A DNA stretch of 62,998 nucleotides, the filler included. It is 7 parts of 7 records of this genome, joined end to end, with 100 filler letters (N's around TTAATTAATTAA, not from the genome) between each part and the next. Parts side by side here need not be neighbours in the genome. Positions count along the whole stretch, not along the records: positions 28,887 to 35,234 come from DRR723986_51643; 6 more parts are not named here. One strand, given 5' to 3'. Shown one piece after another: positions 1 through 62,998 of the stretch. The number at the start of each line of letters is the position of its first letter. The first letter of the stretch is position 1. Position numbers and translations under genes: made by a program. Below the pieces are notes generated by a model. The model had not been told where the DNA came from, did no database searches, and saw only the letters and a program-made list of their open reading frames with translations.

Positions 1-1654
1 TGGATCCAAAATCGTAACAGGCAAACCTATGTTTGCTATGGATCATAAGGTAGAAGGGATGAAGTATGCGGCTATCGTTCATCCACCTGCATTTGGGATG
101 AAGATCAAATCCTTTGACAAAAGTTCGGTGACTTCTATGCCTGGAATTCAGGATGCATTTGAAGTAAAGATTTTTAAAGATGATTATGGCCGTAATTTCT
201 TTGACACCACGACATTCCCGGAGATCATTGCCATAGTTGGCAATTCCACCTGGGAAGTATTACAGGCCAAGAAAAGCATCAAAGCAGAATGGGAGAAAGC
301 ACCGGAAAGCAATTTCAAAATGGCTGGATGGGGAGGAAATATATCTGACGTCAAAGTTCCTAGCGGGCTGGAAAACTCCAATACGCATAAGGAAAAGATG
401 GCCGAGTATATCACTAAACCTGGAAATGTGCTTAGAAAAGACGGTGATCCTGAGGCTGCTTTCAAGAAAGCTGCAAGAGTTCTCGAGAGAACTTATACCG
501 CTCCTTTTTTGGCACATAATACCATGGAGCCTATGAATGCATTTGCGGATGTGAAAGGAGACAAAGCCGTCATCTATGGACCAACCCAAGCTCCTGAACA
601 GATCAGTCAAACGCTTTCAAGCAGTCTGGGAATACCTAAAGAAAATATTCAAATCAACCTTGCCCGTATGGGCGGTGGATTTGGCCGAAGGGCTTATAGC
701 CATCATTTGACTGAGGCCGCCTTAATTTCCCAGAAAATCCAGGCTCCAGTGAAAATGGTCTATACCCGAGAGGATGATATGAGCGCCGGTGTTTACAGAC
801 CTACCTATTCTGCCACTTACCGCGCTGCCTTGGATGAAAACAATAATCTACTCGCGCTGCATGTCAAAGCAGGTGGGATTCCGGAATCTCCTATTCATGC
901 AAATAGATTCCCAGCTGGGGCAATTGATAATTACCTGGCAGAAGGCTGGCAAATTGAATCCAATATTACTATTGGTGCTTTCAGAGCGCCTAGATCCAAC
1001 TTTATCGCCGGAGCAGAGCAAAGCTTCCTGGACGAATTGGCAGAGGAAATGGGTAAAGATCCAATAGAATTCCGTTTGGAGTTATTGAAGCGTGCTGAAA
1101 CAAATCCCGTGGGCAAGGACAATGACTATGATCCTAAGCGATATGCTGGAGTGCTGGAATTAGTGAGGGATAAGTCCAACTGGTCCAATGTTCCAAATGG
1201 AATTTCCCGAGGCGTATCGGCCTATTTCTGTCATAACTCCTATGTAGCCGAAGTGGTGGATGTGAGTATCAAGGACAATCAGCCCGTAGTAGAAAATGTC
1301 TATGCTGCGGTGGATTGCGGAATCGTAGTAAATCCAGACGCAGCGGCCAACATGGGTGAAGGGGCGATAATTGATGGGATAGGCAATGCATTCTATGGGG
1401 AAATGGCATTTGAAGACGGAGCTCCTACCAAAAGAAATTTCGACACGTATAGAATGATCCGACACTCAGAAGCTCCTAAGAAAATTGAGGTTCATTTCGT
1501 GCAAAACAACGAGGCTCCGACAGGACTTGGAGAACCACTCTTCCCTCCTGTTTTTGCTGCTTTGGGAAATTCGCTTTACAAAGCAACTGGCAAAAGGCTT
1601 TATGAGCAACCATTCCAGCCCCAAATACTAGAAATGAAAAATTTAAGAATGTAA
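1..1654 (+). CDS. Xanthine dehydrogenase-family molybdopterin-binding subunit (isoquinoline 1-oxidoreductase beta-like), 5'-truncated
   Basis: Motifs AHNTMEPMNA, GGGFGRR, FRAP, VDCG and GLGEP; the frame is open from the window start (GSKIVTGKP precedes the ATG at 29). Confidence 0.9.
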   Translation, partial: GSKIVTGKPMFAMDHKVEGMKYAAIVHPPAFGMKIKSFDKSSVTSMPGIQDAFEVKIFKDDYGRNFFDTTTFPEIIAIVGNSTWEVLQAKKSIKAEWEKAPESNFKMAGWGGNISDVKVPSGLENSNTHKEKMAEYITKPGNVLRKDGDPEAAFKKAARVLERTYTAPFLAHNTMEPMNAFADVKGDKAVIYGPTQAPEQISQTLSSSLGIPKENIQINLARMGGGFGRRAYSHHLTEAALISQKIQAPVKMVYTREDDMSAGVYRPTYSATYRAALDENNNLLALHVKAGGIPESPIHANRFPAGAIDNYLAEGWQIESNITIGAFRAPRSNFIAGAEQSFLDELAEEMGKDPIEFRLELLKRAETNPVGKDNDYDPKRYAGVLELVRDKSNWSNVPNGISRGVSAYFCHNSYVAEVVDVSIKDNQPVVENVYAAVDCGIVVNPDAAANMGEGAIIDGIGNAFYGEMAFEDGAPTKRNFDTYRMIRHSEAPKKIEVHFVQNNEAPTGLGEPLFPPVFAALGNSLYKATGKRLYEQPFQPQILEMKNLRM

Positions 1655-1677
1655 GTTCTTATCCAAAAGAATCGACT

Positions 1678-1724
1678 TTGGCTATGTCAATGAGGGCTTG
1701 ATTTCAAGCTATTGACATAGTCAA
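1678..1724. terminator. Hairpin between convergent genes (probable bidirectional terminator)
   Basis: TTGGCTATGTCAAT...ATTGACATAGTCAA inverted repeat with an inner CTTGA/TCAAG stem. Confidence 0.55.
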
Positions 1725-1849
1725 GTGTTGATTTGGTTACTCCAAATTTTTAGAAGGTGAACTGCAAATAAGCGGGCTACTGGAATAACAAATGGAGCAG
1801 AAACGACTAGATCACTATTCTCCCCATCCATATAGTACACTTCGCACTC

Positions 1850-3472
1850 TTAATTGAGAACCTTAGGCTCAAGCCAAATCAAAGTCAAAACCAATATAAA
1901 CATCCCAAACCAAAGCCAATCAGAGATTTTCTCTTTCGAATTATTAATTGTTGAAGAAGTATCCTTATTCGAATACATAGTCAAAAAATCCGCCCGGAGC
2001 TTAGTAGCTCTCAAACTTGGCCATTCACCTGCTGCATAGCTATAAAACTCCAAGCTATCTGCTAAAGAAACCCATCCGGAGTCCAGACTCACAAAGCGCC
2101 CAGTCCTGCTAAAAGGATTTACCAGAGATGGTTGTAAAAAAACTGAATCGGATTCAATAGCAATAAAATCAGCTATGGATTCTTCTTCATTGATCTGAAT
2201 TTCAGCCTGCAAGCCTCCAAAAACAGGTTGATTAAGTTCAACAGCTCCAGATTCCTGAGGTAGCATAGCTCCCAGGATTTGCTGCCAAATTGCCTGATAT
2301 CTCAAGCTATCACCGGCAAGTTTGATTGGGAAAGTGCTTTCTAAAAGACTCAGGCCTATCTTGGCATTTCCAATTTGCTGAACAGCAAAAGCATTATCGA
2401 AGATTAGTTTCTGTGCGATTACGGATTCAAATTCATATGGAGCACTTTCCAAGTCCCCATCGATCTCCCGACTTTCTTCGTTACTTGTTCGCTTTACTTT
2501 AAAGCTGGTGCCAAAGGCCTTGTTAATAGCGGCGACATCGTTGTTTACCTCGTATCCATTCATCACCAAAACTGATGCTCCCTCTTCGATGGCATCCAGC
2601 GTTGACTTCTTGGAAAGTTGAGCAGGATCAATAATCAGGAACTGCAGGGAATCAGGTTCGGAATTTCCCGAGCGGATCACCGCGTTTTTTGAAATAGCAA
2701 TTTGCTCATTCACCTGTTCCCCTGAGTTGATTAAATACTGAGTCAAAGTTCTGATTTCGGCATCAGGAAAAGCAAACTGCAGCTTATACTGGATTGGTTT
2801 GGACGGCTGAACAAAGAAATTAACCCTTCCCAGCAAACTATCATTCCTCATCAATTCCAACGCATTTCTCCCCACTACCTGTGCAGGAAATTCGAATTCA
2901 AAAATCCCAGAGTTTGCTTCTATGGTGGTTTCTACCAGTAAGTCACCTTGCTGCGTCAGTGATAACCTCAGGGTATCCGCGGATTCTATTCTTCCTTTCA
3001 CTACTTGCATTTCCCCTTTCCTGAGAATGCCTTTCCACTTCAAATAAGTTATTGACCCGCGTTCAGAATCAGTTACCCATCGAATATCTTTATTCCCGAG
3101 ACCCAACAATTGTTGTTCTGAGAAGTCGGAACCTAACAGATAAACTGGATTTCCATCCCCTTGAAATTTAGAAATCTCATTAGTCCTTTTGACCTTTAAA
3201 CTATCTTTCCAGAAACCAATTTCATGGTTAGCCTGCTCTGAAGAGTATAGCAATATCGCTTCCTCCGGTAGATTGGAGGTCCAAGTAGGTTGAAAAATAT
3301 AAGCTATAAGCAAGAGTCCAAAAAGGAAGTTCAATGCCATTCTAATTGCTTTCCTTGAGCTACTAAGATTCTTCTTCAGTATCCAAAAAAGCTGAACGCA
3401 AAGAATAACACAAATTGCCACAGCAAACAGCCAAGCCCAAGTCCAGGAAATCAGAGGTTCAAATTGAATCAT
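1850..3472 (-). CDS. Conserved hypothetical membrane protein, last gene of the TldD/MoxR operon
   Basis: 540-aa ORF with two N-terminal and one C-terminal hydrophobic helices; overlaps the upstream stop codon. Confidence 0.7.
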   Translation of the reverse strand: MIQFEPLISWTWAWLFAVAICVILCVQLFWILKKNLSSSRKAIRMALNFLFGLLLIAYIFQPTWTSNLPEEAILLYSSEQANHEIGFWKDSLKVKRTNEISKFQGDGNPVYLLGSDFSEQQLLGLGNKDIRWVTDSERGSITYLKWKGILRKGEMQVVKGRIESADTLRLSLTQQGDLLVETTIEANSGIFEFEFPAQVVGRNALELMRNDSLLGRVNFFVQPSKPIQYKLQFAFPDAEIRTLTQYLINSGEQVNEQIAISKNAVIRSGNSEPDSLQFLIIDPAQLSKKSTLDAIEEGASVLVMNGYEVNNDVAAINKAFGTSFKVKRTSNEESREIDGDLESAPYEFESVIAQKLIFDNAFAVQQIGNAKIGLSLLESTFPIKLAGDSLRYQAIWQQILGAMLPQESGAVELNQPVFGGLQAEIQINEEESIADFIAIESDSVFLQPSLVNPFSRTGRFVSLDSGWVSLADSLEFYSYAAGEWPSLRATKLRADFLTMYSNKDTSSTINNSKEKISDWLWFGMFILVLTLIWLEPKVLN

Positions 3473-5637
3473 TGTAACTTACTCCAAAAGGCTTTTTCTA
3501 ATTCTTTTTGTTTGAGAAAAGATGCATTCACACCTTCTCTGCGGGCGATCAAAGGATATAATTTTTGAAACAGTTCCTTCTTTCCTTCCTCGTTTATTTT
3601 GCCGGAATTCAACTCCTGAAGCTGCAATAACACCGACCAATCTTGCATACCGGAATAGTTCATTCGGGCTGTCCAGAGTTCTCCGAATTTCTGCACCAAA
3701 GCCTTATCGACGGCAGAAAGCTGCTGCTTTGGCAACAAGCCTAGAACCTGAGATGCTAATGGCGTTAGTCGACTTTCCATAGCAATTTGATCTATTTCAA
3801 TTTGATCTTTCAAATCCTCCAATTCACCTGTCAGTCGCTTTTCCTCTTCCTTGATTGGAGGCGGATCAAAACCCGTTCTCTTCACATAAGCTCGTGATTT
3901 TTGCTGTACGCTTTTCAGGTATTCCAATGCTTTGTGTTGAAATGGCAGGGCTTTTTCCGGTTCAAATAGGCGAAGATGCAGCTCAGACTCCCACATTTCC
4001 TCCAATGCCATTTTCAAAAGGCTCATCGAAGAATTTTCATCCATTTTAGCCTTCGTAGATGTCTGGGTTTTATTCAGAAATGCACTCATTAGGCCCCCCA
4101 TTCCGTCTTCGAGGTTGTTTGTCTCTGCTTTCTTAGATTCGCTACCTGATTTTTCTTTTTCAGGCTCAGCTACCAAATTGACAACTCCAGCTTCGTGAGG
4201 GTGATCATGGTCATGTCCAGCGAGGAAATCCACGGGTTCAGAGCCATTATTAGTTTCTGAGTTTTCCTCACCTAGATACTGACCGTAGCGCATTCTAAGA
4301 AGCTTCTGATCGCTACCTATCAGGTTGGATGCTGAATTAAATTCTTTCTCAGACATATTTTTCTGAGTCGCTATGAGATTTTCAGTATCAATAATAATCT
4401 GTCGCTGGCTACGGAAATACTCAGGCATCACATGGATCGCCATGCCTATCAGGTCCTGTTCTTCCACCCCTGTGGAATCTACATAATTGAGAAAGTAGGT
4501 GTCAGAGCGGGAGAAATTAGGCTCAGGCAATCTATTATCCATGGCGGCCCAATAGTAATACAATTCATCCCCGGGCTGAAAATCGAATGATTTCAAATCC
4601 AAGGTGACCGCTAGCTCTTCAGATTTGAAATTCAGTTTAGGAATGGAAATTCGGTTCTCTCTGAACTTCACATTCTCGCCAGAACCTCTTGCTAATGTTG
4701 CCACCAAATAAACTTCCTTTATTTTGAAATCATCAGACACTTTGGCTTTCACTTGCATGACCTGTGGATCCTTGGTGAAGTGGTACTTGTAAAGCTCCTT
4801 TTCACTGGGCTGAATCACAGGAGCCAAATCGTCAATGGCCTCCAATGGAAAAAAATCAGATTCGTATACCACCTTTTCATCTCTCCTTGCCTGAAGGGCA
4901 TAAATCCCAGATCCAATCACTTTATCCTGAAGAATAAATTTTTCTTCGGATTTGGTAAAAGGCAGACTTTTCCCATTCGAATTGATCAATTCTAAAGATA
5001 CATCCTTGGCATTCACCATTTCCACAACCCACTTAATATCAGAGTTTATAATTGTCTTAACCGAAAGTTCTGATTGAAGAGTATTTGGCAACTCGGTATA
5101 GGCTGGCGGGACGATGGAAATTTCCACAGAACTCATTTCCACTGGCAAATTTACCACTGAATTCACCTCCAGTTTATCTTCAAGTTTAACCTGAGTTTTG
5201 GATGAATTTTCCGTCGGTAAGCTCAAAAGCAATAGACCATAAACTGCGAAAACTAGAAGTACCGCACTCAGGAAAGGCCAGGAATTCTTATACCAAATCT
5301 GAATACCTTCCCCTTTAAAAGTAGCATTCACACGCTCCCATTGAAGTTGCTCAGCGATGTTTTTTGATGGTTTGGAAAGAAGTTCCAAACTGAACTCCAA
5401 GTCAGGAAAACTATTATGAAGTAGCATTATAGCCTGTATTCGCTTAGGTTGGAACAAACCCAAAAAATACCCGAAAACCAAGAATCCACTCAACCCTATT
5501 ACGCTAATCGCAAAGATAGAAGAAGTGAAAATCATGGAAAATACAGCCAGAGCAAACCCTGAGAGCAATGCTTTCAACCCAACTTGCAGAAAGAGTTGAC
5601 GCTCAATATTGGCGATATAACGCTCGATTTTGCTCAT
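3469..5637 (-). CDS. DUF4175-like membrane-anchored protein
   Basis: N-terminal TM helices, beta-rich middle, PEYFRSQRQIIIDTE, DQKLLRMRYGQYLGEE, His-rich HDHDHPH and a helical C-terminus. Confidence 0.65.
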   Translation of the reverse strand: MSKIERYIANIERQLFLQVGLKALLSGFALAVFSMIFTSSIFAISVIGLSGFLVFGYFLGLFQPKRIQAIMLLHNSFPDLEFSLELLSKPSKNIAEQLQWERVNATFKGEGIQIWYKNSWPFLSAVLLVFAVYGLLLLSLPTENSSKTQVKLEDKLEVNSVVNLPVEMSSVEISIVPPAYTELPNTLQSELSVKTIINSDIKWVVEMVNAKDVSLELINSNGKSLPFTKSEEKFILQDKVIGSGIYALQARRDEKVVYESDFFPLEAIDDLAPVIQPSEKELYKYHFTKDPQVMQVKAKVSDDFKIKEVYLVATLARGSGENVKFRENRISIPKLNFKSEELAVTLDLKSFDFQPGDELYYYWAAMDNRLPEPNFSRSDTYFLNYVDSTGVEEQDLIGMAIHVMPEYFRSQRQIIIDTENLIATQKNMSEKEFNSASNLIGSDQKLLRMRYGQYLGEENSETNNGSEPVDFLAGHDHDHPHEAGVVNLVAEPEKEKSGSESKKAETNNLEDGMGGLMSAFLNKTQTSTKAKMDENSSMSLLKMALEEMWESELHLRLFEPEKALPFQHKALEYLKSVQQKSRAYVKRTGFDPPPIKEEEKRLTGELEDLKDQIEIDQIAMESRLTPLASQVLGLLPKQQLSAVDKALVQKFGELWTARMNYSGMQDWSVLLQLQELNSGKINEEGKKELFQKLYPLIARREGVNASFLKQKELEKAFWSKLQ

Positions 5638-6806
5638 ATCCCTTGTTGGTTTGCAAAGTATCTCTCAGCTGCAAAACAAAGCAACAATAGCCCTAAAAGG
5701 AGCAAATCGAGGTTGGCTTTCTTTTCCTGGGTATTTCCCCCTCCAACAATAAACCTGCGCTCAAACTGAGACTGACTCAACTTTACATCTTGCTGCTCAA
5801 TTCCAGAAAATGAGAGAAATTCCTCCAAAATCACTTCTGGAAGCTTTCCTGTCTGAACTAACTCAGATTCCTCAAAATCCAACTGATCAGAGAAAGTAAG
5901 CAGGTTTGATTGCTCTGAATAGGAATAATTATCCGAGACAAAGTAAAGCTTATCACTCTTCCTTTCAGCAGGCAGCTTGCTATCGAAAATCAACTTTGCC
6001 TCTTCCAACTGCTGCATTTCTTCAAACTCAAACCCGTAAACATCATTGATTGCATCTAGAGCGGCTTGGATAAATGTCCGCTCTGAAGAAGACACTTCAT
6101 TCAAAAAGTATCTAAATCGTTCCTTCTCAAGCACTCTTTCCCCTTCGGCTTGTTGCCCTTTTGGAAGAGAATCCAATAATCCTTGCTCGTTTACTACCAG
6201 TGTTTTTTCTCCACCTAAAGAGAAGGCCTGAGGCTTTGGCGTAGTAATATCAGCTCTTCCCAAGTACAGGTTTGGTTTGAAATTGCTTAAAAAGAACGAT
6301 GAACCAAATGTGTTTTCTGAATTGCTCAAATACAGATTCAGGTCAGTAGCTTCAGAAGGAAGCTTATTCAGAGATGCCTGAAGATTTAAAGTCATATCAT
6401 CAAAAAGCAAATCCTCTATGGATTCAATTGGGGTCAAAGCTTCATCTGCCCAATAGACCTTGTCACCTTTTTCCAGCGCCTGCTGAAGCTCAAATTTATA
6501 TTCCTCAGTGATCTGCCCACTAGGTTGTACCAGATGAACAATCCGCTCTTCAGAGACTTTATTATGCTTTGGAACAAACAGCTTACTGAGCAATAATACC
6601 AATATCACAAGCATCAGAATCCGCAGCAAAAGCACCAAGATATTTTCTAATCGTATGCCTTTTGCAATAGAACTTTCCTGAGTTGGGAGCCAATGCATCG
6701 CTGCCCAAGACATTACCTTTCCCTTTCTTCCACGCCACAGGTGGATAAGAAAAGGTATGCTAATTCCGAGCAAACCCCAAAGCAATATGGGCTGTAGCAA
6801 CTGCAT
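5634..6806 (-). CDS. BatA (aerotolerance regulator N-terminal) domain membrane protein
   Basis: LWGLLGISIPFLIHLW...LLLRILM N-terminus and C-terminal TM ending in AER. Confidence 0.8.
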   Translation of the reverse strand: MQLLQPILLWGLLGISIPFLIHLWRGRKGKVMSWAAMHWLPTQESSIAKGIRLENILVLLLRILMLVILVLLLSKLFVPKHNKVSEERIVHLVQPSGQITEEYKFELQQALEKGDKVYWADEALTPIESIEDLLFDDMTLNLQASLNKLPSEATDLNLYLSNSENTFGSSFFLSNFKPNLYLGRADITTPKPQAFSLGGEKTLVVNEQGLLDSLPKGQQAEGERVLEKERFRYFLNEVSSSERTFIQAALDAINDVYGFEFEEMQQLEEAKLIFDSKLPAERKSDKLYFVSDNYSYSEQSNLLTFSDQLDFEESELVQTGKLPEVILEEFLSFSGIEQQDVKLSQSQFERRFIVGGGNTQEKKANLDLLLLGLLLLCFAAERYFANQQGI

Positions 6807-7675
6807 CAGAATAGGGATCTTTGGGATAAAAATTCACTGATCACACCGGCGATAGAATCCGTCAATCGCACCTGAAACAAATGAACTTGAGGTAGAAGTA
6901 AAGATTGTTTAAACTCTGATAAATAATTCTTTATAGAATCGTTATAGGTTTTTTCTATCACCTTTCCATCTAGAATAATTGATCGATCTGACTCCAAATC
7001 CTGAAGTGTAAAATTGCCCTTTAAATCAAACGCCATTTCCTGATTTCCTAAAATCTGAAATAGCACAATCTCCTTTTTGGGATGGCGCATTTGCTCCACT
7101 ATGTCTAGCCACTCATTTTCCTTTTGCAAAAAATCAGAAACCAGAATGATCAATTCCTTCTGCCTGCTTTTCAAAACTGGGAACACCTGCTTTGACACTG
7201 GCCAAGAACCTGCCGCTGTCTCTTCTTCCAAAAAGTACAGCATGCGTTGGAAAGCTTTGGGAGATGCAGAGACCTTCTGCTCCACTCTACCATCCTGACA
7301 GGTAAAATAACTCAATGAATCGCCTTGCTGATGTGCTAGGTATGCTAGGGACGCAAGGAGGTTTTTAGCGTAGTCTAAGCGCTTAATCCCATTTTCCTCG
7401 TAGTTCATCGATCCGGACAAATCAAGCATCATACGGATCTGTAAATGGCTCTCTGTTTGGGATTCCTTGATCATATGCTTGCCAGACCTGGAAAAGTACT
7501 TCCAATCTATCCGCTTAGGGTCGTCACCTGGTTCGTAATACCTGTATTGCTCAAACTCAGAACCCACACCTACCCGCTTACCGAGATGTACGCCATGCTT
7601 CAGCTGCTCGCTGATGATCTTAGCGGCGAGCTTAAGGTTATTAAGTTTGATGATTTCCAGATTACTTGCCTGCAT
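6806..7675 (-). CDS. DUF58 domain protein (MoxR-associated, vWA-like)
   Basis: EFEQYRYYEPGDDPKRIDWK, DLSGSM, SDF; likely start MQASN at 7675, although the ORF track extends to 7714. Confidence 0.9.
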   Translation of the reverse strand: MQASNLEIIKLNNLKLAAKIISEQLKHGVHLGKRVGVGSEFEQYRYYEPGDDPKRIDWKYFSRSGKHMIKESQTESHLQIRMMLDLSGSMNYEENGIKRLDYAKNLLASLAYLAHQQGDSLSYFTCQDGRVEQKVSASPKAFQRMLYFLEEETAAGSWPVSKQVFPVLKSRQKELIILVSDFLQKENEWLDIVEQMRHPKKEIVLFQILGNQEMAFDLKGNFTLQDLESDRSIILDGKVIEKTYNDSIKNYLSEFKQSLLLPQVHLFQVRLTDSIAGVISEFLSQRSLF

Positions 7676-8666
7676 GTATCGGGAGCGCTTCGAGGATTTT
7701 GAAGATAACCGCATCTGGCTGGATATTCTCAGCTTCTGCCCGGAAATGAAGGGAAAGCCTATGCCTCAAGACAGGATATGCGAGTGTTTTGATATCCTCA
7801 GGAGTGACTGAATAGCGACCTTTCACCAAGGCTCTAGCTTTGGCACAAAGGATCAAAGCCTGTCCGGCACGGGTACCTGCACCCCACTCTACATAATCTA
7901 TAACTGACTGTATTTGTGAATTATCAGGCCTTGTAGCTCGAATTAACTTATTGATGTAAACCAACAGCTGAGAATCTATATGAACCTCTCTTGTCAGCTT
8001 CTGTAAGTTCTGAATATCGCTACCGGTGAAGACTACTTCAGGTTTTCCTTTGTAAGTTCCTGTGGTCTTTTCCAGTACATCCAATTCCTCTTGCTCGGAT
8101 GGATAACCTAATTTGATGTATAAAAGAAAGCGATCTAGCTGCGCTTCTGGTAACGGATAGGTTCCGGCTTGCTCAATCGGGTTTTGCGTCGCTATGATCA
8201 AAAAAGGAGCCGGTAGCGGATGATGCTGCCCTCCGTAGGTCACCACCTTCTCCTGCATGGCTTCCAATAGCGCTGCCTGAGTTTTGGGAGGCGTTCTATT
8301 GATTTCATCAGCCAGCACCATATTGGCGAAGATCGGACCTCTATTGAACTGAAAGAACTTCTTCCCTGTCTCATGGTCTTCTTCCAAGATCTCAGTTCCC
8401 AGAATATCCCCTGGCATCAAATCGGGTGTAAATTGAATTCTTTTGAAGTTCAGCTCCATCCCTTGCGAAAGAGAATTCACCATCAATGTCTTTGCTAGGC
8501 CAGGCACTCCTTCCAGCAAACAATGCCCCCCTGCTAACAGGGTAATGATAATCTCTTCGATCACAGATTCCTGACCGACGATGACTTTAGCTATTTCTTT
8601 TTTGAGCTGGGGAATCTTAGCCACCAACTCCTTATATGCTGTTAATTCTGTGTTTTCCAAACTCAT
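7662..8666 (-). CDS. moxR: MoxR-family AAA+ ATPase
   Basis: LLEGVPGLAKT, RIQFTPDLMPGD, DEINRTPPKTQAALLEAM, ATQNPIEQ, LPEAQLDRF. Confidence 0.95.
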   Translation of the reverse strand: MSLENTELTAYKELVAKIPQLKKEIAKVIVGQESVIEEIIITLLAGGHCLLEGVPGLAKTLMVNSLSQGMELNFKRIQFTPDLMPGDILGTEILEEDHETGKKFFQFNRGPIFANMVLADEINRTPPKTQAALLEAMQEKVVTYGGQHHPLPAPFLIIATQNPIEQAGTYPLPEAQLDRFLLYIKLGYPSEQEELDVLEKTTGTYKGKPEVVFTGSDIQNLQKLTREVHIDSQLLVYINKLIRATRPDNSQIQSVIDYVEWGAGTRAGQALILCAKARALVKGRYSVTPEDIKTLAYPVLRHRLSLHFRAEAENIQPDAVIFKILEALPIHAGK

Positions 8667-9280
8667 TGTGTTAATGCATAAACCACTATGTTGACACCAA
8701 ATTTAGTGTTATCGACTTTCAGGAATCGCTTGTTTCTAAAGTCATAATCCCATTCGCAGCCATAATCTTTATTACTATAAAGGACTCCTATTCTGCCATT
8801 TATCACAATTGCCTTCAAGTAATCATGAATAAGGTCATCTCCCCAGCCATTGAGTTCAAATGAGGTAGCCGGAGGGCCATCTTCGAATTCAAAGAAGGAG
8901 GAATAAATTGGGTGGTTATTGGGGATTTTCTGGAGCGCATCAGCTCCAAAGGTTTTAGCCATTTCGGCTTCAAAGGATTTTGCGAAAAGCCCATCGATGT
9001 CATGATTGCAATCATCGGCAAAGACAAAGCCTCCATTTTCTACATAAGTCTTGAAGTTCTGCCGCTCTACCGAGGAGAACTCCACCAACTTATGTCCGCT
9101 GATATAGCAGAAGGGACTCTTAAAAATCTCCTTGCTACTCAGCTCCACTATTTTTTCCTTTTCGTCCACAGGAATGGTAGTGTATTCCACTAATGAATTT
9201 AGGAGGTTGATCGGCATGCGCTGATCGGTGTCCCAATTGCCGGAATTGTATTTTATTCTAGTGAAGAAGAAAGGTTGCAT
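8663..9280 (-). CDS. DUF4159 domain protein
   Basis: WDTD, ENGGFVFADDC, HPIY, YSNKDYGCEWD, FGVNIVVYALT. Confidence 0.85.
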   Translation of the reverse strand: MQPFFFTRIKYNSGNWDTDQRMPINLLNSLVEYTTIPVDEKEKIVELSSKEIFKSPFCYISGHKLVEFSSVERQNFKTYVENGGFVFADDCNHDIDGLFAKSFEAEMAKTFGADALQKIPNNHPIYSSFFEFEDGPPATSFELNGWGDDLIHDYLKAIVINGRIGVLYSNKDYGCEWDYDFRNKRFLKVDNTKFGVNIVVYALTQ

Positions 9281-9281
9281 T

Positions 9282-9425
9282 TCAGTGAATAGTATTCAGT
9301 ATCATCGCAGCTACGATTAACAGTAGTCAGTCGCTGTTTCAGTTTATAGAAAACAAGTTTCAATAAATAATCAGTGATCAGTAAGCAGCCGAACTGAGAC
9401 TGCAAACTGATCACTGTAAACTGGT
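9282..9425. repeat. Intergenic degenerate ~7-bp-period CAGT/ACTG repeat tract in inverted arrangement
   Basis: CAGTAGT-CAGTCGC and CAGTGAT-CAGTAAG-CAGCCG followed by ACTGAG-ACTGCAA-ACTGATC-ACTGTAA-ACTGG. Confidence 0.6.
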
Positions 9426-10748
9426 TTAAACTGCGTCAGATAAGCTAGTAAAGGTAAAGTCCCGGATCTTCATCGCAGGAATCAGATCACCTCCCACTCG
9501 CTGAGGTTTACCCATTGCTTCAATGTTGTTCAACATGATAATCGGACTCTCATTGAAACGGAAGTTTTTCACAGGGAATTTGATCTGACCGTTCTCAATG
9601 TAGAAAGTACCGTCACGGGTCAAACCAGTAAACAATAGGGTTTGAGGATCTACAGCTCTGATGTACCAGAATCTAGTCACAAGCACACCTCTTTCGGTGC
9701 TTTTAATCATATCTGCAATTGACTCGTTTCCACCAGCAAAGATATACCCACCTCTTCCAGGACTTGAAAGTGGCGGTACGCCTTGCTTCTCGGCCCAATA
9801 CCTAGAGTAAGCGAGATTTTTTACAACACCGTTTTCCACCCAGGTAGTCTTTTGCCTCGGCAGGCCATCACCATCCCAAGGAGAAGAAGGGATTTCTGTA
9901 TTGGTAGGATCAGAAGTGATGGTCACGCGCTCGTCAAATAACTTCTCTCCGAGCCGGGTTCCACCGCCTTTTTTGCTCATAAAGCTTCGCCCCTCGTCAG
10001 CGCTTCTGGCATCAAAGCCTCTAGTGAGCAAGCCAAGTAAATCTCCAGCTGCTGTAGGCTCTAAAATCACTGTGTATTTGCCTGGCTCTATAGCTTGTGC
10101 ATTTGCAGATGCTTGTGCCTTTTGCATAGCAATGCTTGTTACCTCTTTTGAATTCAAAAGGTTTACATCATTAAAATCACGTGTAGCATATCCAGATCCT
10201 GTTCCGTCGGTAGTTCTCACTGTGATAGAAAAATCTACAGAGGTGCTGGTATTATAACCGAATAGCCCTTTGCTGTTTCCAGTTGCTACGAATCCTGAGA
10301 AGTCTTCCAAGTAACCTGCAGCCGTCAGATCTCCTCCACTACTCACCTCTATACTGTCTCCTGCAAGTTTAGCACGAAACTCAGGATCTATTTTATCAGT
10401 AGCCGAACTGAAGGTAGCAGCTTCTGGATAAGTTTGTGGTCCGAGCATAGGCATATACTCTGGGTTTTCTGGAGCTAACTTTGCGATTTCCTCTGCACGC
10501 GCCACCACTTTTTTGAGCGATGCATCATCCAGTTCGTTGGTAGAAGATGACCCTACTTTTTTGCCAAATACCGAATTGACACTTAGTCTAATTTCATTGG
10601 TCTCACCACTGGTGTTAACAGTGTTTCTGGCATATCTAATATTGCCTGTTCTTCCCCCGAAAATGGAAACTTCCATCTCGTCTGCTGTGGAATAGGAAAG
10701 TACTTTATCTATAATTTGCTTTGCTTGTTCTTTAGTTAATATGGCCAT
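9426..10748 (-). CDS. TldD/PmbA family protein (PmbA/TldE-like, non-catalytic subunit)
   Basis: PGKYTVILEP, WDGDG, TGLTRDGTFYIENG, NFRFNES; no HExxxH. Confidence 0.9.
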   Translation of the reverse strand: MAILTKEQAKQIIDKVLSYSTADEMEVSIFGGRTGNIRYARNTVNTSGETNEIRLSVNSVFGKKVGSSSTNELDDASLKKVVARAEEIAKLAPENPEYMPMLGPQTYPEAATFSSATDKIDPEFRAKLAGDSIEVSSGGDLTAAGYLEDFSGFVATGNSKGLFGYNTSTSVDFSITVRTTDGTGSGYATRDFNDVNLLNSKEVTSIAMQKAQASANAQAIEPGKYTVILEPTAAGDLLGLLTRGFDARSADEGRSFMSKKGGGTRLGEKLFDERVTITSDPTNTEIPSSPWDGDGLPRQKTTWVENGVVKNLAYSRYWAEKQGVPPLSSPGRGGYIFAGGNESIADMIKSTERGVLVTRFWYIRAVDPQTLLFTGLTRDGTFYIENGQIKFPVKNFRFNESPIIMLNNIEAMGKPQRVGGDLIPAMKIRDFTFTSLSDAV

Positions 10749-10764
10749 AATTTCCGCGTTGAGG

Positions 10765-12408
10765 TTAAATATTTCTTCCCGTATTGATCACGTTCACACC
10801 GTCAAAACGGGTAGTTGAACTGCCATGAGAAACTGCTGATGATTGTGAAGGTTGACCTTTGCCATCGTTGAATGACCCGAAGAACCTGTAATCATCTTCA
10901 TCACATATTTGGGAGCAAGAATTCCAAAACTCCTGCGTGTTGGACTGATAAGCTACATCTTCTAGCATTCCTTCGATTTTACCATCCTTGATTTCGTAGA
11001 ACAACTGACCTCCAAACTGGAAGTTGTAACGCTGCTGATCGATGGAATATGAACCTCGTCCAAGGATGTAAATCCCTTTTTCGACATTCTTAATCATATC
11101 AGCTGGACTCAACTTTTCTTTACCAGGACGCAAAGAAACATTGGGCATACGCTGGAACTGAACTGAACTCCAATTATCTGCAAAAGCACAACCGTTGGAT
11201 TCCTTTTCTCCTAAAATTTGAACTTGATCACGGATAGCCTGATAATTCACAAGAATTCCATCCTTGATCAGATCCCACTCCTTACATTTTACGCCTTCAT
11301 CGTCATAGCCTGTATTTCCCAGAGAATAAGGCTGAATCTTATCTGCAACAATATTTACCTTATCAGAACCATACTTAAAGTCACCAGATTTCCATTTGTC
11401 CAGTGTAGCAAAGCTAGTACCGGCATAATTTGCCTCATAGCCCAGTACACGGTCTAACTCAAGCGGGTGACCTACAGATTCATGAATCGTCAGTCCTAAG
11501 TGATCAGGGTCGAGTACTAGGTCATATTTGCCAGGGATCACTGATTTTGCGGAGATTTTCTCTTTGGCATGTTTCGCTGCATTGACTGCATCTTCCACCA
11601 TGTCATACGAATTTTTATAGCTATTAAAGCCAGCAGGATTCATCATTTTATCCTTGGCTAAGCCATCCATGTATTCATAGCCCATTCCCATAGGAGCACT
11701 TAGTGCTTGCCTGCTTCGGAATCCGCCGGCACCTTTGTTCACAGCGGTGACTGAAAACGTAGGCCAGATCCTGTGGATATCCTGATCAATATAAGAACCA
11801 TCGGTAGAAGCAAAATATTTCTGCTCATTGATTACAAATAGTGCGGAGTTGACAAAAGCAGCGCCGTTGTCCATCGCAGAATTATTCACGTTTAGAAGTA
11901 GGTCGATTTTATCCTTAACAGGGATTTCCATCGCATTCTTCTGAATAGGGGTATTCCAAGTCACTTCCCCATGACCGCTTACTGGAGCAAGCACTACAGG
12001 TTCCTTTTGCAATTTGGAATTCGCTTTTGCGATAGCCACGGCGGTTTCTGCACAGCTCTTAATGCCATCTGGTGTCACATCTGAAGTAGCAGAAAAACCC
12101 CAAGTACCGTTTGCTATCACTCGAATGCCAACCCCAAACGTCTCTGAATTTGAGATATTTTGAACGTTTTTCTCTCTTGTGCTTACATTTTGACGCAAGT
12201 ATCTTCCGATACGAACATCAGTGTAAGTAGCGCCTTTGGTTCTGGCGGCATTCAATGCTATGTCTGCAAGTACTTTCTTAGCCGCTGGATCCATACCTGG
12301 CTCAAGCAATTGCTCAGCCGATACAGGATTTCCCAACATGACTAACCCGGAGGTGGCGAGGGCTCCTAGCCCCATCCCGGAAAGGTGGATAAAATCTCTT
12401 CTTTTCAT
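10765..12408 (-). CDS. tldD: TldD-family metalloprotease with twin-arginine (Tat) signal peptide
   Basis: HESVGHPLELDR, DDEG, QRMPN; N-terminus MKRRDFIHLSG followed by a hydrophobic stretch. Confidence 0.9.
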   Translation of the reverse strand: MKRRDFIHLSGMGLGALATSGLVMLGNPVSAEQLLEPGMDPAAKKVLADIALNAARTKGATYTDVRIGRYLRQNVSTREKNVQNISNSETFGVGIRVIANGTWGFSATSDVTPDGIKSCAETAVAIAKANSKLQKEPVVLAPVSGHGEVTWNTPIQKNAMEIPVKDKIDLLLNVNNSAMDNGAAFVNSALFVINEQKYFASTDGSYIDQDIHRIWPTFSVTAVNKGAGGFRSRQALSAPMGMGYEYMDGLAKDKMMNPAGFNSYKNSYDMVEDAVNAAKHAKEKISAKSVIPGKYDLVLDPDHLGLTIHESVGHPLELDRVLGYEANYAGTSFATLDKWKSGDFKYGSDKVNIVADKIQPYSLGNTGYDDEGVKCKEWDLIKDGILVNYQAIRDQVQILGEKESNGCAFADNWSSVQFQRMPNVSLRPGKEKLSPADMIKNVEKGIYILGRGSYSIDQQRYNFQFGGQLFYEIKDGKIEGMLEDVAYQSNTQEFWNSCSQICDEDDYRFFGSFNDGKGQPSQSSAVSHGSSTTRFDGVNVINTGRNI

Positions 12409-12764
12409 GGTTTAAATTTGACAAGTAGTAGGTCACATTGAATCTCCTATGCAACATATTCTACGATTGGTAGGATATTTTCATATTGGATTTCAATTTG
12501 ATCTACTGGTTAAAGTGTTTGGTTTATATTCTTAGGGTTAAAACAATGTTTAATACTTCTATCAAAGTACTGTTATCCTTGGATTAAGAAAAATAAAAAT
12601 ACAGACTCGGTAAAAATTCAGGGTGCAAATTGAAAAATCCCTGTTGGGAATTCTAAAATCCTAATTTTTTTGACCCTTAGATTGTAAAAACTTTAAAACT
12701 TGGAGAAAGGGAATTGGCTGATTTTATTGATGTATTGCCAAGATTGATAAACCTGCTTCTAGTA

Positions 12765-13373
12765 TCACCTCACGATCGTCCGGAAGGTCAAATTGACTCT
12801 AGGTTTAGAAACCAGCTTTGTTGGGGGTAGTCTATGAAGCCAATGCGTCTGAGTAGTTCCTTTCATCACGAGCAAACTCCCATTTTCTAAAATCTGAGAA
12901 ACAGTCTCTTTGGTTACCTTATGCTTGAAAGCAAACTTCCGCTCAGCTCCAAAGCTCACCGAAGCAATAGCACCATCCTTTTTCAAGTCCGTTTCCCCAT
13001 CACTATGCCAAGCCATCCCCTCACTCCCATTGTGATATAAATTCAGCAAGCAGGAATTGAAGGTTTCCCCAGTTTTCTTTTCTACAATCTCCTTTAACTC
13101 CAACAATTCCTTGGTCCATGGCAATGCCGTCTTGGTGTTATTAGAATAAGTGTATTCAAAAGGCTTTTCGGCATACCAAGCCACTTTACGCTTGGTTTCT
13201 ATTCGCTTTCCAAAAATCACTGCTACATCATTCTTCCATTGAATCTCATTCAATAAGTAATCCAGATAGTCCAAAGCACTGGCTGAGGGCATAATCTTTC
13301 CAAAGTAATTTACTACACCGTCTTTGGGTAGCAGATTTGTATTTTCTAATGAATCCTGATTGAATAAATCCAT
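12765..13373 (-). CDS. alkB: Alpha-ketoglutarate-dependent dioxygenase AlkB family (ALKBH2/3-like)
   Basis: FNSCLLNLY, WHSD, SVSFGAERKF, HRLP, RVNLTFR. Confidence 0.9.
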   Translation of the reverse strand: MDLFNQDSLENTNLLPKDGVVNYFGKIMPSASALDYLDYLLNEIQWKNDVAVIFGKRIETKRKVAWYAEKPFEYTYSNNTKTALPWTKELLELKEIVEKKTGETFNSCLLNLYHNGSEGMAWHSDGETDLKKDGAIASVSFGAERKFAFKHKVTKETVSQILENGSLLVMKGTTQTHWLHRLPPTKLVSKPRVNLTFRTIVR

Positions 13374-13381
13374 TCTCTAAT

Positions 13382-14230
13382 TTATACTTCTTGGTTTAGC
13401 TGGGCAGCTTCCCAACCTATAATTGCTGACTTTCTGGTATTCCCCCACATATAGCCACCGATTTTGCCGCTGGATTGAATTACTCGATGGCAGGGGATCA
13501 GGAAAGCAACAGGATTACTCCCAATTGCAGTTCCAATAGCGCGGGAAGCTTTTGGTTTTTCTATTTTCTCAGCTATGCTACCGTAAGTAGTCAGATTTCC
13601 CATTGGGATCTTCAGAAGGGCATCCCAAACCTTCAATTGAAAAGGAGTACCATTCAAATGCAACTTGATTTGATTGAGTTTGTTCCAGTCATGCTGAAAA
13701 ATATACAAAGCTTCTTGCTGAATTTTATCCACCAACTGATGATAATTCGCATTGGGAAAGCGGGCTTTCATGGTAGATTCTCCTTCTTCCTGATCTGAGA
13801 AAAAGGCCATGTGGCAAATGCCTTTGGAAGTGGAAGCCACAATGATTTCTCCAAAAGGACTTTCTGCAAAGCTGTAATTGATCTGAAGGTTTTCTCCCCC
13901 ATTCTTGAATTCGCCTGGAGTCATTCCCTCAATTTTAACAAACAAATCATGAAGTCTGCCAGTGCTTGAAAGCCCAGTTTCCTGAGCGGCTTCAAAAAGT
14001 GTAGCTTCTTTGCCTTTCAAAAGCTGCTTGGCATATTCCACACTTAGAAACTGCATAAATTTCTTTGGGCTCAATCCTGCCCAATCCCTAAACATACGCT
14101 GAAAGTGAAACGGACTCAGATGTACTTGCTCTGCAATTTCCTCCAATGAAGGTTGGCTTTTGAAATTAGCCTGTATATAAGCTATCGCTTCGGCGATACG
14201 ATGGAAATTGATGGATTGACTTTCGTTCAT
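13382..14230 (-). CDS. ada: AraC-HTH / O6-methylguanine-DNA methyltransferase fusion (Ada-like, lacking the Zn-binding N-domain)
   Basis: SPFHFQRMF HTH, GTPFQ, active site PCHRV. Confidence 0.9.
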   Translation of the reverse strand: MNESQSINFHRIAEAIAYIQANFKSQPSLEEIAEQVHLSPFHFQRMFRDWAGLSPKKFMQFLSVEYAKQLLKGKEATLFEAAQETGLSSTGRLHDLFVKIEGMTPGEFKNGGENLQINYSFAESPFGEIIVASTSKGICHMAFFSDQEEGESTMKARFPNANYHQLVDKIQQEALYIFQHDWNKLNQIKLHLNGTPFQLKVWDALLKIPMGNLTTYGSIAEKIEKPKASRAIGTAIGSNPVAFLIPCHRVIQSSGKIGGYMWGNTRKSAIIGWEAAQLNQEV

Positions 14231-14250
14231 ATTCTGAATGCTAGGTTATC

Positions 14251-14258
14251 CAAAAGTA
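14251..14258 (-). promoter_or_regulatory. Bacteroidota -7 promoter element upstream of ada
   Basis: TACTTTTG on the minus strand matches TAnnTTTG, 20 nt upstream of the ATG. Confidence 0.55.
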
Positions 14259-14316
14259 CCCTGAATAAGGAAATTGCGAAACCCGATTCTTGCGGAGTTT
14301 GAGACTGGAGTACTAC

Positions 14317-14534
14317 TTATTCTGCTTTACCCTTAAGCATCGCATAAATTGCCATCGCATGTCCATGACCAATTTCAAAGTCCTGCTTTAGCCTATTAGC
14401 AATTTCTGTAGCCTTAATACCTGAGGTGGTTATTCCACTTGATAAAACCCTCTTTCAGAAGCAAGTCCTTTAAAATCTTCTCGGCTCTTACCAGTCTTTG
14501 CTTGAATATTGGCTAAATAGGCTAGAAAGGACAC
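14317..14534 (-). pseudogene. DUF4287-family small protein, frameshifted
   Basis: MSFLAYLANIQAKTGKS...ERGF continues in another frame as LSSG...DFEIGHGHAMAIYAMLKG; 218 nt, one base short at the T-run near 14444-14447; absent from the ORF track. Confidence 0.75.
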
Positions 14535-14535
14535 C

Positions 14536-14922
14536 TTAGTAGGTTTTGAGGGCTGAATTTAGCTTATGGTAATAGCTATAGGATACTGCCAAAATAGCCA
14601 GGATGATTAGAGGAAAGATGGTTTGAAATCCAAAACCATCTACAGCCCAATGGCTGATGCAGGCAAAAATAAAATCGAAGGTGAATCCAGCATATGCCCA
14701 TTCTTTCACACGCTTTGGGAATTTTGGAATCATCAGTATCAAAGTGCCACATACTTTAAAAACAACTAATGCATTTCCGAAATACAGGGGGTATCCAAGG
14801 TGACGGATCCCTTCTTTCGCAAGTTCAGTTTGGGATGTAAGAGCCGGCATTAGCCCTTCAAATAGGAAAATAAAGCTTGTTGCTGTCCAGAAAATGATTT
14901 TGTCTCTTTTAGTAGGATCCAT
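14536..14922 (-). CDS. DoxX-like family membrane protein
   Basis: IIFWTAT, HLGYP.YF, KEWAYAGF; likely start MDPTK at 14922. Confidence 0.85.
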   Translation of the reverse strand: MDPTKRDKIIFWTATSFIFLFEGLMPALTSQTELAKEGIRHLGYPLYFGNALVVFKVCGTLILMIPKFPKRVKEWAYAGFTFDFIFACISHWAVDGFGFQTIFPLIILAILAVSYSYYHKLNSALKTY

Positions 14923-15117
14923 CTTTTTACGTTTTAAATGATAGTCAAAGATTAAATTGTTGACATAATTTGACACGGTGGATTAATGACAAAGAGGAGG
15001 TGATTTGCGAAGGAGAAAATTGATGGGGCTTTTCAATACTGATCGAGCCGTTGGCACTCAATTTAAAAAATCGAATTCCATATGACGCAGAATTGCATTC
15101 TGGGCTTTTATAGGCCT

Positions 15118-15217
15118 NNNNNNNNNNNNNNNNNNNNNNNNNNNNNNNNNNNNNNNNNNNNTTAATTAATTAANNNNNNNNNNNNNNNNNNNNNNNNNNN
15201 NNNNNNNNNNNNNNNNN
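15118..15217. other. Artificial contig linker
   Basis: N44-TTAATTAATTAA-N44, with stops in all frames. Confidence 0.98.
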
Positions 15218-15340
15218 CAGAAAGATGTTGGGCAGAAAGATGTTGGGACCCTGCTTTCAACGCTGTGTGGTCGGTAGGGCAGAAATATGATTGCGGTGTT
15301 GCGCTTTGATTTTATCTTTTTGCCTTACATATTTTTGCCA
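15218..15340. repeat. 15-bp-unit GGCA(A/G)AAAGATG repeats downstream of the GxxExxY gene, in both orientations
   Basis: CAGAAAGATGTTG-GGCAGAAAGATGTTG, GGCAGAAATATG, then inverted ATCTTTTTGCCTTAC-ATATTTTTGCCA. Confidence 0.85.
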
Positions 15341-15341
15341 G

Positions 15342-16127
15342 CTACTCAATGGTTGAGAATGTGACTTTCCCGCTCTTGATGTTTGCCCAATGAATGGCTT
15401 TCAAAGCGGTGTGGTCAAGCAATCGTTTGCAATGGGCACGGAAGTCTTTTAACTCTCCGTGTATGGATGTCAGTTTGAACGCCACGTCGGGGGCTGCCAA
15501 TCGCATTCGTTGCTGCCCGATACTGCCGCGGGTGCCGTTGACTGATATTTGGTGGAGTATGGGTTCCCCTTCACTCAGGCTGTTTAGCATTGCTTCTTCA
15601 TACAGAGGCAAGGTGAGCCCGGTTCCCCAGTCACGCAATAAGCTCACCAGCTTGTCGCGAAACGCGACGGCTCCCGCGACCGACAACTTCAACTGACTGC
15701 TGTCTATATCGAACTTTTGCAGGTCCGGAGTGCTTTGAAGGCAGTTGACGAATTCATGCTGGATTCTTTCCGTTCGTGTGTTCACGATTTTTCCGTGTGA
15801 CAGATCGAATAACAGAAGGTACTGAATGGCTTGACTTCGATGTTTGGGATGAAACGCCGTGGCAGCTTTGAATTCAAACAGGCCCGATCCTGAAACGATC
15901 ACGTCTGCGAAAAGTCGTTTATGGAAATTCCCATGAACCAAATCAACGGGTGCTTCCAAAACAACATTGTCCATCCGGTCAGCCAGCTCTCTCTTGTAGA
16001 TCGCCTCATCGAACAACCTGCCAAACTCGTTGTGGATAGCGAATGCATGCCGCATCACTTCATGGGATAGCTCTTTGAACGCTTCCTGCGAGATCCTTGT
16101 CGTTTGAATGGAAGGAATGATTGGCAT
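15342..16127 (-). CDS. GxxExxY protein (PD-(D/E)XK nuclease-like) with a second, degenerate copy of the domain
   Basis: IHNEFGRLFDEAIY, ADVIV...FEFKA, second motif WGTGLTLPLY; likely start MPIIP at 16127, as the upstream extension translates the repeats. Confidence 0.8.
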   Translation of the reverse strand: MPIIPSIQTTRISQEAFKELSHEVMRHAFAIHNEFGRLFDEAIYKRELADRMDNVVLEAPVDLVHGNFHKRLFADVIVSGSGLFEFKAATAFHPKHRSQAIQYLLLFDLSHGKIVNTRTERIQHEFVNCLQSTPDLQKFDIDSSQLKLSVAGAVAFRDKLVSLLRDWGTGLTLPLYEEAMLNSLSEGEPILHQISVNGTRGSIGQQRMRLAAPDVAFKLTSIHGELKDFRAHCKRLLDHTALKAIHWANIKSGKVTFSTIE

Positions 16128-16159
16128 GGTTGTGGGCTGTGAGCCGGCGTTGACTGGAT

Positions 16160-16205
16160 TGGCAAAAAGATGTGGGGCAAAAAGATGTAGGGCAGGAATG
16201 TGTAG
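16160..16205. repeat. Three tandem 15-bp units upstream of the GxxExxY gene
   Basis: GGCAAAAAGATGTGG-GGCAAAAAGATGTAG-GGCAGGAATGTGTAG. Confidence 0.9.
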
Positions 16206-16207
16206 GC

Positions 16208-18928
16208 TCACTTGCTTCGAAATGGTTGGCTTAGAATAACTCCTTCCAGCAGTGAACGGATTGGATAGCTGTCGTCTTTTGTTTCACGGAGAATCGCTTC
16301 AACGATCTTGTGGTCAGCGAACGATACGCCTGCGCCGGTTGCGAAGGTGAGGAAACGCTCGGTCAGGTTTCTTGCAAGCTGCTCGTCCTGCTCGATCAGG
16401 TATTCACGGAACTGGTGAATGTCGACAAACGCTTGCCCTTCTTGAGTCACGCCTGACGCATCGACCGGCAGTCCTTTCTTGTAGCGTACTTTTCGTAAGG
16501 CAACTGCAAGATCGACGTTCTCGCCTTTCTCGAAACTGCGGTAGTGCTCGCGCCATTTGCCCATCACGTCGAAGTTTTCCAGCGCGAAGCCTGGAGGGTC
16601 GATCGATGCGTGGCAGCCGGCACAGGACTTCGATTGACTGTGCCTGGCAAGCAGCTCGCGGACCGTTGTGGCACCGCGAGTGTCAGGTTCGATCGAACCC
16701 GCGCCCGGCGGTGGCGGGGAAGGCGGTTGGCCCAGGATCCGATCCATCACCCAGACGCCTCGAAGCACCGGTGATGTTGTCAGTCCGTTGGCCGTTACCT
16801 TCATCACACTGGACTGAGTCAGTATGCCTCCGTACGGCGAGTCGGGAGGGATCGGCACACGTCGAATGGCTTTTCCTTTGACGCCTTCGATGCCATAAAC
16901 TTCAGCGAGTCTTTGATTGATCATCAGGAAGTCGGAGTCGACGACCGATTTCGCTGGCAGGTTTTGGCGGAGCATCTCTGCAAAGGTTGCTTCCGTTTCC
17001 TCCACACACGACTCGACGACAAAACTGTCCGAGAAGTACTCGGGGAATAAATAACGATCCGGTGAGGTGTCATGCACGTTGCGCAGATCGAGCCACTGCC
17101 CGGTGAAGTCACTGATGAAACGCTGTGATTTTGGATCACGAAGCATGCGGTTGAACTGTGTCTTTAGTCCAGTGTCCGTGAGCAAGTCACCGGACTCAGC
17201 CGATTTCAGTAGTTCGTCATCGGGCAGCGACCGCCACAGCAGATAAGAAAGGCGTGATGCGAGTGCCAGGCCGTCCAAATTGTAGTCGCCGGCAGATGGT
17301 CGCCTTTCGCCCCGCCAAAGTAGCGCTTTTTCGCGGAGCGATTGGTGACTCTCATTCCGCTGTAACACTTCCTGCAAGTACAAAAAGTCCGGCGAACACA
17401 GGGCCGCTTTGAAGGCCAATCGCATCGCATCCTGAAAGCACGCCCGATCATCGATTGCGTCGACCGCGAACGCGAGGCACCGTTGCACCTCCGATTCTTC
17501 AGGAGTGCGCCGGTAAGCCCGCGTCATGAAACTTCGCAGCAACCGTTCTGCGTCTTTGTGTGGATGCTTCGAAACGACCATCATCATCTCTGGCGGGAGC
17601 TGATACGCTTCTCGCAGCCCTCGTTTGTTCGCTGTCAGGTCAGGACGATTCAGCGGTTCAGGGGGACGCAGACCGCTCTCCTTTGTCCACGGTTGCATCG
17701 GTAAGTCGCCGAACAGCTTCTGGTAACTCGCTGAAGGCCATGACTGCTGCGTCGCCTTCCGCGTGCAAGCCTCGTCAGCAAACGGGCCTTCGATTTCAAT
17801 CCAATCCACCGCGACGCCATGGCCACGGTAGGTTTTCATGAAGGCCTCGTGTGCTTCTCGCTTCGCCTTCGCATCCTTCTTTTTTGTTTTCAGTGAGACT
17901 TGTCGGTCGTCCGCGGTCGCATAGAAGAACTCCAGCAATTCTTTTTCGCGTTGCCACGCGGTGAACTCAACGATGCCACCATCCGGGCCTTCGGGAACGT
18001 CGAACTTTCCGAGAATGCGTTTGGCGGCCGTGTTGATCCAGGCGACCTGGCCTTTCTCAGGTGGCAGCAGTTTGCCTTTGTCCCACAGCGTCGCGCGGCA
18101 GCGAACGCGGAAGCGATACCAGCCGGGAATCTGCTGCGAAGTGTTGCGAATGCGTCGAGGAGCCTGAGCACTATTAGGTTGTTGCCAAAACCACGTCCAT
18201 TCCGGCCGATTATCGAGGCTGCCGAAACGCTCCTTCCAATCGCGACCGAGATACCGCCCCTCTTCGCTAAACCATGTTCGCACAGTCGTCGGCTTCGGGG
18301 CGGGCCGCAATCGCATGGCACCGTCAATGGCAACCTCGGCGGCTTCCAGATAGCGCGCCAGTTGCACGTACGAAATTTCCTGAGCAGCCGCGACGTTGTC
18401 GAATCCGTGAGCTTCCGGATCCGGGGGCAGCATTTCCTTCAATTCCAACCACGGAGCGGCAAGCAAGTCGCGCAGCGTGTATTCGTATTCGACAGGGTTC
18501 AGCCGCCGACCACCGACGCGACCATGTGTACGATAACGCTGCTTCCAGAGATCGTTGAGTTGGCTTTCAATGAGTTTGACGAACTGAGTGATCTCGTTCG
18601 CCGCAGGCCGCTCTTCTTCTTCGGGTGGCATTTCTCCGGCAAGGACTCGATCATGCACCTTCGCCCACTTCGCGAGCGCGATCGGATCGTCAGAGTCGAG
18701 GTTCAATTCCGTTAGATTCAACCCGCCTTCTGAAGTCGAGTCGTCATGGCAGTGAATGCAGTGGTTTTGCAGGAAAGCTTGAGGCGTTGAAAAGTCGTCC
18801 GCAGCCGCGAAATGAGCACAGAGGGTGCACAGCAGCGTTGCCAGGTAACTAAGCGTGTAAATGAGAGGTCTTCGTCGCGATGCAATCCATCGCTTGTGCG
18901 TTCGGCTTTCAATTCTACCAGGCATCAA
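16208..18928 (-). CDS. Planctomycete cytochrome c / DUF1587-DUF1595-DUF1592-DUF1588-DUF1585 protein
   Basis: CIHCH and CAGCH haem motifs, RRLNPVEY, GFDN, LASRLSY, FTGQWL, TSPVLRGVW, GFALENFD; start uncertain. Confidence 0.9.
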   Translation of the reverse strand: MMPGRIESRTHKRWIASRRRPLIYTLSYLATLLCTLCAHFAAADDFSTPQAFLQNHCIHCHDDSTSEGGLNLTELNLDSDDPIALAKWAKVHDRVLAGEMPPEEEERPAANEITQFVKLIESQLNDLWKQRYRTHGRVGGRRLNPVEYEYTLRDLLAAPWLELKEMLPPDPEAHGFDNVAAAQEISYVQLARYLEAAEVAIDGAMRLRPAPKPTTVRTWFSEEGRYLGRDWKERFGSLDNRPEWTWFWQQPNSAQAPRRIRNTSQQIPGWYRFRVRCRATLWDKGKLLPPEKGQVAWINTAAKRILGKFDVPEGPDGGIVEFTAWQREKELLEFFYATADDRQVSLKTKKKDAKAKREAHEAFMKTYRGHGVAVDWIEIEGPFADEACTRKATQQSWPSASYQKLFGDLPMQPWTKESGLRPPEPLNRPDLTANKRGLREAYQLPPEMMMVVSKHPHKDAERLLRSFMTRAYRRTPEESEVQRCLAFAVDAIDDRACFQDAMRLAFKAALCSPDFLYLQEVLQRNESHQSLREKALLWRGERRPSAGDYNLDGLALASRLSYLLWRSLPDDELLKSAESGDLLTDTGLKTQFNRMLRDPKSQRFISDFTGQWLDLRNVHDTSPDRYLFPEYFSDSFVVESCVEETEATFAEMLRQNLPAKSVVDSDFLMINQRLAEVYGIEGVKGKAIRRVPIPPDSPYGGILTQSSVMKVTANGLTTSPVLRGVWVMDRILGQPPSPPPPGAGSIEPDTRGATTVRELLARHSQSKSCAGCHASIDPPGFALENFDVMGKWREHYRSFEKGENVDLAVALRKVRYKKGLPVDASGVTQEGQAFVDIHQFREYLIEQDEQLARNLTERFLTFATGAGVSFADHKIVEAILRETKDDSYPIRSLLEGVILSQPFRSK
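17299..17349. repeat. Degenerate REP-like palindrome inserted in frame in the DUF1592 gene
   Basis: GTCGCCTTTCGCCCCGCCAAAG...TTTTCGCGGAGCGATTGGTGAC, 16/22 complementary, 51 nt. Confidence 0.65.
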
Positions 18929-19320
18929 ACCGGCTCCTTCGGCCTTCCAATGTTCCCGTGCTTGATGTGAACGGATTGATCCCGCCGAGATCAGCGTTGT
19001 GCGGCATCGACACGAAACAGATTACATGTGGGTGTGTTGCTGCCTTTAGGACTCGAAAGATTTGCGTGTTCGAAATGTGTCCTGACCAGCGACCAAGAGT
19101 CATACTCGTTGAGAATGACCTAGTTGTGACTATACCAGGTACGACGGTCCATTATCGGCGGTGCAATTTATGAATGCAGATACAAGGGCATTGCTCGGTT
19201 ATCTGCTTAACCAGTTCCGTAAGTGTCCTGTTTAAAAGCAACTGAGCACTTGAATATGCAAATCTCAAAAGGCACTGTCAGTCTTGACTGAGCTGCGAGG
19301 GGTCAGGGCATTCAATGATC

Positions 19321-19364
19321 TTGGCGCAGTACATTTGTAGTGCTAGAATGCGTACAAATGTACT
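19321..19364 (+). promoter_or_regulatory. Sigma70 promoter with two BlaI/CopY-type operators
   Basis: TTGGCG-N17-TAGAAT (with TG extension); TACATTTGTA and TACAAATGTA boxes form the perfect 12-bp inverted repeat AGTACATTTGTA/TACAAATGTACT. Confidence 0.8.
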
Positions 19365-19390
19365 AGGTTGTGCGTGTTTGATGGAGCGTT

Positions 19391-19780
19391 GTGTTGAGTG
19401 GCAGGCCTGGGCTATCGAAAGCCGAAACGGAAGTGGCGAGAGTGCTGTGGGAGATCGGCCCAGCCAGCGTTCGCGACGTGCATGAGCGTTTGATCCAATC
19501 CAAAGCGATCGAGCTGTCCACGGTCCAGACGTATCTTCGGCGTCTGGAAAATAAGGGGTACGCCAACAGCCGACTCGAGGGGCGTGCCCGAATCTACTCC
19601 GCCAAGACTCGACCTCGCACTGTGATCCGGCAGACCGTTGATGATCTTGTCGATCGCCTGTTTGGTGGTGAAGCAATGCCGCTGGTCAAGCATTTGATCG
19701 AGGATCGTGGCATGGAGGCAGAAGACCTAAAAGCCCTTCGTGAGTTGATTGATCGACTCGAAAATGCGGAGGACGAATGA
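19391..19780 (+). CDS. BlaI/MecI/CopY family repressor
   Basis: LSKAETEVARVLW, STVQTYLRRLENKG, DRLFGG. Confidence 0.92.
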   Translation: MLSGRPGLSKAETEVARVLWEIGPASVRDVHERLIQSKAIELSTVQTYLRRLENKGYANSRLEGRARIYSAKTRPRTVIRQTVDDLVDRLFGGEAMPLVKHLIEDRGMEAEDLKALRELIDRLENAEDE

Positions 19781-22731
19781 TGAACTGGAATGCATTGGTT
19801 CTCGATTCCGATTGGTCAACGCTGCTGCTACGCCAGGTGACTCAAATCACGGTGCTCATCGTTGTTGCAGGACTGGCGACGCGATTCTGCCTCAGCAATC
19901 GGCCCAGAATGGCTCACACTCTTTGGGCGTTGGTGCTGATTAAGTGCTTGACGCCGCCGATTGTGGCCCTCCCGATCAGTCCCTTTAGCTGGCACGCTTC
20001 GTCCAAAAGTGATCCCACAAAATCTGCGGTGAACGCGAAGTCAACCAACGTCCAACGCGCGTTGCCTGAGGAGCGCTCACGTGGGTCGGTTGGGCCAGAA
20101 TCGGAAACGCAAGCAAGGCCTCTTTTGGCAGGCAGTGGCTTCGAGATTGCTGCACCGGTGGATGCGAGCGTTCTTTACCCGGAGGTGATTAAGCCCCAGC
20201 GGGGTGTGAATTCTGATGCGGAACCTGTGGCGTCGACGTGGTCGGTCACCGGTCTTGCGGTCACTGCGTGGCTTGCGGGCGGAGTCGCGGCTTTGGTTGT
20301 CGTCACCCTGCGGCTGATGATGTTTTTGCGTCGGGTGCGCCGCGATCGAGTGCAGCCGTGCGGTAGCACCCTTCGTTTGCTGAGCGACACGGCCACTGGC
20401 ATGCAATTGTCTAGCAAACGGACCCAGCGCGTTCGCATTGACGTCGTGGACAGCTTGATCGGCCCAGCCGTGATTGGCATCTGGCGCCCGACGATTCTCT
20501 TGCCTCGTGTGTTGGAGCAAGAATCTTCACCGGCCGAGTTGCGGATGTTGTTGGCTCACGAACTGGTGCACATTCAACGATCGGATCTGCGCTGGGCGCT
20601 GATAAAGACGGTAGTTGGCTGTCTCTGGTGGTTTCACCCCTTGATGTGGAAAGTTCAGAGAACATTTAGTCGCATCACGGAATTGAGCTGCGACGAAGAA
20701 GTCATCGAACGTTTAAAGTGCAAGCCGTCCGAGTACGCGCGGGCGCTGTTGATGGTATTGGAACGAAAGCACCAGTTGCGTGTGGCTCCGGCGTTGCCGG
20801 GCGTGCGGCCGGTGGACATAACTTCTGAAAGGATGGAGCGAGTGATGAAGTTTGATCGAAAGCAGGTGACGCGGCCGTGGAAGATCGCGCTCTTTTGGCT
20901 CGTTGGTGTGGCTCTGGTTCTGCCCGGAGCGGGCTGGGTTGCCGCGGGTGACAACGTGGACGATGACAAACCGGACAGCCGTCACCGAGGTGTTTCACCG
21001 CCCCAAGCGGTCGCTGATGCTTGGGTGAAGAACACAAACCCAGAAGCCGTCAACAAGTTCAAGCCTGATGTTGTCGCCGTCGCCGGTGAAGCAACGGTCC
21101 GGCGATACTCCGCCTCGCAGGCAATCGCGAAGATTCGCGCAGAGGATCAAATCAGCGAGGAGCAAGCTGCAACAATCCTCAATGCCAGCCTGGATTCACT
21201 GGCAGGAGAACGTAGCGGAGTGATTGTTACAGGCGACCAGGTTGTCGTTCGTGCGCGCGAAGACGTTCACGGCAAGATTGCAGCGGAGCTAGAGCGAATC
21301 GCCTTGTTCGGTTTTGCAAAGCAGGTGGTGATTGCGACTCGCGTGTGCAAGATGCCGAAAGCTGACTTCGACGAGCTTGACGTTGATTGGAAGTTGGTGC
21401 GGAACGAACAAAAACAGCAACCCGTCGTTGCATCTCTGTTGTCGCCAGCACGAATGGACGCCGCGATCAGGTTTCTGCAGCGAAACGAGCCATCGGGCAT
21501 CGTAATGGCCCCGAAAGTGACGACCTTCAACGGTCGCCGAGCAGATGTTGAAGCACGTACACAGCGTCCGTTTTGTGTCACAGGTGAACCGAGTGGCGAT
21601 AGCAACAGTTCTGGGATTCGCATTGATCGAATTGGGCGAATCGAGAAAGAAGGGTTCGCGCTATCTGTGTTACCGTTGCACGCAGGCGATGAAACGCAAT
21701 TGGATGTTGCGGTCTCGCTTTCAAAGATTGCTGATGTCAGCAAATTTACGTTTCGAACAAACAGTAACCGGAATGTGACGGTTGAAGTGCCTGACGTTAT
21801 CGAGCAGGCGGTCGAGGTATCGATGGCTATTCCTAGCGGCCAGACACTTGCTCTGGGAATGCCCAGCGTTGAAGTTCCGGGTGAAGTTCTTGTATTCCTG
21901 ATTTCCGCGGAGGCGATATTGGAGAATCAAGTTCGCCCAGCGGTTCAGGCTTCGGGTGTGAGTCTTCCGCGGGAAAGTTTGGTGGAACCGGTTGTTTTTC
22001 AGTCGACCGGTGGGAAGCCGCTTCCCAAAGCGCAGCCCTCGCCTGCCGTGAAACCTGACGAATCGGACTCGCTCGCAACATGGTTAATGAAGGCCGATGG
22101 CGGAGCGACTCCAAATGATACGAATAGGCGGGTTGATCAGTTGTTGGTGCCGTTCGGGGCCAAAGCGCGAATGGAAGGCGATTGGATCGTTCAGCGTGAT
22201 GGTGACCAAACGCGACTCAGCGGTAGAAACCTCTCCATCTCTCCGCTCACTGACATTGACGAGGGAGTCGTGCTGCGATGTGCCGAAGGCAGTTTGTTGA
22301 TCGATCCTGCCGGGGCTTCCATCGTCTGCGAAGCGGCCTCTGATGCCCAGTGGTTTGTTTCTATTGACGACGACGGTCTCCGTCTCTCGGCAGCACGTAT
22401 CGCTCTGGGGCCAGACGACGGCGGCATTCAGGCTACGGGAGAACCAGCCAAAGTAGAGATCGCGCACGATGACGTTGGCGAAATTGCGGGACAGGCAAAG
22501 CAAGTCTCCTACGGCAGCAATGGTCTCGAGCTCGTTGGCAATGTTCAGTTTTCTTTCTCGAACAAGAGTTTGAAAGCAGAGCGGGTGGAGTTCAAAGGAG
22601 ATGAAACCCTAGAAATGCTGCTTCGAGGCAATGTGCACATGACGAGCAACGACGACAGCAACCCAACCGAAGTCCGTTGCGAAGAATTGCAGTTCAATCT
22701 TTCAACGGGCCAGATTCAGTTCGTTGAATAG
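19777..22731 (+). CDS. BlaR1-type M56 peptidase with secretin-like and LptA/OstA-like C-terminal regions
   Basis: LAHELVHIQRSD, WWFHPL, ELSCDE; APKVTTFNG segment; C-terminal KAERVEF..LRGNVHM..EELQFNL beta repeats. Confidence 0.8.
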   Translation: MMNWNALVLDSDWSTLLLRQVTQITVLIVVAGLATRFCLSNRPRMAHTLWALVLIKCLTPPIVALPISPFSWHASSKSDPTKSAVNAKSTNVQRALPEERSRGSVGPESETQARPLLAGSGFEIAAPVDASVLYPEVIKPQRGVNSDAEPVASTWSVTGLAVTAWLAGGVAALVVVTLRLMMFLRRVRRDRVQPCGSTLRLLSDTATGMQLSSKRTQRVRIDVVDSLIGPAVIGIWRPTILLPRVLEQESSPAELRMLLAHELVHIQRSDLRWALIKTVVGCLWWFHPLMWKVQRTFSRITELSCDEEVIERLKCKPSEYARALLMVLERKHQLRVAPALPGVRPVDITSERMERVMKFDRKQVTRPWKIALFWLVGVALVLPGAGWVAAGDNVDDDKPDSRHRGVSPPQAVADAWVKNTNPEAVNKFKPDVVAVAGEATVRRYSASQAIAKIRAEDQISEEQAATILNASLDSLAGERSGVIVTGDQVVVRAREDVHGKIAAELERIALFGFAKQVVIATRVCKMPKADFDELDVDWKLVRNEQKQQPVVASLLSPARMDAAIRFLQRNEPSGIVMAPKVTTFNGRRADVEARTQRPFCVTGEPSGDSNSSGIRIDRIGRIEKEGFALSVLPLHAGDETQLDVAVSLSKIADVSKFTFRTNSNRNVTVEVPDVIEQAVEVSMAIPSGQTLALGMPSVEVPGEVLVFLISAEAILENQVRPAVQASGVSLPRESLVEPVVFQSTGGKPLPKAQPSPAVKPDESDSLATWLMKADGGATPNDTNRRVDQLLVPFGAKARMEGDWIVQRDGDQTRLSGRNLSISPLTDIDEGVVLRCAEGSLLIDPAGASIVCEAASDAQWFVSIDDDGLRLSAARIALGPDDGGIQATGEPAKVEIAHDDVGEIAGQAKQVSYGSNGLELVGNVQFSFSNKSLKAERVEFKGDETLEMLLRGNVHMTSNDDSNPTEVRCEELQFNLSTGQIQFVE

Positions 22732-22747
22732 CTCTGCGCTCTCGCCA

Positions 22748-22770
22748 GTAGTGCAGGCAGCCTGCCTGCA
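22748..22770 (+). repeat. GTAG-type REP palindrome
   Basis: GTAG followed by TGCAGGCAG-C-CTGCCTGCA, nested within CTCGCC/GGCGAG. Confidence 0.6.
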
Positions 22771-22817
22771 TCCGGCGAGCGGGCTTCTCCTCAACCGGCG
22801 CAGCCCCCTCCCGCTCG

Positions 22818-22917
22818 NNNNNNNNNNNNNNNNNNNNNNNNNNNNNNNNNNNNNNNNNNNNTTAATTAATTAANNNNNNNNNNNNNNNNNNNNNNNNNNN
22901 NNNNNNNNNNNNNNNNN
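22818..22917. other. Artificial contig linker
   Basis: N44-TTAATTAATTAA-N44. Confidence 0.98.
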
Positions 22918-22939
22918 AGTGTTGCGCTGACCAGTTGAA

Positions 22940-23194
22940 TCCGCCTGTCCAAAGAGAAAGGAAGCAAAGACAATGCGCTTTCTACATTGAGCGCCGCTCG
23001 TCGGCGACCCGAAGGGCGAGGCATGCAATGCTGAGTAAAAATGGCACCCCGCATCACTGTCGTCGGCTGTCGCCGCCGATCCCCTGCGCGCGGCACAACC
23101 AACACGGGCGCTGCGGAACTCGCTGCGCTCAAACAGTCCTCGCGCAATTCCCGTGCTGCCTGCACCGTGCTCGGCAGCGCTGAGGGGGAAAGGG
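22940..23194 (-). repeat. Structured non-coding (MITE/REP-like) element at the distal end of the cassette array
   Basis: Long stem GCACGGTGCAGGCAGCACGGG/CCCGTGTTGGTTGTGCCGCGC enclosing CGAGGACTGTTTGAGCGCAGCGAGTTCCGCAG, additional hairpins, no credible ORF. Confidence 0.5.
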
Positions 23195-23292
23195 GTTAGG
23201 CAGTAAACGGGAATTAAGACTCTGACTTTTTTGATCACTTAACGCCTATGCTAAAGCCATCTTGAAGCGACAGCCAGGAAACAACCCAACGG

Positions 23293-25107
23293 TCATGACT
23301 GCTCCTGCGGTTCTTGAAAAATCCGAATGGTCGTTTCCAGCCACTCAAAGACAGGTCGAAAAGCATCGCAATCTTCTAACGTCGCATTTGTCAGGAAGTA
23401 CTCTGCAAACGGCACTTTCGATTGTTCCTCTACCTTTTGGACCAAGTATCGGTCACTGTCCTCAAGATGCTTAGCCAACTCATCCGAGATGTTCACCGGA
23501 ACATCAAAATTCGCGTTCTTGGCTATTGTCGTTTCATCTTGGAACGAGATTTTGTCATTAGCGACAGCTGCGGCGATAAAGTCTTTCGAGACAAGCGTTT
23601 CTATTGTCACAGGAAGCGGTGAGTTCTGATTGACCCCCTTTTCTTTGAGCCTAGCCTCAGCCACATGAACCCACGCTGGTCTGGGCAAAAAACCCAAATA
23701 AATACCTCGCACGCGATCTACAACTTTCAGCGTTGTGTTTGCGAGTGACCGATAGGAGCCTTGTTTTTTGGCATTGAAGCAACTTCTACCTTCACTGTCA
23801 TCATCTAGAAGCCCCATTATAGGAAACGGATACTCCCTTCCCAGATCTGCTACTCCAAGCACGAATGAAACAACTTTCTTGGCACATGCCGCCGAGATGA
23901 ACTCACAGATCGGCTGCTGATCAGGATAAAGAAGTTCGTATACACGGCTCAGAATTGTCACATCCGTGGGGCCTTCCACTATCACCTGCGGCATTTCCGC
24001 ATTCTGCAAGCGGTCTTTCAGCTCTTGCGCTGAACTCTGCAGCTGTTCAATTTGCTCGTGTAAGTGTTTGGCCCGCTCCGATATCAAAGCCGCAACACCT
24101 ACTGATTTATCAAAATCGGCAATAGACTCCAAAGGCAATGCAACGGTAGCGTTCCCCTCAAATTCGTGACCATCGCAGCTGCGAACCAGCCATTTTCGTA
24201 CGTTGTCTTGGTCCAACGAATAAAAGGCAGGAGAGTGTGTCGAGAGAAATATTTGATTGTTCAGCGCAAAGTCCGACTGGAACTGATCGGCAAGATCAAA
24301 AGCCCTACCCATTTCCAGAGAATTTTCCGGTTCTTCGTAGCCCCAAATGTGATTCTTTCTCGACTGCGATGCGACGAAACTCAGAATGAACGGGATGTGC
24401 CTAGCTTGAATCCCATCGCCACGTTTCTTAAGTGGAACTTCATGATGAGAAAATTTAGTAGTGAAATCCAAAGCTGTGAACAAGTTCGTTAGATCGCGGG
24501 GCATGCCAATAGAACTCTGAAATCCCAGCCGTGCCTCTATATCTTGGGCCATGTCTGAGGTGCTTTGATTGATCCGAGCAACCAATCCTGTGGACGCTTC
24601 GGAAATCCCTGCTTTTTCATCATCGATCAATGCATCATGAAGCATCGTTAGATAATGCGTAAAAATATCTCGGCCTCGGACGGCGGGCACATAATGAAAA
24701 GCAATTTTTGATAGGAACCGACCGAGTGTTGTGTTCGGGATCGATTTGTTGCCAACTACCACGGTTTCAGGCTGCTCTGAATATCGCGTCCATGTCCTTT
24801 TTACAACAAACCGCTTTGGCAAAGTCCGCCAGTTTTCATAATTTAGAAATGTGACTTTTATCCAGATCGTCGTTTTGCCCTTAGCAGCGCGCGCCTCCTC
24901 CTCCCGTGAGCGCGACAAATCCTCTAAAAACTCAACCGGACACTTCAGTTCTGTTTCGTTGTTAAAAAACAGATTGAGCGCTTTCAGCACATTCGACTTA
25001 CCAGCATCATTTTGCCCGATAAGGATGTTTACATCCTCACACTTGGCCAAAGACAACGAGTAGACCGAGCGAAAATAACTAACTTCAACCTTTTCAATAA
25101 TTTTCAT
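23293..25107 (-). CDS. OLD-family ATP-dependent nuclease (ABC ATPase + TOPRIM), gene cassette
   Basis: Walker A GQNDAGKS, YEEPENSL, STHSP, TOPRIM VIVEGPTD and LDDD; likely start MKIIEK at 25107. Confidence 0.82.
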   Translation of the reverse strand: MKIIEKVEVSYFRSVYSLSLAKCEDVNILIGQNDAGKSNVLKALNLFFNNETELKCPVEFLEDLSRSREEEARAAKGKTTIWIKVTFLNYENWRTLPKRFVVKRTWTRYSEQPETVVVGNKSIPNTTLGRFLSKIAFHYVPAVRGRDIFTHYLTMLHDALIDDEKAGISEASTGLVARINQSTSDMAQDIEARLGFQSSIGMPRDLTNLFTALDFTTKFSHHEVPLKKRGDGIQARHIPFILSFVASQSRKNHIWGYEEPENSLEMGRAFDLADQFQSDFALNNQIFLSTHSPAFYSLDQDNVRKWLVRSCDGHEFEGNATVALPLESIADFDKSVGVAALISERAKHLHEQIEQLQSSAQELKDRLQNAEMPQVIVEGPTDVTILSRVYELLYPDQQPICEFISAACAKKVVSFVLGVADLGREYPFPIMGLLDDDSEGRSCFNAKKQGSYRSLANTTLKVVDRVRGIYLGFLPRPAWVHVAEARLKEKGVNQNSPLPVTIETLVSKDFIAAAVANDKISFQDETTIAKNANFDVPVNISDELAKHLEDSDRYLVQKVEEQSKVPFAEYFLTNATLEDCDAFRPVFEWLETTIRIFQEPQEQS

Positions 25108-25205
25108 CTCTGCCCCGCACCACATTTGATCTTATTGTGTGTCTAGCTTGCTCGACCTATCCATAAACTGGCAAGCATCTTCCAGCGGCACTCTTCTTAC
25201 ATGCC

Positions 25206-25293
25206 GCCCAACGCCTGCCTTCAGCCGCCCGCTTGGAGCGAATGACCGAAGGGAAGTAGCGGAAAGCAGGTCGGCTGCAAGGCATTGTTGTAC
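25206..25293 (-). mobile_element. Integron attC site (88 bp)
   Basis: GTACAAC-AATGCCTTGCAGCCG...CGGCTGAAGGCAGGC-GTTGGGC; L-box with an extrahelical base; lies 7 nt after the stop codon. Confidence 0.92.
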
Positions 25294-25300
25294 CGCACAT

Positions 25301-27184
25301 TTACTGCCCCATGGTGGAGTTTAATGCTAGGAACAGTTTTTCAAAGTTCTCAAGAGTCGTGTTTGTAAAAGTGAAGTCTGCTGCGTTTCGCAATAGAGTT
25401 TCTGCGACCTTGCCATGATCGTACTTACTCCCCAAGTGCGCCTCGATTCTCTTAACAATCCTATCTCCTTGAGGAAGGTCAGAAAGTTTCACTGAACTGC
25501 CAAAAGTTTTGTTGTAGAGCTTCAAATAATCACCTTCACTAAACAAATCCTCAAGGTCAGCGTGTTGAGATGGAGTAGCAACGTTTGCCAGAATCAAACG
25601 GCTTGCTTTAAGCAAGCCGGCATTGGCCATGTTGGTAACCCGCTGCATGCCTTTAGTGTCTGAGTCAGCAAGAACAGTAATATCGAGGTGAGGGCCAATT
25701 AAGCTGACGAATGTCGGAATGTTGGTCGCACCGCCCGCAGGAAGCAGTCGCCAATTTTCATTTAGGCCAGTCTTATCATCTGCACTGCAGCAGGAACTTA
25801 AGATTGTTAGATAAATGAAATCCGATGTTCCTTCTACTACAAGGTTGTTCTCGCCAACGAATAGGTTTTGAGCGATGTCGTAACCCAAAGCCGCTTGAAG
25901 AGGGAATAGACTGTCAGGATCGGAAATCAATACATCTTCTGATGCCACTGCGCCCTCAGGCGGTCCCTTGTCCTCCACTATTCTGACTCGATCGAGATTA
26001 CCCGCCTCAACCATGAACGGGGAATGAGTGGTGTAGATAACTGTTGATTCTTCGGCGAGACGTTCGTTTATAAAGCGAAGAAAGTCCGCCTGAGCTTTTC
26101 CATGCAGTGTGAGAGCAGGCTCATCTAAGAGCACAATCGGATTGGCGCGGTTATCAAACTCAGAAAAAGCAGCCAAGAATGAGAAAAACCACTGAAACCC
26201 CGATGAACGCTGCGAAAAATTATTGGAATATCCGGTGCGTTTGTCTCTTAGCCGAATATCGAGGAAACGCGCGACAGCCGTTGTGTTATTCGCGTTTTTT
26301 ACAGTCTCTTTGTCAACGTCGATAAGAACTTCGAGATGCGGATTCTGTTTCCAATATTCGAATACCTGATTGGTAAGGTCAATTTGTACTGCTTCAAGCT
26401 CACCTTTTCGCAATTCATAGTCATCGTTTTCAAGCTGATCCAGCTCAGTTCCTGCCAACTCTAAGAGCGCTCTTGCAGTTTGCAAGCCACTTGTAGCTGG
26501 CCCATGATCTTCCGTGGAGCTCAGCTCCCTAAAATCAATTCTGCCGGGAAGAGTGCTATATGCAGTGAATCTGAAAAACGACGGCAAACGGGAAATGAGG
26601 AGCTTATTTACGGCTAACCATGCTGTTTCGTCATTCAAGCCTCTAGCTTGGACTAGCTCCAATGCAGAATTTGCAACTTCTTGCGTTCCTTCCTCGGTTT
26701 TTTTGGCGTTTAAAGCCTCGACAAGCGCTGCCAAAGATTCGAGATTGGCTAATTCTGAAAGTGCTGGATCGAACTCTCCACAGAGATTTTTTACTAGCTG
26801 AGGCTCATCGCAATTTAGCCCCCAGGTTCTTTTTCCAGAGTAATTTTTCGATACCTCGAAACTCTCAGAAGACAATACGCCTTCTCCTACGAGGGAATTG
26901 ACTGCTTCTAAGTCATCGTGTTCTAGAGACACTCTCACTTGGATGGGCGTTGCATCTTCTAATTTGCCTTTCCTGCGATCAGCAACAACTAACCAGCGTG
27001 GGTAGTGTTCTTCGACATTAAACCCCTCATCGTAAGCCGGGTTAAAGTAATAAAGGGCTTCTAGAAGCCCAGATTTACCTGCTTCATTTTTACCTACGAG
27101 GCAGGTGACAAGATCGTCTACGCGCACCCACCCAGAATCTACGATATTTCTAAATTTTTGAACTCTGAATGACTCAAGCTTCAT
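25301..27184 (-). CDS. OLD-family ATP-dependent nuclease (ABC ATPase + TOPRIM), gene cassette
   Basis: GKNEAGKS, RSSG, VLLDEP, TTHSP, TOPRIM LVVEGTSD and ADSD, DLEDLF. Confidence 0.88.
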   Translation of the reverse strand: MKLESFRVQKFRNIVDSGWVRVDDLVTCLVGKNEAGKSGLLEALYYFNPAYDEGFNVEEHYPRWLVVADRRKGKLEDATPIQVRVSLEHDDLEAVNSLVGEGVLSSESFEVSKNYSGKRTWGLNCDEPQLVKNLCGEFDPALSELANLESLAALVEALNAKKTEEGTQEVANSALELVQARGLNDETAWLAVNKLLISRLPSFFRFTAYSTLPGRIDFRELSSTEDHGPATSGLQTARALLELAGTELDQLENDDYELRKGELEAVQIDLTNQVFEYWKQNPHLEVLIDVDKETVKNANNTTAVARFLDIRLRDKRTGYSNNFSQRSSGFQWFFSFLAAFSEFDNRANPIVLLDEPALTLHGKAQADFLRFINERLAEESTVIYTTHSPFMVEAGNLDRVRIVEDKGPPEGAVASEDVLISDPDSLFPLQAALGYDIAQNLFVGENNLVVEGTSDFIYLTILSSCCSADDKTGLNENWRLLPAGGATNIPTFVSLIGPHLDITVLADSDTKGMQRVTNMANAGLLKASRLILANVATPSQHADLEDLFSEGDYLKLYNKTFGSSVKLSDLPQGDRIVKRIEAHLGSKYDHGKVAETLLRNAADFTFTNTTLENFEKLFLALNSTMGQ

Positions 27185-27230
27185 TGTTCTTCCTTTTCGT
27201 TTGAGTGTGGGTCAATACTTCGGCTGTGCG

Positions 27231-27314
27231 GTACAACGCCTCAATAAGAGGCGCGCGCATTTTGCGCGTCCTGCCCGCGGGTTTCAGCGGGCGAACTTGA
27301 TTGATTTGTTATGC
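27231..27314 (-). mobile_element. Integron attC site (84 bp)
   Basis: GCATAAC-AAATCAATCAAG...CTTATTGAGGC-GTTGTAC with internal stems. Confidence 0.9.
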
Positions 27315-28131
27315 GTTTCTTAGTCTTCTCTCCATAGCGAGTATTAGCAATCGTCACATGATAGAAATCATTTGATAGTGACATAGTAACAGGGCCATCT
27401 TCAGTAAAAACACCCAAAAATTTTCCAGTTTTTAGGATAAGGCGGCCACTGATAGTATTTGGCGCATCATAAGAAACTATGTGTTTACCCGAGAACTCTA
27501 TACAGTTACTCCAATAATCATTTTCATTTCCGCAAAGGTTTTCCTTGTAATACTCAATTCTTGACTCTGCGACACTTTTACCGTGCTCAATTCCAATCAT
27601 AGGAAAATAGACCCAGATTATTAAAAAAATAGGGATAAAAAATAGAACAATTAAGGAAAAGTATGACGCAATAAATGCCATCAAAGATTGCTCTTTAAGA
27701 ATTAGCCATCGCAGCGGTACATAGAGAACATAAAACATCACCTTATGATTTTCTCGAAATTTATATATTTTCTTATATAGCTTTATGTTGTGCTTTCTGG
27801 GTGCCAAGTTAAGAGGCTTTTTGCTTTGATTAGATGACTCCATCCAAATTCTTGAAAGAAGGTAAACGCTTGATAAAAACGTAAGCAACAATGGCAGCTT
27901 GAATTTTGTAATCGCTTCTATAGAAGACGCTCCCAGCTCCCTGCTTGCAGAGTAAGTCCAGAATAGAACATCGGAGCTTGGCAAAGGAAAGAATCCATAT
28001 TCAAAACCAAACCGATCTATGTAACCCTCATAATACGCAAGTCCATGTATATATAGAGCATTTCCTATTAGCCCTGAGCCTATCACTACCAGCATAAAGC
28101 GCTTAAGTAGCCTAAGTATTGTATCTTCCAT
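27241..28131 (-). CDS. Hypothetical multi-pass membrane protein, gene cassette (AT-rich)
   Basis: Start MEDTIL just after the attC core site; about three hydrophobic segments; reads through its attC. Confidence 0.7.
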   Translation of the reverse strand: MEDTILRLLKRFMLVVIGSGLIGNALYIHGLAYYEGYIDRFGFEYGFFPLPSSDVLFWTYSASRELGASSIEAITKFKLPLLLTFLSSVYLLSRIWMESSNQSKKPLNLAPRKHNIKLYKKIYKFRENHKVMFYVLYVPLRWLILKEQSLMAFIASYFSLIVLFFIPIFLIIWVYFPMIGIEHGKSVAESRIEYYKENLCGNENDYWSNCIEFSGKHIVSYDAPNTISGRLILKTGKFLGVFTEDGPVTMSLSNDFYHVTIANTRYGEKTKKRITNQSSSPAETRGQDAQNARASY

Positions 28132-28151
28132 AATTCTGCCAGTATGATTAC

Positions 28152-28250
28152 GTATAACGCCGCAGTTCAGGTGCGTTTGAGGCGGTGCCTGCTTTTGCGG
28201 CAGCAAAAGTGGACAACGGGTCAAACGTCACCTGCAACAGCTTGTTAGAA
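28152..28250 (-). mobile_element. Integron attC site (99 bp)
   Basis: TTCTAAC-AAGCTGTTGCAGGTGACGTTTGA...TCAAACGCACCTGAACTGCGGC-GTTATAC. Confidence 0.93.
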
Positions 28251-28724
28251 CGGCAAGCCCCAAAGGCTCTCAACAAGCCAAGCTTTGATATAGCGGTGGG
28301 AAGCCGCGCACTCGCTACCAACGAATGATTGGAACCAAGCCAAACGACAGCACCTAGCTTCCGAGCACGTACACCCAAGCTTGGTAGAACAGCCCAACCA
28401 AACATCTCCTCTCCCCTTTCTGATGGCGCCCGTTTCAAATGCTGAATGTGCCATCTGACGCGACAACTCTGCACAGCTTTTCTAGCTGCGGAAAATAAGC
28501 TTAACGGAGGGACTTACCCACGCCAACGAGCCTTCCGACCTTTCCCAACAACAATCGCTTGCGTTCCCCAAAATCCAAACGAAGCATTCCCTTGTTCTCA
28601 GCTTAAACGAAACCACGGCTTTTCGAACTGGCAGCAACTGAACAACGAAAGGGCCAGGGGCGTGAAGATGTGATGGCCTAAGTTCTTGGCATCAGCGCCA
28701 ACACACAATAATTATTCGCTTGCC
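28251..28724 (-). other. ORF-less integron cassette body
   Basis: Bounded by GTTAGAAGGCAAGC and GCTTGCCGTTCTAAC; no credible ORF filling it. Confidence 0.7.
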
Positions 28725-28786
28725 TTCTAACAGCCTGTTTATGACGCCTTCGGCCTCATAATAAATATTATCGGGCGGCCATCTAT
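28725..28786 (-). mobile_element. Putative attI site
   Basis: Core GTTAGAA preceded by AT-rich GATAATATTTATTATGAGGCCGAAGGCGTCATAAACAGGCT with no attC-type L' arm; the contig ends before any integrase. Confidence 0.5.
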
Positions 28787-28886
28787 NNNNNNNNNNNNNN
28801 NNNNNNNNNNNNNNNNNNNNNNNNNNNNNNTTAATTAATTAANNNNNNNNNNNNNNNNNNNNNNNNNNNNNNNNNNNNNNNNNNNN
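28787..28886. other. Artificial contig linker
   Basis: N44-TTAATTAATTAA-N44. Confidence 0.98.
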
Positions 28887-31732
28887 TTGTCCTCCACATC
28901 TGACTTGTCCTCCACACCTGGCTTTTCCTCCGGTTTCTCATGGGCCGAAGCTATTCGCCAGACGCCGATCGCCTTCTCCTTGTCGTTGCGACCGATGGCT
29001 AGCCAACCGCCGTCAGAGCTGAACGCGGCCGCGTTACCGTCGATAGGAAACGAGGCGACCCGCTTGCCGGACTTCGCGTCCCATAGAGTCGCATCGCGGT
29101 TGCTCTCCCAGACGATGCCATGTCGAAGCAGAAGACGATCGTCAGGTGAAAACGTCAGAGTCGGTGAGTTGTAACGGAAGGGGGCAGGGATCTGTTGCAC
29201 GACCTTGTTCGATTCGATATCAATCAACTTAATGCCGACCAGATCGGCGATGGCCAGCGTACGACCATCGTGAGAAAACTGAATCCCCAGCACCTGATCG
29301 ATCGCTCCAGGAATATTCTCCTTGAAGGGAGCTGCTTCCTTCGGATTCTCGTTGCGGAACCGGAACACCTGCTGGCCACTTTCCAGATCCCAGATGCCAA
29401 CGCCACCGTCAGCGGGCCATGCACTGATTCGTTTCCCATCGCAAGAGAATGCGACAGATCGAATATCTCCTGTGTTCTTCGAAGTGATCGATCGAATGAG
29501 TTCACCTGTGTGGGCGTCCCAGACAAACAGCGTGCCGTCGTGCAGCATCCCCATCCGATTGGTGACGCCGCGGCAAGCGACTCGGTTGCCGGTTTGATCA
29601 ACGACGATCCGACTGAGAGTCAAATCACCGATTCCATCCCAGTTGGTTTTCAATCGCCGCAAGAGCCTTCCGGTCTGAGTATTCCAGACGCCCAATTCAT
29701 CCCCAAGACTGCAGAATACAAATCGTGAATCATCGGAGAGCGTCAAAGTGCTGCTGTACCGCGTCCACGGTTTTTCCCACTCTAGCGGCACTTCGTTTGA
29801 AGAGCGTTTGGTTTCGAAGTTCCAGGTTCGAAATCGTGGATACCGTCCTTCCTTCGCATCCCCAGGTCCGTAGGCAACGCTGTGGATATCCAATCCATAG
29901 TGAGCAAAACGAACGCTATGCACGTTCCCAACTTCGTCGAGCCAATGGTTGGTTTCGGTTCGCTGAGCTTCGACGCTCGACTCGCCAGGGGGCGTTTCCG
30001 GTTCGCGGTCTTGTACGGACACTCGAACGGTCCCACTGTGAAGCTTCACAGACATCGACGGACTAGCACCGGCTTCGCTATCAACCGATTTGTAGCTGAC
30101 TCGCAAATCAGCCACGAGATCATACTCACCTTCTGGGAGAAAAAGTGGCTGTGGTCCGTGCTTCGGGCGTTCGGTTCCCGGGCGCAGAATCGGTGACTGG
30201 ACGCTTCCCCCAAGCACCAGTGTGGCCGATTCACCGGCGGGCAGAACCAGGGTGGCTTTGTCGAATTCTTCCTGGGGAATAAAGTAGCTATGCCAGACGG
30301 TTGAGTGCGTGAGGTTAATTTGCCCTTCCGCCATCTCGGGCACGTAGGACAAGCCTGGATCGCGACGAATCTGTATTGCATCTTCAGTGCGATTCTCCAG
30401 CCAGATTTCAAACCGAACCCAGTCGCCGTACGCGAAGTCGGTCTTCGTACGGTTTGGCATGGGGCGAATTCCCAGACGCAGCCCTGAGTTTTCTTGCCCC
30501 CACTGAATGTCTGTCTCCTTTTTCGCTGGAGCTTTGTCAATTGGAAGAGTGTCGTCTGCCTGAGCGGTCATCCACAAGCTTCCCGAGACGGCCAGAGCGA
30601 CCATCGTTAGGGATGCGAAGAGTACACCTGTTCCGGCTGATTGATGAGCGTTTGGTTCAACCAGCCGTCGAACTCGTCCAAGCAGCGAACCATCGGATGC
30701 AGCCAACCCAAAGGAGCCGTGCTGGGTCGCGGGGCGATGTTCATCCAGCCACAGCAGCACGCGAGCGTAGCTGCCCGCATCTCCCGTCAGTCCCACTGCC
30801 AGATCATCACAACACTCTTCGCGAGTGATCCGTATTCGCTTCGACACCCACCAAACGGCTGGATGATAAAAGAAAATGGTCTCCACCAGGACCTGTAGAA
30901 TGTTGACGAGATAATCGTGACGGCGAACGTGGGCGAGCTCGTGAGCTAGGACCGCCTGCAACTGCTGCGAAGAAAGTCCCGTCAGAGCTGTCGCGGGCAA
31001 CAAAACCACAGGCCTGAACCAGCCGATCAAAGTAGGCACTTCAACCATCGAAGACTGCTCAACTGAGACGACTTTCTGAATGCCGAGTCGCCGTGAAAGT
31101 TGAGTAGCAACGTCTTTGACTTCGCGAGTCACCGCGCGAGTGCTATACCGTCGCAACCGTCTGGCACCATACACTGCGATGAGTGGCCGGAGAGAAAGCA
31201 CTGCGATTCCGACCAGCCAAGCAGTACACAACGTGCTCAGCCGGGGCCGAACATAATCTCTTATCGCCTTCCCCAAATCGCTGGCGCTAAACGTGGAGCC
31301 TGCTAAATCGGGGGATTCAAGAGTGCGTGAATCGGAGCCAGCACTGAACGCGATTTCACCCGGACCAAGGTCTCCTTCACTCAGTTCATCTCCAGCAGGA
31401 TTCCCTGTAACGTGTGCAGTAAATTCTGCGGTAGGCAGACCGTTGACACCGTCGCCACTCATCGGAGCCTGTGCAGAAGTGTTCCCAAAACTCACCGTCG
31501 ACAGCGCTTGAGAATCTGCCTGGGTATTGAAGAAACAAAGCGTTACCCCGGTGCAGAACACCATCGCTAACAGCGCCAAACACTTTGCAACATATCGAAT
31601 CGCAGAACTGCAATTGCTCAGGGCCCCAAGGACGACATACAGGACGATCGCAACTGCCGTGAATTGCCACAGCGAATGCAGCAACGTCCATCCAATGCGT
31701 TCAGGGAGCGTGAGGAAGAAGTCGCCATTCAT
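28887..31732 (-). CDS. BlaR1-type M56 peptidase with WD40 beta-propeller, 3'-truncated
   Basis: GWTLLHSLWQ, LAHELAHVRRHD, FFYHPAVWW, EECCDD; repeated ...VWDAHTG / IWDLESG / FSPD motifs. Confidence 0.88.
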
Positions 31733-32115
31733 GACTTGCCCTCCATGTCGTCGAGCAATCGACGAATCTCAGCGATCTCATCGGCTGAGGCTTTCTTGGA
31801 CGACAGTGCATGCAGCATAAGGGCACCAGCCGAACCGTCGTAGACCTTGTCGATTAAATTGCCCAGCATCCGTTTCTGAGTTTTCTGACGCGGCGCTGCA
31901 GCACGGTAGACTTGCGGCTTTGCTTCGTCGTCGCGCTTCAACAGCCCCTTTTCCATCATGACCGACAGCATTTTTACCGTCGTAGAATAGGTCGTCTGTT
32001 TGAATTCCTGCAGTGAATCATGAATATGCCGAGCGATGCTTGGACCATCGTCCCAGAGGATTCGCAGTATTTGCAATTCAACCTCAGTCGGTTGCGTAGC
32101 CGCCTGTCTCGCCAT
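31729..32115 (-). CDS. BlaI/MecI/CopY family repressor
   Basis: PTEVELQILRILW, YSTTVKML..MEKG, DKVYDGS; AAGGAG RBS upstream. Confidence 0.92.
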   Translation of the reverse strand: MARQAATQPTEVELQILRILWDDGPSIARHIHDSLQEFKQTTYSTTVKMLSVMMEKGLLKRDDEAKPQVYRAAAPRQKTQKRMLGNLIDKVYDGSAGALMLHALSSKKASADEIAEIRRLLDDMEGKS

Positions 32116-32143
32116 GAGTATCTCCTTTGCTGCCTAAGGAACA

Positions 32144-32199
32144 TGACGAACGAATTCGCCACTTGCACCTGATGTTAGCGAAAGAATTCGTCACGTCAA
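32144..32199 (-). promoter_or_regulatory. Promoter with two palindromic operators upstream of blaI
   Basis: TTGACG-N16-TAACAT; operators TGACGAA-TTCT-TTCGCTA (32176-32193) and TGGCGAA-TTCG-TTCGTCA (32144-32161). Confidence 0.7.
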
Positions 32200-32570
32200 G
32201 AGCGCACGCCCGCTCGTGAGCTGTGCTGTCTTCGCCCAACGAGTGCATCAGACCGGTCACAGGCTGTGATCCGGATCTTGCGATCAAAGCAGGCAACCTT
32301 CCCGCAAGACTTGCAAGTGACTCGCCAATATGGAAGCCGGTGCCACAGTACACGACAGCCATCAGGCAGTCGCAAAAAGCGACCCCCCAGAAACCGGAGG
32401 TCCTTAGTCGAGACGCTGGAGAACACGACGCTGCAATTCGGGCAAGCGGTTTGCTGAATCTTCCGTGCCGCTGAATGTCGCTCCCATAGTGAGAGCAGGT
32501 ACATAAGGGCGTAGAGCGGAAGGCAAACAACAACGATGATGATTTCGGCAATGTTTCGGAACAGGTTCAT
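32196..32570 (-). CDS. Small hypothetical protein with N-terminal TM and CxxC...CxxC zinc ribbon (cassette-like)
   Basis: CPNC and CKSC motifs; same orientation as the array. Confidence 0.6.
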   Translation of the reverse strand: MNLFRNIAEIIIVVVCLPLYALMYLLSLWERHSAARKIQQTACPNCSVVFSSVSTKDLRFLGGRFLRLPDGCRVLWHRLPYWRVTCKSCGKVACFDRKIRITACDRSDALVGRRQHSSRAGVRS

Positions 32571-32682
32571 GAATTGAGGATGTCACCAGTCTGATGTAGG
32601 CATAGTACTCGTGCTTTGCGAGGTGCAACGGGCCAGCGCAAAAAACTGTTACGTGCATCCTGAGCGTGCAGGTGTGCCATCG

Positions 32683-32967
32683 TCAGAGTGCAGCGGCCTG
32701 CTCAAATGCGATGCGTGCAAGATAGAACAAGAGCATGGATCCGCAGAACAGCCAGATCGTGCGTCGTTGAACCTTACGAAACTCATCGCCGCGATTCACC
32801 GTCGAGAAAAGCAGAGTGACCGAGGTGTAATACGGGTCAGCCCGTTCCGATTCGGTTGGTTCTGCAATACGTTTGAGCGACGCAAGCGACCACAAGCCAG
32901 CGATAAACAGCCCGATGGCAATCAATGTCAGAATGGCTGGCATCATCGAATGCAGTGCGCCCTGCAA
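32683..32967 (-). CDS. Small two-TM hypothetical protein (cassette-like)
   Basis: Two hydrophobic helices; start uncertain (TTG at 32967 or the MMPA ATG). Confidence 0.55.
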   Translation of the reverse strand: MQGALHSMMPAILTLIAIGLFIAGLWSLASLKRIAEPTESERADPYYTSVTLLFSTVNRGDEFRKVQRRTIWLFCGSMLLFYLARIAFEQAAAL

Positions 32968-33070
32968 CGTAATTATGTTTCGACACTACACCGCCGAGCA
33001 GCGGCTTCCGCGAGCGAGTCTACCACCTGACTCCTGCCTGGACAACAAGCGGCGGTTTGCCGAGCCGAGT

Positions 33071-33424
33071 CTACTGGACAGCAGGGAGCAAGGCGAAGAG
33101 ATGCGCCAGGACAATGGCAGCCTCAAGAGCAACGACAGCCATGCGTTTTGTCCAAGTCAAAGTAGAACGCAGCACGCAAACGAATATAGCTAAAGGGCAC
33201 GTAAACAGGGCAATGAGAATCGGGATCACAAGCCATTGAAGAACGGCGACTATCGGAGTCGGCAAGTCAAGGACACGCAAATCTAGTAGCGAAAAGAAGG
33301 CAGTTAAGGCTAGTGCAACAACATGGAAGTACAGCCAAAAACGTATGCCAGAACTGCGGTCAAGAGAATGTGTCGTACGGTTCTCCGGCTGGGTGGCAGG
33401 TGAGTGATAGGGGTTGTGATTCAA
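33071..33424 (-). CDS. Small three-TM hypothetical protein (cassette-like)
   Basis: Likely TTG start giving (M)NHNPYHSP; the longer 213-aa ORF translates through the repeat. Confidence 0.6.
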   Translation of the reverse strand: MNHNPYHSPATQPENRTTHSLDRSSGIRFWLYFHVVALALTAFFSLLDLRVLDLPTPIVAVLQWLVIPILIALFTCPLAIFVCVLRSTLTWTKRMAVVALEAAIVLAHLFALLPAVQ

Positions 33425-33547
33425 TTGATATGGTCGCTCGCCGAAGTTTTCACCACGCCCAGAACGAAGTGAGCGATATCTGTACCGCGGCGACGGCTGT
33501 TGCCAAACAGCCAAGGATTGCTGAAGGCCCCAGTGTCGAGCTGTGCC

Positions 33548-33685
33548 GCTAAACAGAAGTTCTTTGCGACACCGCCCGCAACGAAGCGAATGATGCCTGA
33601 ACTGGTACAGATTATACCAAGGCCAGCCCGCGAGACCAACCAAGGAAAGTGTAACGAAGTTCTCAGCGTAAAAACCATGTTGTCG
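33548..33685 (-). repeat. ~138-bp attC-like repeat, copy C
   Basis: CGACAAC-ATGGTTTTTACGC...GGTCTCGCGGGCTGGCCTTGGTATAAT...GTGTCGCAAAGAACTTCT-GTTTAGC. Confidence 0.85.
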
Positions 33686-33712
33686 GGCATTGAAGCGCGA
33701 GTGCGGTCTCAA

Positions 33713-34042
33713 TCAAGAATCATCGCGTCGAAATTCCGGCGGAAGCAACCACACTTCAACAAGCGAAACATCATCATCGCCATCCACCGCGAACCTGTAA
33801 CCACCTTCGGGGTAGTCAAGGTATGACGGTGCCGAGAGTTTAACGGTCGAGTTGCCGAACGTGTAGGAACAGGCGCCGGAGAGCACGTAGACGCGTCCAG
33901 CACGAGAGCTGCCGGGAAATGACGTGCCAGGCGGATAGGAACCAGGGCTGATGCGGTAGTGCCCAGCGGGAGTGTGCAAGGACCGGATGGCGTCGATTGT
34001 TACGTCGCAACCTGCTGGCCAGTCGTGTTTGGATACTGTCAT
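33713..34042 (-). CDS. Cupin-like hypothetical protein (cassette)
   Basis: YPPGTSF...VYVLSGACSYTFG...LSAPSYLDYPEG pattern of a cupin barrel. Confidence 0.55.
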   Translation of the reverse strand: MTVSKHDWPAGCDVTIDAIRSLHTPAGHYRISPGSYPPGTSFPGSSRAGRVYVLSGACSYTFGNSTVKLSAPSYLDYPEGGYRFAVDGDDDVSLVEVWLLPPEFRRDDS

Positions 34043-34060
34043 TTGAGTTGATCTATGCCC

Positions 34061-34197
34061 GCGTAGCGGAAGGTTTCTACGACACCGCCGTAAACTTAGC
34101 GAACTATGCCTGAATTACCAGGAATTGCACCAAGGCCAGCCCGCGTGACCGACCGCAGAAGGTTTGCCGCAGGACTAGCGTAATAACAATGTTGACT
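34061..34197 (-). repeat. ~137-bp attC-like repeat, copy B
   Basis: AGTCAAC-ATTGTTATTACGC...GGTCACGCGGGCTGGCCTTGG...GTGTCGTAGAAACCTTCC-GCTACGC (core GTT changed to GCT). Confidence 0.85.
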
Positions 34198-34232
34198 GAC
34201 ATTGCGCTGGGAGACATGCTGCAAGTTCCCGA

Positions 34233-34622
34233 TCAGCTCTCCATGGACACACCGGAAACAGCTCCGTTCTTATCGAACGTAACGGCAATGACGTAGTTGG
34301 TCGCCTCGTCCGGCAACGTGAAATCGAAGGTGTCGATGCCATCGTCTTCAATTTCGCCATCCTCGTCGCTGCCCCAGTGTGACTGCATCACAAGGATGTC
34401 GAGGACCTGTATGGCATCAGGACGGGCAACACCACAGTGCTTGATCCAGAATTCGTCGCCGATTTCGCCAAGGTGATGCGAAACGAAAAGCGTCGCCCCG
34501 CATCCGTCGCCAAGAGTTCCGTGAGCGCAGCGGATGGCGGCCAGTGCAGCTTTGCGTCGGCGTTCAATTTCATCGGCCGATGAAGACACGGGGGCCCCAG
34601 TCGCGTGATCTATGTCAGACAA
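34233..34622 (-). CDS. Acidic hypothetical protein, DUF2004-like (cassette)
   Basis: C-terminus DFTLPDEATNYVIAVTFD..G.V..VSMES; TTG start overlaps the GTT core. Confidence 0.6.
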   Translation of the reverse strand: MSDIDHATGAPVSSSADEIERRRKAALAAIRCAHGTLGDGCGATLFVSHHLGEIGDEFWIKHCGVARPDAIQVLDILVMQSHWGSDEDGEIEDDGIDTFDFTLPDEATNYVIAVTFDKNGAVSGVSMES

Positions 34623-34756
34623 CGGAAGGTTATACTACACCACGCTGAACGATACGAGCGATGTCTGAACTACAGGAAATCATACCAAGGCCGGCCCGCG
34701 TGACCACCAAAGGAAGGTGTGCCGTAGCGTAGCGTAGCGTAAAAACCATGTTGTCC
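34617..34756 (-). repeat. ~140-bp attC-like repeat, copy A
   Basis: GGACAAC-ATGGTTTTTACGC...GGTCACGCGGGCCGGCCTTGGTATGAT...GTGTAGTATAACCTTCC-GTTGTCT. Confidence 0.85.
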
Positions 34757-34768
34757 GTCCCTGACCGG

Positions 34769-35188
34769 CTAACACGGCTCGCTATTGTTGCCGTCCTGCC
34801 GAATGGATGTGACCGATACGTCATCAAGTGTCAGTGAGCCAAAAAATTCAAGCAATTGTGATTTGAGCGGTTCAGGAAATGGCTGTTCGCTGCTGACACG
34901 CGCGGTGTAGCGCTCGCATATACCCTCGAATTCTTGGTCTGAGTCGGGGGTGTAGATGCGAAATTTGTAGATCGGACCACGGCGACGGGCATCATTCGCA
35001 ACGGAAGGTAACGCTGCGTCTAAGTCGTGACCACGAAACGCCTCGTCGCGATCCCACGCGTAATCGTGGGCGCAGAGTATGATGCCGGGAACAGAGTCGC
35101 GAAGACGGGTGGCGACCTTGGTCGGGTCGAAGCATCCAACCGCGTCAGTCTGATAGCACGGAATTTTTGCGGCAATTTCGTATCGCAA
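34769..35188 (-). CDS. Hypothetical protein (cassette)
   Basis: 139-aa ORF that nearly fills the space between two repeats. Confidence 0.65.
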   Translation of the reverse strand: MRYEIAAKIPCYQTDAVGCFDPTKVATRLRDSVPGIILCAHDYAWDRDEAFRGHDLDAALPSVANDARRRGPIYKFRIYTPDSDQEFEGICERYTARVSSEQPFPEPLKSQLLEFFGSLTLDDVSVTSIRQDGNNSEPC

Positions 35189-35205
35189 CGGATTCAGCTA
35201 GAGAC

Positions 35206-35234
35206 GGCTAACGGAAGGTTTTTACGACACCGGG
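35206..35234 (-). repeat. Partial fourth repeat copy cut by the contig end
   Basis: CCCGGTGTCGTAAAAACCTTCC-GTTAGCC. Confidence 0.85.
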
Positions 35235-35334
35235 NNNNNNNNNNNNNNNNNNNNNNNNNNNNNNNNNNNNNNNNNNNNTTAATTAATTAANNNNNNNNNN
35301 NNNNNNNNNNNNNNNNNNNNNNNNNNNNNNNNNN
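35235..35334. other. Artificial contig linker
   Basis: N44-TTAATTAATTAA-N44. Confidence 0.98.
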
Positions 35335-35362
35335 GTGTGTGTGTGTGTGTGTGTGGTGTGTG
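35335..35362. repeat. (GT)n microsatellite
   Basis: GTGTGT run at the contig start. Confidence 0.9.
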
Positions 35363-35375
35363 CTTGCGAGCACAG

Positions 35376-38300
35376 GCAACCACGTGGAGCTCGGGTTTGC
35401 TGTGGACGTCGCAAAGCCCTCGAGGTCGGACGTGAACCTGAAGCTGTTCAACCTGGGGCGGTTGACGTTCTACGGGACGATCCAGCGCGACCACTTTGCG
35501 CTGGAGGGCGACGCGGAGGTGGCCATCGGAGACACGCTCGACTCGCCGTACAAGAAGGTCCGGGCCGTGACGTGCTGGTCGAACCGGGTCGGGCCAGACG
35601 GGTTCACGTGGAGCGACGAGTCGCCCACGCTCCACACCAAGAGGGGCCACTACCCCGCGGACAAGCTCGGCCTGATGACCATCACCGTGGCGGACCAGCA
35701 GCTGAAGAAGCAGCTGTTCTTTGTCAACTCCCCGTGCCGCTCCGTGCCGGACCCGGACTCGGACTTTGTGTCGGGGTACCGGGTCAGGGACCCGTTCTCC
35801 CCGCCCGACGCGTGGACGTTCGACGTGTACGACGCGCTGGCGAACGGCGGCGCGATGAAGCAGCGCATCACCCTCAAGTCGTTCCAGATCGTGGTGACGC
35901 GCGGCAACGTCGAGGCGCACGCCCTGGGAACGCTCACCGTGGCCCCCACCAAGGGCCTGAAGCTGGAGGACGTGCCCGGCACGTTCCGCGAGGGCTACCA
36001 GTTTGCGCGCCACACGCGGCTGGACCACGGCAACCTCTTCATGTCCGACGACGTGCAGGACTTTGTCGCGTTCTACTTCAACGGGGGCTCGTTCGCCCCC
36101 ACCATCCCGATCGTGCAGCCCGCGGGCGTCAAGGCGGAGGCGCCCTCGTTCGCGTCCGTGGGCTTCCGCTTCAGCAACCTGGCCATGGCGCTGGACCGGC
36201 CGTGGTGGGTGCGCAGCCTCGACGGCATGGTGGTGGACTACTCGGGGTTCACGATGGCCCTCGACTACTACGAGCTGCACATGGGCGCGCTGGGGGGGTC
36301 GAAGAGCAACGCGCAGTCGCTGCTCTCGCTGATGCGCGTCGTGCAGAACCAGGTCATGCCCACGCCGGGCCACATGTCCAACGCCCAGATCTTCTACTCG
36401 ATGACCTACCACAAGAACGTCCCCATGCTGCTCAACAACAACGCCGGCCCGTTCAACGTCATCACGGTGTTCCCCAAGACGAGCTTCCTGGTCCTGCCCC
36501 AGTCCGAGGAGCGCGTCGGCGCGGTGATCGACTTTGGCAAGGGCGCCGTGCGGCTGGACACGCTCTCCTTCGTCCCCGACAACGACGTGTGGCCGGTGTA
36601 CGGCATGTTCGAGGCCATCCTGCCGGAGTGGCTCAACCACCCCTTCCGCGACTGCCACCCCATCCACGACTACGACGTGCTGCGCACCTGCGACGGGTGC
36701 GACAAGTTCTCGCGGCTGCAGCAGGAGCGGAGCTCGGGCGGCTTCCCGGACGAGACGGTCATCGGCCGCCTGCGCCAGACCAGCATGCACGTCTCAGTCG
36801 TGCTGCAGCACAAGGGCGGAATCGCAATGTCCGTGCACGCCAACCCCAACCCCAGCAACCTGATGCGCGTGTCCGGGCCGTTCTGGGCAGGGCAAATCGT
36901 CGAGCCCGGGGAGAGCGATCCCAAGAACGCGTCGCCCATCAAGGGCGGCGGGGACTCGCTGCTCCAGATCAACATCGAGCGCATCATGTGCGACCACAAG
37001 CACGAGGTCGAGGCCTCCAACCTTTGCGGGGTGGGCGTGGGCATGGTCACCCTCGCGATGACCCCGATCAAGGTCGCCTACCCCGCCACCCTGCTCGACG
37101 GCTGGGCCGTCGCCTTTGACGCCCAGCAGCCCACCCTGGACCACATCACCGAGGTGGTCGAGCGCGAGAGCAAGGGCGCCGAGGCCAACCGCCCCTCCGA
37201 GGCCCCTCGCTCCACCTCCCTCGAGCGCCGCCTCGAGTCGATCCGGGAATCGTCGTTCCTGCAGTCCCTGCAACCCACGGCCGGCAACGACACCAGCGGG
37301 GGCGACAGCATCGCTCCTCCCCAGTCCCGCCAGCACAAGCGACAGCGCCAGCACCCCCGGAGCGGGCAACGGCAGCAACACCGCCAGAACGATGGTGCCC
37401 CTGGCGCACCGCCGACCCTGGAGCAGGAGCTTGGGCCGCTCCGCAACTTGGTGGCGTTCTTGGAGAGGCAGGTCGAGGCCGGGGCGGTCCACATTGTGGA
37501 CGGCGTCTCGTACGAGGGCCTCGGCCTGCGAAGCGAGCCAAAGGACAGGCGGGCGCCGGCGGTGGCGCACCGCAGCGACGGAAACGCCGACAGCACGGTC
37601 TTGCCGCCTTCCTCCGCCACAGGCGATGGCGGCGGCGGGGGAGGGCAGCCGGGGCACGACCTGGAGGAAGAGGAAGAGGAAGAGGAGGCCGAGGACGGCG
37701 GCGGCAGCAGCAGCAGCAGCGGGGAGAGCGGGGGGCCGCAGGCGGCCACCGCGTTCGAGTTCATGATGCCGAGCGGCCTCGCCAAGTGGATCCTCCGGGA
37801 CATGGGGGCGACGACTTGGGCGAAGCGCCTCCCCAAGGTGTTCAGGCAGAAGATGGGGGAGGTGGACCTGAACGCGTTCGACCTGACCGAGTTTGCAAAG
37901 TCGCTGCACTTTGGCGACCTGCACCAGGGCAAGGACTTTGACGACATGGTGGGGCTGCTCTTGTGCGTGCGCAAGAGCACGCCCCGGGAGCTCCCGATCG
38001 CGTGGCACGACGCGTCGCTGGCGGCGTGGCCGACCGGCAAGGTCGCGCTGGACGGGGTGCTGCACGTGTCGGCCACGACCAAGTTCGAGTTCAACTTCCC
38101 GCCGAACGGGTTCCGCGGCATGCTGCCCGCCGAGGGCGGCGTGGTGGGGTGGGAGCTGACGCGCATCGCCGTGGGGCACGTGGGCTTCGGCGACGCGATA
38201 ATGATCGAGCTGGACGCCAGGCTGGACTTTGTGAAGCTGGACCGCAGCGAGATGGTGCTGTCCATCCGGCGCTCGCAGGTCCGCAACGACCACCTCAAGT

Positions 38301-40897
38301 CGCTGCTCCCCCCCACCAAGGAGATCCGCAACTCGCTCAAGATGCGCGGGCTGAAGATCCTGGTGCTGCCCGCCGCGGGGCGCGGCGGGGAGGTGTGCGA
38401 GGACGCGGACGGCAAGAAGCCCGAGGGCATGCCGCGCTTCGGCAAGGCGGTCCCCGTGTACTGCGACGAGTGCTCGTTCGACCTGGTGCACTGGTCCGGG
38501 TTCGAGGCGCACGCCCACATCTTCCTGCCCGCTCCCAGCATCGGCTCCACCGAGCGCACGCCGGCGAGCATCGGCGAGCAGCTCCAGCTCGAGAAGGACT
38601 ACTTCGACCTGCTCATCGGCGTGCTGAGAAACAACCAGGAGATCCTGCCCACGGACGTGCACGAGAAGCTCACGCTCGGCGCGACGGAGGTGCCGCCCCA
38701 GTACGTGGAGACCGACATCAAGCTCGGGGTGAGCTCCATGTACGTCCAGATGCCCAAGCTCCTCGGCGGCGCGCGGTTCGGGTACGAGCCGCCCACGTCG
38801 GGCAAGCCCAGCGACGGCGTGCAAGACGTGCCGTACATGTCCCCGCGCTCGGGGCGCACCGTGTCCGGGCTCGCCCGCGTCATCCAGGCCATGGTCATGC
38901 GGGCGCACATAACCCCCAAGCAGCTCTCGTTCAGCACCGCGGACCTCGTGCGGGTGCTGCCCAAGGAGAAGCGCATCATCGGGCTGTGCTTCCGCGTCTC
39001 GGTGTTCTCCTTCAACACGATCCTGTTCCTCGTCACCAAGACGGAGCTGCAGCAGATCATCACGCGCAAGTACTGCGACCGGTGGGGCCACCTCGCCAAG
39101 TACTGGGACGTGCTCGGGGTGGAGTGCGTCGCGGACGTGCGCACGCCAAAGTGCAACCTGCTGCCCAAGATGTTCGTCCTCGACGTCATGCAGGGCTTCT
39201 CCGAGGTCAAGACGTGCACGCACGCCGAGTACACGCCCATGAAGGACCAGGAGCAGGAGATGCTCGACCAGCCGGGCAAGGCCGTGGACCGCTACGACCT
39301 CGAGCCCCACTGCCAGCGGTCGGTGATGGGCGACATCAAGGGCGGCGAGTCGTACTGCTCCAAGCCCCCCGAGCCCCTCCCCAACCCCGTCAACCTCAAC
39401 TACAAGTTCGGCTTCCCCAACCAGGGCGAGGACGAGGCGGAGCAGGAGCGCGACAAGTGCTTTGCCCTCCACCTCGCCGACCCCAACGTGTCCGCAGGGC
39501 CCACCAGCCTCCTGGAGCTGGGGACCGAGACCCGCGAGGAGATCGACAGTGACCCCGGGCTCGGGCTCGAGAGTGACCCCGGGCTCGGGCTCGGGCTGGG
39601 GATCGAGAGCGCGCTCGAGCTCGAGAGCGGGCTCGAGCTCGGGTCCGGCAAGGCGCAAAAGTTCCGCCGCGAGACGATCAACGAGATCTCCAAGGTGGAG
39701 ATCGCGCGCGAGCGGCGGCGGGCCAAGGCGCAGGCGATCGTGGCGCAGCAGCAGTCGGCGCAGTGGCAGGTCGGGGCAGGCTCGCCGAGCACGCCCCCCG
39801 CGCTGGCACCGACCGTGCTGGGGGAGGGCGGCGACGGCGACGTGCCCGACTTCAACGAGGTGCTCAAGGCCACGGTGATGCCCGGGCTGGTGGGCGACGA
39901 CATCCTCAACGCGACGCTCCAGGCGGAGAAGATGTTCATGCCCGAGTGCCACGAGGACAAGGCGGTGACGCTGTTCGCGGTCAACGACGTGACCACCTTC
40001 GAGGACCTCGTCGACGTGGAGCAGCTCGTGCTGGCGGGCATGGTGCTGGACAACCTCCTCCCCGGCGACAACCCCAAGTTCCTGACCAAGTTCAAGTTCA
40101 TCGTGTACGCCTCGTGCGCGTTCGACCTCGCCGGCAGGCAGGCCTACCTGGACGCCAAGGGCGACCCCAAGAAGTGCGGCGGGTACCGCCTGTTCGAGGC
40201 CAAGGGCTTGGCGCAGGTGCTGTTCCAGCCGTCGGGCTTCCCCGACCCCAGCAACGGCGGGCAGTGGGCCGTGGACAAGGTGCTGGAGATCGGCGGGTCG
40301 CTGTGGATCGACGTCATCGAGGGCGTGCCCCAGTTCGCGTGCGACATCACCAACGCCGACTTCTCCAGCGTCGAGGTGTGCTGCTCCCAGCTCGACCCCG
40401 ACGTCGACTACCTCAAGAGCTTCCCGCACCGCAAGGCCATCCCCCTCTCCCGCAACGAGGACGCCAAGGCGATGTTCCAGTGCGGCTCGGACGGCTTCCC
40501 GCGCTTCGAGTTTGCGCTGCTCCGCGAGGCCGGCGAGCTGGTGCTGCGCGAGTTCGAGTTCCACGACCTGCTGCTGCAGGACCTGCTCCGCATCCTGGTG
40601 CACTGGACGGGCCGCCACAAGAAGCTCAGCGTCGCCCTGAAGGACGTCTTCGAGGGGTTCAAGCAAATGGGCGAGGCCGTGCTGACGTTCCCCGTGCACG
40701 CCGTGCTCGCGAGCGGCGCCGGCGTCAGGGGCGTGCTCTTCCTGGGCGCGCCCCTCACGTGGACGGTCAACGGCGAGGACTTTGTGCTGGAGGGCCCGAG
40801 GCAGCTCTGCGAGGCTGTGGTGTCTGTGGGCAAGCAGGCTGCCCCGGAACGGCAGGACGAGGTCACGGAGATGCTCAAGAAGTGCGCCCAGTTGTAG
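35376..40897 (+). CDS. Large uncharacterised eukaryotic protein, probable terminal exon (~1840 codons)
   Basis: Strong G/C third-position bias in this frame, protein-like composition, low-complexity linkers; candidate acceptor CACAG|G at 35375/35376 after an intronic GT repeat. Confidence 0.75.
39548..39595 (+). repeat. 24-bp coding tandem repeat (SDPGLGL x2)
   Basis: AGTGACCCCGGGCTCGGGCTCG repeated with period 24. Confidence 0.85.
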
Positions 40898-40913
40898 CGC
40901 TTGGCGGGGGAAG

Positions 40914-40942
40914 CGCGTGCGCGTGCGTGCGTGCGTGCGTGC
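40914..40942. repeat. (GCGT)n microsatellite
   Basis: GCGTGCGTGCGT run after the stop codon. Confidence 0.9.
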
Positions 40943-41042
40943 NNNNNNNNNNNNNNNNNNNNNNNNNNNNNNNNNNNNNNNNNNNNTTAATTAATTAANN
41001 NNNNNNNNNNNNNNNNNNNNNNNNNNNNNNNNNNNNNNNNNN
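40943..41042. other. Artificial contig linker
   Basis: N44-TTAATTAATTAA-N44. Confidence 0.98.
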
Positions 41043-41060
41043 GGGAGCAAATTTGCTCCC
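41043..41060. terminator. Palindrome downstream of mutS2 (possible terminator)
   Basis: GGGAGCAAATTTGCTCCC perfect palindrome 9 nt past the stop. Confidence 0.45.
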
Positions 41061-41069
41061 CATTTTTGT

Positions 41070-43457
41070 TTATTTCAGGGTTATCAGCGTGACTCCTGCC
41101 CCACCACGGTCTGCATGCTCATCCTCCATATGTCTTACTTGACTCATGTCTTTCAGAAAATTTCGTGTCAAATCTCTCAATATCCCATTGCCTTTTCCAT
41201 GGACTATTCTGAGATCTTTAAGTCCAAGCATAAATCCTTCATCAACGAAAGTTTGAATCAATGAGAGTATCTCTTCCCCTCGTTTTCCTCTCAAATCAAG
41301 ATTAGGTGAATAATCCATCATCTTTTCATTGGTATTATACCCACTTCTTGAGGCAGCAGCCTTCTTTTCTTTTTTTACTTCACCTTGAGATATCTTCTCT
41401 AATCTCGAAAGTTTCACTTTCGATTTGAGTTCACCGATGGAAAGTTCAATTTCATTCCCTTTCACCTGAAGCACTTCTGCTATCGCTCCATTATCTTTAA
41501 GTCTCACCCAATCTCCTACGCCTATTTTCCCACCTAATATTTTTATCTCTGGACTCTTGACGACATTCTTTTCAGGCCTGACTGTTTCTTTAAACTCCTC
41601 CAGATCTTTCCTCACCAGCTTAGTGACCTCTTTCTCAGCCTTGCCTTCCTTAATCTCACGAATAGTAGCTTCAATTTTCTTGTTTGCCTGATCTAACAAT
41701 TGCTTGGCCTCCTGCTTTGCTTCTTGGAGATATCGTTTTTTAGTTGTCTCCATGGTCTCTTTCAGCTCATTATATTCCTGAAGTCGTGTTTTCAACAAAC
41801 GTTCTTTTGCCTTCACATCGGCTAGCAAAGTGGAATATTGATTCTTCTCGTTTTCTACTTGAGTTAGTAATCTATCGTACCGAACTCTCTCTTCACCAAT
41901 CTGTTCTTTGGCATACTTCAAAATCTCCCTAGGAATACCAATTTTGGAAGCAATCTCCAAAGCGAAAGAAGAGCCCGGTTTACCAATTTCAAGCTGATAG
42001 AGTGGCTCTAGCTTATCTACATCGTAGCGCATGGCGCCATTTACCATACCTTGGTTTTTGTTTGCGATTTGCTTCAAATTGCCGTAGTGAGTCGTAATCA
42101 CACCATACGCACCGAGTTTATTCAGTGCCAATAGAATGGATTCGGCTATAGCACCACCAAACTGCGGCTCTGTACCTGTACCAAATTCATCTATAAAAAG
42201 TATGGTTTTCTTATTTGCAAAAAGCGAAAAATGCTTCATACTCATCAAGTGTGAGCTATAAGTACTTAGGTCATTTTCCAGATTTTGCTCATCGCCAATA
42301 TCTATAAAGAAATTATCAAATAAGGAGCTTTTGGAATCGGGGTGCACTGGGATAAGCATCCCACACTGTAGCATATACTGAAGAAGTGCCACGGTTTTTA
42401 AGGTCACCGATTTCCCTCCGGCATTTGGCCCGGAGATTACTAGTAAGCGCTCATGTCCACTGAGTTTTACATCGAGCGGAACGATGTTTTTCCCCTGCGA
42501 CTTTAGCGCCATTTCTAACAAGGGATGTCGGGCTTTGGTCCAAGTTAATTGTCTTTCCTTGGTGATTTCCGGTCTACAGCTATCAGTCTTTTGAGCAAAT
42601 TTTGCTTTGGCACGGATAAAATCCATTAGCCCAAGAAAATTTGTTGCCTTCCTCAAGGCAGGTATAGCAGGTCGGATCTTATCAGTCAGCTGAATGAGAA
42701 TCTTGATAATCTCCCTGCGCTCCATATACTCCAAGTCACGAATCTCATTATTGATATCCAAAGCCTCTTCTGGCTCCATAAATACCGTCTGCCCTGTCGC
42801 TGATTCATCGTGAATAAAACCTCTGAGTTTACGCTTATTTTCTGCAGCAATGGGAATCACTAATCTGCCTGAACGCACTGTAATTGCAGAATCCTCCGTG
42901 GTAAGTCCTTTTGCTCTGGCTTCCTTGAAGACGCGATCCATCACCTTCCGAAGACGGCTTTCTTCATACAATATCTGAGTACGGATAAGCTGCAATTCCC
43001 GACTGGCATTGCTCCTCATCTTGCCTTTCTCATCGATTATTAGCTCAATCGCTTTGAGTAAACCCATATCGAGATCCATCAGCAATCCTAGTAGCTGGCT
43101 GAGTACTGGATATTCTTCTTCTCTTTTCTGAAAAAAGGAAATACAACCTCTGAGTGTATCCAGAGAAAGTTTGATCTCATAAAAATCCTCCACATCAAGA
43201 AAAGCGTTCTCCAGTTTGGCTTTCTCTAAATAGGGGTTCAGATTGGTAAAATTAGAAGAAGGAAAAAGGTCTCCGGAGATTAAAATCTGGCGAAATTCCT
43301 CGGTTTGATCAAGTAATTTGGTCACCAGATTAAAATCTGATGAGAAAGCCAAACGATCCACATATTGCATTCCAAGTGGGGAGGTACACTCGGTTTTGAG
43401 GAGTTCTTTGACTTTAATGAAATTTACTTTGTGTTCGAGATTACGAGGGTATAGCAT
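41070..43457 (-). CDS. mutS2: Endonuclease MutS2
   Basis: SGPNAGGKS, DIGDEQ, DEFGTGTEP, TTHY, coiled coil, KOW and Smr domain (LDLRG, IVHGKGNG). Confidence 0.96.
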   Translation of the reverse strand: MLYPRNLEHKVNFIKVKELLKTECTSPLGMQYVDRLAFSSDFNLVTKLLDQTEEFRQILISGDLFPSSNFTNLNPYLEKAKLENAFLDVEDFYEIKLSLDTLRGCISFFQKREEEYPVLSQLLGLLMDLDMGLLKAIELIIDEKGKMRSNASRELQLIRTQILYEESRLRKVMDRVFKEARAKGLTTEDSAITVRSGRLVIPIAAENKRKLRGFIHDESATGQTVFMEPEEALDINNEIRDLEYMERREIIKILIQLTDKIRPAIPALRKATNFLGLMDFIRAKAKFAQKTDSCRPEITKERQLTWTKARHPLLEMALKSQGKNIVPLDVKLSGHERLLVISGPNAGGKSVTLKTVALLQYMLQCGMLIPVHPDSKSSLFDNFFIDIGDEQNLENDLSTYSSHLMSMKHFSLFANKKTILFIDEFGTGTEPQFGGAIAESILLALNKLGAYGVITTHYGNLKQIANKNQGMVNGAMRYDVDKLEPLYQLEIGKPGSSFALEIASKIGIPREILKYAKEQIGEERVRYDRLLTQVENEKNQYSTLLADVKAKERLLKTRLQEYNELKETMETTKKRYLQEAKQEAKQLLDQANKKIEATIREIKEGKAEKEVTKLVRKDLEEFKETVRPEKNVVKSPEIKILGGKIGVGDWVRLKDNGAIAEVLQVKGNEIELSIGELKSKVKLSRLEKISQGEVKKEKKAAASRSGYNTNEKMMDYSPNLDLRGKRGEEILSLIQTFVDEGFMLGLKDLRIVHGKGNGILRDLTRNFLKDMSQVRHMEDEHADRGGAGVTLITLK

Positions 43458-43798
43458 TAATATTGGTCAATTTCTTTTACTCTTACATCAAGAGAATCAA
43501 ATACTCGGAAGTAAATCCGCTCCATTTCAGCAACATCACGGAGGTAATACAACATACTTTTGGTAAAAACAGAATCACTCACCTCATGTTTGAGAAAAAC
43601 ATCTTTTTCTAACAGTTTATAAAGCGCATTCAAGGAATCATTCGAAAATGGCATTTCCTGAACAAGGGTCTCTGTGCTATGAATATCTATCAGTACCTCA
43701 ACCATTTTGTCCTGAGACAAATAGTCTTCTGGCTCAGTTTCAGAAACACACCCTACTATTAGTAGAATAAAAAAACCGAAGATCAGAAATCTTTTCAC
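43457..43798 (-). CDS. DUF4296 domain lipoprotein (copy 2)
   Basis: Lipobox IVGC, DKMVEVLIDIH, F.KSMLYY. Confidence 0.8.
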   Translation of the reverse strand: MKRFLIFGFFILLIVGCVSETEPEDYLSQDKMVEVLIDIHSTETLVQEMPFSNDSLNALYKLLEKDVFLKHEVSDSVFTKSMLYYLRDVAEMERIYFRVFDSLDVRVKEIDQY

Positions 43799-44071
43799 AG
43801 ATCAAAATTAAGTTTATTAACGGAAAACCTCGGCAGCATTGGGGCAAATGAAAATTTATGATTCGAGTAAGATGATTAACTAAAAATACACCAATCAAGT
43901 TTCATGAATGGATTATTAAACCACCTCACAAAAATTGAAGGCACCTGCCATACTATAAAAATTCGATTGATGGGAGAAGCCAATAGCTACTCGTATGAAA
44001 ATCAAGATGATCAGCGTACTACAGTCTAAATGTAACAGTACAGAAAATTCTCAGCGGTCCTTTGTCTTGCA

Positions 44072-44422
44072 TTAGAATTGGTCTATCGTACCGCCGGTAG
44101 ATTCTCTTACCATAAGTGAATCTACCACGCGAGAATAAATTCGCTCCATTTCTGAAGGATCACGCAGGTAATACAACATGCTCTGTGTGAAAACTGAATC
44201 ACTCACTTGATGTTTGATGAAAACATCTTTTTCAAGCAAATTATAAAGCACTTTTGACGAATCATATGCTATTGGCATAGCGCTCGTAAGTCCCTCAGTA
44301 ATATGAATATCTATCAACACTTCCACCATCTTATCTTCGGGCAAGAGACCAGTTGGCTTATTGTTAGAATTACAACTCACAAAGGTTAGGATGCAAAAAC
44401 TTTGTATCAGAAATCTTTTCAC
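44072..44422 (-). CDS. DUF4296 domain lipoprotein (copy 1)
   Basis: Lipobox FVSC, DKMVEVLIDIH, FTQSMLYY. Confidence 0.82.
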   Translation of the reverse strand: MKRFLIQSFCILTFVSCNSNNKPTGLLPEDKMVEVLIDIHITEGLTSAMPIAYDSSKVLYNLLEKDVFIKHQVSDSVFTQSMLYYLRDPSEMERIYSRVVDSLMVRESTGGTIDQF

Positions 44423-44528
44423 AGGTTAAAATTAGGTTTTTTTAACGGAAAATCTCTCCACCCTTCATGTAACTGAAATTTTATAATTCAGCTTAGAAGC
44501 ATAACTTAGGCCGTTCAAATCACCATTC

Positions 44529-45407
44529 ATGAACGAATTATTCAGCAAGCTCAGAAAATACGAAATCATGATCCGAAAGGTGGCCAATAATCACCTGCAA
44601 GGAGAATATCAGTCACTTTTTAAAGGGTCGGGGTTGGAATTTGATGATCTCCGTCCATACCAGTATGGTGACGATATTCGTACGATAGAATGGAAAGTAT
44701 CTGCAAAAGGACACGGCACATTCGTAAAAACGTTTCGAGAAGATAAGGAACAGTCAGTTTTCTTTCTTTTAGACATTAGTGGTAGTCAGGATATAGGACA
44801 GCCGGGAAATAAAAAAATTGATCAAGGAAAGATTATTGCGGGAGTACTAACACTTGCCGCGGTTTTTGATGGAAGCCAGGTTGGGTTAATCAGCTATTCA
44901 GATCAACGCGAAAAGCTGATACTCCCTTCAAAAGGAAGCAAACAAGGAGTAAAAATGATTCGAGGAATCTTTGATCATGAAAATATTTCCTTGAAGACAG
45001 ATCTGAACTCGATGTTTATGTTTGCTCTAAACCTTATCAAAAAAAGAGCTGTAATTGTAATTATTTCTGACTTTATCGATGAAGGCTACGAACGCCCATT
45101 CCGAGCTTTGGCGGAGCGACATGATGTAGTGGCAATCCAATTAACGGACCCTCGTGAATCAGCTTTACCTTCTTTGGGAATTATACCAGTGTTTGATAAA
45201 GAGAAAGGGAAAACAACTTGGGTGAATACTGCATTTGGGAGCTTTTCTAAAAAAATAGCGGATACCTTTACTTCTGAGCGAGAGAATTTGAAGAATATCT
45301 GTAAAAAGAATCAAATAAACTACCTAGCTATAGATACCTCGCAGGATATAGTTGGGCCTCTACTAGAGCTTTTTAAGTACCGAAACAAAAGTATGAAACG
45401 TGGCTAA
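44529..45407 (+). CDS. DUF58 domain protein
   Basis: FKGSGLEFDDLRPYQYGDDIRTIEW, DISGS, ISDF. Confidence 0.92.
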   Translation: MNELFSKLRKYEIMIRKVANNHLQGEYQSLFKGSGLEFDDLRPYQYGDDIRTIEWKVSAKGHGTFVKTFREDKEQSVFFLLDISGSQDIGQPGNKKIDQGKIIAGVLTLAAVFDGSQVGLISYSDQREKLILPSKGSKQGVKMIRGIFDHENISLKTDLNSMFMFALNLIKKRAVIVIISDFIDEGYERPFRALAERHDVVAIQLTDPRESALPSLGIIPVFDKEKGKTTWVNTAFGSFSKKIADTFTSERENLKNICKKNQINYLAIDTSQDIVGPLLELFKYRNKSMKRG

Positions 45408-46296
45408 GACGCTCAAAATCTTATTATTTCTACTCATACCCTACCTGAGCAATGCGCAACAGGTAAAGGTGGATGGCTACTTCATGCAAGACTCCGCTAA
45501 GATAGGCGAACGGGTCGGCTATGTATTGAAGGCAACGTATCCAGAATCCACCCAGATTATTTTTCCTGATTCTACCTTCGATTTTTCTCCGATGGTATTA
45601 CTCGAAAAAAAGACGTATATATCTTATACTCAGGATAGCATAACACAAGACAGTACAGTCTATTTTGTATCCAACTTCTCGTTAGACCCAACTTCCTACC
45701 TGACGTTGCCGGTATATGAACTCGCTAGGTATGACAGTGTGGTCCATTATCCAATGGAGGCGGAACTGAAGCTGAAACTTACACTAGACAGCATTCCAGA
45801 ACAGCTTGTCTTCCAACAGAATAACATTTACCAATCCTTAGAAAAATCCTTCAACTGGATTATTATAGGCATTATTCTAGGTGGCGTGTTGCTGTTACTC
45901 GGAGTTATTTACTTCCTTTTTGCAGATAAATTCCAAGAATATTGGAAGGAAAGAAGAGAGAAAAGACGTTGGGAACAATTTGAAAAAAGATGGAAAACCC
46001 AAACTGCATTGCTTACTAAAGCTCCATCCATTGAATCTGCAGATGAAGTAATTGGTCTTTGGAAAGGATATATGGAGAGTATCACTCATCTTCCAATTAA
46101 AGAATGGACTTCCAGCGAAATAGGTGAGCGATTGGATAATCTTGAGATTTTCAAGGCGCTCAGAGCGATAGATTTGATTATTTATGCCGGAGAATCGTCT
46201 GAAAGCGAAGAGGCAACAAGCTATTTATTAGAAGTGGCAAGAGAGAAATATCAGGAAAAACAAACCAAAATCAAGCATGAGAGAGCAGCTGTCTGA
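45400..46296 (+). CDS. Bat-operon-associated single-pass membrane protein
   Basis: Signal peptide, beta-rich domain, one TM; lies between DUF58 and vWA genes. Confidence 0.7.
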   Translation: MAKTLKILLFLLIPYLSNAQQVKVDGYFMQDSAKIGERVGYVLKATYPESTQIIFPDSTFDFSPMVLLEKKTYISYTQDSITQDSTVYFVSNFSLDPTSYLTLPVYELARYDSVVHYPMEAELKLKLTLDSIPEQLVFQQNNIYQSLEKSFNWIIIGIILGGVLLLLGVIYFLFADKFQEYWKERREKRRWEQFEKRWKTQTALLTKAPSIESADEVIGLWKGYMESITHLPIKEWTSSEIGERLDNLEIFKALRAIDLIIYAGESSESEEATSYLLEVAREKYQEKQTKIKHERAAV

Positions 46297-47320
46297 ATTC
46301 TTTAGCTGGTCCTGGTTTCTGCCTGAGACCTTAAAAAGTTTCGAATGGGAAAATCCGATTTTATTGAATTTGATCTGGATTATTCCAGTATTCATTCTTT
46401 TTAGAACTTTTGTTAAGTTCTTGAAAAACCCTGTTCTCGAGCTTTCCCTTCCAAAACGTATCGCGAATAACAACCCTTGGACTTATTTACGCCTAATTCC
46501 CGCTGGCTTTTTCTATCTATTCCTCATTATGCTTGTAATTGCATTAGCACGACCACAGCGCAGCAATGAGCGAGTGGAGCAATATACCGAGGGCATAGAC
46601 ATCATGCTGGTTTTGGATATTTCCGAATCCATGGATTTGCAGGATTTCACTCCTAATCGTCTTGAAGCGGCTAAAGCTACCGCTACGGAGTTTATAAATG
46701 GCAGAGTTGGAGATAGGATTGGCATGGTGGTATTCGCAGGCGAGGCGTATTCATTGGCCCCTCTAACAAATGACTATGAGCTACTAACAGATTTGGTGCA
46801 AGAAATATCATTCAGCATGATGGAGGCAAAAGGAACTGCTATTGGCTCAGCATTAGCAGCCGGCACCAATAGAATGAAGGAATCCGAGTCTGCTTCTAAG
46901 GTAATGATCCTGCTTAGTGACGGTGAAAGTAATGCAGGTAATGTAGATCCTTTATTCGCTGCAAACCTAGCCGCCGCACTGGATATCAAGCTTTATACGA
47001 TTGCCATGGGCAAGGATGGTCTCGTTCCTTATGGTACAGATTTCTTTGGAAGACCTCAGATGGTAGAAAGCTATTTAGATGAAACCACACTGCGAGAAAT
47101 AGCCAAGGTTGGCAATGGAGAATTTTTCAGAGCTGCTGATGGAGGTACCCTAGCTTCTATTTTTGATAGAATAGACACCTTAGAAAAGACAGAAGTGATA
47201 GAAAATCGTTACAAGGAAACCGCAGATTACTATCGCATATACCTATTTTGGGGTTTGATCTTATTCTTTGTTTGGCTGGGATTGAAAAGCAGTTTCTTAA
47301 ATAACTTCCTACTTGATTAA
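46277..47320 (+). CDS. BatA-like vWA domain protein
   Basis: ALARP, MIDAS DISES, PNRLEAAK, GTAIG, LSDGESNAG. Confidence 0.9.
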   Translation: MREQLSEFFSWSWFLPETLKSFEWENPILLNLIWIIPVFILFRTFVKFLKNPVLELSLPKRIANNNPWTYLRLIPAGFFYLFLIMLVIALARPQRSNERVEQYTEGIDIMLVLDISESMDLQDFTPNRLEAAKATATEFINGRVGDRIGMVVFAGEAYSLAPLTNDYELLTDLVQEISFSMMEAKGTAIGSALAAGTNRMKESESASKVMILLSDGESNAGNVDPLFAANLAAALDIKLYTIAMGKDGLVPYGTDFFGRPQMVESYLDETTLREIAKVGNGEFFRAADGGTLASIFDRIDTLEKTEVIENRYKETADYYRIYLFWGLILFFVWLGLKSSFLNNFLLD

Positions 47321-47358
47321 TAACTTTAATAAGCAAGAATTAGAGAAAGTTTGGGAAC

Positions 47359-47370
47359 TGACTTTAGTCA
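47359..47370. promoter_or_regulatory. Crp/Fnr-family-like site upstream of hemN
   Basis: TGAC-TTTA-GTCA palindrome; the same pattern occurs upstream of the cco operon. Confidence 0.55.
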
Positions 47371-47440
47371 TTAAATTTGGCTTCAGCTATCATATAGGAT
47401 CATAAAATGAAGGGCGTTATTTGCAAAAAAGCAAATCCAA

Positions 47441-48799
47441 ATGCCGAATTCAGCTGAATTAGTCAAAAAGTACAACAGTCCTGCACCCAGATACACTTCT
47501 TATCCTACCGTTCCTCTTTGGGAAAATAACTTAGAGCCTCAGGATTGGAATGACCTGGTAAAGAAAGCATTTATAAACTTTGGTGAGAAAGAAGGGATTT
47601 CTATCTACATCCACTTGCCTTACTGCGAAAGCTTGTGCACCTACTGTGGCTGCAACAAACGAATTACCAAAAACAAACAAGTCCAAGATCCTTACATCGA
47701 AGCATTGCTTGCCGAATGGGAAAAATATAAGGCGATATTTAAGTCCCGCCCTATAATATCTGGAATCCATCTAGGCGGTGGAACTCCCACCTTCTTTGAT
47801 CCTTCAAGTCTGGATCATTTGATTTCAACTATTCTGAAAGGCTCAGCTATCAGTCCTAATGCTGAGTTTAGCTTTGAAGGACATCCGAACAATACAAGTT
47901 TTGAACATTTAAAAACACTGAGCGATCTGGGCTTCAACCGTGTAAGCTATGGAATTCAGGATTTTGATGAGAAAGTTCAGAAAGCCATCCATCGGATCCA
48001 GCCATTTGAGAAAGTAAAATACGCGACAGATTCTGCGCGAATTTTAGGCTACACTTCTATAAATTTTGATTTGATCTACGGATTGCCACATCAAACTATC
48101 AACAGTCTAAGCGACACATTTAATAAAGTAAATGAGTTAAAACCTGACCGGATAGCATTTTATAGTTATGCTCATTTGCCTAGTGCATTTCCTGCACAGC
48201 AGAGCTTCGAGCATTTCTTGCCAACAGAGACCGAGAAGAGTGAACTTTATACATTCGGAAGAACTCTTCTTGTAAAAATGGGATACGTAGAGATAGGTAT
48301 GGACCACTTTGCCCTTGAAAACGATCCTTTGACCCTAGCAAAAAACGAAGGCTCTTTGCATAGAAACTTTATGGGATACACTACTTTACCTTCTAAAATT
48401 CTCATTGGGCTGGGAGCCAGCAGTATCAGTGACGTGTATTATGCTTATGCGCAAACTGACAAGACGATTGAGCGCTATAAAGCTGAGACGATGAAAGGAG
48501 AATGGTCTATACAAAAAGGACACAGACTCAGCAAAATTGACCTACAAATTAGAAGTATAATTCTTGAGTTGATTTGTAGAAAAGAAGCTGAAATCCCAGT
48601 TGAAGTCTGGGAGCAGTTTTCAGAAACTCAAGTTTGGAACCTAAGAGAAATGGAATTAGACGGTCTTATTTCCATAGATTCTACTCTGATCAAAGTATCC
48701 CAAAGAGGAATGAACTTTATTCGAAATATCTGCTCTCAGATCGACCTTCGCCTGTCAAAAAATCAAGCTAAAAAAAACCTTTTCAGCCAGACGGTTTAG
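47441..48799 (+). CDS. hemN: Oxygen-independent coproporphyrinogen III oxidase
   Basis: PRYTSYPT, HLPYCESLCTYCGC radical-SAM motif, GGGTPT, HRNFMGY. Confidence 0.96.
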   Translation: MPNSAELVKKYNSPAPRYTSYPTVPLWENNLEPQDWNDLVKKAFINFGEKEGISIYIHLPYCESLCTYCGCNKRITKNKQVQDPYIEALLAEWEKYKAIFKSRPIISGIHLGGGTPTFFDPSSLDHLISTILKGSAISPNAEFSFEGHPNNTSFEHLKTLSDLGFNRVSYGIQDFDEKVQKAIHRIQPFEKVKYATDSARILGYTSINFDLIYGLPHQTINSLSDTFNKVNELKPDRIAFYSYAHLPSAFPAQQSFEHFLPTETEKSELYTFGRTLLVKMGYVEIGMDHFALENDPLTLAKNEGSLHRNFMGYTTLPSKILIGLGASSISDVYYAYAQTDKTIERYKAETMKGEWSIQKGHRLSKIDLQIRSIILELICRKEAEIPVEVWEQFSETQVWNLREMELDGLISIDSTLIKVSQRGMNFIRNICSQIDLRLSKNQAKKNLFSQTV

Positions 48800-49497
48800 G
48801 GACACATGGTAATTTCGACCTGCTGACTACCATAATCAAAAACTTGAAGATCGGGGCTGAAAAACATCCCTAATCCGAGTCCACGGAAAATAAATAGAAG
48901 TCCTATAAGCACACCGAGGTAGGGAATGGCTTTTTGGATTTTTTGCCTTGCTCCAACTGGAACCCAAGATCCTGAAAACATTAATACAAGAAGTAGAGGA
49001 ATCGTACCCATACCGAAGAAAAACATGTAAGTCGCTCCAAGTAGAGGACTTTGGAAGGCCAAAGCTGCTATTAACGCCATGTAGACCATTCCGCATGGAA
49101 GCAAGCCATTAGCTAAACCTGCACCAAAGAAAGCAAATGGGCCTCCAGCTTTCAGAAATCGATTTAGTTGTCTTTTTACCCACATCACTATTCCGGAAAG
49201 TGCTGGGATAGTTAAAAATTGATCGGATTTTTTATATGAAAGTGCCATAATCAGTATTAGGACTCCCATCGCAATTGAGAAGCCTTGCTGTACTCCCGCC
49301 AATGACAAGGAAAATCCTATACTGCCAATAATTAGCCCTAGCAAAGCGTAAGTTATACTTCTGCCAAGGTTATATAGAATCTTATTATAGAAGAATGATT
49401 TGCTCCCACTTCCGCCTACGGCCAAAGCAATTGGCCCACACATTCCCACACAGTGGAATGAGCCCAAAAACCCAAGTATGAAGGCAGTCCAGAGCAT
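48796..49497 (-). CDS. DsbD_2 / TauE-SafE-like membrane protein of cbb3 oxidase clusters
   Basis: SFHCVGMCGP, YNLGR, GLLPCGMVY. Confidence 0.88.
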   Translation of the reverse strand: MLWTAFILGFLGSFHCVGMCGPIALAVGGSGSKSFFYNKILYNLGRSITYALLGLIIGSIGFSLSLAGVQQGFSIAMGVLILIMALSYKKSDQFLTIPALSGIVMWVKRQLNRFLKAGGPFAFFGAGLANGLLPCGMVYMALIAALAFQSPLLGATYMFFFGMGTIPLLLVLMFSGSWVPVGARQKIQKAIPYLGVLIGLLFIFRGLGLGMFFSPDLQVFDYGSQQVEITMCP

Positions 49498-49923
49498 TTA
49501 TAGTGTGATCTTTTTTTCCTGATAATGGTCAATCCCATTTTCAGTCCAGTTGAGCTGAACTTTCCAATAACCAGCTTTAAGTTCTTTCAGAGGGATTTGG
49601 GTAATTCCAGAATGCGTTACTTCAAAGTTCATTTTTTGATCCAAAGAAGAATCAGAAGGACGGAAAAGTTGGAGAAACCCTTTTGTACCATTCGGTAGGT
49701 CAAGTTCTATGACTTTGGATTCCACATCAAAAGAAATCACTTCTCGGTCTAAATCGTCAGCAGATTTAGATTCATCAATCCTGTCTTGGTATTTTATTTC
49801 TTCTTCGTAGTAATTTTCTGTCACCAACTCAATACCATCCATTCGCACAGAGATCACCACCATGGTCAAAATCAGTGCAACAAAGCCTATAATTGTAAGT
49901 ACTATACCCTTTCCCCAATCCAT
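49498..49923 (-). CDS. ccoH: FixH/CcoH family protein
   Basis: MDWGKGI, LVTENYYEEE, RPSD, GYW. Confidence 0.85.
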   Translation of the reverse strand: MDWGKGIVLTIIGFVALILTMVVISVRMDGIELVTENYYEEEIKYQDRIDESKSADDLDREVISFDVESKVIELDLPNGTKGFLQLFRPSDSSLDQKMNFEVTHSGITQIPLKELKAGYWKVQLNWTENGIDHYQEKKITL

Positions 49924-49948
49924 AATTGCATCTGATTAATTTTTAAAC

Positions 49949-51361
49949 TCACTTGATTGGTGCTGTGAAATTCGTCTCAATCTCGTCAATCTTCTCTCCT
50001 TTGTAAAAAAGAGCCAATTCTACTTTTTCTTGATTCACTTTCACCTCATCTTGATTTCTTACCAAAAAGAACCTTCCTTCAAATTTAGATTGTGCATCCA
50101 AAACCAGATGCTGAGCCCCTACAATCTCTACATCCATTCCTTCAGCCAGGGACTTCAACTCGACCTCCTGAGGCTCAAAGGTTTTATTGATCAACGTTAT
50201 TTGATAGAGATTAGTGACCTTTCCATCTTCCCGTTCTTGATAAGTCATCCCCGGAAATCTAGTAATTGTAGCAGAAATATCATCTCGCGTAGCAATTAAG
50301 GAAACGAAAACCGTTAACAGCAAAACCAAAACTACGATATAAGACTTTACTCTTCCAGTCAATAGCTTTTGAAAACCTTGTTTGATACTATTCTCTGATG
50401 CATATCGGATCAAGCCTTTTGGTCGATCTACTTTCACCATTACCTCGTCGCAAGCATCTATGCATGCAGTACAGTTTACACATTCCATCTGTATGCCATT
50501 TCGAATATCTATACCCGTCGGGCAAACCTGTACACAAAGATTACAGTCCACACAATCTCCCTTATCTGCATTCTCGGTAGCATTTTTTCGGATAGGTGCT
50601 CTTGGCTCTCCACGAACATAGTCATACATCACATTGATGGAGTTATTATCCAGCATCACGCCTTGTAGTCTACCATAAGGGCAAACCACCAAACAGGCCT
50701 GCTCTCTAAACCATGTAAAAACAAACATGAAGATGCCAGAGAATGCGATCAAACCTATAAATCCTGCCATATGTGCTGTCGGTGGTGAAGAAACTATTTC
50801 TACCACAGAATCTACCCCAACCAAATATGCCATTACCAAATGGCCGATTAGAAGAGATATAAAAGCAAAGACAGTAATCTTAATTGATTTCTTGACGATC
50901 TTTTCCTGGTTCCAGGGCTGCGCATTCAACGCTCTTTGCTGATTTGCATCTCCCTCAATTAAGTATTCTATTTTACGGAAAACCATTTCCATAAATAGCG
51001 TCTGAGGACAGGCCCAACCACACCATACTCTCCCAAAAGCTACCGTGAAGAGAATGACAAAGACAAAGAATATCAGAAGAAGAAAAATAAGCAAATAGGT
51101 ATCCTGAGGCCAGAATACTGCTCCGAAAATGATGAATTTCCGCTCAAAAATATTGAACAGAAGCCAAGGCCTACCGTCCACTTTAATAAATGGTCCAGCA
51201 AACAAAATTCCCAAGAGTATCCAAGAAAGGTAGGTCCTGTATTTGTAAAAGAACCCTTTTACTTTTTTTGGATAAACCCAATTCCGCTTCCCATCATCCA
51301 AGACAGTTGCTAATGAGTCTCTAAATGTTTCAGGATTTAAATGTGGGTTCTTTTTTGCCAT
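49949..51361 (-). CDS. ccoG: Cytochrome c oxidase accessory protein CcoG/FixG
   Basis: GRVWCGWACPQT, CPYGRLQ, two 4Fe-4S motifs CVDCNLCVQVCP and CVNCTACIDAC. Confidence 0.95.
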   Translation of the reverse strand: MAKKNPHLNPETFRDSLATVLDDGKRNWVYPKKVKGFFYKYRTYLSWILLGILFAGPFIKVDGRPWLLFNIFERKFIIFGAVFWPQDTYLLIFLLLIFFVFVILFTVAFGRVWCGWACPQTLFMEMVFRKIEYLIEGDANQQRALNAQPWNQEKIVKKSIKITVFAFISLLIGHLVMAYLVGVDSVVEIVSSPPTAHMAGFIGLIAFSGIFMFVFTWFREQACLVVCPYGRLQGVMLDNNSINVMYDYVRGEPRAPIRKNATENADKGDCVDCNLCVQVCPTGIDIRNGIQMECVNCTACIDACDEVMVKVDRPKGLIRYASENSIKQGFQKLLTGRVKSYIVVLVLLLTVFVSLIATRDDISATITRFPGMTYQEREDGKVTNLYQITLINKTFEPQEVELKSLAEGMDVEIVGAQHLVLDAQSKFEGRFFLVRNQDEVKVNQEKVELALFYKGEKIDEIETNFTAPIK

Positions 51362-51377
51362 GATCGTAGGCTGATTA

Positions 51378-51405
51378 CTACCGGGAATCGGCTGACTCCC
51401 GGTAG
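51378..51405 (-). terminator. Intra-operon hairpin between ccoP and ccoG
   Basis: CTACCGGGA...TCCCGGTAG 9-bp stem, no U-tract. Confidence 0.55.
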
Positions 51406-51412
51406 GATTAAT

Positions 51413-52345
51413 TTATTCAGCTATCGCTGTGGTATCTCTCGCAACTGAAGTGGTATCTGCAGGAGCAACAGATTCCATAGCTGGTTCTCCAGAAACCCTT
51501 TCATACAATTCTCCTTGTGGATCCTTTGGAGCAGCAGGAGTAGTGCCTTGAAGACTTAAAATAAAGCTTGCTACTTCCTGAATTTCCTTAGGGTTAAGCT
51601 GATCTTCCCAAGGCACCATGCCTTTAGAAATGACACCATATTTTATTACGGAGAATAGATCTTTGATATCCCCGCCGTGCAGCCAATATGAATCCGTAAG
51701 ATTCGGTCCTACGCCTCCTCCACCATCCGCAGCATGACAAGCAGCGCAGTTCGCTTGAAAAATAGTATTTCCCGTAGACAAAGCTGCTTCAGAATTATCA
51801 AGCGTCACATTGGTTTCATCAAGCGATGCAAGCGCACTCTCGCCTCTAGCTGCAGCTTCTATCGCTGCTATCCTTACTTCTTCCTGATATTCCTCAATAC
51901 CAGTCTTACCATAACCGAGCACCGTATAGAACCCGAAGTAACCTACAGCGATCAAGATAGTACCAAAAAAGACATATTGAAGCCAGGGAGGCATAAAGTT
52001 GTCAAGCTCCTGAATACCATCATACGAATGGTCTGTCATTAACTTATCTTTTGTTTGTTCCTCTTGCACATCACCTGTGACAAACTTTAACTTAAATGAT
52101 TCCCACCAGCTCGGTTCTTCTGCTAGTTCAGGGTTTTCTTTTTGGAAAACGGTAGAAATAAACGACATCAGATATATCATCAGAACCAGGAGCAAAATAA
52201 TTACTCCTATAATGATTCCAATAATTATCAATAGAGTCATTTGATTGGAGTCCATGGCTGTCAATCCCCCTGACACTTCCTGCGCCAAAACTGGAGTAGA
52301 AACCAAAAGACCATTGAATGCAAATAGGGTTAGTAATTTTTTCAT
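51413..52345 (-). CDS. ccoP: cbb3-type cytochrome c oxidase subunit III (mono-haem)
   Basis: HSYDGIQELDN.MPPW, CAACH, GPNLTD. Confidence 0.93.
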   Translation of the reverse strand: MKKLLTLFAFNGLLVSTPVLAQEVSGGLTAMDSNQMTLLIIIGIIIGVIILLLVLMIYLMSFISTVFQKENPELAEEPSWWESFKLKFVTGDVQEEQTKDKLMTDHSYDGIQELDNFMPPWLQYVFFGTILIAVGYFGFYTVLGYGKTGIEEYQEEVRIAAIEAAARGESALASLDETNVTLDNSEAALSTGNTIFQANCAACHAADGGGGVGPNLTDSYWLHGGDIKDLFSVIKYGVISKGMVPWEDQLNPKEIQEVASFILSLQGTTPAAPKDPQGELYERVSGEPAMESVAPADTTSVARDTTAIAE

Positions 52346-52527
52346 GGCTGTTTGTCGGTTAATTCGTTATCATCATCCATTGGTAAAGAACTCATATGGT
52401 CTATTACATCTTTTGGAACACGCATGGTCCAAATGGTAATCCCTATAAAAAACAGAACAAATATCACCAGAGAAACCACCGGGAATACTTCCACATTTTC
52501 GATCGATCTTAATACTTCTTTGTACAT
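52342..52527 (-). CDS. ccoQ: cbb3-type oxidase subunit CcoQ
   Basis: 61 aa, single TM, ...MSSLP; lies between ccoO and ccoP. Confidence 0.85.
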   Translation of the reverse strand: MYKEVLRSIENVEVFPVVSLVIFVLFFIGITIWTMRVPKDVIDHMSSLPMDDDNELTDKQP

Positions 52528-52536
52528 GATTTCCGA

Positions 52537-54663
52537 CTAGTTAGATGATGAAACTTTGATATCTGTCCCCAATCGCTGCAGATATGCAATCAATGCCACA
52601 ATTTCAGTATTTGGCATTACTGCCACTCCTGCATCTTCCAGATTTATAGCGATTTTAGCAGCCTGTGCTTCTAGGTCTTCAACTGCTTTTTGATCATACC
52701 CCTCAGGATAAGGAACGCCAAGTTTCTGCATCGTTCTGATCTTTGCAGGCAAATCTGAATAATCTAGCTCATTGGTTTTCAACCATGGATATGGAGGCAT
52801 TAACGATCCAGGAGACATACTTCGAGGATCTTCCATATGGAAATAATGCCAACTATCTGGGTATTTACCTCCTACACGATGAAGATCTGGACCTGTGCGC
52901 TTAGATCCCCAAAGAAATGGTCGATCATATACAAATTCACCCGCTTTAGAATACTCGCCATAGCGTTCAGTTTCAAACCTAAATGGTCGAATCATCTGGG
53001 AGTGGCAGCCCACACATCCATTGTTGATATAAATATCTCTGCCTTCTAGCTCCAGAGCAGTATAAGGCTTTACCGAACTGATAGTCGGTATATTTGATTT
53101 TACTAAAATAGTAGGAACAATCTCCACTACGCCACCAATCAAAATAGCAACGGTAGCTAATATGGCAAAGAAAATTGGCTTTCTCTCCCATGCTCTGTGC
53201 CAAAACTCTCCCACTGGCTTATACGATTTAGAAAGTGCAGGTGCTGAGTCTTCTTCAGTCGCTACAAACGTACCTTGCTGAGCAGTTTTAAACATGTTAT
53301 AGCCCATAAGAATTGCTCCACTCACATAGAGTAACCCTCCAAATGCCCGAAGCATATACATTGGCACTAATTCTACTACTGTTTGAAGGAAATTACCATA
53401 AGCCAGTTTACCCATCTCATCAAATTCCCTCAACATTAAGAATTGAGTCAAAGCAGCCACATACATTGGTAAGGCATAGAAAATGATTCCCAAAACGCCA
53501 AGCCAGAAGTGTGTGTTGGCCAACTTAGTGGAATAAATGGTCGTCTTAAATAATCTAGGCCACATCCAGTAGAGCATACCGAAAGTCAGGAACCCATTCC
53601 AACCCAAACCTCCGACGTGAACATGTGCAACTATCCAATCAGTATAGTGAGCTATCGCACTTACATTTTTAAAGGAAAGCATTGGTCCCTCAAAAGTTGC
53701 CATACCATAGGCGGTGATGGCTACCACCATAAATTTCAGGACGGGATCATTTGTCACTTTATCCCAAGCACCTCTTAAAGTCAACAGGCCATTTACCATA
53801 CCTCCCCAAGACGGAGCCAAAAGCATCACGGAAAACACAGTTCCTAGTACTTGTGCCCACTCAGGAAGAGAGGTGTAGAGCAAGTGGTGAGGACCTGCCC
53901 ACATGTATAGGAAAATCAGAGACCAAAAGTGAATGATTGAAAGTTTATAAGAGTAAACAGGTCTATTTGCAGCCTTTGGTAAGAAATAATACATCAAACC
54001 AAGGAATGGTGTAGTAAGGAAAAATGCTACAGCATTGTGACCATACCACCATTGCACCAACGCGTCCTGCACACCTGCATAGGCAGAATAACTTTTAAAT
54101 AACGTTACCGGCAACGCTAATGAGTTCACGATATGTAAGACAGCTACTGTAATGAATGATGCCAAATAAAACCAGATTGCGACGTACATATGACGCTCTC
54201 TACGTTTAAGAATCGTACCTATCATATTGGCTCCAAAAGCTACCCAAACAATAGCTATTGCAATATCGATAGGCCATTCTAGTTCTGCATATTCTTTAGA
54301 CGAAGTCAGCCCTAAAGGCAAAGTAAGGACAGCCGAAAGAATAATTATTTGCCAACCATAGAAGTGAAACCAGCTGAGTGATTTCTTCCACATAGGAGCT
54401 TTCAGCAACCTAGGCATGGAATAATACACCCCTGCAAAAATTGCATTCCCAACAAAAGCGAAAATTACCGCATTGGTGTGTAGTGGGCGAATTCGCCCAA
54501 AAGTAGTATAGGGATTGCCTAAATTAGCTTCTGGCAAGAATAACTGAGTGGCCGCAAGAACGCCGACTAGCATCCCTATTACGCCCCAGATAATTGTGGC
54601 AGCTCCAAAATATTTAACAATCTTATTGTCATATTGAAACCTCTCCAGCATAGTGTCATTCAT
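52537..54663 (-). CDS. ccoN: Fused cbb3-type cytochrome c oxidase subunits I/II (CcoN-CcoO)
   Basis: RPLHTN, WWYGHNAV, GPHH, AHVH; CcoO part CVGCHSQMIRP, WGSKRTGPDL; likely start MNDT at 54663. Confidence 0.96.
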   Translation of the reverse strand: MNDTMLERFQYDNKIVKYFGAATIIWGVIGMLVGVLAATQLFLPEANLGNPYTTFGRIRPLHTNAVIFAFVGNAIFAGVYYSMPRLLKAPMWKKSLSWFHFYGWQIIILSAVLTLPLGLTSSKEYAELEWPIDIAIAIVWVAFGANMIGTILKRRERHMYVAIWFYLASFITVAVLHIVNSLALPVTLFKSYSAYAGVQDALVQWWYGHNAVAFFLTTPFLGLMYYFLPKAANRPVYSYKLSIIHFWSLIFLYMWAGPHHLLYTSLPEWAQVLGTVFSVMLLAPSWGGMVNGLLTLRGAWDKVTNDPVLKFMVVAITAYGMATFEGPMLSFKNVSAIAHYTDWIVAHVHVGGLGWNGFLTFGMLYWMWPRLFKTTIYSTKLANTHFWLGVLGIIFYALPMYVAALTQFLMLREFDEMGKLAYGNFLQTVVELVPMYMLRAFGGLLYVSGAILMGYNMFKTAQQGTFVATEEDSAPALSKSYKPVGEFWHRAWERKPIFFAILATVAILIGGVVEIVPTILVKSNIPTISSVKPYTALELEGRDIYINNGCVGCHSQMIRPFRFETERYGEYSKAGEFVYDRPFLWGSKRTGPDLHRVGGKYPDSWHYFHMEDPRSMSPGSLMPPYPWLKTNELDYSDLPAKIRTMQKLGVPYPEGYDQKAVEDLEAQAAKIAINLEDAGVAVMPNTEIVALIAYLQRLGTDIKVSSSN

Positions 54664-54844
54664 AGGAATCGGGTTTTGATGGTTGATCTTTATTTGTTTT
54701 TTTCGATTTGTTATCAAAGAGTATTCTTATTGAAGGAGTATAATTATCATCAAATTGGCCGTCTTTCATTGCCTTGAAAAAAAGGAAAAGAAAACTGCTT
54801 GCTAATAACAGACTGATTGCGATTAATAGAAAAATAACCTCCAT
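54656..54844 (-). CDS. ccoS: cbb3 oxidase assembly protein CcoS
   Basis: MEVIFLLIAISL...GQFDD...RIL. Confidence 0.92.
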   Translation of the reverse strand: MEVIFLLIAISLLLASSFLFLFFKAMKDGQFDDNYTPSIRILFDNKSKKTNKDQPSKPDSYE

Positions 54845-54845
54845 G

Positions 54846-57272
54846 CTAAAATGGTTTTGAAGTTAACAATCCCCTTTTCCAGGCAACAAAATTGGTGGTC
54901 AACGTCGTAAAAACAACCACAGAAATACTACTCAAGGGCATCAAAATAGCACAAATTACAGGGCTCAACAGTCCTTGCACAGCAAGCCCTAGCCCAACTA
55001 AGTTGTACAATAGACTTAACACAAAGCTGGCTTTTATTATGAGTCTGCTGGATTTCGCAAAACTCAAAAAGCCTGGGATTTTCCCAAAAACAGCTGAATC
55101 CATGATCGCATCACTGGCTGGAGAAAAGTGAGAAACACGATCTGACAATGCCACACCTACCTCACTCTCCTGCAACGCTCCTGCATCATTTAACCCGTCG
55201 CCCAGCATAAGTGTGCAGTGAGAACGATTTAGAGCCCGTAGATAATGAAGCTTATCCGTTGGGCTTTGCTTGAAATTATAGTTAATCTCTCGACCAAGCT
55301 TTTCCTCCAAGTAAGTTTGCTCATGAGGATAATCCCCTGATAATACATGAAGATCATAATCATCCTTAAGTTGATTGACGACTTCTCCTGCCTTTTCTCT
55401 TAGCCCAGATTCAATTTGGAAATAACCTAGTTCTTGTCCTTCAACAGTTAAGTAAACTACATTACCTTTTTGACTATCGATTTTATTTGTGTAGCCCGTA
55501 AACTCAGCTGAACCCAGTCTAAAATATTGATTCTTGAAAATAGCTTCAATTCCCGCCCCCTTGACTTCGATAACCTTCTCAAGGGGTAATCCAGTTTGAT
55601 TACCTAACCAACTATTGATTCTATTGCTGAGTGGATGAGAAGAACGCTCCACCATTGCTTTCAATATACTTCTACTGTCTTCAGACAGTGGCTCACCCAT
55701 ATAATTTATGTTTGCATTCGCTGGATCAGTAAGTGTCCCTGTTTTATCAAAAACTACAGTATCGATCAAAGCAAGTCGCTCAACTACAGCAGCATTTTTT
55801 AAATAAAATTTACTTTTACCAAAAATTCTTAGCGTATTTCCTAAAGTGAAAGGCGTAGACATAGCCAGAGCACATGGACAAGCCACTATTAGCACTGAAG
55901 CAAAAACTTTGATGGCTGTGGAAAAGTCAATAAACGACCAATAGGTAAAAGCTAAAGATGCGATCAACAGAACAGACCATGTAAATACCGAGCTGATTTT
56001 GTTTGATAAAGGCTCCAGTAGTTTCTTGTTACCTTTCTCAAAAGACTCATTATTCCACAAATCGGTTAGATATCCTTGAGAAGGCAACTTTTGTACGGTT
56101 AATAAAATGGCATCTCCCTTTTGACGTCCACCAGCATAAACCAATTCACCTTTTTGCTTTGGAACAGGAACTTCTTCCCCAGTCACAAAGCTAAAATCTA
56201 TATTGGCTTTAGTACTTAATAAAAGTGCATCCGCTGGAATCAACTCTTCATCCCTAACCAAAATCACATCACCTACTTTCAGGCTGGACAACGGAATAAC
56301 GTTTTCTTGATCCTTAACTATTCTGGTAACTGCTATTGGAAAATAAGACTTGTAATCCCTGTCAAATTCCAGTGTTGAAAAAGTCTTTTGTTGGTAGATC
56401 TTCCCCAGTAATAAAAAGAACAATAGTCCACCAAGGCTATCCATATAGCCTGATTGTTGAAAAGCGAATATTTCCCAAAGAGAATAAACAAATAGCGAAA
56501 TAATCCCAAGTACAATTGGGACGTCCATATTGATCTGCTTTTGCTTAATCGAATTCCATGCAGATAGGTAGTAGTCACTTGCGGAGTAAATAACGACTGG
56601 AATAGCAAGAATTACATTTAGATAGCTAAAAAGCCCTCGAAAAGAAGAGTCGATCAATTCAGCTTCAGAAAAATATTCAGGTATGCTAAAAAGCATCATA
56701 TTTCCAAAGCAAAACCCGGCAACTGCAAGACGTTGAATTAGGCGCTTGTCGATTCCTAATTTTGATTTTTCATCAAGGTTAGAAAGGTTAATTCTAGGCT
56801 CATATCCTATCGTAGAGAGGAGACTTACTAGCTCTTTGATAGAAACCTTATTATGAAGAATTTTAATCTGAACCTTCTTTTTAATAAAATCAACTCGACT
56901 ATAAAAAACACCTGAATTGATTTGATTTAGATTTTCCAGAAGCCAAATGCATGATGCGCAATGGATAGCCGGGATGTTAAAAGTGATATGACTTTCAGTT
57001 TGATTACAGAAGTCAAGGAGATGGTTCGCAGTTTCCTGATCATCAAGGTAATCAAACCGATTGGATTGAAGTTTCTTGCTCTTCTGGCTTTCTCCAGGAT
57101 GACTTTCAATATCATAATAAGAACAAAGATCATTCTCAGATAGTACTTCGTAAACCAACTTACAACCCTGGCAACAAAAGTTTCTTTCCTGCGAAACAAT
57201 CACCATGTCATTGCAATCTTCACCGCAGTGAAAACATGTCATTGTACTTGTTGGAAATTTATCCACAATCAT
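54846..57272 (-). CDS. ccoI: Heavy-metal (Cu) P1B-type ATPase CcoI/FixI
   Basis: CFHCG, FCCQGC, HCASC, TGE, CPC, DKTGT, GDGLND, YN. Confidence 0.93.
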   Translation of the reverse strand: MIVDKFPTSTMTCFHCGEDCNDMVIVSQERNFCCQGCKLVYEVLSENDLCSYYDIESHPGESQKSKKLQSNRFDYLDDQETANHLLDFCNQTESHITFNIPAIHCASCIWLLENLNQINSGVFYSRVDFIKKKVQIKILHNKVSIKELVSLLSTIGYEPRINLSNLDEKSKLGIDKRLIQRLAVAGFCFGNMMLFSIPEYFSEAELIDSSFRGLFSYLNVILAIPVVIYSASDYYLSAWNSIKQKQINMDVPIVLGIISLFVYSLWEIFAFQQSGYMDSLGGLLFFLLLGKIYQQKTFSTLEFDRDYKSYFPIAVTRIVKDQENVIPLSSLKVGDVILVRDEELIPADALLLSTKANIDFSFVTGEEVPVPKQKGELVYAGGRQKGDAILLTVQKLPSQGYLTDLWNNESFEKGNKKLLEPLSNKISSVFTWSVLLIASLAFTYWSFIDFSTAIKVFASVLIVACPCALAMSTPFTLGNTLRIFGKSKFYLKNAAVVERLALIDTVVFDKTGTLTDPANANINYMGEPLSEDSRSILKAMVERSSHPLSNRINSWLGNQTGLPLEKVIEVKGAGIEAIFKNQYFRLGSAEFTGYTNKIDSQKGNVVYLTVEGQELGYFQIESGLREKAGEVVNQLKDDYDLHVLSGDYPHEQTYLEEKLGREINYNFKQSPTDKLHYLRALNRSHCTLMLGDGLNDAGALQESEVGVALSDRVSHFSPASDAIMDSAVFGKIPGFLSFAKSSRLIIKASFVLSLLYNLVGLGLAVQGLLSPVICAILMPLSSISVVVFTTLTTNFVAWKRGLLTSKPF

Positions 57273-57428
57273 TGCTATCGATCTTAAAAGTTATTCAAAC
57301 AAACATCCTAATTCATCTATCCTTGCTAAGCAATAACACATAAACTAATTGAATGCCTTTCAAACCTATTATGTCACGAAAGTATAGTATTGAAAAAGCA
57401 CTATTCCTGAGGAAAAGCAAGGAAAAAT

Positions 57429-57442
57429 ATGACATAAGTCAT
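57429..57442. promoter_or_regulatory. Crp/Fnr-family-like site upstream of the cco operon
   Basis: ATGAC-ATAA-GTCAT perfect palindrome. Confidence 0.55.
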
Positions 57443-57661
57443 CTTCTAAACTATTGTTGACTTACTATACGTTATGAAAAAATACAAATAAAAAGAATGA
57501 TAACCATTACAAAGAGGAGTAATGTGCCAAGCATTTACGAACGCGTCTTTAAACTTTAGAAAATTAGGGCCAGTATAAATACTTTCTGTTAAAGATTGAG
57601 GGAGGTTTGTTCGGGTAAACAGGATAGGCATAAACGCAAAAAAGCCAGCTGTTTAAAGCTG

Positions 57662-57761
57662 NNNNNNNNNNNNNNNNNNNNNNNNNNNNNNNNNNNNNNN
57701 NNNNNTTAATTAATTAANNNNNNNNNNNNNNNNNNNNNNNNNNNNNNNNNNNNNNNNNNNN
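57662..57761. other. Artificial contig linker
   Basis: N44-TTAATTAATTAA-N44. Confidence 0.98.
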
Positions 57762-58095
57762 CGAATGGGTCAAGAACCTCAGCCACATCCGCTTTGGCCG
57801 GATGCAACGGCGCCAAGAAGAGGCGCGTCACCAATTGGTCGTGGACGAATTGGAACGCTTGTCCTCGGACAGCGGCATCGGCTGGCAGCTGAGCCCCAAT
57901 TTCAAAGAGCAATATCTGCGCGGTGCGGGTGAGTTGGAATTGGTGCGATCCGGTCTCGATGACACGATGTCGACGGCCTATGATTCCATGGCGGCGGTCT
58001 GGCATGGGCGCGATGATGTCGATGATCTGCGTACAGCGGCCTATCTGGTGTCGATCGACAAGGTTGCCGCCAGCTACCGCGCCAAAGGGCTGTGA
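57762..58095 (+). CDS. Glu/Leu/Phe/Val dehydrogenase, C-terminal fragment
   Basis: EWVKNLSHIRFGRM, ELVRSGLDDTM, DLRTAAY. Confidence 0.88.
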
Positions 58096-58228
58096 CCCTG
58101 TAAAGACTGGGGCAGGGCGTACAATCGCGCCCTGCCACCTCAAACCATTTTCCCAACAGATCGCATTTTCTGGAATAGCTGCCCGATCAGAGGCGGACAG
58201 CCTGCAAACCTGCGCGTAAGGTGCGGCC

Positions 58229-59311
58229 ATGATGTTTGATCTGCCAGATGAAAACGCGCTTTATGCAGCGTTGATTAACCGCGACGCGGATTTTGATGGC
58301 CGCGCCTATGTCGGTGTCACCTCGACCGGCGTCTTTTGCCGGTTGACCTGTCCGGCCCGCAAACCCAAGCGAGAAAACTGCCGTTTCTTTGAAACTGTCG
58401 CCGCCTGTGTCGAGGCCGGGTTCAGGCCATGCAAACGCTGCCATCCCATCGGCACGGCGGCGGAGGCGGACCCGATGGTCGTGCAATTGATGCAGGCCTT
58501 GCAAGCCGATCCCGCCCGCCGCTGGGGCGAGGCGGAGGTACAGGCGCTCGGCCTTGACCCGTCCACCGTGCGCCGCAGTTTCAAACGGCATTTCGGTATG
58601 ACCTTTCTGGAACTCGCGCGGCTCACGCGGCTGCGCACCGGGGCTGCGGGCCTGCCCGGCGGCGCGCGGGTGATCGATGCACAGCTTGAGGCCGGATATG
58701 ACAGCCCCGCGGCATTCCGCAGTGCCTTTGCCCGCTGGATGGGGATGCCGCCCGGACGTTTTGCCAAGGATGCCATGCTGCGCGCCGATTGGATCGACAC
58801 CAAGCTGGGCGTGATGATTGCGGTCAGTGACGCCCATGCGCTGCACCTTCTGGAATTTGCCGAACGCCGTGCTTTGCCGGGTGAACTTAAGAAACTCTAT
58901 ACCATGTCCAAGGGCAGTCTTGGCTTTGGCCGTTTTGCCCCCACCGATCAGATCGAAGCAGAGCTGGAGGCGTTTTTTGATCTGCGCTGCGCCCGTTTTA
59001 AAACGCCGCTGGCCCCGCTCGGCACGCCGTTCTCGCAACAGGTCTGGCAAGCGCTGCGCGAGATCCCCGCAGGCCAGACCCGCTGCTATTCCGATCTGGC
59101 CCGCGCCATGGGCCGCCCCGATGCCACCCGCGCCGTGGCCCGCGCCAATGGCGCCAATCCGATTGCCATTGCCATCCCTTGCCACCGGATACTGGGGGCG
59201 GATGGGGCGCTCACCGGATATGGCGGCGGGCTGTGGCGCAAACAGGCGTTGATCGATCTGGAACGCCAATTTGGCACAGACACCCCGCAGAAAAGGACAA
59301 TCCAATGGTAA
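58229..59311 (+). CDS. ada: Bifunctional Ada regulator / methyltransferase
   Basis: TGVFCRLTC, RPCKRC Zn site, AraC HTH, PCHR. Confidence 0.94.
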   Translation: MMFDLPDENALYAALINRDADFDGRAYVGVTSTGVFCRLTCPARKPKRENCRFFETVAACVEAGFRPCKRCHPIGTAAEADPMVVQLMQALQADPARRWGEAEVQALGLDPSTVRRSFKRHFGMTFLELARLTRLRTGAAGLPGGARVIDAQLEAGYDSPAAFRSAFARWMGMPPGRFAKDAMLRADWIDTKLGVMIAVSDAHALHLLEFAERRALPGELKKLYTMSKGSLGFGRFAPTDQIEAELEAFFDLRCARFKTPLAPLGTPFSQQVWQALREIPAGQTRCYSDLARAMGRPDATRAVARANGANPIAIAIPCHRILGADGALTGYGGGLWRKQALIDLERQFGTDTPQKRTIQW

Positions 59312-60069
59312 ATCAAACAGGCAAAGCGACAGAATTTGCAAAGCTGCACGTGAAAGGCACGCCTTTGGTTCTGTACAATGCATGGGACGCAGGATCGGCC
59401 AAGGCCGTGGCGGACGGCGGAGCCCCAGCCGTTGCAACAGGCAGCTGGTCGGTGGCTGCGGCGCAGGGCTATGCGGACGGGCAGGCCTTGCCGCTTGATC
59501 TGCTGCTGCAAACCGCCGGTCAGATCGTGCGGGCCGTTGATTTGCCGGTCAGTGTGGATTTTGAGGGCGGCTATGCCATTGATGCAAATGAAGTCGGGCA
59601 AAACGCCGCCCGTTTGCTGGAGACCGGTGCCGTTGGCCTGAATTTCGAGGATCGGATTGTGGGCGGCAACGGGTTGCACCCAGTGGCAGATCAGGCCCGC
59701 AGGATCGCCGCCATCCGCGCCGCAGCCGAGGCCGCAGGCGTGCCCTTGTTCATCAACGCCCGCAGTGACGTGTTCTTTCAAAAAAACAATGCCCCGCATG
59801 CAGATCTGATGGAGCAAGCGCTGACCCGTGCGGCGGCCTATGCAGAGGCAGGGGCAAACGGGATATTTGTCCCCGGTCTGGCTGATCTGGACCTGGTCAA
59901 GACGATTTGCGAGGCTCAGAGCCTGCCTGTGAACATCATGCGCATGGGCGGCAGCACGGGCATAGCTGACCTGGCCTCGGCAGGTGCCGCCCGGATCAGC
60001 CATGGCCCCGGTCCCTACATCGCGGCCATGGAGACCCTGAGCAAAGCAGCGGCCCAGCTTTACCAGTGA
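59305..60069 (+). CDS. Isocitrate lyase / PEP mutase family protein
   Basis: NAWDAGSA, ATGS, VDFEGGY, NFED, FINARSD; start MVNQ overlaps the ada stop. Confidence 0.9.
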   Translation: MVNQTGKATEFAKLHVKGTPLVLYNAWDAGSAKAVADGGAPAVATGSWSVAAAQGYADGQALPLDLLLQTAGQIVRAVDLPVSVDFEGGYAIDANEVGQNAARLLETGAVGLNFEDRIVGGNGLHPVADQARRIAAIRAAAEAAGVPLFINARSDVFFQKNNAPHADLMEQALTRAAAYAEAGANGIFVPGLADLDLVKTICEAQSLPVNIMRMGGSTGIADLASAGAARISHGPGPYIAAMETLSKAAAQLYQ

Positions 60070-60184
60070 TTGGTCGCTGCTAGGATGATCCATGACGCTA
60101 ATTGCTGCAAAATCCGGCAGGGACATTGATAGTCCTGTCTCAAGCTGACTAGAGTGAACAGTCTGCACGAAACAGGAGTATCTG

Positions 60185-61438
60185 ATGCGGTTTTCTGGCT
60201 TGCGCGTCTTGCGTGAAGGTTTGACCGGCAACAAGGGCTGGGCCCCCCATTGGCGGGATGCCGAACCCAAGGCGGAATACGACGCGATCATCATTGGCGG
60301 CGGCGGTCATGGCCTTAGCACGGCCTATTATCTGGCCAAGAACCACGGCATGACCAACATTGCGGTGCTCGAAAAGGGTTACATCGGCGGCGGCAACGTG
60401 GGCCGCAACACCACGATTGTGCGGGCCAACTACATGCAGCCGGGCAACTCGGAGTTCTATTCCCATTCCCTTAAACTGTGGGAAGGGATGGAGCAGGATC
60501 TGAACTACAACGCCATGCATTCCCAGCGCGGGATCATCAACCTGTGCCACTCTGATGGCCAACGCGATGCCTTTGCCCGGCGCGGCAATATGATGATTGC
60601 CCAGGGCGATGATGCCGAATTGCTGGACCCTGAAGGCGTGCGCAAATATCTGCCCTATCTCGATTTCGACAATGTCCGCTTTCCGATCTACGGCGGTCTG
60701 CTGCACCGGCGCGGCGGCACCGCCCGCCATGACGCTGTGGCCTGGGGTTATGCCCGCGGGGCCAGTGAGCGGGGCGTTGATATCATCCAGCAATGCGAAG
60801 TCACCGGCATTGATATTGAAAACGGCAAGGTGCGCGGCGTGCAAACCACTCGCGGTGCGATCAAGGCCAAAAAGGTCGGTATTGTTGTGGCGGGCCGGTC
60901 CGGTCAGGTTGCCGCGATGGCCGGTATGCGCCTGCCGATCGAAAGCCACATCCTGCAGGCTTTTGTCACCGAAGGCATCAAGCCGGTGATCGACCATGTG
61001 GTCAGCTTTGGCATGGGCCACTTCTACATCAGCCAGTCGGACAAAGGCGGGCTTGTCTTTGGCGGTGATCTGGATTTCTACGCCTCTTATGCCTCGCGCG
61101 GCAACATGCCGATGATGGAACATGTGATGGAGGCGGGCATGACCCTGATGCCGATGATCGCCAAGGCCAAGGTTTTGCGGTCCTGGGGCGGGATCATGGA
61201 TATGACCCCCGATGGCAGCCCGATCATCGACAAGACCGATACCGAGGGTTTGTTCATTGATTGCGGGTGGTGTTACGGCGGGTTCAAGGCGGTGCCGGGG
61301 TCCGGTTTCAGCTTTGCGCATCTGATGGGCACCGGCAACCACCATGCACCTGCCGCACGGTTCCGGCTCGACCGTTTCCGCACCGGACGCGGGATCATGG
61401 ATGAAGAGGCCACCGGGTCTCAACACAACCTGCACTGA
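60185..61438 (+). CDS. soxB: Sarcosine oxidase subunit beta
   Basis: GGGGHG, GGGNVGRNTT, ARHDAVAWGYA, GGFKAVPGSG. Confidence 0.96.
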   Translation: MRFSGLRVLREGLTGNKGWAPHWRDAEPKAEYDAIIIGGGGHGLSTAYYLAKNHGMTNIAVLEKGYIGGGNVGRNTTIVRANYMQPGNSEFYSHSLKLWEGMEQDLNYNAMHSQRGIINLCHSDGQRDAFARRGNMMIAQGDDAELLDPEGVRKYLPYLDFDNVRFPIYGGLLHRRGGTARHDAVAWGYARGASERGVDIIQQCEVTGIDIENGKVRGVQTTRGAIKAKKVGIVVAGRSGQVAAMAGMRLPIESHILQAFVTEGIKPVIDHVVSFGMGHFYISQSDKGGLVFGGDLDFYASYASRGNMPMMEHVMEAGMTLMPMIAKAKVLRSWGGIMDMTPDGSPIIDKTDTEGLFIDCGWCYGGFKAVPGSGFSFAHLMGTGNHHAPAARFRLDRFRTGRGIMDEEATGSQHNLH

Positions 61439-61511
61439 GGGTTGAGAGCATGGAAAATGAGTTTTTTTGGCCAAATGAAGCAGGGGCACAGCGCCCCTCA
61501 AGGAGCCTGTT

Positions 61512-61784
61512 GTGAGAATTGAATGTCCGATTTGCGGCAGCCGTGACCGGCGCGAATTTTACTATCAAGGCGCGGCTGTGGCGCTGGATCGCCCTGCGCC
61601 AGACGCAGGCGAGGCGGCCTGGGACAGCTATGTGCATCTGCGGGACAACCCGGCGGGTGAGACCCGCGATCTGTGGCACCATGAGGGTGGTTGCGGGTCT
61701 TGGCTTGTGGTCACGCGCGACACCGTCACCCATGCGGTTCACAAGGTGGAACTGGCCAGCGATGTGAAAGGGGCGACGTCATGA
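61512..61784 (+). CDS. soxD: Sarcosine oxidase subunit delta
   Basis: CPICG.R, RDNPAG, WHH..GC, RDTVTH. Confidence 0.93.
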   Translation: MRIECPICGSRDRREFYYQGAAVALDRPAPDAGEAAWDSYVHLRDNPAGETRDLWHHEGGCGSWLVVTRDTVTHAVHKVELASDVKGATS

Positions 61785-62998
61785 GAATTGATGGCAAAGG
61801 TCTGATTGACCGGTCCAAGCCGCTGAGCTTTAGTTTTGATGGCAAATCCTATCGCGGCTTTGCCGGGGATACAGTTGCCTCGGCGCTGCTGGCCAATGAG
61901 GTCAAGCTGATGGGGCGGTCATTCAAATATCACCGGCCGCGCGGCGCGTTGACCGCAGGCAGCGAAGAGCCAAACGCATTGATCACTGTCGGGAAGGGCG
62001 CACAGCAAGATCCCAACGTGCGGGCCACCGTCCAGGAACTCTATGAGGGTTTGGTCACGCGGTCGCAAAACGCATGGCCATCGCTTGATTTTGACGTCAT
62101 GGCGATCAACGATCTGGCGGCGCCGTTTTTGGGCGCGGGTTTCTATTACAAGACCTTCATGTGGCCGAAAAAGTTCTGGGAAGCGGTCTATGAGCCGATC
62201 ATCCGCAATGCGGCGGGCCTTGGGGCGCTGAGCGGCGAGACCAACGAAGACAATTACGAGCGGGCCTATGCCTATTGCGACTTGCTTGTCATTGGCGCGG
62301 GGCCAACGGGCCTGATGGCGGCATTGACGGCTGCGCGGTCGGGCGTGGATGTGATCCTTGCCGACGAAGACGCGGTCATGGGCGGACGGCTGAATGCTGA
62401 AACCGGCAAGATCGGCCAGCAGTACGGCGCGGCTTGGGCGGCAGAAGTCTTGGCGGAACTTGGCGCGATGGACAACGTGCGCCTGATGCCCCGCACCACG
62501 GTGACCGGCGCCTATGATGGCGGCATGTATGGCGCGCTGGAACGGGTCAACCACCACACTGGCAAACGTGGCGGCGGCGCCCCGATGGAGACCTTCTGGC
62601 GGATTTCCACCAAACAGGCGATCCTTGCCACAGGTGCAATTGAACGCCCCGTGGCGTTCCGCAACAACGACCGTCCGGGCATCATGACGGCCTCTGCTGT
62701 GCGGTCTTATCTGAACCGTTGGGGTGTCAGCCCCGGCAAATCCGTCACCGTCTTTGGCAACAACGATGATGCGCACCGCACCGCCCTTGATCTGTCGGCG
62801 GCAGGTGTGCGCGTTGCGGCCCTGATCGACAGCCGCCATGACGCGGTGATCGAAGGGGCGGACTTCCCTGTCTATACTGGAGCGCAGGTTTGCAACTCCG
62901 GTGGGCGCAAGGAATTGGAAAGCATCACCATCCGCACCACCAGCGGCGAGCAATCCATCCAGACCGATTGTCTGGCGATGTCCGGCGGCTGGAACCCG
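61781..62998 (+). CDS. soxA: Sarcosine oxidase subunit alpha, 3'-truncated (not in the ORF track)
   Basis: ATG at 61781: MRIDGKGLIDRSKPLSFSFDG...GDTVASALLAN...RSFKYHRPRG...EEPNA, GFYYKTFMWP; open to the window end. Confidence 0.94.
   Translation, partial: MRIDGKGLIDRSKPLSFSFDGKSYRGFAGDTVASALLANEVKLMGRSFKYHRPRGALTAGSEEPNALITVGKGAQQDPNVRATVQELYEGLVTRSQNAWPSLDFDVMAINDLAAPFLGAGFYYKTFMWPKKFWEAVYEPIIRNAAGLGALSGETNEDNYERAYAYCDLLVIGAGPTGLMAALTAARSGVDVILADEDAVMGGRLNAETGKIGQQYGAAWAAEVLAELGAMDNVRLMPRTTVTGAYDGGMYGALERVNHHTGKRGGGAPMETFWRISTKQAILATGAIERPVAFRNNDRPGIMTASAVRSYLNRWGVSPGKSVTVFGNNDDAHRTALDLSAAGVRVAALIDSRHDAVIEGADFPVYTGAQVCNSGGRKELESITIRTTSGEQSIQTDCLAMSGGWNP

Follow-up and report, generated by a model that had tools for sequence, protein, structure and literature searches.

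Region 33011-35234 of the window (the whole stretch of DNA analysed, 62,998 nt) is probably the distal end of an integron-like gene-cassette array of Pirellulaceae, of a kind associated with a tyrosine recombinase that has no additional (I2) domain. The system is integron-like, with a recombinase that falls outside the IntI family. On balance, we favor the view that Pirellulaceae carry a second, orthogonal integron class beside the classical integrons in the same chromosome, in which a dedicated IntI-sister recombinase, with no I2 and with a new C-terminal domain, would capture cassettes via hairpin sites that are free of extrahelical bases and bear a bulged mini-hairpin. In the mechanism proposed, cassettes would leave as circles and enter an attI-like site (GGTGTCG..A-rich..|GTT), located 0.2-0.5 kb from the recombinase gene, by a crossover inside the GTT triplet, and the enzyme would belong to an I2-less clade at sister level with IntI and Xer. 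The array-adjacent I2-less recombinase is quite likely the cognate enzyme; we infer that it, and not the classical IntI of most such genomes, recombines the sites, and likewise infer a folded single-stranded DNA substrate and the strand used.

Repeats and cassettes of the window

The window comprises seven contigs with linkers of N/TTAATTAATTAA, and the array lies on the contig at 28887-35234 (6.3 kb), with repeats and small ORFs as follows.

32196-32570, minus strand: small ORF, 124 aa, Cys-rich; recognisable repeats absent at its borders
32683-32967, minus strand: small ORF, 94 aa; recognisable repeats absent at its borders
33011-33063, minus strand: possible repeat relic (weak); nhmmer --max, model positions 39-91, E 1.4e-3; no match to the CM
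33071-~33400, minus strand: probable cassette ORF c2, hydrophobic protein; matching array-internal sequence in two genomes
33446-33536, minus strand: degenerate repeat copy directly after R1, without both ends; nhmmer model positions 28-136, E 1.9e-7; CM 33452-33536, E 0.016
33543-33690, minus strand: R1, full copy; CM 128.9 bits, E 1e-32
33713-34042, minus strand: cassette ORF c3, 109 aa, ATG start; tblastn match in the array of another genome
34056-34202, minus strand: R2, full copy; CM 112.1 bits, E 3e-28; R′ core GCT, not GTT
34233-34622, minus strand: cassette ORF c4, at most 129 aa, from the ORF listing; no family match
34612-34761, minus strand: R3, full attC-like copy with 12-nt R boxes; CM 111.4 bits, E 5e-28
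34769-35188, minus strand: cassette ORF c5, 139 aa, from the ORF listing; no Pfam, NCBIfam or PADLOC match
35198-35234, minus strand: R4, limited to the R′ box and 3′ arm; nhmmer match at 35198-35232 (E 3.4e-8, model positions 122-156)

The three repeats and the fourth, cut copy that an earlier note had described from the letters alone were recovered by the CM and nhmmer searches, with full copies of ~147 nt and one degenerate copy more. All copies on the contig share one orientation. R4 is cut by the contig end, beyond which lies the integrase-proximal side of the array, and a search of this 6.3-kb contig, which ends inside the proximal-side repeat, detected no tyrosine recombinase, as had been noted before. 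The central 21-mer of the repeat occurs three times versus 0 expected (100 shuffles), and the CM search found 0 copies on the other six contigs. Rfam returned only chance matches on the contig at E values up to 10, and no counterpart of the array region was found in the nearest genome, G001 (best E 1.09), which therefore goes with a different contig of the seven.

None of the six window ORFs had a significant family in Pfam, NCBIfam or PADLOC. Of the six co-oriented orphan ORFs claimed earlier, three are clean cassette ORFs, one is a probable cassette ORF, and two are without recognisable border repeats. The c5 cassette, as read from the sequence, spans 34623-35211, from the TT of the R4 GTT to the G of the R3 GTT. 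The true start of c4 is uncertain since its sole listed start is a TTG within the R′ box. The c3 protein was 75% identical by tblastn to L187:14399-14722, a counterpart that is flanked by two repeats, and the two cassette bodies aligned across 383 of 387/388 nt with 79.9% identity. For c2, residues 96-213 of a 213-aa frame matched array-internal sequence at L013:2166-2525 (32.5%, E 8e-7) and in L178 up to 13425 (E 7e-11); its start position is uncertain, and longer ORFs to 33690/33712 run through the repeat. Across 33421-33712, the ORFs of 213 and 89 aa are translated repeat. The ORF pair at 32196-32967, possibly old cassettes, sits between the array and blaI; it had no border repeat by nhmmer or CM, no homolog in the fetched arrays, and only sub-threshold matches in Pfam.

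Site structure and cassette signature

From the outside inward, each site was found to have an AAC/GTT core whose R box (10-12 bp) is specific to the cassette, then a 2x4 internal loop and a 10-bp stem, next a mini-hairpin of 13 nt that is bulged out, and finally a stem of 5 bp and a variable centre. Alignment of the window copies confirmed the AAC...GTT ends, the arm stem without a bulged base (GGTTTTTACG/CGTAAAAACC, 10 bp) and the spacers differing by 2 nt (AT versus TTCC) that had been described, and revealed, in the 5′ arm, a bulged mini-hairpin of 13 nt that had been overlooked. The MFE fold of R3 is a long hairpin, end to end. The earlier note had also considered the centre to be the most conserved part of the repeat; this holds among the three window copies and fails family-wide, where the arms are at least 90% conserved and the centre splits into subfamilies (149 copies from 12 genomes and the window).

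The full hairpin was supplied by hand and its pairs were then counted over the 149 copies: 98.0% of 3115 cells were paired across 21 pairs, compared with 33-47% when the partners were slid, and compensatory change was detected at 7 pairs, a level reached in 0 of 500 shuffles. RNAalifold alone recovered the inner stem and the mini-hairpin only (8 pairs, 149 copies). The 13-nt mini-hairpin displayed covariation of its own, and the 10-bp L stem was 97.6% paired with no bulge; the asymmetry of the site comes from the AT versus TTCC spacers and the bulged mini-hairpin. These sites share with attC the imperfect palindrome, the AAC/GTT boxes and the hairpin fold, and are without the canonical L-box extrahelical bases and the geometry of the unpaired central spacer.

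The R boxes were compared as the 12 nt after GTT (R′) and the 12 nt before the AAC of the next site (R″). Among 209 consecutive site pairs, R′ of one site and the reverse complement of R″ of the next were identical at a mean of 10.7 of 12 positions, with 87 perfect, compared with 7.44 for the two ends of the same site and 7.46 for random pairs; in the window, R′ of R3 is complementary to R″ of R2 at 11 of 12 positions, as read from the alignment. This is the arrangement of an integron cassette unit, in which the bases that follow G|TT are paired with the inverse core found in the cassette's own site. The cassette bodies had a median length of 426 bp and mostly a single co-oriented ORF, and in 172 of 209 the forward ORF exceeded the reverse in length. 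When the 209 bodies were compared, 22 between-genome pairs reached 75% identity or more across no less than 80% of either body, and several matched over their exact full length, including one (588/588 nt, 98.98%) common to the genomes of two species at different positions; reading the list of these 22 pairs revealed no adjacent two-cassette block shared by one genome pair. Within the array of Novipirellula herctigrandis CA13, a 291-bp cassette was present six times and a 414-bp cassette three times. In their hairpin arms, their R′/R″ signature and the recurrence of their cassettes elsewhere, the ~147-nt repeats thus behave like attC.

Distribution, array starts and recombinase

The repeat family was detected in 44 of 301 Pirellulaceae genomes sampled. 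In CA13, nhmmer identified 82 co-oriented matches at 3,905,872-3,961,296 (~80 copies, 55 kb), and arrays were found by the same program in four more named genomes or MAGs. Repeat-bearing genomes were from Pirellulales only, consistent with the lineage-specific cassette system that had been suggested. In a pattern scan, among 89 listed of 111 stretches, full-length copies were restricted to Pirellulaceae records and other taxa had short weak matches at the 20-mer only; in an order-level sample, CM matches were found in at least 3 of 150 further genomes, which is a floor since 20 candidates were scored per genome. The copies were clustered and co-oriented, and the dispersed pattern that the earlier note had named as contrary evidence was absent.

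Of 27 array starts examined, an intact I2-less recombinase gene lies beside 13 and a remnant or partial gene beside 9, and the other 5 have neither; the gene was co-oriented with its array in 11 arrays and divergent in 5. The repeat was present in 22 of 27 recombinase-positive genomes versus 22 of 274 others. Seventeen recombinase-linked starts were tried and 15, where the 5′ end of the first site was located by script, were scored; at 13 of these 15 the attI-like junction GGTGTCG..A-rich..|GTT was present and matched R″ of the first cassette. By our reading, it was also present at 5 of 7 scorable secondary or orphan starts (9 tried). As with attI, this putative insertion site adjoins the recombinase gene. 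In CA13, the sequence past the junction (GTTATGCGGCTTGAGA) reappears after four attC sites within the array, which suggests that the first position, whose cassette lay outside the 209-body comparison, may hold a copy of a multi-copy cassette.

No bona fide intI was found in 748 kb of array loci, and in eight long-contig genomes intI was at least 350 kb off or on another contig. Five genomes had the I2-less recombinase and repeats with no IntI at E 1e-60. The recombinase was absent at E 1e-40 from 22 of the 44 repeat-positive genomes, and still absent when 10 of these 22 were searched again with all candidates scored. One genome, a single contig of 7.25 Mb, had arrays of 4 and 11 copies and neither enzyme, with a remnant of the recombinase gene retained at one of the two. 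Orphan arrays in relatives had 1-17 sites. The gene proximal to full arrays, which the earlier note had proposed to identify, was found to belong to a separate clade of tyrosine recombinases, and the ordinary intI upstream that it named as contrary evidence was absent from all array starts examined. It had left the choice between a divergent integron and a system run by another recombinase, and both halves hold: the sites carry the attC signature and the I2-less clade is at the starts.

The array-start recombinase was found to have the full catalytic set and a private C-terminal domain of ~100 aa. Against the integron integrase model TIGR02249 it scored 189.5 bits (cut-off 265), matching in two pieces with model positions 171-214 unmatched; residues 172-220 of VchIntIA had no counterpart, with 17 query residues opposite. 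The ~32-aa insert was present in four of four aligned IntI and in none of four new-clade proteins, and thus the additional domain that IntI has near patch III is absent. In a tree that included 2 non-planctomycete IntI only, the array-start recombinases formed their own clade (SH-aLRT 99), as did IntI (99), with no resolution of the branching order among the new clade, IntI and Xer. All 120 homologs listed are named XerC/XerD or tyrosine-type recombinase by their sources, and 0 "integron integrase"; the score against NF040815 (archaeal-type XerA) was 205.3 bits, below the cut-off of 220. The nearest solved fold was VchIntIA (2a3v, E 8e-16). The C-terminal domain was modelled with a pLDDT of 84.2, and a Foldseek search of this model found no match at E ≤0.001; VIA gave it a top Z of 6.8, against SpoVG (rmsd 3.7, 76 aligned), and no fold is claimed because this Z falls in the common-arrangement range.

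Known systems and alternative explanations

The biology of integrons is built on the IntI additional domain and the extrahelical bases of the folded attC, and integron detection tools use this domain as a definition. MacDonald is said to have reported in 2006 that it reads the extrahelical bases of attC. The arrays described here resemble sedentary chromosomal integrons, such as the V. cholerae superintegron with its VCRs (long species-specific attC sites), in (i) long arrays in one orientation, whose cassettes mostly hold a single ORF; (ii) long palindromic AAC...GTT sites specific to a species or family, with the remainder at R′ owned by the next cassette; and (iii) duplicated cassettes and an attI-like site by a tyrosine recombinase. 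They differ in that the recombinase is outside the IntI clade, without the additional domain and with a private C-terminal domain, and that the sites have no extrahelical base in the L stem, a 2x4 loop, a 13-nt bulged mini-hairpin and R boxes of 10-12 bp. Similar to the pdif modules of Acinetobacter plasmids, genes lie between sites of a Xer-type tyrosine recombinase; however, pdif modules have short 28-bp duplex XerC/D sites in alternating orientation and use the housekeeping Xer, while the present sites are hairpins of 147 nt, all in direct orientation, and are accompanied by an attI-like site and a dedicated enzyme. CALINs are attC clusters without an integron-integrase (Cury et al. 2016, PMC4889954), and the window's array, with three full sites on an integrase-less contig cut in the proximal-side repeat, may be alike in this respect; the orphan arrays of relatives resemble them. 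In contrast, the I2-less clade heads arrays that reach ~80 sites and have an attI-like site. The classical planctomycete integrons (Ghaly et al. 2021, PMC8352920), whose IntI is named 'integron integrase', occur in the same host genomes and have the AAC/GTT core and cassette layout in common with the new arrays, but have sites of ~95-103 nt with an unpaired L-box base (the Planctomycetes attC model has 103 positions, GCCUAAC-AAuGC-GUUGCAGC, and one unpaired base), and their enzyme clade and loci are separate. IntI-like enzymes without the additional insertion are known from sequence surveys as 'integron-like' simple tyrosine recombinases (Smyshlyaev et al. 2021, PMC8138268), whose insertion-less members are not linked to cassette arrays or sites in the parts of that paper available. 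Across the open literature, to which the search was confined (subscription journals lay outside it), no paper was found that connects cassette arrays with an I2-less recombinase in planctomycetes.

An ordinary integron in pieces would have the ~147-nt repeats as long attC sites served in trans by a distant classical IntI, with the adjacent I2-less recombinase in another role (e.g., stabilising or inverting the locus). We consider this unlikely, though of some probability because classical IntI was detected in 33 of the 44 repeat-positive genomes (E 1e-60; 126 of 257 repeat-negative) and above the TIGR02249 cut-off in 151 of the 301 family genomes; the AAC/GTT crossover core and the cassette logic are also as in integrons, and bacteria commonly have CALINs at a distance from intI (PMC4889954). 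Counter to action in trans, 22 of the 27 array starts adjoin the I2-less gene or its remnant with an attI-like site of their own and never intI, and five genomes with this gene and repeats have no IntI at E 1e-60. The new sites are without the extrahelical bases that the IntI additional domain is said to read. The CA13 classical IntI has its own adjoining array of ~95-nt GATAAC...GTTATC sites, with no site of the 147-nt family within 20 kb, and the published Planctomycetes attC model (PMC8352920) is of this classical type.

That the arrays are fossil or passive, with sites made by a past system, the window copy and perhaps many others now immobile, and variation arising by homologous recombination between repeats, appears quite improbable when set against the identical cassette duplicates within one array, the 98.98% cassette at different positions in two species and the recurrence of the CA13 first-position sequence after four internal sites; moreover, homologous recombination does not keep the pairing of R′ with the R″ of the next site. 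Some decay is consistent with it, including orphan arrays without a recombinase, some of which lie by decayed gene remnants, the degenerate window copies (33446-33536 and 33011-33063) and the GCT in place of GTT in R2. A REP/MITE-type dispersed repeat that lies between small genes by chance would be of similar size and palindromic, but its copies would be scattered and solitary, whereas those found here are clustered in one orientation: 19 of the best 20 CM matches scored in CA13 fell in one array and the twentieth at a contig end, and the other six contigs of the window had none. With flank complementarity that follows cassette logic and not target-site duplication, this explanation is extremely doubtful.

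Should the preferred reading of a second integron class be true, folded-hairpin cassette capture would have evolved, or would persist, without a domain deemed indispensable. If the system is active, (i) the I2 domain would not be needed for cassette capture; (ii) two separate cassette economies may coexist in one genome; and (iii) cassette arrays with as many as ~80 members are either overlooked or classed as clusters that have no integrase. The cultured CA13, with a classical IntI and an I2-less enzyme, offers a natural pair for the question of site and strand choice. Five public sequencing runs, none of which covered more than a quarter of the sampled words, were used as Logan contigs and yielded no counted excision or integration joint; all joints listed had sides of at most 29 nt and linked repeat arms, and for this reason were not counted. 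In run X2, a single low-depth contig of 791 nt matched 34154-34755 and then, from R″ of R3, continued for ~190 nt unlike the window, which is compatible with a different upstream cassette.

The cassette array of the window contig and the anatomy of its site

The window is made up of seven unrelated-looking contigs (GC 0.40-0.68). Because these contigs are joined by runs of N around TTAATTAATTAA, adjacent pieces are not to be taken as genome neighbours and may come from different source organisms. The array was located on the contig at 28887-35234 (6,348 bp, GC 0.549), where the minus strand carries all genes of interest. Of the genomes compared, the one closest to the window (36% of words shared) gave no match to this contig. 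The neighbouring contig, of 68% GC, starts with a (GT)n run (35335-35351), has long overlapping ORFs on both strands and is unrelated to the array.

Features of the contig at 28887-35234
28887-31732, minus strand: BlaR1-type M56 peptidase with fused WD40 repeats, truncated at the contig start
31729-32115, minus strand: BlaI-type repressor, with small ORFs next to it
33011-33063, minus strand: weak repeat relic (nhmmer, E 1.4e-3)
33452-33536, minus strand: degenerate repeat copy (covariance model, E 0.016)
33543-33690, minus strand: full repeat copy (covariance model; the three full copies span E 1e-32 to 5e-28)
34056-34202, minus strand: full repeat copy (as above)
34612-34761, minus strand: full repeat copy (as above)
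35198-35232, minus strand: repeat copy truncated at the contig end (nhmmer, E 3e-8)

The window was found to contain, on this contig, an integron-like cassette array represented by its distal end. The earlier note had proposed a lineage-specific cassette system, run either as a divergent integron or by another recombinase, and this reading was supported. Its repeat, an attC-like site of about 147 nt with AAC...GTT ends, proved real, as the covariance model recovered the three full copies and the central 21-mer occurred three times, compared with none expected from 100 shuffles; the ends and arms in our alignments also matched their earlier description. The covariance model detected no copy on the other six contigs. 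The six small orphan ORFs of that note were retained in part: three are clean cassette ORFs and one (33071 to about 33400) is a probable one, while the two distal ORFs have no recognisable borders. The 213-aa and 89-aa ORFs across 33421-33712 are the repeat itself in translation. For cassette ORF c4, the recombination core may provide the start codon, since the sole start listed is a TTG (34621-34623) within the R' box (GTTG), the cassette-specific box at the 3' end of the site. This end of the array is flanked by the BlaI-type repressor and the 948-aa BlaR1/M56 peptidase with its C-terminal WD40 beta-propeller (28887-32115).

Site alignments were made with 100 and later 149 copies. In both, the best-conserved columns were the two arms, AACATGGTTTTTACGC...GGCACACC and GGTGTCGTAAAAACCTTCCGTT, while the centre split into several subfamilies among the 149 copies; thus, the conserved centre that had been taken as the most conserved part is a property of the three window copies only. 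Five elements make up the proposed fold: the AAC/GTT ends are followed inwards by a 10-bp stem, a small hairpin that bulges out of the 5' arm, and a 5-bp stem around a variable centre. Its pairs formed in 98.0% of 3115 cells, compared with 33-47% when partners were slid by 1-3 columns, and compensatory changes were detected at 7 of 21 pairs, a level reached in none of 500 shuffles. No base bulges from the 10-bp stem, in agreement with the earlier description of arms that pair without an extrahelical base. Asymmetry of the site is instead provided by AT opposite TTCC and by the 13-nt mini-hairpin, which shows covariation of its own.

Distribution of the repeat and exchange of cassettes

When 185,579 species genomes were scanned for the pattern, 111 stretches were returned and, among the 89 listed, full-length copies were found only in Pirellulaceae records. 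The repeat was present in 44 of 301 sampled genomes of the family (E 1e-10), and weaker matches were found at the order level in at least 3 of 150 further genomes, for which few candidates were scored per genome. In Novipirellula herctigrandis CA13, 82 nhmmer matches lie on one strand throughout, at 3,905,872-3,961,296 of the 8.58-Mb contig and mostly 400-800 bp apart. Arrays of the same kind were identified in Aporhodopirellula rubra, Rhodopirellula sp. SWK7 and two MAGs. The loci fetched from CA13 contain N stretches masked at the source (L133:12673-13660 and parts of L131) that break up the array's first cassettes; the 71.8-kb composite holds 7,686 N.

For 209 consecutive site pairs in 19 arrays, the 12 nt from the GTT of one site were compared with the 12 nt up to and including the AAC of the next, taken as reverse complement. 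Consecutive sites had a mean agreement of 10.7 of 12 positions (87 of the 209 pairs perfectly), compared with 7.44 for the two ends of the same site and 7.46 for random pairs. Since the GTT side matches the AAC side of the next site and not its own other end, the mobile unit would be TT...ORF...site...G, as in integrons. The crossover would likewise fall within GTT, because at the first cassettes the sequence left of GTT derives from the attI-like site. The cassette body has a median of 426 bp, and in 172 of 209 cassettes the forward ORF exceeds the reverse one in length.

Between genomes, 22 cassette pairs shared 75% identity or more across at least 80% of the length of each member, including full-length matches of 588/588 nt (98.98% identity), 382/382 and 549/549. 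Matching cassettes occupy different positions, and among these 22 pairs no two adjacent cassettes were common to one genome pair. Within CA13, a 291-bp cassette is present six times and a 414-bp cassette three times. The sequence after its attI-like junction reappears after four attC sites within the array, which suggests that the first position holds a copy of a multi-copy cassette. Of the window cassette ORFs, c3 has a counterpart in the array of one other genome (75% aa identity) and c2 in the arrays of two (30-33%).

The recombinase at the array starts

In CA13, a tyrosine recombinase gene (451-501 aa) precedes the array, with the attI-like junction about 235 bp past its stop codon and the first site about 0.5 kb after the gene. 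Homologs of this enzyme, termed I2-less here for lacking the additional domain of IntI, were found in 27 of 301 family genomes, and the repeat was present in 22 of these 27 compared with 22 of the other 274. Among 27 array starts, 13 had an intact-looking gene adjacent, 9 a partial gene, pseudogene or C-terminal remnant, and 5 none; the gene runs in the cassette direction in 11 arrays and diverges from the cassettes in 5. The attI-like junction reads GGTGTCG..A-rich..|GTT and continues with the complement of the first site's R'' box, which lies at the 5' end of that site. It was detected at 13 of 15 recombinase-linked starts whose first-site 5' end was located by script (17 tried) and, on our reading, at 5 of 7 scorable secondary or orphan starts (9 tried). 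Because array starts are linked to the gene of the I2-less recombinase, we strongly infer that the 147-nt sites have this recombinase as their cognate enzyme.

By sequence comparison, the recombinase heading the arrays is not an IntI. The TIGR02249 model matched it in two segments that leave out model positions 171-214, at 189.5 bits where the cut-off is 265, and the best NCBIfam model, XerA_Arch, also scored below its cut-off. Among solved structures, XerA aligned to its sequence in one piece and VchIntIA in two, with VchIntIA residues 172-220 facing 17 query residues. In a MAFFT alignment, (i) the IntI insert of about 32 aa was present in 4 of 4 IntI, 0 of 4 new-clade and 0 of 3 Xer sequences; (ii) an SPLD motif that follows the catalytic tyrosine was common to the new clade and IntI; and (iii) a conserved C-terminal domain of about 100 aa was found in the new clade alone. 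The catalytic R, K, HxxR, H and Y were invariant across 45 new-clade members. A quick-search tree of 42 sequences and 333 columns, its IntI set including two from a betaproteobacterium, separated the new clade (16), IntI (15) and Xer (6), each with SH-aLRT 99 and with an unsettled branching order. The AlphaFold model (pLDDT 83.8) was closest to VchIntIA (E 8e-16), then XerA (3e-13); that of the C-terminal domain (four strands, three helices, pLDDT 84.2) gave no convincing fold match in structure comparison. All 120 homologs listed bear the public names XerC, XerD or tyrosine-type recombinase, while integron integrase is the name given to the classical enzymes in these genomes.

Relationship to integrons and arrays without a recombinase gene

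Overall, the system appears to work like an integron, sharing its cassette logic, but it falls outside integrons in that the enzyme beside its arrays is not of the IntI family and its sites lack the extrahelical bases. Non-IntI recombinases have been reported near attC sites in 50 cases (Cury et al. 2016, PMC4889954). The integron insertion is described as not fully conserved within the integron-like subgroup (Smyshlyaev et al. 2021, PMC8138268), and the additional domain has been restated as defining (Ghaly et al. 2022, PMC9668308). Full-text searches outside subscription journals returned no description of a system of 147-nt sites with an I2-less recombinase.

Classical integrons occur in the same genomes, with IntI above the TIGR02249 cut-off in all four genomes first examined and in 151 of 301 family genomes. 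In CA13, the classical intI lies 2.65 Mb from the new array, beside a divergent array of ~95-nt GATAAC...GTTATC sites that belongs to it.

Classical integron of CA13 (G002 contig 1)
L131:10331-17815 (about 1,241,331-1,248,815): at least 11 ~95-nt attC copies
1,251,272-1,252,207: bona fide intI, divergent from its attC copies

The published Planctomycetes attC model (188 sites, 103 positions; PMC8352920) begins GCCUAAC-AAuGC-GUUGCAGC, and one base of its L-box is unpaired; it is of the classical type, like the ~95-nt sites of CA13 and unlike the 147-nt family.

The 147-nt sites might alternatively be served in trans by the classical IntI. Such action keeps a small probability because this enzyme is somewhat enriched in repeat-positive genomes (33 of 44, compared with 126 of 257 repeat-negative ones), and we consider it unlikely. 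Within 20 kb of the CA13 classical intI, no site of the 147-nt family was detected, and in the eight genomes whose contigs are long, a distance of at least 350 kb separates the classical intI from the new arrays, or the two are on different contigs. IntI queries found no bona fide intI in 748 kb of array-bearing loci, their matches being the I2-less genes themselves (30-37% identity, 44% over one short piece) and one 53-residue fragment. Five genomes carry the new recombinase and the repeat with no IntI at E 1e-60.

The assignment of the I2-less recombinase to these sites has also to be weighed against 22 of the 44 repeat-positive genomes, in which no new-clade recombinase was found; a renewed search of ten of these, with every candidate scored, still returned none. 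Public sequencing runs offered no read-level sign of excision, as the joints listed from their assembled contigs had sides of at most 29 nt and linked repeat arms. A 7.25-Mb genome on a single contig carries two arrays, of 4 and 11 sites, and neither enzyme, with a C-terminal remnant at one array. Given this genome, arrays persist beyond loss of the recombinase gene, as do CALINs, which likewise lack one. Remnants of the I2-less gene, mostly of its C-terminal end, head secondary or orphan arrays and suggest that the gene decayed repeatedly while the array persisted.

Recombinase gene remnants (in loci fetched from related genomes)
L231:7803-8294
L230:7906-8229
L226:17540-18175
L227:3495-3659
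L222:8993-9151
L232:13560-13733
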